Assembly: GCA_036149055.1 (NCBI GenBank)
Contig: JAYZQJ010000072.1
Span: forward strand, 1 to 15,783
DNA length: 15,783 nucleotides
Source: Myxococcota bacterium
GTDB lineage: Bacteria; Myxococcota_A; Polyangia; Polyangiales; Sandaracinaceae
Direction of reading: 5' to 3'
Shown: positions 1-15,783 of the stretch, piece by piece
Position numbering within the stretch: position 1 is the stretch's first letter
Layout of the letters: the number at the start of each line of letters is the position of its first letter
The notes under the pieces: generated by a model
What the model saw: the letters and a program-made list of their open reading frames with translations, nothing else
What the model was told of the DNA's origin: nothing
Databases searched by the model: none
Position numbers and translations under genes: made by a program

Positions 1-1
1 C

Positions 2-937
2 ACGGGCAGGGGCACGGGGGGGTGGGCGGGGGCGTTCGGGGCGGGGGCGTTCGAGGCCTGGCAAGAATTGGTTGGGCGGGTCGGGCATGCGGTGGGGGGG
101 ATCGAGGATTGGATCGATCTGCTCCACGCGCTCCGGGCGCCCGAGCTGGACGATCTCTTCGATCCGGCGCGGCGGTTCCGGCGGCTCGCGCAGCGGTTCG
201 ACGGGATCGGGGGGCGCGAGGTGCTTTCGGCGCGGGCGCGGGTGGTGCAGCCGGCGCGGGCCGGGGTCCGGGGGGCGCGGGTGCTGGCGCTCGACGTGCC
301 GCGGCAGGTGCGGCTCGTGCCGGGTCACGAGCTGGGGCTCGCCTCGGAGCGGGACGCCGCGCTGACCATGGGGCGCGCGCTCGCGATCGCGTGGACGCAC
401 CCGGCGCTGCCGACCCTCGAGGCGTGGCCGCGCGGCGAGACGGTGGGGCGGGCGCTCGGCGGGCTGTTCGCGCACCTGGGCGCGTCGCCGGAGCAGCTCG
501 AGCGCGAGGGCGGGCTGGCGTCGCGGGAGCGGCGGCTGGTGGCCGAGCGAGCGCTCGCGCTCGACGTGTTCTCGCTCCTGACGCGGGGCGCCTGCGCCGA
601 GGTCCGGCCGCACCTCGGGGAGCGCAGCGGGCAGGAGCGCGCGGAGACCGCGCTGCGCGAGGCCTGGGGCGTGGAGCTGCCGCCGGCGCTCGCCGCCTGC
701 CTGACCGCGCACCTCGGGCCTCACCCCGACGCGGCGGCGCGGGCCGAGCGCTGGGTGGCCCCGCTCTTCCTCGCGCTCCGGGAGCGCTACGACGAGGACT
801 GGTGGCGCAACCCGCGGAGCGCCGAGCCGCTGCGCGCCGCCTGCGAGCGGGGGCCGTCGCTCGAGATCGAGGCCTGGGCGGAGGAGCTGGACGCCCCCGC
901 GGACGGCTGGGCGCGGCGCCTGCGCGAGCGGCTCTGA
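2..937 (+). CDS. 5'-truncated M3/oligoendopeptidase-F-like protein, zinc motif degenerate (probable pseudopeptidase)
   Basis: Frame 2 has no stop from position 2 to TGA 935-937, so the true start lies upstream of the window. Segments LDVPRQVRL, LTMGRALAIAW..PALP and LRERYDEDWWRNP recall M3-like peptidase homologs (from memory), but no HExxH is present. Confidence 0.6.
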   Translation, partial: TGRGTGGWAGAFGAGAFEAWQELVGRVGHAVGGIEDWIDLLHALRAPELDDLFDPARRFRRLAQRFDGIGGREVLSARARVVQPARAGVRGARVLALDVPRQVRLVPGHELGLASERDAALTMGRALAIAWTHPALPTLEAWPRGETVGRALGGLFAHLGASPEQLEREGGLASRERRLVAERALALDVFSLLTRGACAEVRPHLGERSGQERAETALREAWGVELPPALAACLTAHLGPHPDAAARAERWVAPLFLALRERYDEDWWRNPRSAEPLRAACERGPSLEIEAWAEELDAPADGWARRLRERL

Positions 938-978
938 CGGAGGCGCCCGGCGGGGATCCGAGCTACGCTCGCCGGCTC

Positions 979-2286
<1,308 letters not shown>

Positions 2287-2319
2287 CGCCCGCCCGAAGC
2301 CGGACTCGCCCCGGGGTCG

Positions 2320-2820
2320 TCAGGGGCAGAAGTCGAAACGGAACCGGAGACCGTAGCGAGCCAGGTCGTCGAGCGCACGTCCGAACGCGTCGAGCTCTTC
2401 GCGAACCGCCTCCTTCAGCTCCGAGGAGCGCTCGTGCGAGGCGACCATCGCGACCGCGGCGCGCGCCACGGAGGAGTCGAACCAGGCGTCGGGGCTCTCG
2501 GAGTAGAAGGCGCGGTGCAGGCTGGGCCGCCCCTCCGCCTCGAGGATCGCGGTGACGGTCTCGTCGTGGAGGAGCGGGCGCCACCCCAGGTTGTCTCCCG
2601 CCCACCGGCACGCGGCGTCGAGCTCCGCCAGCCTCTCCGCGCGGTGCCGCGCGAGCCACCCCCTCAGCAGCGCCGCGCGGATGTGCGGCACCATCTGCGC
2701 GGGGACCGCCCCATCACCGCCCTGCTCCACCCAGGCGGCCGTGATCTCGCTCGACGCCGGCTCCGGGATGTCGAGCCGGTCCAGGTCCTCTTCGACCCGC
2801 AGAACGTACGTGTATCCCAT
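2320..2820 (-). CDS. Hypothetical protein, 166 aa
   Basis: ATG at 2820 is preceded by GGGAGG, so it is preferred over the ORF-track GTG at 2886. Protein-like composition with a helical C-terminus (WFDSSVARAAV...EELDAFGRALDDLARYGLRFRFDF). Convergent with pepP. Confidence 0.7.
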   Translation of the reverse strand: MGYTYVLRVEEDLDRLDIPEPASSEITAAWVEQGGDGAVPAQMVPHIRAALLRGWLARHRAERLAELDAACRWAGDNLGWRPLLHDETVTAILEAEGRPSLHRAFYSESPDAWFDSSVARAAVAMVASHERSSELKEAVREELDAFGRALDDLARYGLRFRFDFCP

Positions 2821-3120
2821 GCGCCTCCCGCCGGATCCTAGCAGCAGCCCGAGTCGTCTCGTGCGGTAGAAGCCGAGCTTGCGCACCGAGAGCGGTGCCC
2901 CAGCACGCCGAGCGTGGGGCTCAGCCCGGCCCGCGTCGTGTGCGACCTGGTGGGCATCCGGCTACGCCGCGCGGCGCTGCCCGGTCGTCGCGGAGGTCCG
3001 CGCGTCCTCGAGCAGGCCTTCCCTTCGCTCCAGCGCGAGCGCCGCACCGTTCTTCGCCGGCGCCCGTCGATCCCACTCGGGCGGCGAACCCGGAACGCCG
3101 CAGCGGGCTCTTCCAGCTGC

Positions 3121-3408
3121 GGCCCCGCATTTCAGAATGTGGTGGCCATCGTTCCGGAACGAGAATCCGAAAAAAATCCGAGCCGCGGGTCGATCTGCGT
3201 ACCTCGAACGATACGGAATCACGAGTTGTCGGCGATTCTCCGGGGATTCGCGCTTGGAGCTCGCTCCGCGAAGCGATTCTGCGGAGAGTCTCGTCCGCGT
3301 TCGCTTCGCTTCCGTGATTTTCGAGCGCGGCTCGACCCGGAACGCGCTTTCCCTCGAATTTTCGAGCGACTTCGCCGAAAAAACGCAACAGGACCGCGAT
3401 TTTTCGGA
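3121..3408. other. AT-richer, hairpin-dense non-coding segment (candidate structured RNA or MITE/REP-like element)
   Basis: At least six stem-loops or palindromes: 3121-3147, 3149-3162, 3264-3286, 3321-3335, 3353-3366, 3375-3407. TCCGAAAAA (3166-3174) is also inverted at 3400-3408. Overlapping ORFs look non-coding. Confidence 0.45.
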
Positions 3409-3456
3409 GTTTGCCAGGAAACCCACCCGTGGACGTCAGCTGTCGTTCGGGGCTGC

Positions 3457-4248
3457 TCAGCCGGCGTCCTCCTCCGACACAAGCGATGGCGGGTGCGGCA
3501 GCCACTCGGGAGCAGTCGGTAGGATGAAGCGGAGCTCGTGACTCCCCGGCGCCACACCGCGCACGCCGGCGTCACACTCGAGGTCGAAACGCGTGCCGTG
3601 AGTCGCCGGAGAACCGATGTCCAGCAGCAGCTTTCCGAGTCGCGCCCGCCCCAGCAGCGAGCACGTAAAGGCGACACTTCCCGCCTCTGAATCGCCGGCG
3701 GCCGCGCCGCCCTCCGCGTCACCGGACGCAGCGGTCACACGCGGCAGGTGGTTGGGCTCCGAGACGTGTCCGCCTACGGCGAACGGGCGTCGCGCTCGTT
3801 CCTCCCACAGGTAGTCGATCCGCGACACTTCGAGCTCGATTCCGCCGCAGTCGTCTCCCAGGTCCACGGGAGTCGGGGGATGGAGGAGAACTTGCCCCGG
3901 TATTCTCCGCGCATCGAACGGAACGTCGGGATCCGTGTCCAGACTGCCAGCGTTCTGCAGGGCTATGCCCACGTGATGCCGTGCCCCGTGCAGCACCTGC
4001 CCCAGCACGACGAGCCCGAGCGCGGTCAGCGCGCGCCGGGTGCCGAAGACGTCGATCCGCGGAATCGAGAACCCATGGTCGTATCGGTGCGTGACCACCT
4101 CACACACCAGCTCGCGTGAGACGAGCCGGCTCGGGGGCGGCTGCAGCATGGTCGCGTCGAGCCTCCTCGACGCCCAGCTGTCCGAACCCGGGACTGGCCC
4201 GAGCGACTCGAGCAGGACCGGTTCTTCGTCGTTCTCGCCCGAAGCCAT
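3457..4248 (-). CDS. Hypothetical protein, 263 aa (possibly immunity-protein-like)
   Basis: ATG start and protein-like composition. Two internally similar segments: FGTRRALTALGLVVL and TCSLLGRARLGKLLLDIG. C-terminal motif FDLECDAGVRGVAPGSHELRFILP. Confidence 0.7.
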   Translation of the reverse strand: MASGENDEEPVLLESLGPVPGSDSWASRRLDATMLQPPPSRLVSRELVCEVVTHRYDHGFSIPRIDVFGTRRALTALGLVVLGQVLHGARHHVGIALQNAGSLDTDPDVPFDARRIPGQVLLHPPTPVDLGDDCGGIELEVSRIDYLWEERARRPFAVGGHVSEPNHLPRVTAASGDAEGGAAAGDSEAGSVAFTCSLLGRARLGKLLLDIGSPATHGTRFDLECDAGVRGVAPGSHELRFILPTAPEWLPHPPSLVSEEDAG

Positions 4249-4336
4249 CTGTGGAACCGCCGCCCGAGTCTACGGGCTCGCGCCCTGCGAATGTCGCGAG
4301 ATCGGACGCTTGGGGGAGCGCCGGTGTTCGTTCTGG

Positions 4337-5551
4337 CTAGCCCTCGGAGAAGAGCTCCTCGAGCACGACCACGTCGACCCGGCCGACGTCTCGCTTCCGC
4401 ACGCCATGGAGGACGATCTGCACGTGGTAGCCGTCCGAGTCGAAGGAGATGCCGGGCACCAGGACACCACGCTCGGCCAGCGCCTCGTCCAGCTCGTCCA
4501 GCACCGAGCGAGGGACCTCGTCGGGGTCGCCGCCGCCGGGCGCCCAGAAGCGGAGCGCCCCATCCGCCGCGATGTCGTAGAACGTCGTCGCGTAGAGGAG
4601 CACGCCCCGACACTCCAGCCGCTTCGCGGCCTCCGCGGCGAGCAGCTCCAGCTCCCTCGTCTGACGAACCGGCGCGCCCACCTGGAGGGGGACGAAGGAC
4701 CACGGGAGGCCCTTCAGCTCGAACACGAAGTACAGCCGCTCCGAGTCCACCACCAGACGTCTGGCCACGTCCTCCTCCCGCCGCGGGGCGGACTCGAGGT
4801 CCGCGAGCACCGCCGAGACGCGCTCGACCTCGGCGTCGAGGAGCAGGATCGCCCAGTCGGGATCGCTCGACCGGTAGAGGGACCGCAGCGCGCCGACGCC
4901 TCGGTCGCTGGCGGGGTCGAGCATCGGCTTGCGGCGACGGCACACCAGCGTGCTCCCCTTGCGTCCGCGCGCCGCATCCCGCGCCGCGAACCAGAGGGTG
5001 CGCAGCACCTCGCCCTCAGGGTCCAGCGGTCGACCCCGGACCGAGGCCGCGGCACGGAGCGGCGTCTCTCCCAGCTCCGAGACCGCCAGCGGATCCGCCC
5101 CCGCGTCGAGCAGCATCTGGACGATACGCAGATCTCCGTCAGCCGCAGCGAACATGAGCGGGGTGAGCCCCGCTTGCCTGGGGATGTTCGGGTCGGCCCC
5201 CCCGGCGAGCAGGGTACGCACCATGGCGTCATCCCCATTCATTACGGCGGAACAGAGCGCGGTCTCTCTCTCGTCGGGATCGGAGACGTGGGCTCCGGGG
5301 ACGAAGACGAGGTTCGGGTCGGCTCCGATGGCCAGCAGCACGGCGACGAGCCGCTCCGAGCGGAGCTCGGCGGCGTGGTAGATCAGCGGGTTCGGGCCGG
5401 CGGCTTCCAGATGGAACGTGTTCGGATCCGTGCCGAGCCCCGACTCCTCGATCATCGCCGCCAGCTCGTCCCCGACGCCGCGAGCCGGAGGTCGGCTGAT
5501 AGCGTCGGCCACCCGCCTGAGAACGTCATGCTCCGCTGTCATCGCGGACAC
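4337..5551 (-). CDS. Ankyrin-repeat protein with uncharacterised C-terminal domain
   Basis: Three to four ankyrin repeats: PLIYHAAE..LLAIGADPN, ETALCSAV..LLAGGADPN, LTPLMFAA..LLDAGADP, ETPLRAAA. Start is GTG 5551 or ATG 5542. Confidence 0.88.
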   Translation of the reverse strand: MSAMTAEHDVLRRVADAISRPPARGVGDELAAMIEESGLGTDPNTFHLEAAGPNPLIYHAAELRSERLVAVLLAIGADPNLVFVPGAHVSDPDERETALCSAVMNGDDAMVRTLLAGGADPNIPRQAGLTPLMFAAADGDLRIVQMLLDAGADPLAVSELGETPLRAAASVRGRPLDPEGEVLRTLWFAARDAARGRKGSTLVCRRRKPMLDPASDRGVGALRSLYRSSDPDWAILLLDAEVERVSAVLADLESAPRREEDVARRLVVDSERLYFVFELKGLPWSFVPLQVGAPVRQTRELELLAAEAAKRLECRGVLLYATTFYDIAADGALRFWAPGGGDPDEVPRSVLDELDEALAERGVLVPGISFDSDGYHVQIVLHGVRKRDVGRVDVVVLEELFSEG

Positions 5552-5593
5552 ACTACATCATCAAGAGTCCTGAACGTCGCGGGACCCGGACGC

Positions 5594-6181
5594 CTACGAC
5601 CGCGCCGCGCGCTCGCTCAGCTCGCGCATGCGAGCCGCGATGGCGAGATAGAAGGCGTGTGAAGCCACCTGCACGGAGGGAAGGCGCATTCCTTCGCTCA
5701 GGTCCAGCGAGGTCGCCCGCGCGGGAGCGGTGAATCGGTCCTTGGTCTTCTCCCCCCACGTGCGGCCCCAGTGCTCGGGGTGAAACCGAGCCCAGGCGGT
5801 CAGGCCGTAGCTGTTCCCCGACCCGAACACGACTCGAAACCCCGTCTCGGCAGAGATGTGGTCCGGGTGGGCCGAGGCGAGGATCAGAGCGGCAGACATC
5901 AGGTTGTTGGCCCCCCCACTGGCACGGTCGTGGACACGGTCGCCCTCGCTCACGCCCGCCCTCAGCAAGCCGGCGACCCACGGGACCGCGTGATGGTCGG
6001 GATAGCAGGCGCGGAAGGCGCTCCACGCGAGCCACACCGCCGACGTGCCCAGCGCGTGCCGCTCCGCGGGGGAGCGCGTCTCGAGGTCGCCCATCAGCTC
6101 GTCGATCATGTCTCGCGGATGCGTCGAGGGGATCACCGTCTGGAGCGCTCGCTCGAGTCGAAAGGTCGGGGCGTTCGTCAT
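5594..6181 (-). CDS. Hypothetical all-helical protein, 195 aa (possibly immunity-protein-like)
   Basis: ATG start, fills the gap between yggS and the ankyrin gene on the same strand. Motifs AFRACYPDHHAVPW, GANNLMSA and WARFHPEHW. Confidence 0.65.
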   Translation of the reverse strand: MTNAPTFRLERALQTVIPSTHPRDMIDELMGDLETRSPAERHALGTSAVWLAWSAFRACYPDHHAVPWVAGLLRAGVSEGDRVHDRASGGANNLMSAALILASAHPDHISAETGFRVVFGSGNSYGLTAWARFHPEHWGRTWGEKTKDRFTAPARATSLDLSEGMRLPSVQVASHAFYLAIAARMRELSERAARS

Positions 6182-6243
6182 CGGACACCCGACACTCGAC
6201 CGATCTCCGCTTCGAGCGCAACCCTTCTAGTCTCCACCGCGCG

Positions 6244-6912
6244 TCAGGGGCGGGCGCCGAAGATGGCGGTGCCGACGCGGACGATGGTGGCGCCTTCGGC
6301 GACGGCGGCCTCGAGGTCGGCGCTCATGCCCATCGAGAGCTCCTTCAACCCACGGTCCTCGGCGAGGCGGCGGAGCGCCGCGAAGTGGGGGCGCGCGTCG
6401 TCGGGGTCGTCGGTCGCCGGCGGGATCGTCATCAGGCCGCGCACGTCGAGGTGGGCGGCGCCGCGGATCGCGGCGAGGATGGCGTCGAGCTCGGTCGGCT
6501 CGCAGCCGGACTTCTGCGCCTCGCCGCCCACGTTCACCTGCACGAGGACCGGCATGACCAGGCCGGCGGCCCGGGCCCGCTTGTCGAGCTCCGCCGCGAG
6601 GCGCTCGGAGTCCACCGTCTCCACCACCACGCCGGGGCGCGCGAGGAGCTTGGCCTTGTTGCGCTGGAGGTGGCCGATGAAGCGCCACTCGACGCCCTCG
6701 AGGTCGGCGGCGGCGTCGGCCTTCGAGGCGAGCTCCTGCACGTAGTTCTCGCCGAAGACGCGCTGCCCGGCCTCCCAGGCCTCGCGCACCCGCTCGACGG
6801 GGTGACGCTTGGAGACCGCGACCAGGGTGACGTCGGCGGGGTCGCGGCCGGCGCGCGCGCACGCGGCGACGATCCGCTCCCGCACCCGGGCGAGCCCGTC
6901 GCGCACGCTCAC
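6244..6912 (-). CDS. yggS: PLP homeostasis protein, YggS/PLPBP family
   Basis: VAVSK (PLP lysine), FGENYVQE, FIGHLQRNK, GLMTIP, LSMGMSAD, VRVGTAIFG. GTGA overlap with the maf stop (6909-6912). Confidence 0.95.
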   Translation of the reverse strand: MSVRDGLARVRERIVAACARAGRDPADVTLVAVSKRHPVERVREAWEAGQRVFGENYVQELASKADAAADLEGVEWRFIGHLQRNKAKLLARPGVVVETVDSERLAAELDKRARAAGLVMPVLVQVNVGGEAQKSGCEPTELDAILAAIRGAAHLDVRGLMTIPPATDDPDDARPHFAALRRLAEDRGLKELSMGMSADLEAAVAEGATIVRVGTAIFGARP

Positions 6913-7487
6913 GGCCAGGCTCCGAGCGCGCCGTGGCGCTCGAGGAGGAGCACGGTCTCGTGCGCGGGGAGGCCCACGACGTTGGCGTAGGACCCCTCGA
7001 TGCGCTCGACCAGCCCCGCGCCGATGCCCTGCACGCCGTAGGCGCCCGCCTTGTCGAGGCCCTCCCCGGTCGCCGCGTAGCGCGCGATGCGCTCCTGGCT
7101 CAGCGCGGCAAAACGCACCCGGGTGGTCACCGCGAGGGTCTCGACCGCGATCCCGTCGCGCGCGAGGGCGACGCCGGTGATGACCTCGTGCCAGCGCCCC
7201 GAGAGGCGGCCGATCATGGCCCGCGCCTCGGCCTCGTCGGCGGGCTTGCCGAGCGCCGCGCCGTCGAGCACGACGACGGTGTCGGCGCCGAGGACCGCGT
7301 CCGACGGGCGACGCGCCGAGACCTCGCGGGCCTTGTCCGCGGCGAGGCGGAGGGCGAGCTCGCGCGGCGCCTCTCCGTCGCGCGGCGCCTCCTCGGCGCG
7401 GCTCGGATCCACCTCGAAGGCGAGGCCCAGGGTCTCGAGGATCTCGCGCCGCCGGGGCGACGCCGACGCCAGAACCAGCGACGTCAC
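6909..7487 (-). CDS. maf: Maf nucleoside triphosphate pyrophosphatase (YhdE-type, dTTP/UTP)
   Basis: LVLASASPRR, LGADTVV, LGKP, LSGRWHEVITG, DKAGAYGVQG, IEGSYANVVGLP. GTGA overlaps on both sides. Confidence 0.95.
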   Translation of the reverse strand: MTSLVLASASPRRREILETLGLAFEVDPSRAEEAPRDGEAPRELALRLAADKAREVSARRPSDAVLGADTVVVLDGAALGKPADEAEARAMIGRLSGRWHEVITGVALARDGIAVETLAVTTRVRFAALSQERIARYAATGEGLDKAGAYGVQGIGAGLVERIEGSYANVVGLPAHETVLLLERHGALGAWP

Positions 7488-9082
7488 GCCTGGCCTCGCT
7501 CCTCGAGGAAGCGGCGGTAGCGCTTCACGTAGGTGCGGCTGACCTGGGCCGCGTCGAGGCGGAGGAACTTCGCCAGCTCGGTCACGAAGCCGCGCACGTA
7601 GACCGGGGCCGGCAGGAGCGCGAAGGAGTCGCCCTCGATCGCCTCCAGGTAGCTGAGCCCGACCTTGGTGCGCGCGCTGATGTCGCGCAGCTCCACGCCC
7701 TGCGACTCGCGCACCTGCCGGATGAGCGGGCCGGAGAACTCGGTGTCGGGCGTGATCGGCGGCGGCGGCGGCAGGTCGGCGGCGCGACGCGAGGCGCTCG
7801 GGCTCTCCTCGCGCTCCTCCTCCTCGATGGGGAAGACGCTCAGCTCGTAGGGGCGGCGCCGCGCGGGGTCGAGCAGGACGTCGAACGCCTCCTCGAGCCG
7901 GGTGCGCACCTTGTCGAGCTCGTCGGCGGTGAAGAGCCCGTAGCAGGCGAGCGCCTCGATCGAGTAGATCTCGCGCATCCGCTTGAAGGCGCGCCGCACC
8001 TCCTCGTCGGTCGCGCCGCGCTCCACCTCGAGCAGGTCGTGGTGGCTCTCCGGCGGCACCGTGCGCTCGCGTCGACGGCGCGCCTTGCCCGACTCCAGGC
8101 TGAGCAGGCGCCGCGCGATCTTCTCCACGCTCTTGGCGCTCTTGCTGCCCGGGCTCTCGATGAGCAGCAGGCGGCGGGTGCGGACGCAGCTCCAGACCGT
8201 GTCGTCGTAGTCGATGTGCCCGAGGTAATCGATGCCGAAGCCGAGGCGACGCCGGCCGGCCGAGCGCATCGCCTCGCCGAGCTCCAGGTCCGCGCGCAGC
8301 CGGGTCTGGTTCAGGACCACCGCCGGCGAGAACGACTCCATCCAGTCGCGCACCGACTCGGCGAGGGGATCGCCGTCGTCCTCGAGGCGACGCCAGAGAT
8401 CGAGCGGCGACGGCGCCCCGCCCAGCTCCCGGACCTTGCCGATCAGCTCGCGGCGCGTCCGGTCGTCGTCGACCGCGCGGCGCAGGAAGCGCACGAAGGC
8501 GTGCCGCATGAACCGGTAGGTGTTGTCGATCGCGGTGGGCTCGGGGAGCGTGACGAAGACCGCCAGGTCGGCCCCGAGGTGGAAGTCGATGAGGGTGCTC
8601 GAGGTCCCGGAGCCGATGTCGGCGACGACGTAGTCGGCGTCCAGCGATCGCAGGAGCGGCGCCAGCTGCGCCCGGCGGGTCCGGCGGGTCTCCCCGCGCG
8701 GGGGCACGTCGAGCCCGGCGTGGAAGAGCGAGAGGCCGGGGACCGGCGTGTCGAGCAGCGGCAGGCGCTCGTCCTCGCCGTCGCCGTCGTCGAGGCTGGG
8801 GGGCGCCGGCATCCAGGGCCGCGGCCGCTCGACGCCGAGCATGGTGTGGAGGTTCGCGCCCCCGACGTCGGCGTCGGCGAGCACCACCTTCCGGCCGATG
8901 GAGGCCAGGTACACGGCCAGGTTGGAGGCGAGCATGCTCTTGCCCACCCCACCCTTCGCGCCGCTGACCGACAGCACCTTGGGCACGCGCCGCGGCGCCT
9001 GCTCCTCGGGCTCGTCGCCCGGCTCCCGGAACAGGACCACCTCGGTGTCCTCGATGGACAGCTCTTCGACCTCGTCCGACAT
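7484..9082 (-). CDS. MinD/FlhG(FleN)-family ATPase fused to a J-like domain lacking HPD and a RodZ-type (HTH_25) helix-turn-helix
   Basis: Deviant Walker A GAKGGVGKS (aa 41-49), DADVGGANL, Walker B YVVADIGSG, FlhG-like VTLPEPTAI. aa ~346-413 are J-like (HHDLLEVERGATDEEVRRAF...EEAFDVLLDPARRRPYE). aa ~450-512 are a RodZ-like HTH (GPLIRQVRE...TKVGLSYLEAIE...LPAPVYVRGFV). Confidence 0.88.
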   Translation of the reverse strand: MSDEVEELSIEDTEVVLFREPGDEPEEQAPRRVPKVLSVSGAKGGVGKSMLASNLAVYLASIGRKVVLADADVGGANLHTMLGVERPRPWMPAPPSLDDGDGEDERLPLLDTPVPGLSLFHAGLDVPPRGETRRTRRAQLAPLLRSLDADYVVADIGSGTSSTLIDFHLGADLAVFVTLPEPTAIDNTYRFMRHAFVRFLRRAVDDDRTRRELIGKVRELGGAPSPLDLWRRLEDDGDPLAESVRDWMESFSPAVVLNQTRLRADLELGEAMRSAGRRRLGFGIDYLGHIDYDDTVWSCVRTRRLLLIESPGSKSAKSVEKIARRLLSLESGKARRRRERTVPPESHHDLLEVERGATDEEVRRAFKRMREIYSIEALACYGLFTADELDKVRTRLEEAFDVLLDPARRRPYELSVFPIEEEEREESPSASRRAADLPPPPPITPDTEFSGPLIRQVRESQGVELRDISARTKVGLSYLEAIEGDSFALLPAPVYVRGFVTELAKFLRLDAAQVSRTYVKRYRRFLEERGQA

Positions 9083-9142
9083 GCGGCGAGGCGCGGTCTA
9101 CCGGTACATCCCCCGGCCCGCAACCAGCATGCGAGGGTCAGG

Positions 9143-9763
9143 TCACTCGGCGGCCTCGGGCGTGTCCACCGCGCCGAGGAACGGCTCCCACTCCACGTAC
9201 CGTCGGCGCCGGGCGGCGAGCGAGAGCGCCATGCTCCAGCTCGGGCGCACCGGCCGCTTGTGCAGCCGCATCCCCGCCTCGTCCGGCGTCGCCCAGCCCT
9301 TGCGCAGGTTGCACGTCCGGCAGGAGGTCACGAGGTTCTCCCAGGTCGACCGCCCGCCGCGCGACCGGGGGATGACGTGGTCGAGGTTGAGCTCCTTGAG
9401 CCCGGGCCGACCGCCGCAGTACTGGCAGCAGAAGTCGTCCCGCATGTAGACGTGGCGCCGCGACAGGCGCAGGGGCGCGCGCGGGACCCGGTTGTAGCCC
9501 TCGAGCAGCAGCACCCGCGGGATCGGGATCGCGCCGCGGGGCGTGCCGATCGCCTCGTCGTGCGCCGCCAGCTCGCGGCGGGCCCAGGCGGCGAAGTCGT
9601 GCGGCTCGTACGCCCGGTCGAGCGCGCGGGCCCGGCCGTGGAACAGCATCGAGAAGCCGGTCTTCGCGTCCGTGATGCGCACCGGCTGGTAGTTCTTGTT
9701 CAGGACGAGCACCGGCGACCGCAGCCCGGTCCGCTCGCCTCCCCGTATTCTTCCACCCTCCAT
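9143..9763 (-). CDS. HNH endonuclease (McrA/HNH_5-like)
   Basis: VLVLNKNYQP, IPRVLLL, RDDFCCQYCG, LDHVIPRSRGG, WENLVTSCRTCNLRKG. Start is ATG 9763 (GAGGG upstream) or GTG 9796, which overlaps the kinase stop. Confidence 0.92.
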   Translation of the reverse strand: MEGGRIRGGERTGLRSPVLVLNKNYQPVRITDAKTGFSMLFHGRARALDRAYEPHDFAAWARRELAAHDEAIGTPRGAIPIPRVLLLEGYNRVPRAPLRLSRRHVYMRDDFCCQYCGGRPGLKELNLDHVIPRSRGGRSTWENLVTSCRTCNLRKGWATPDEAGMRLHKRPVRPSWSMALSLAARRRRYVEWEPFLGAVDTPEAAE

Positions 9764-9783
9764 CGTCGCCGTTCCCTCACCGT

Positions 9784-11379
9784 TCACGAGGACCACGTGG
9801 CCTCGAAGACATCCATGGAGTCACCGAGCGCCGCCGCCGAGGCCAGCCGCACGTCGACGTCGGCCGCGCCCGCCATGCGGAGCGCCTGGTCGAGGTAGCC
9901 GGCGATCGCGACCGAGCGGGCGAGGAACGCGTCCGGCACGTTCGCGATCTCGAGCCGCCCGTAGCCGCGCCCGACCTTGACCACCCTCGGCTCGCCCACC
10001 GCGAAGTAGCGGGTCCAGAGCTCGGGCAGGAGCGAGAAGAAGAGCTCGGGGGTGAGCGTCTTGAGCAGCATGTCCCGGTCGCGCTGCATGAACGCGCGCG
10101 TCGCCAGGTAGCGCCCGGCCTCGGCCACGAGCTTGCGGTCCCCGGCGTACTGCTCCCGGTCCACCCGCTCGACGAGGGTCAGCGCGCCGCCCGGGTACCA
10201 GGCGTTCGGCACCAGGCCCGCCTTCACGATGGCCTCGATCTCCGGCTCGCTCGCGATCAGCTCGCGGAAGCGCGCCTCGCCGAGCTTCTCCTCCACGAAG
10301 CCGAGCAGCGCCCCGAGCGCCTCGCCCCGCACCACCGACGTGCTGCCCAGCGGCAGCTCGGGCGCCCGCTCTCCGCCCAGCAAGGCCTCCCGGGCCCGCA
10401 GCTCGCGCAGCTCCATCGTGAGCGTGTCGGTGGTCTCGAAGACGTCCTCCGGCGGCTCGGCCCCGAACGCGACGAGCGCCTCGCCCATCTCGCGGGCGGA
10501 CTGGAAGCGCCGCGCCGGATCCTTGGCGAGCGCGGTCCGGACGACGTCCTCGAGCCCCGCCGGCGCCTCGACCCCGAGCTCGGCGAAGGTCGGCGGGGGC
10601 AGCTCGGTGACCGCGCGGCAGAGCTCGGGGAAGCTCTCCTGGTCGAAGGGGAGCCGGCCGGCGAGCATCCGGTAGAGCAGGACGCCGACCGCGTAGAGGT
10701 CGACGCGCGCGTCGCGCACCCGGTTGCCCATCATCTGCTCGGGGCTCGCGTAGGTCGGCGTGCCCATCGCGCGCCCGGTCGGGGTGAGGTCGTGGGGGCC
10801 GCTCTGGTCCTGGGCCGCGTCGACGAACGCGGCCACGCCGAAGTCGAAGAGCTTGACCAGCTCCGGCCGGCCGGTGGCCCGGGTGAGCAAGATGTTCTCC
10901 GGCTTCAGGTCGCGGTGGATGATGCCCTCCTCGTGCGCGGCCTCGAGCGCCGAGAGCACCTGCCCCGCGATCGGCACCGCCCGCTCGGCGGGGAACGCGC
11001 CCGAGCCGCGGGCCGCCTGGTCCCGGAGGGCCTGCGCGAGGCTCTTGCCCCGCACGTACTCCATCACGATGAAGGGGGAGCCGTTCGGCTCGATCCCCAT
11101 GTCGAGGACCTCGATGATGTTCGGGTGCCCGACGCTCGCGGCCGCCCGCGCCTCGCGCTGGAAGCGGGTGACGCTGACCCCGTCGTCGGCCAGGTGCCCG
11201 TGCAGGACCTTGAGCGCCACCGTCCGGCCGATGCTGACGTTCTCGGCCTTGTAGACGGTCCCCATGCCGCCCCGACCGATCACCCGCCGGAGGCGGTACT
11301 TCCCGGCCACCAGCGCGCCGACGAGGCTCCGCGGGGGTGCCTCGATCGACCGCGCGCCGGTGGGGTCCGGGGTCAGCAC
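9784..11379 (-). CDS. Hanks-type Ser/Thr protein kinase with C-terminal DUF2378/H-NOX-V4R-like domain
   Basis: GRGGMGTVY, VALK, HPNI, HRDLKPEN, DFG, GTPTYASPEQ, DLYAVG. The ~185-aa C-terminus (VRGEAL...WYP...AEAGR...LWTRYF..G...AGYLDQAL..AGA...TW) resembles myxobacterial DUF2378-like proteins. No obvious transmembrane segment. Confidence 0.9.
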   Translation of the reverse strand: MLTPDPTGARSIEAPPRSLVGALVAGKYRLRRVIGRGGMGTVYKAENVSIGRTVALKVLHGHLADDGVSVTRFQREARAAASVGHPNIIEVLDMGIEPNGSPFIVMEYVRGKSLAQALRDQAARGSGAFPAERAVPIAGQVLSALEAAHEEGIIHRDLKPENILLTRATGRPELVKLFDFGVAAFVDAAQDQSGPHDLTPTGRAMGTPTYASPEQMMGNRVRDARVDLYAVGVLLYRMLAGRLPFDQESFPELCRAVTELPPPTFAELGVEAPAGLEDVVRTALAKDPARRFQSAREMGEALVAFGAEPPEDVFETTDTLTMELRELRAREALLGGERAPELPLGSTSVVRGEALGALLGFVEEKLGEARFRELIASEPEIEAIVKAGLVPNAWYPGGALTLVERVDREQYAGDRKLVAEAGRYLATRAFMQRDRDMLLKTLTPELFFSLLPELWTRYFAVGEPRVVKVGRGYGRLEIANVPDAFLARSVAIAGYLDQALRMAGAADVDVRLASAAALGDSMDVFEATWSS

Positions 11380-11544
11380 ATCCGGCTCCCCCGTCCCCCG
11401 GCGCGCGCGCGTTGAGGCCCGTTCACGAACGGCAGGATAGCTTCATCCGGGGAGGCGCCCAAGCGTCAGCCGATGGCGAGGCCGGTGGCGAGGCGGCGGC
11501 GAGCGCGAAACCACGCGCCGGAGCGCGCGATGACGCGGCGTCAT
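11380..11544. promoter_or_regulatory. Divergent promoter region with two palindromes
   Basis: 163-bp gap between divergent starts. CCGTTC-AC-GAACGG at 11419-11432 and ATGACGC-G-GCGTCAT at 11530-11544. No clean -35/-10 pair identified. Confidence 0.45.
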
Positions 11545-13150
11545 GCCCCGCACCTCCCCGCCCGCCCTCGCCTGCCTCCTGCTGACCGCCTGCCTCCGCG
11601 TGCCCCCCACGCCCGACGCCGGGCCCCCGCCCGAGGACGCGCCGCCCCCGCCCCCGCCCGCGTTCGCGCTGACCGGCGCCACGGTCGAGGACGCCCGCGG
11701 CGCGCCGTGGCCGCTCGGGGCCGCCTGCTCCTGGCCCACCGTCCGGCTCTCCGCCTCGCACGCGCTCTTCGACGCCGAGCCGGTCCTGCTGCTCGAGGGC
11801 GAGCCGGACGCGGACACCGAAGACGACCTGACCGCTCGGCCGCTCCGGGTGGCCACCGAGCGGCGGCGCGTCCCGTCGACGATCACGGTGGAGGGCGGGG
11901 AGATCACGATCCGCCCGGACGCGCGCCTCCGGGCCGGCGCGACCTACACCCTCGCCGTCGCCGCCTGGGCCCGCAGCGCGGTCACCGGAGACACCCTCGA
12001 GACCCCGTGGCTCGCCGCGCTCACCGTGAGCGCCAGCCCCGACGCCGGGGGCCGCGCGGTCGCCGCCTGGCCGCCGGACGGCGCCGACGCGGTCGACGCG
12101 AGCCTCGACGCGCTCTTCGTCGCCTTCGAGGGCGCGGTCCCGAGCCCGGCCGCGGGGGTCACGCTCCGGCGCGAGGGCGGCGAGGCGCTGGCGGTCGACG
12201 CGCACGATCTGCCCTGCGCCGACGCGGAGACCTGGCCCGAGGGGCGCTGCGCGGTGCTGCGGCCCCGGGCCCCGCTCGCCCCCGGGACCGCCCACGTGCT
12301 CGAGGTGAGCTCCGCGCTCCTCGACGCGACCGGCGCCCCGGTGGGCCCGTGGTCCGCGCGCTTCACGACCCGCCTCGACCCCGGCGCGCCGCCGGCCGCC
12401 CTGCCGCTGCCCTGTCACCCGGACGAGGTGGCGTTCGAGGGCGGCTGCGCCCGGCCCGACGACCGGAGCCTGACCCTCCGGGTGGCGGCCACCGAGGCGG
12501 TCCGGGTGCGGCTCGAGGCGGCGGGCCGGCAGGTCCTGGCGGTGGCGCCGCGGGGCGACGCGACCCTGCGGCTCGACGCGCTCTCGCCCGAGGCCACGGT
12601 GCGCGCCCACCTGACCTTCACCGACTACGCCGGCGAGCGGTGGGAGACCGACGTGGTGCTCGCCACCACCCCGCCGCTCGCCCCGGTCTCGGTGGTCGAG
12701 GTGCGCGCCGATCCGCTCGGGCCCGAGCCGCGCCAGGAGTACGTCGAGGTCCTGAACTGGGGCGCCGAGACGATCGACCTCCAGGGCTTCTCGATCACCG
12801 ATCGGCCCGAGAGCGAAGGCGACGTCGTGCCCCGGACGGCGCTCCTCGCCCCCGGGCAGCGCGCCCTCGTCGTCGGCGCCGCCTTCGACCCGGACGAGGG
12901 CTCCGACCCCGCGGTCCCGCCGGGCACGCCGCTGGTGCGCCTCGACGGCGCGCTGGGCACGGGCGGGCTCGCGAACCGGGGCGAGCCGGTGATCCTGCGG
13001 GACCCCGCGCTCCGCCGCGTCTCGGCCGCGCCGGCCGTCGGCCCCCCCGCGGCGGGCGTCTGCGTGGTACGTCGTTCCGAGGACCCGCGGAGCGGCGCCG
13101 CCTCGGCGTTCGCCACCGCGCCCTGCACCCCAGGCCGAGACTCTCCGTGA
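11543..13150 (+). CDS. Predicted lipoprotein with Ig-like domains and C-terminal lamin-tail domain (LTD)
   Basis: Signal peptide with lipobox LTAC (Cys17) and Pro-rich linker. Two Ig-like segments (ITIRPDARLRAGATYTLAV; VLRPRAPLAPGTAHVLEV...FTT). LTD signature VSVVEVRADP..EYVEVLN..TIDLQGFSITD...LAPGQRALV...LANRGE. Confidence 0.8.
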   Translation: MPRTSPPALACLLLTACLRVPPTPDAGPPPEDAPPPPPPAFALTGATVEDARGAPWPLGAACSWPTVRLSASHALFDAEPVLLLEGEPDADTEDDLTARPLRVATERRRVPSTITVEGGEITIRPDARLRAGATYTLAVAAWARSAVTGDTLETPWLAALTVSASPDAGGRAVAAWPPDGADAVDASLDALFVAFEGAVPSPAAGVTLRREGGEALAVDAHDLPCADAETWPEGRCAVLRPRAPLAPGTAHVLEVSSALLDATGAPVGPWSARFTTRLDPGAPPAALPLPCHPDEVAFEGGCARPDDRSLTLRVAATEAVRVRLEAAGRQVLAVAPRGDATLRLDALSPEATVRAHLTFTDYAGERWETDVVLATTPPLAPVSVVEVRADPLGPEPRQEYVEVLNWGAETIDLQGFSITDRPESEGDVVPRTALLAPGQRALVVGAAFDPDEGSDPAVPPGTPLVRLDGALGTGGLANRGEPVILRDPALRRVSAAPAVGPPAAGVCVVRRSEDPRSGAASAFATAPCTPGRDSP

Positions 13151-15297
13151 CGCGACCCCTCCCCTTCGACCGGCGCAAGCCGCGCGACGACGAGGTGCTC
13201 CAGGGCACCGTGGTCGAGCAGCGGTTCGCCAGCGCGGACGGCCGCTTCGCGGTGCTGCTCGTGCGGCGGGAGGCGGTCGACGAGGAGGTGTCGGTGGTCG
13301 GCGACGTGGCCGGGCTCACCGAGGGCGAGGACGCGCGCTTCCGCGGCCGCTGGGAGGAGCACGCCAAGTTCGGCAAGCGCTTCCGCGCGGTCGGCTGGAC
13401 GCCGGTGCTGCCCACGACCCACGCCGGCCTCCAGCGCTTCCTCGGCTCGGGGCTGATCCCCGGCGTCGGCCCGCGGCTCGCCCAGCGCCTCGTGGAGCGC
13501 TTCGGCGATCGCACCCTCGACGTGATCAGCACCCAGAGCGCCCGGCTCCGCGAGATCTCCGGCATCGGGAAGAAGCGCGCCGAGGCGATCGCGGAGGCGG
13601 TCCGCACCCGCCGCGCCGACGCCGAGAACCTCTCGTTCCTCGCGAGCCTCGGGGTCGGCCCGTCGCTCTCGCGCCGGCTGCTCGAGAAGTACAAGGACCG
13701 CACGGTGCACGTGCTGCGCGAGGACCCCTACCTCGCGGCGGAGGAGGTGCGCGGCGTCGGCTTCCGCACCGCCGACTCGATCGGGCGCGCCGCCGGCATC
13801 GGGGTGGACGACCCGCGGCGCGCGGCGGGCGCGGTGCTGCACCTCGTCGCCAAGGGCGCCGACGACGGCCACGTGTTCCTGCCCCGCGACGTCCTGCGGG
13901 CCCGGGCGAGCGAGCTGCAGGTGCCCGCGCCGCTGGTCGATCCCGCGGTCGAGGCGCTCGTGGCCCGCGACATGCTCGTGGCCGAGGAGGATCGGGTCTA
14001 CGCGCCCCCGCTCCACCGCGCGGAGGTGGCCGCCGCCGCGCTGCTCGGCGCCCTCGCCCGCCCCCGCGCCGGCCGGAAGGAGGCGGCCCGCGAGCTCCAG
14101 ATCTCGGACCTGCTCAGCGATCAGCAGAAGGACGCGGTCCGGCTCTCGCTGACCAGCGGCCTGATGGTGCTCACCGGCGGGCCCGGCACCGGCAAGACGA
14201 CCACCCTCGAGGCGATCGTCGAGGCGCACGAGAAGCTCGAGCTCCGGGTGACCCTCTGCGCGCCGACCGGCCGCGCGGCCAAGCGCATGAGCGAGGCGAG
14301 CGGCCGCGAGGCGAAGACCATTCACCGCCTGCTCGAGTGGAACCCGGTCACCGGCGACTTCAACAAGACCGCCGACGAGCCCCTCGCGACGGATCTGGTC
14401 GTGGTCGACGAGGCCTCGATGCTCGACCTCGTGCTCGGCCGCTCGCTCCTCGAGGCGATCCCCAAGAGCGCGAGCCTGGTCCTCGTCGGCGACGTCGATC
14501 AGCTCCCGCCGGTCGGCGCGGGCCAGCTCCTGCGCGAGCTGATCCGCTCCGAGGTCGCGCCGGTGATCCGCCTGAAGACCGTGTTCCGGCAGGCCCAGGA
14601 GAGCGCCATCGTGCGCGGCGCCCACGCGCTCTTGGACGGGAAGATCCCGACGCCGACCGAGCGCGGCCAGAAGGGGAGCGGCGACCTCTTCCTGATCCGC
14701 AGCCGCGATCCCGAGGTGATCATCGACAAGCTGCGCTCCACGCTGCAGCGCATCCCCACCGCCTACGGCCTCGACGCCAAGCGCGACGTGCAGGTCCTGG
14801 TGCCCATGCGCCGCGGCACCCTCGGCACCGAGAACCTCAACGCCGCGCTCCAGGAGGCGCTCAACCCCGGCCGCGGCGCCGCCGGCGCCTTCCGCACCGG
14901 CGACAAGGTCATGCAGCTCCGCAACGACTACGAGCGCGAGGTCTTCAACGGCGACATCGGCTGGGTCCAGTCGGTGGTCGACGGCGTGACCTACGTCGAG
15001 TTCGACACGGGCACCCGCAGCTACAAGGCCGACGACCTCGACGCCCTCACGCTCGCCTACGCGACCACCATCCACAAGTCGCAGGGCTCCGAGTTCCCGG
15101 CCGTCGTGCTCGTCCTGCACGGCGCCCACCACGTCCTCCTCTCCCGGGCCCTCGTCTACACCGCGGTCACCCGCGCCAAGCGCCTCGTCGTCATCGTCGG
15201 CGATCCGAGAGCCATCGCCCGGGCCGCCCGCACCACCGACACCCACGATTCGTTCTGTGAGCTCGCGTCGCGCCTCGCCCGCCTCGCCGATGGCTGA
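13147..15297 (+). CDS. recD2: ATP-dependent RecD2 (SF1B) DNA helicase, 716 aa
   Basis: GTG 13147 overlaps the upstream TGA (GTGA). N-terminal HhH motifs (IPGVGP, ISGIGKKRA, GVGFRTAD), Walker A GGPGTGKT, APTGRAAKR, TIHRLL, DEASM, GDVDQLPPVG, TIHKSQGSEF, YTAVTRAK. Confidence 0.95.
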   Translation: MTRPLPFDRRKPRDDEVLQGTVVEQRFASADGRFAVLLVRREAVDEEVSVVGDVAGLTEGEDARFRGRWEEHAKFGKRFRAVGWTPVLPTTHAGLQRFLGSGLIPGVGPRLAQRLVERFGDRTLDVISTQSARLREISGIGKKRAEAIAEAVRTRRADAENLSFLASLGVGPSLSRRLLEKYKDRTVHVLREDPYLAAEEVRGVGFRTADSIGRAAGIGVDDPRRAAGAVLHLVAKGADDGHVFLPRDVLRARASELQVPAPLVDPAVEALVARDMLVAEEDRVYAPPLHRAEVAAAALLGALARPRAGRKEAARELQISDLLSDQQKDAVRLSLTSGLMVLTGGPGTGKTTTLEAIVEAHEKLELRVTLCAPTGRAAKRMSEASGREAKTIHRLLEWNPVTGDFNKTADEPLATDLVVVDEASMLDLVLGRSLLEAIPKSASLVLVGDVDQLPPVGAGQLLRELIRSEVAPVIRLKTVFRQAQESAIVRGAHALLDGKIPTPTERGQKGSGDLFLIRSRDPEVIIDKLRSTLQRIPTAYGLDAKRDVQVLVPMRRGTLGTENLNAALQEALNPGRGAAGAFRTGDKVMQLRNDYEREVFNGDIGWVQSVVDGVTYVEFDTGTRSYKADDLDALTLAYATTIHKSQGSEFPAVVLVLHGAHHVLLSRALVYTAVTRAKRLVVIVGDPRAIARAARTTDTHDSFCELASRLARLADG

Positions 15298-15331
15298 GAA
15301 ACCAGGAAAGCCCCTCCGCCCCGTCCAACTC

Positions 15332-15387
15332 GCCACTCAGCCACTCAGCCACTCGCAGGAAGCGAGGAAGGTAGGAAGCGAGGAGGT
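15332..15387 (+). repeat. Short tandem repeats: (GCCACTCR)x3 and (AGGAAGCGAGGA[A]GGT)x2
   Basis: Read directly at 15332-15355 and 15357-15387. Confidence 0.85.
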
Positions 15388-15407
15388 ATGGCGACAGCAG
15401 TCGCCAT
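15388..15407. terminator. Perfect 8-bp hairpin downstream of recD2, possible terminator or REP-like stem
   Basis: ATGGCGAC-AGCA-GTCGCCAT. No U-tract follows. Confidence 0.3.
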
Positions 15408-15422
15408 CAGCCCAAGCCTGGG

Positions 15423-15482
15423 CCGAGTCCGAGACCGAGTCCGAGACCGAGACCGAATCGGAGACCGAATCCGAGACCGACT
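15423..15482 (+). repeat. Hexamer microsatellite, consensus CCGAGA, 10 units
   Basis: ccgagt ccgaga ccgagt ccgaga ccgaga ccgaat cggaga ccgaat ccgaga ccgact. Confidence 0.92.
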
Positions 15483-15512
15483 CGCCCTCCACCACCGTCA
15501 GCCAGAGTGACC

Positions 15513-15659
15513 CCGCCGGCGAGCCCCCATCCCGCCGCCACCCAGCCCCTTTGCGCCTTTGCGCCTTTGAGAGAGCCAATTTGCTCCCGCAGCACCCGCC
15601 ACCAAGCGCACGACCAGGTGGCCGCCGGCCAGCCCCCATCCCGAGGCCACCCCACCCCT
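15513..15659 (+). repeat. 38-bp direct repeat, two copies (15513-15550 and 15622-15659); copy 1 runs into (CTTTGCGC)x2 CTTTGAGA
   Basis: ccgccggcgagcccccatcccgccgccacccagcccct vs ccgccggccagcccccatcccgaggccaccccacccct, 33/38 identical, offset 109. Octamer run at 15549-15572. Confidence 0.85.
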
Positions 15660-15783
15660 GTCGAGTAGCCCCGCCCCCTCACGGAGGCGGGGCCCTCACC
15701 AGATCCGGACTAGGAGATTTCCACCATCCGGCTCCTCCGCCGAGCTCGCCTCATGCAGACCAGATGTCGACTCGGATCGAGGG
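15660..15783 (-). mobile_element. Group II intron, 3' end (domains V and VI), truncated by the window edge
   Basis: The minus strand reads GAGCCGGATGGTGGAAATCTCCTAGTCCGGATC (DV, 15734-15702, AGC triad, GAAA loop). It continues TGGT-GAG-G-GCCCCGCCTCC-GTGA-GGGGGCGGGGC-T-A-CTC-GAC (DVI with GNRA loop and bulged branch A at 15666) and ends in AC at 15660. Confidence 0.92.
15751..15783 (-). CDS. ltrA: C-terminal tip of the group II intron-encoded reverse transcriptase/maturase (partial)
   Basis: The minus frame reads PSIRVDIWSA-stop, ending 16 nt before DV. This is the expected position for an intron-encoded protein, and the PxIxVxIW ending resembles those I recall from endonuclease-less IEPs. 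Only 10 codons are visible. Confidence 0.65.
   Translation of the reverse strand, partial: PSIRVDIWSA

What the first reader, a model, noticed from the sequence alone, without database searches (positions are those of the whole stretch)
15513..15783. Group II intron inserted precisely at the end of a repeat unit, with an apparently empty target copy 109 bp away
Seen: the 38 nt abutting the intron 3' splice site (15622-15659) match 15513-15550 at 33/38. Similarity stops exactly at the intron boundary, and weaker similarity extends further upstream (ccacca...ccag(a)gtg). In copy 1 the equivalent position continues into TTGCGCCTTTGCGCCTTTGAGAGAG. Inference: copy 1 is an unoccupied homing site, reading CTCTCTCAAAGGCGCAAAGGCGCAA|AGGGG on the intron strand. 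The intron would then target a multi-copy extragenic repeat as a safe haven. This parallels IIC introns that target terminators or attC sites, but here the target is a short-tandem-repeat element. Predicted: IBS1 about GCGCAA, IBS2 within the CAAAGGCG run, IBS3 = A.
Basis: partly seen in the sequence, partly recalled or inferred. Interest (0 to 1): 0.75.

Follow-up and report, generated by a model that had tools for sequence, protein, structure and literature searches.

The report
Intron homing into octamer intergenic repeats
A self-splicing mobile intron in this bacterium inserts at one exact spot of a short repeat that the host carries in hundreds of copies between its genes, giving it a large supply of landing sites outside genes.

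Summary
The window ends in the last 124 nt of a group II intron (end of the intron protein gene, D5, D6) on the minus strand. The genome holds 4 such 3' ends and 3 matching 5' ends. All sit directly after the last unit of an extragenic octamer repeat (CGCARAGN, about three units, then AG and a G-rich tail). That repeat has 391 copies against 11-12 in shuffles, in two alternating subtypes, G (CGCAG) and A (CGCAA/CGCCA). A second assembly has 7 further filled sites; four are intact and empty here, continuing with AG. Targeting is ordinary IIB base pairing, not IIC hairpin-seeking: EBS1 is CUGCGU, placed by covariation in 16 related introns. The best target therefore ends RCGCAG (9 of 10 observed 5' exons), not GCGCAA. 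Copy 1 is an A-subtype copy with a mismatch at -1: probably usable (1 of 10 filled sites is A-type) but not a perfect site. The window's own 5' exon is unassembled. One GxxExxY nuclease gene is bracketed by inverted copies of the repeat, which hints at a mobiliser. Verdict: a known mechanism aimed at an apparently unreported kind of target.

The parts
15751..15783 (-). Last ten codons and stop of the intron-encoded protein gene; D5 follows at once, so there is no room for an endonuclease domain
   Evidence: Translates as PSIRVDIWSA*, like the C-termini of full-length related intron proteins. The rest of the intron is absent from the assembly.
15702..15734 (-). Intron domain V with AGC catalytic triad (15733-15731)
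   Evidence: Rfam RF00029 alignment
15660..15697 (-). Intron domain VI with bulged branch A at 15666; the intron ends in AC at 15660
   Evidence: identical in 4 contig ends
15622..15659 (-). 3' exon: AG plus the G-rich tail of the occupied repeat element; +1 (IBS3) is the A at 15659
   Evidence: Contigs of runs X11 and X3 follow this stretch with 2 differences and stop matching at 15659, as an empty allele would.
15583..15621 (.). Spacer between the two repeat elements
   Evidence: Also present in the 89% identical paralogous doublet at the start of contig C45
15551..15582 (-). Empty A-subtype element (copy 1): AT-rich leader and three octamer units, the first degenerate; the potential insertion point is 15551/15550
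   Evidence: Direct reading. Against this intron: EBS1 4 Watson-Crick pairs, 1 wobble and a mismatch at -1; EBS2 4 of 5.
15513..15550 (-). AG plus G-rich tail of copy 1
   Evidence: 33 of 38 identical to 15622-15659
15423..15480 (.). Unrelated CCGAGA-type hexamer array in the same intergenic region
   Evidence: family D1; many copies elsewhere in the genome
15354..15386 (+). Second short-repeat family (GGAAG units) in the same intergenic region
   Evidence: 120 genome matches against 5 in one shuffle
13501..15297 (+). 3' part of the recD2 helicase gene; left neighbour, not interrupted by the intron
   Evidence: TIGR01448, 629 bits, cut-off 500

Best explanation
This is a recently mobile, endonuclease-less group IIB intron whose guide loops now read the host's abundant extragenic octamer repeat. 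SHOWN: the intron sits after the last octamer unit, before AG, with no base gained or lost. Its Id3 loop (EBS1, CUGCGU) is complementary to exon -1..-6 (RCGCAG), and its EBS2 segment (UGGCG) to -9..-13 with one mismatch. Because the repeat has an 8-nt period, two successive units supply IBS2 and IBS1. INFERRED: EBS3 is U and pairs with the +1 A. The intron RNP reverse-splices into this site and is copied using a replication-fork primer, as described for En-minus introns. The protein adds some preference for the last unit. G-subtype elements are preferred and A-subtype elements tolerated. With about 120 well-matched empty sites outside genes and about 4 filled, the repeat is a large, far from saturated homing reservoir.
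For: 4 of 4 3' junctions and 3 of 3 5' junctions in the genome lie at this register. Synteny with G001 joins C42 to C143 and C198 to C242 and puts the C41 and C73 flanks about 2 kb apart. A full-length 2052-nt relative in G003 matches both ends, and D5-identical full-length introns start with the same 5' motif. 7 of 15 loci from a metagenome scan are the identical intron start at other repeat copies; 4 of the 7 are intact and empty in G000 and continue with AG. The EBS1 loop pairs with its own exon by 5 or more bp in 11 of 16 introns, against 9% of 240 cross pairs; EBS2 averages 4.3 of 5 against 3.0. EBS3 is Watson-Crick to +1 in 13 of 14 full-length relatives. Only 19 of 258 strict IBS2+IBS1+A motifs lie outside the repeat. 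The two 280-nt 5' copies differ at 3 positions. Depth of the intron-end contig over the flank is about 5.3, 4.0 and 1.9 in three runs (rough).
Against: The intron body, its protein and its EBS3 are not in the assembly (EBS3 lies beyond the 280 nt held). Splicing and mobility were not observed. The window's own 5' exon is missing. EBS2 pairing always has a G-A mismatch at -10, and a single-sequence fold hides EBS2 in a hairpin. The G-subtype preference is modest (P about 0.04 treating 10 junctions as independent), and L132 and C198 may be one event. The metagenome scan pattern could only find three-unit, CGCAR-type sites. One copy (C198) is split by an IS after 47 nt. 5 of 16 relatives showed fewer than 5 EBS1 pairs.
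Confidence: 0.88

Rival explanations
1. IIC-like structure targeting: the intron recognises a DNA hairpin or terminator formed by the repeat, with only a short IBS1.
For: Some G-subtype leaders fold a small hairpin with the first unit. A mismatch at either end of IBS1 is tolerated (L123 at -1, L127 at -6). Insertion is at the last unit in 4 of 4 unbiased cases (P about 0.03-0.05).
Against: The 10 filled 5' exons share no fold: energies run from 0.0 to -9.8 kcal/mol against a median of -6.7 for 388 empty elements. No terminator-like site near the window junction. The lineage has 6-nt EBS1, EBS2 and EBS3 covarying with unrelated, non-repeat exons.
Confidence: 0.06
2. Passive spread: the intron inserted once or twice, and the copies moved with the repeat by recombination, gene conversion or repeat mobilisation, not by retrohoming.
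For: The elements form tandem arrays that expand and rearrange (C198, C38, C45). L132 and C198 may be one insertion plus a duplication.
Against: Filled sites keep their own leader, unit variants and tail, matching the orthologous empty allele up to the junction. Co-conversion would homogenise the flanks. Flanks differ between sites while intron ends are 99-100% identical.
Confidence: 0.04
3. Assembly artefact: collapsed repeats joined the intron ends to repeat copies.
For: All junctions lie at contig ends of fragmented assemblies, and the intron body is missing.
Against: The same register recurs in an independent assembly at different loci and matches the intron's own EBS1. Intron-end contigs in three runs include the first 2-3 exon bases.
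Confidence: 0.02

Closest known systems
En-minus group IIB introns (classes D/E/F), e.g. RmInt1 homing into ISRm2011-2, and E. coli introns homing into IS elements
   Same: EBS1/EBS2/EBS3 pairing, no endonuclease domain, and a multi-copy target outside housekeeping genes with most sites left empty. Sources: PMC7923331, PMC4424553 and PMC3522654 (passages read); RmInt1/ISRm2011-2 from the PMC1802570 abstract start in a search listing.
   Different: The target is not a transposase gene but a short non-coding element of about 70 nt with 8-nt periodicity and two subtypes, in about 390 copies. Related intron proteins are only 32-38% identical to Ni.ha.I1 (g3) and 29-36% to Sr.me.I2 (g1).
Group IIC and IIC-attC introns
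   Same: Strategy: insertion next to an abundant intergenic motif that spares genes (PMC4424553 and PMC8919778, passages read).
   Different: No conserved upstream hairpin; long EBS1 plus EBS2 are used; the lineage is IIB-like.
REP/BIME-targeting insertion sequences (IS1397, ISKpn1, IS621, ISPa11, ISPpu9/10, ISRm22, ISPsy8)
   Same: Precise insertion at one point of a species-specific extragenic repeat that occurs in clusters (PMC1525189, passages read).
   Different: Those are DNA transposases. Here the recognition is RNA-guided retrohoming, and the repeat is a tandem octamer array, not a palindrome.
BIME / REPIN-RAYT systems (for the target repeat; defining features recalled, not read here)
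   Same: Species-specific expansion (218 strict matches here, 9 in the congener, none in 36 of 40 relatives), clusters with two alternating subtypes, and inverted copies bracketing a small nuclease gene.
   Different: The units are direct octamer repeats, and the bracketed gene is a GxxExxY PD-(D/E)XK protein (TIGR04256), not an HUH/Y1 RAYT. Its role in spreading the repeat is untested.

Membership tests
Group II intron | D5 with catalytic triad, D6 with bulged A, 3' AY end | tested here: met
   (36.4 bits, E 1.5e-5, below the gathering score of 40)
Group II intron | 5' GUGYG start belonging to the same element | tested here: met
   Three 5' ends, linked by synteny and by full-length relatives
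Group II intron | RT/maturase ORF in domain IV | tested here: inconclusive
   Only the last 10 codons are held. The one RT found in the assembly lies on another contig, away from the intron ends. A relative's protein passes TIGR04416.
Group II intron | Self-splicing and retrohoming activity | not testable with these tools
   Indirect only: filled/empty allele pairs
Group IIB | About 6-bp EBS1-IBS1 | tested here: met
   CUGCGU against RCGCAG; covariation in 11 of 16
Group IIB | EBS2-IBS2 | tested here: met
   Self 4.3 of 5 against cross 3.0; 4 of 5 pairs at this intron's sites
Group IIB | EBS3-IBS3 rather than delta pairing with the exon | tested here: inconclusive
   Met in relatives (13 of 14); this intron's EBS3 lies beyond the assembled 280 nt
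Group IIC / IIC-attC | Upstream stem-loop replaces IBS2; IBS1 of 3-4 bp | tested here: not met
Class F variety g2 (PMC3552965) | FADD motif in RT5 | tested here: not met
   13 of 14 full-length relatives have YADD and one YCDD; this intron's own motif is not held
Class F variety g3 or g1 (PMC3552965) | Protein groups with Ni.ha.I1 or Sr.me.I2 | tested here: not met
   The relatives form a separate clade in a quick tree (SH-aLRT 100), 29-38% identity to these two. The careful tree did not finish.
Class E, g4 or basal class F | Protein phylogeny with reference members | not tested
   No named reference sequences were at hand; the plasmid search gave only generic ltrA names at 49% identity or less
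REP/BIME/REPIN (target repeat) | Extragenic, multi-copy, species-specific, clustered | tested here: met
   391 elements in 154 clusters on 100 contigs. A coding signal follows 3% of 377 elements against 73% of random positions.
REP/BIME/REPIN (target repeat) | Palindromic unit | tested here: not met
   Units are direct octamer repeats with no shared hairpin
REP/BIME/REPIN (target repeat) | Associated RAYT (HUH) transposase | not tested
   I did not search for RAYT genes; a GxxExxY gene is bracketed by the repeat

The most novel reading that the evidence does not exclude
A three-tier parasite system. GxxExxY nuclease genes act like RAYTs, each spreading its own short tandem-repeat family. One family exploded in this species as alternating A/G arrays. 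A IIB intron then retargeted onto it, with EBS1 fitting the G subtype and EBS2 fitting the A subtype, so that it can use both. Retrohoming into such nuclease-linked repeats would be a general, undescribed safe-haven route for group II introns.
Probability: 0.3. Interest if true: 0.75.

Novelty: new variant of a known kind. Interest (0 to 1): 0.52.

Why it matters
A review passage (PMC4424553) lists three target specificities for bacterial group II introns: homing sites, terminators and attC sites. This intron uses ordinary homing-site pairing but gains the IIC-style benefit of hundreds of intergenic sites, by reading a periodic host repeat. About 4 of roughly 124 well-matched sites are filled, and the filled set differs between strains. 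That makes it a natural test of selection-driven versus saturation-driven models of intron spread (PMC3522654): sites are plentiful and apparently cheap, yet copy number stays low. It also exposes a repeat family with BIME-like A/G alternation and a candidate mobiliser, the GxxExxY nuclease. My searches of the paper library found no report of a group II intron homing into REP-like or short tandem extragenic repeats and no repeat link for GxxExxY in the listing. That library lacks most subscription papers, and most hits were seen only as listings.

Tried and rejected
The intron body and protein were sought in the assembly and not found. The window's own 5' exon was sought among contig ends: the three 5' ends found belong to the other three 3' ends. 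C45, the syntenic right neighbour, starts with an IS end and a paralogous doublet without intron. Other intron lineages at this repeat: 8 of 15 metagenome hits and the single other hit among 400 phylum genomes (G649) show no intron features and look like plain repeat copies. Generality beyond this species is therefore not shown. That pattern only covers the CGCAR octamer. The closest family relative (G003) targets a different, non-repeat site. An EBS3 search by alignment column failed and was redone by motif. A delta-to-exon (IIA-type) pairing was considered and dropped because EBS3 covaries in the lineage. Run X4 shows no depth over the intron end, but only 55% of it was read and the flank is also patchy, so nothing is concluded from that. 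No RNA run was laid. The 3' junctions in the second assembly could not be retrieved. IS ends in the genome show no fixed position relative to this repeat. Class assignment got only as far as excluding g1, g3 and the g2 signature. B.th.I3 was not in the collection. Table S2 of PMC3552965 was read; its alignment figures are not held.

Full report
Observation. The window is the whole of contig C72 of a 9.9-Mb, 73% GC genome. Its last 124 nt are the 3' end of a group II intron on the minus strand: the final ten codons and stop of the intron protein, D5 and D6 (Rfam RF00029, 36.4 bits, E 1.5e-5, below the gathering score). The 38 nt next to the splice site match 15513-15550 at 33 of 38, and the match collapses to 3 of 20 beyond the boundary. 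The claimed weaker similarity further left is 9 of 32 without gaps.

Other copies. The same 3' end closes four contigs (C72, C73, C143, C242), and each 3' exon starts AG followed by a G-rich tail. Three contig ends carry a 5' intron start (C41 and C42 with 280 nt; C198 with 47 nt, then an IS), each preceded by three or four CGCAG octamer units. The two ends belong together. A 2052-nt intron in relative G003 matches both. Full-length introns with the same D5 start with the same motif. Gene order in congener G001 joins C42 to C143 and C198 to C242 and places the C41 and C73 flanks about 2 kb apart. The window's own 5' exon is therefore the unassembled one. The gene that follows recD2 in G001 and G003 lies at the start of C45, behind an IS end and an 89% identical copy of the window's doublet whose second element is a decayed G-subtype.

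The target. The element is an AT-rich leader, usually three octamer units, AG and a G-rich tail. I counted 391 elements (11 and 12 in two shuffles): 220 A-subtype, 147 G-subtype and 24 mixed. Same-strand neighbours within 400 nt alternate: 139 A-G pairs, 45 A-A, 10 G-G, and 13 pairs with a mixed element. They form 154 clusters and are non-coding by codon-position contrast (3% of 377 against 73% of 2000 random positions). A strict pattern finds 218 matches here, 9 in the congener, 7, 1 and 1 in three family members, and none in 36 of 40 relatives, so the expansion is specific to this species among those searched.

How the intron reads it. In 16 related introns with enough exon sequence (8 of 25 collected were skipped for a short exon or missing landmark, and one duplicate was removed), the Id3 loop pairs with the intron's own 5' exon by 5 or more bp in 11 cases, against 9% of 240 cross pairs. 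In this intron the loop reads CUGCGU, the complement of RCGCAG. The segment after the conserved GAAA behaves as EBS2 (self 4.3 of 5, cross 3.0). Here it is UGGCG, which pairs with the preceding unit at -9..-13 with a mismatch at -10. It fits CGCAA slightly better than CGCAG and would fit CGCCA perfectly (and direct reading). EBS3 is Watson-Crick to the +1 base in 13 of 14 full-length relatives but lies beyond the 280 nt held for this intron; U is predicted. This is IIB-type recognition as described in PMC7923331 (passages read). No shared hairpin or terminator precedes the sites. Only 19 of 258 strict IBS2-IBS1-A motifs lie outside the repeat, so base pairing alone largely explains the repeat specificity. 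Internal registers are as common as terminal ones (125 against 114), yet 4 of 4 unbiased insertions are terminal (P about 0.03-0.05). This hints at extra recognition by the protein.

Independent sites. A scan of metagenome contigs for three units followed by GTGYG gave 15 loci. Seven, all from one assembly, are the identical intron start; eight look like plain repeat copies. Four of the seven sites are intact and empty in G000 and continue with AG, showing precise insertion. One is decayed, one lies in a rearranged array, and one is absent from G000. Of 10 known 5' exons, 9 end in CGCAG and 1 in CGCAA; P is about 0.04 for a G preference, weakened because L132 and C198 may be one event and the scan pattern was selective. 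In public runs, intron-end depth over flank depth was about 5.3, 4.0 and 1.9 (X1, X3, X11; rough figures). Contigs in X11 and X3 follow the window's 3' exon with 2 differences and stop matching at 15659. A loose end in X4 at that place reads as a mixed array ending in CGCAA on the intron strand. G000 has no other ungapped match to this exon within 6 differences over 95 nt, so that may be the empty allele, though it could also correspond to the C45 paralogue. The subtype at the window's site is therefore open.

Copy 1. It is an A-subtype element with a degenerate first unit: four Watson-Crick pairs, one wobble and a mismatch at -1 to EBS1, and 4 of 5 to EBS2. It is a plausible second-choice site, not the best one; 120 empty elements end in RCGCAG followed by AG.

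Class. Relatives encode RT-maturase proteins of about 440 aa (TIGR04416) that end just before D5, mostly with YADD. They are separate from g1 and g3 references (quick tree only) and lack the g2 FADD signature of PMC3552965 (main text and Table S2 read). Class E, g4 or basal F could not be tested.

Possible mobiliser of the repeat. One of two GxxExxY genes (TIGR04256) is bracketed by inverted G-subtype arrays. The other is bracketed by purine-rich repeats resembling the second repeat family at 15354-15386. By eye, several of the 14 GxxExxY loci fetched from relatives have their own inverted short repeats, one a variant of this family; this was not quantified. Against a simple link: the congener and G018 have repeat copies but no GxxExxY match, and nine relatives have the gene but no strict repeat match.

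Comparison and verdict. The mechanism is known (En-minus IIB retrohoming, with fork priming per PMC4424553). Targeting of extragenic repeats is known for IS elements (PMC1525189), and multi-copy targets are known for introns in IS genes (PMC3522654); passages of these three were read. Eight library searches found no group II intron homing into such repeats. Unchecked notes of this scan report similar cases in other genomes, which suggests a recurring theme rather than a one-off, but they are not support. I rate this a new variant of a known kind, well supported for this species, interest 0.52.

Noticed in passing
G000:C79:64443-64897 (L121): GxxExxY nuclease gene bracketed by inverted G-subtype copies of the target repeat, in a RAYT/REP-like arrangement.
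   Followed up: partly
window 15354-15386; G000:C30 (L122): A second repeat family (GGAAG units, 120 matches against 5 shuffled); similar purine-rich inverted repeats flank the second GxxExxY gene.
   Followed up: partly
L162, L169, L170, L160, L168: GxxExxY genes of relatives carry gene-specific inverted short-repeat flanks; L169 has a variant of this same family.
   Followed up: partly
G000:C198:62677-62848 (L062): An intron copy interrupted by an IS after its first 47 nt. The filled element has four units, while its empty tandem twin 220 nt upstream has three.
   Followed up: partly
L089 (G003), about 1310-3361: Related full-length intron whose protein gene is broken, with part of it apparently inverted; it targets a different, non-repeat site.
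   Followed up: no
L017, L030, L034, L047: Four copies of a related intron in one Archangium MAG share a similar 3' exon (same start and same downstream motif), suggesting homing into another repeat.
   Followed up: no
L061 (minus strand), intron nt about 188-216: The single-sequence fold pairs the alpha-prime region with EBS2 in a 10-bp hairpin that is not in the alignment consensus; possibly an alternative conformation.
   Followed up: no
window 15423-15480: CCGAGA-type hexamer array, abundant in this genome and the congener.
   Followed up: no
G000 contig ends: About 200 contig ends stop in yet another large palindromic intergenic repeat family, and several IS families are collapsed at contig ends.
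   Followed up: no
L124, L125, L133, L135, L136, L137: The same octamer repeat, often as inverted pairs, occurs in unrelated metagenome contigs of 42-67% GC, so the family is widespread.
   Followed up: no
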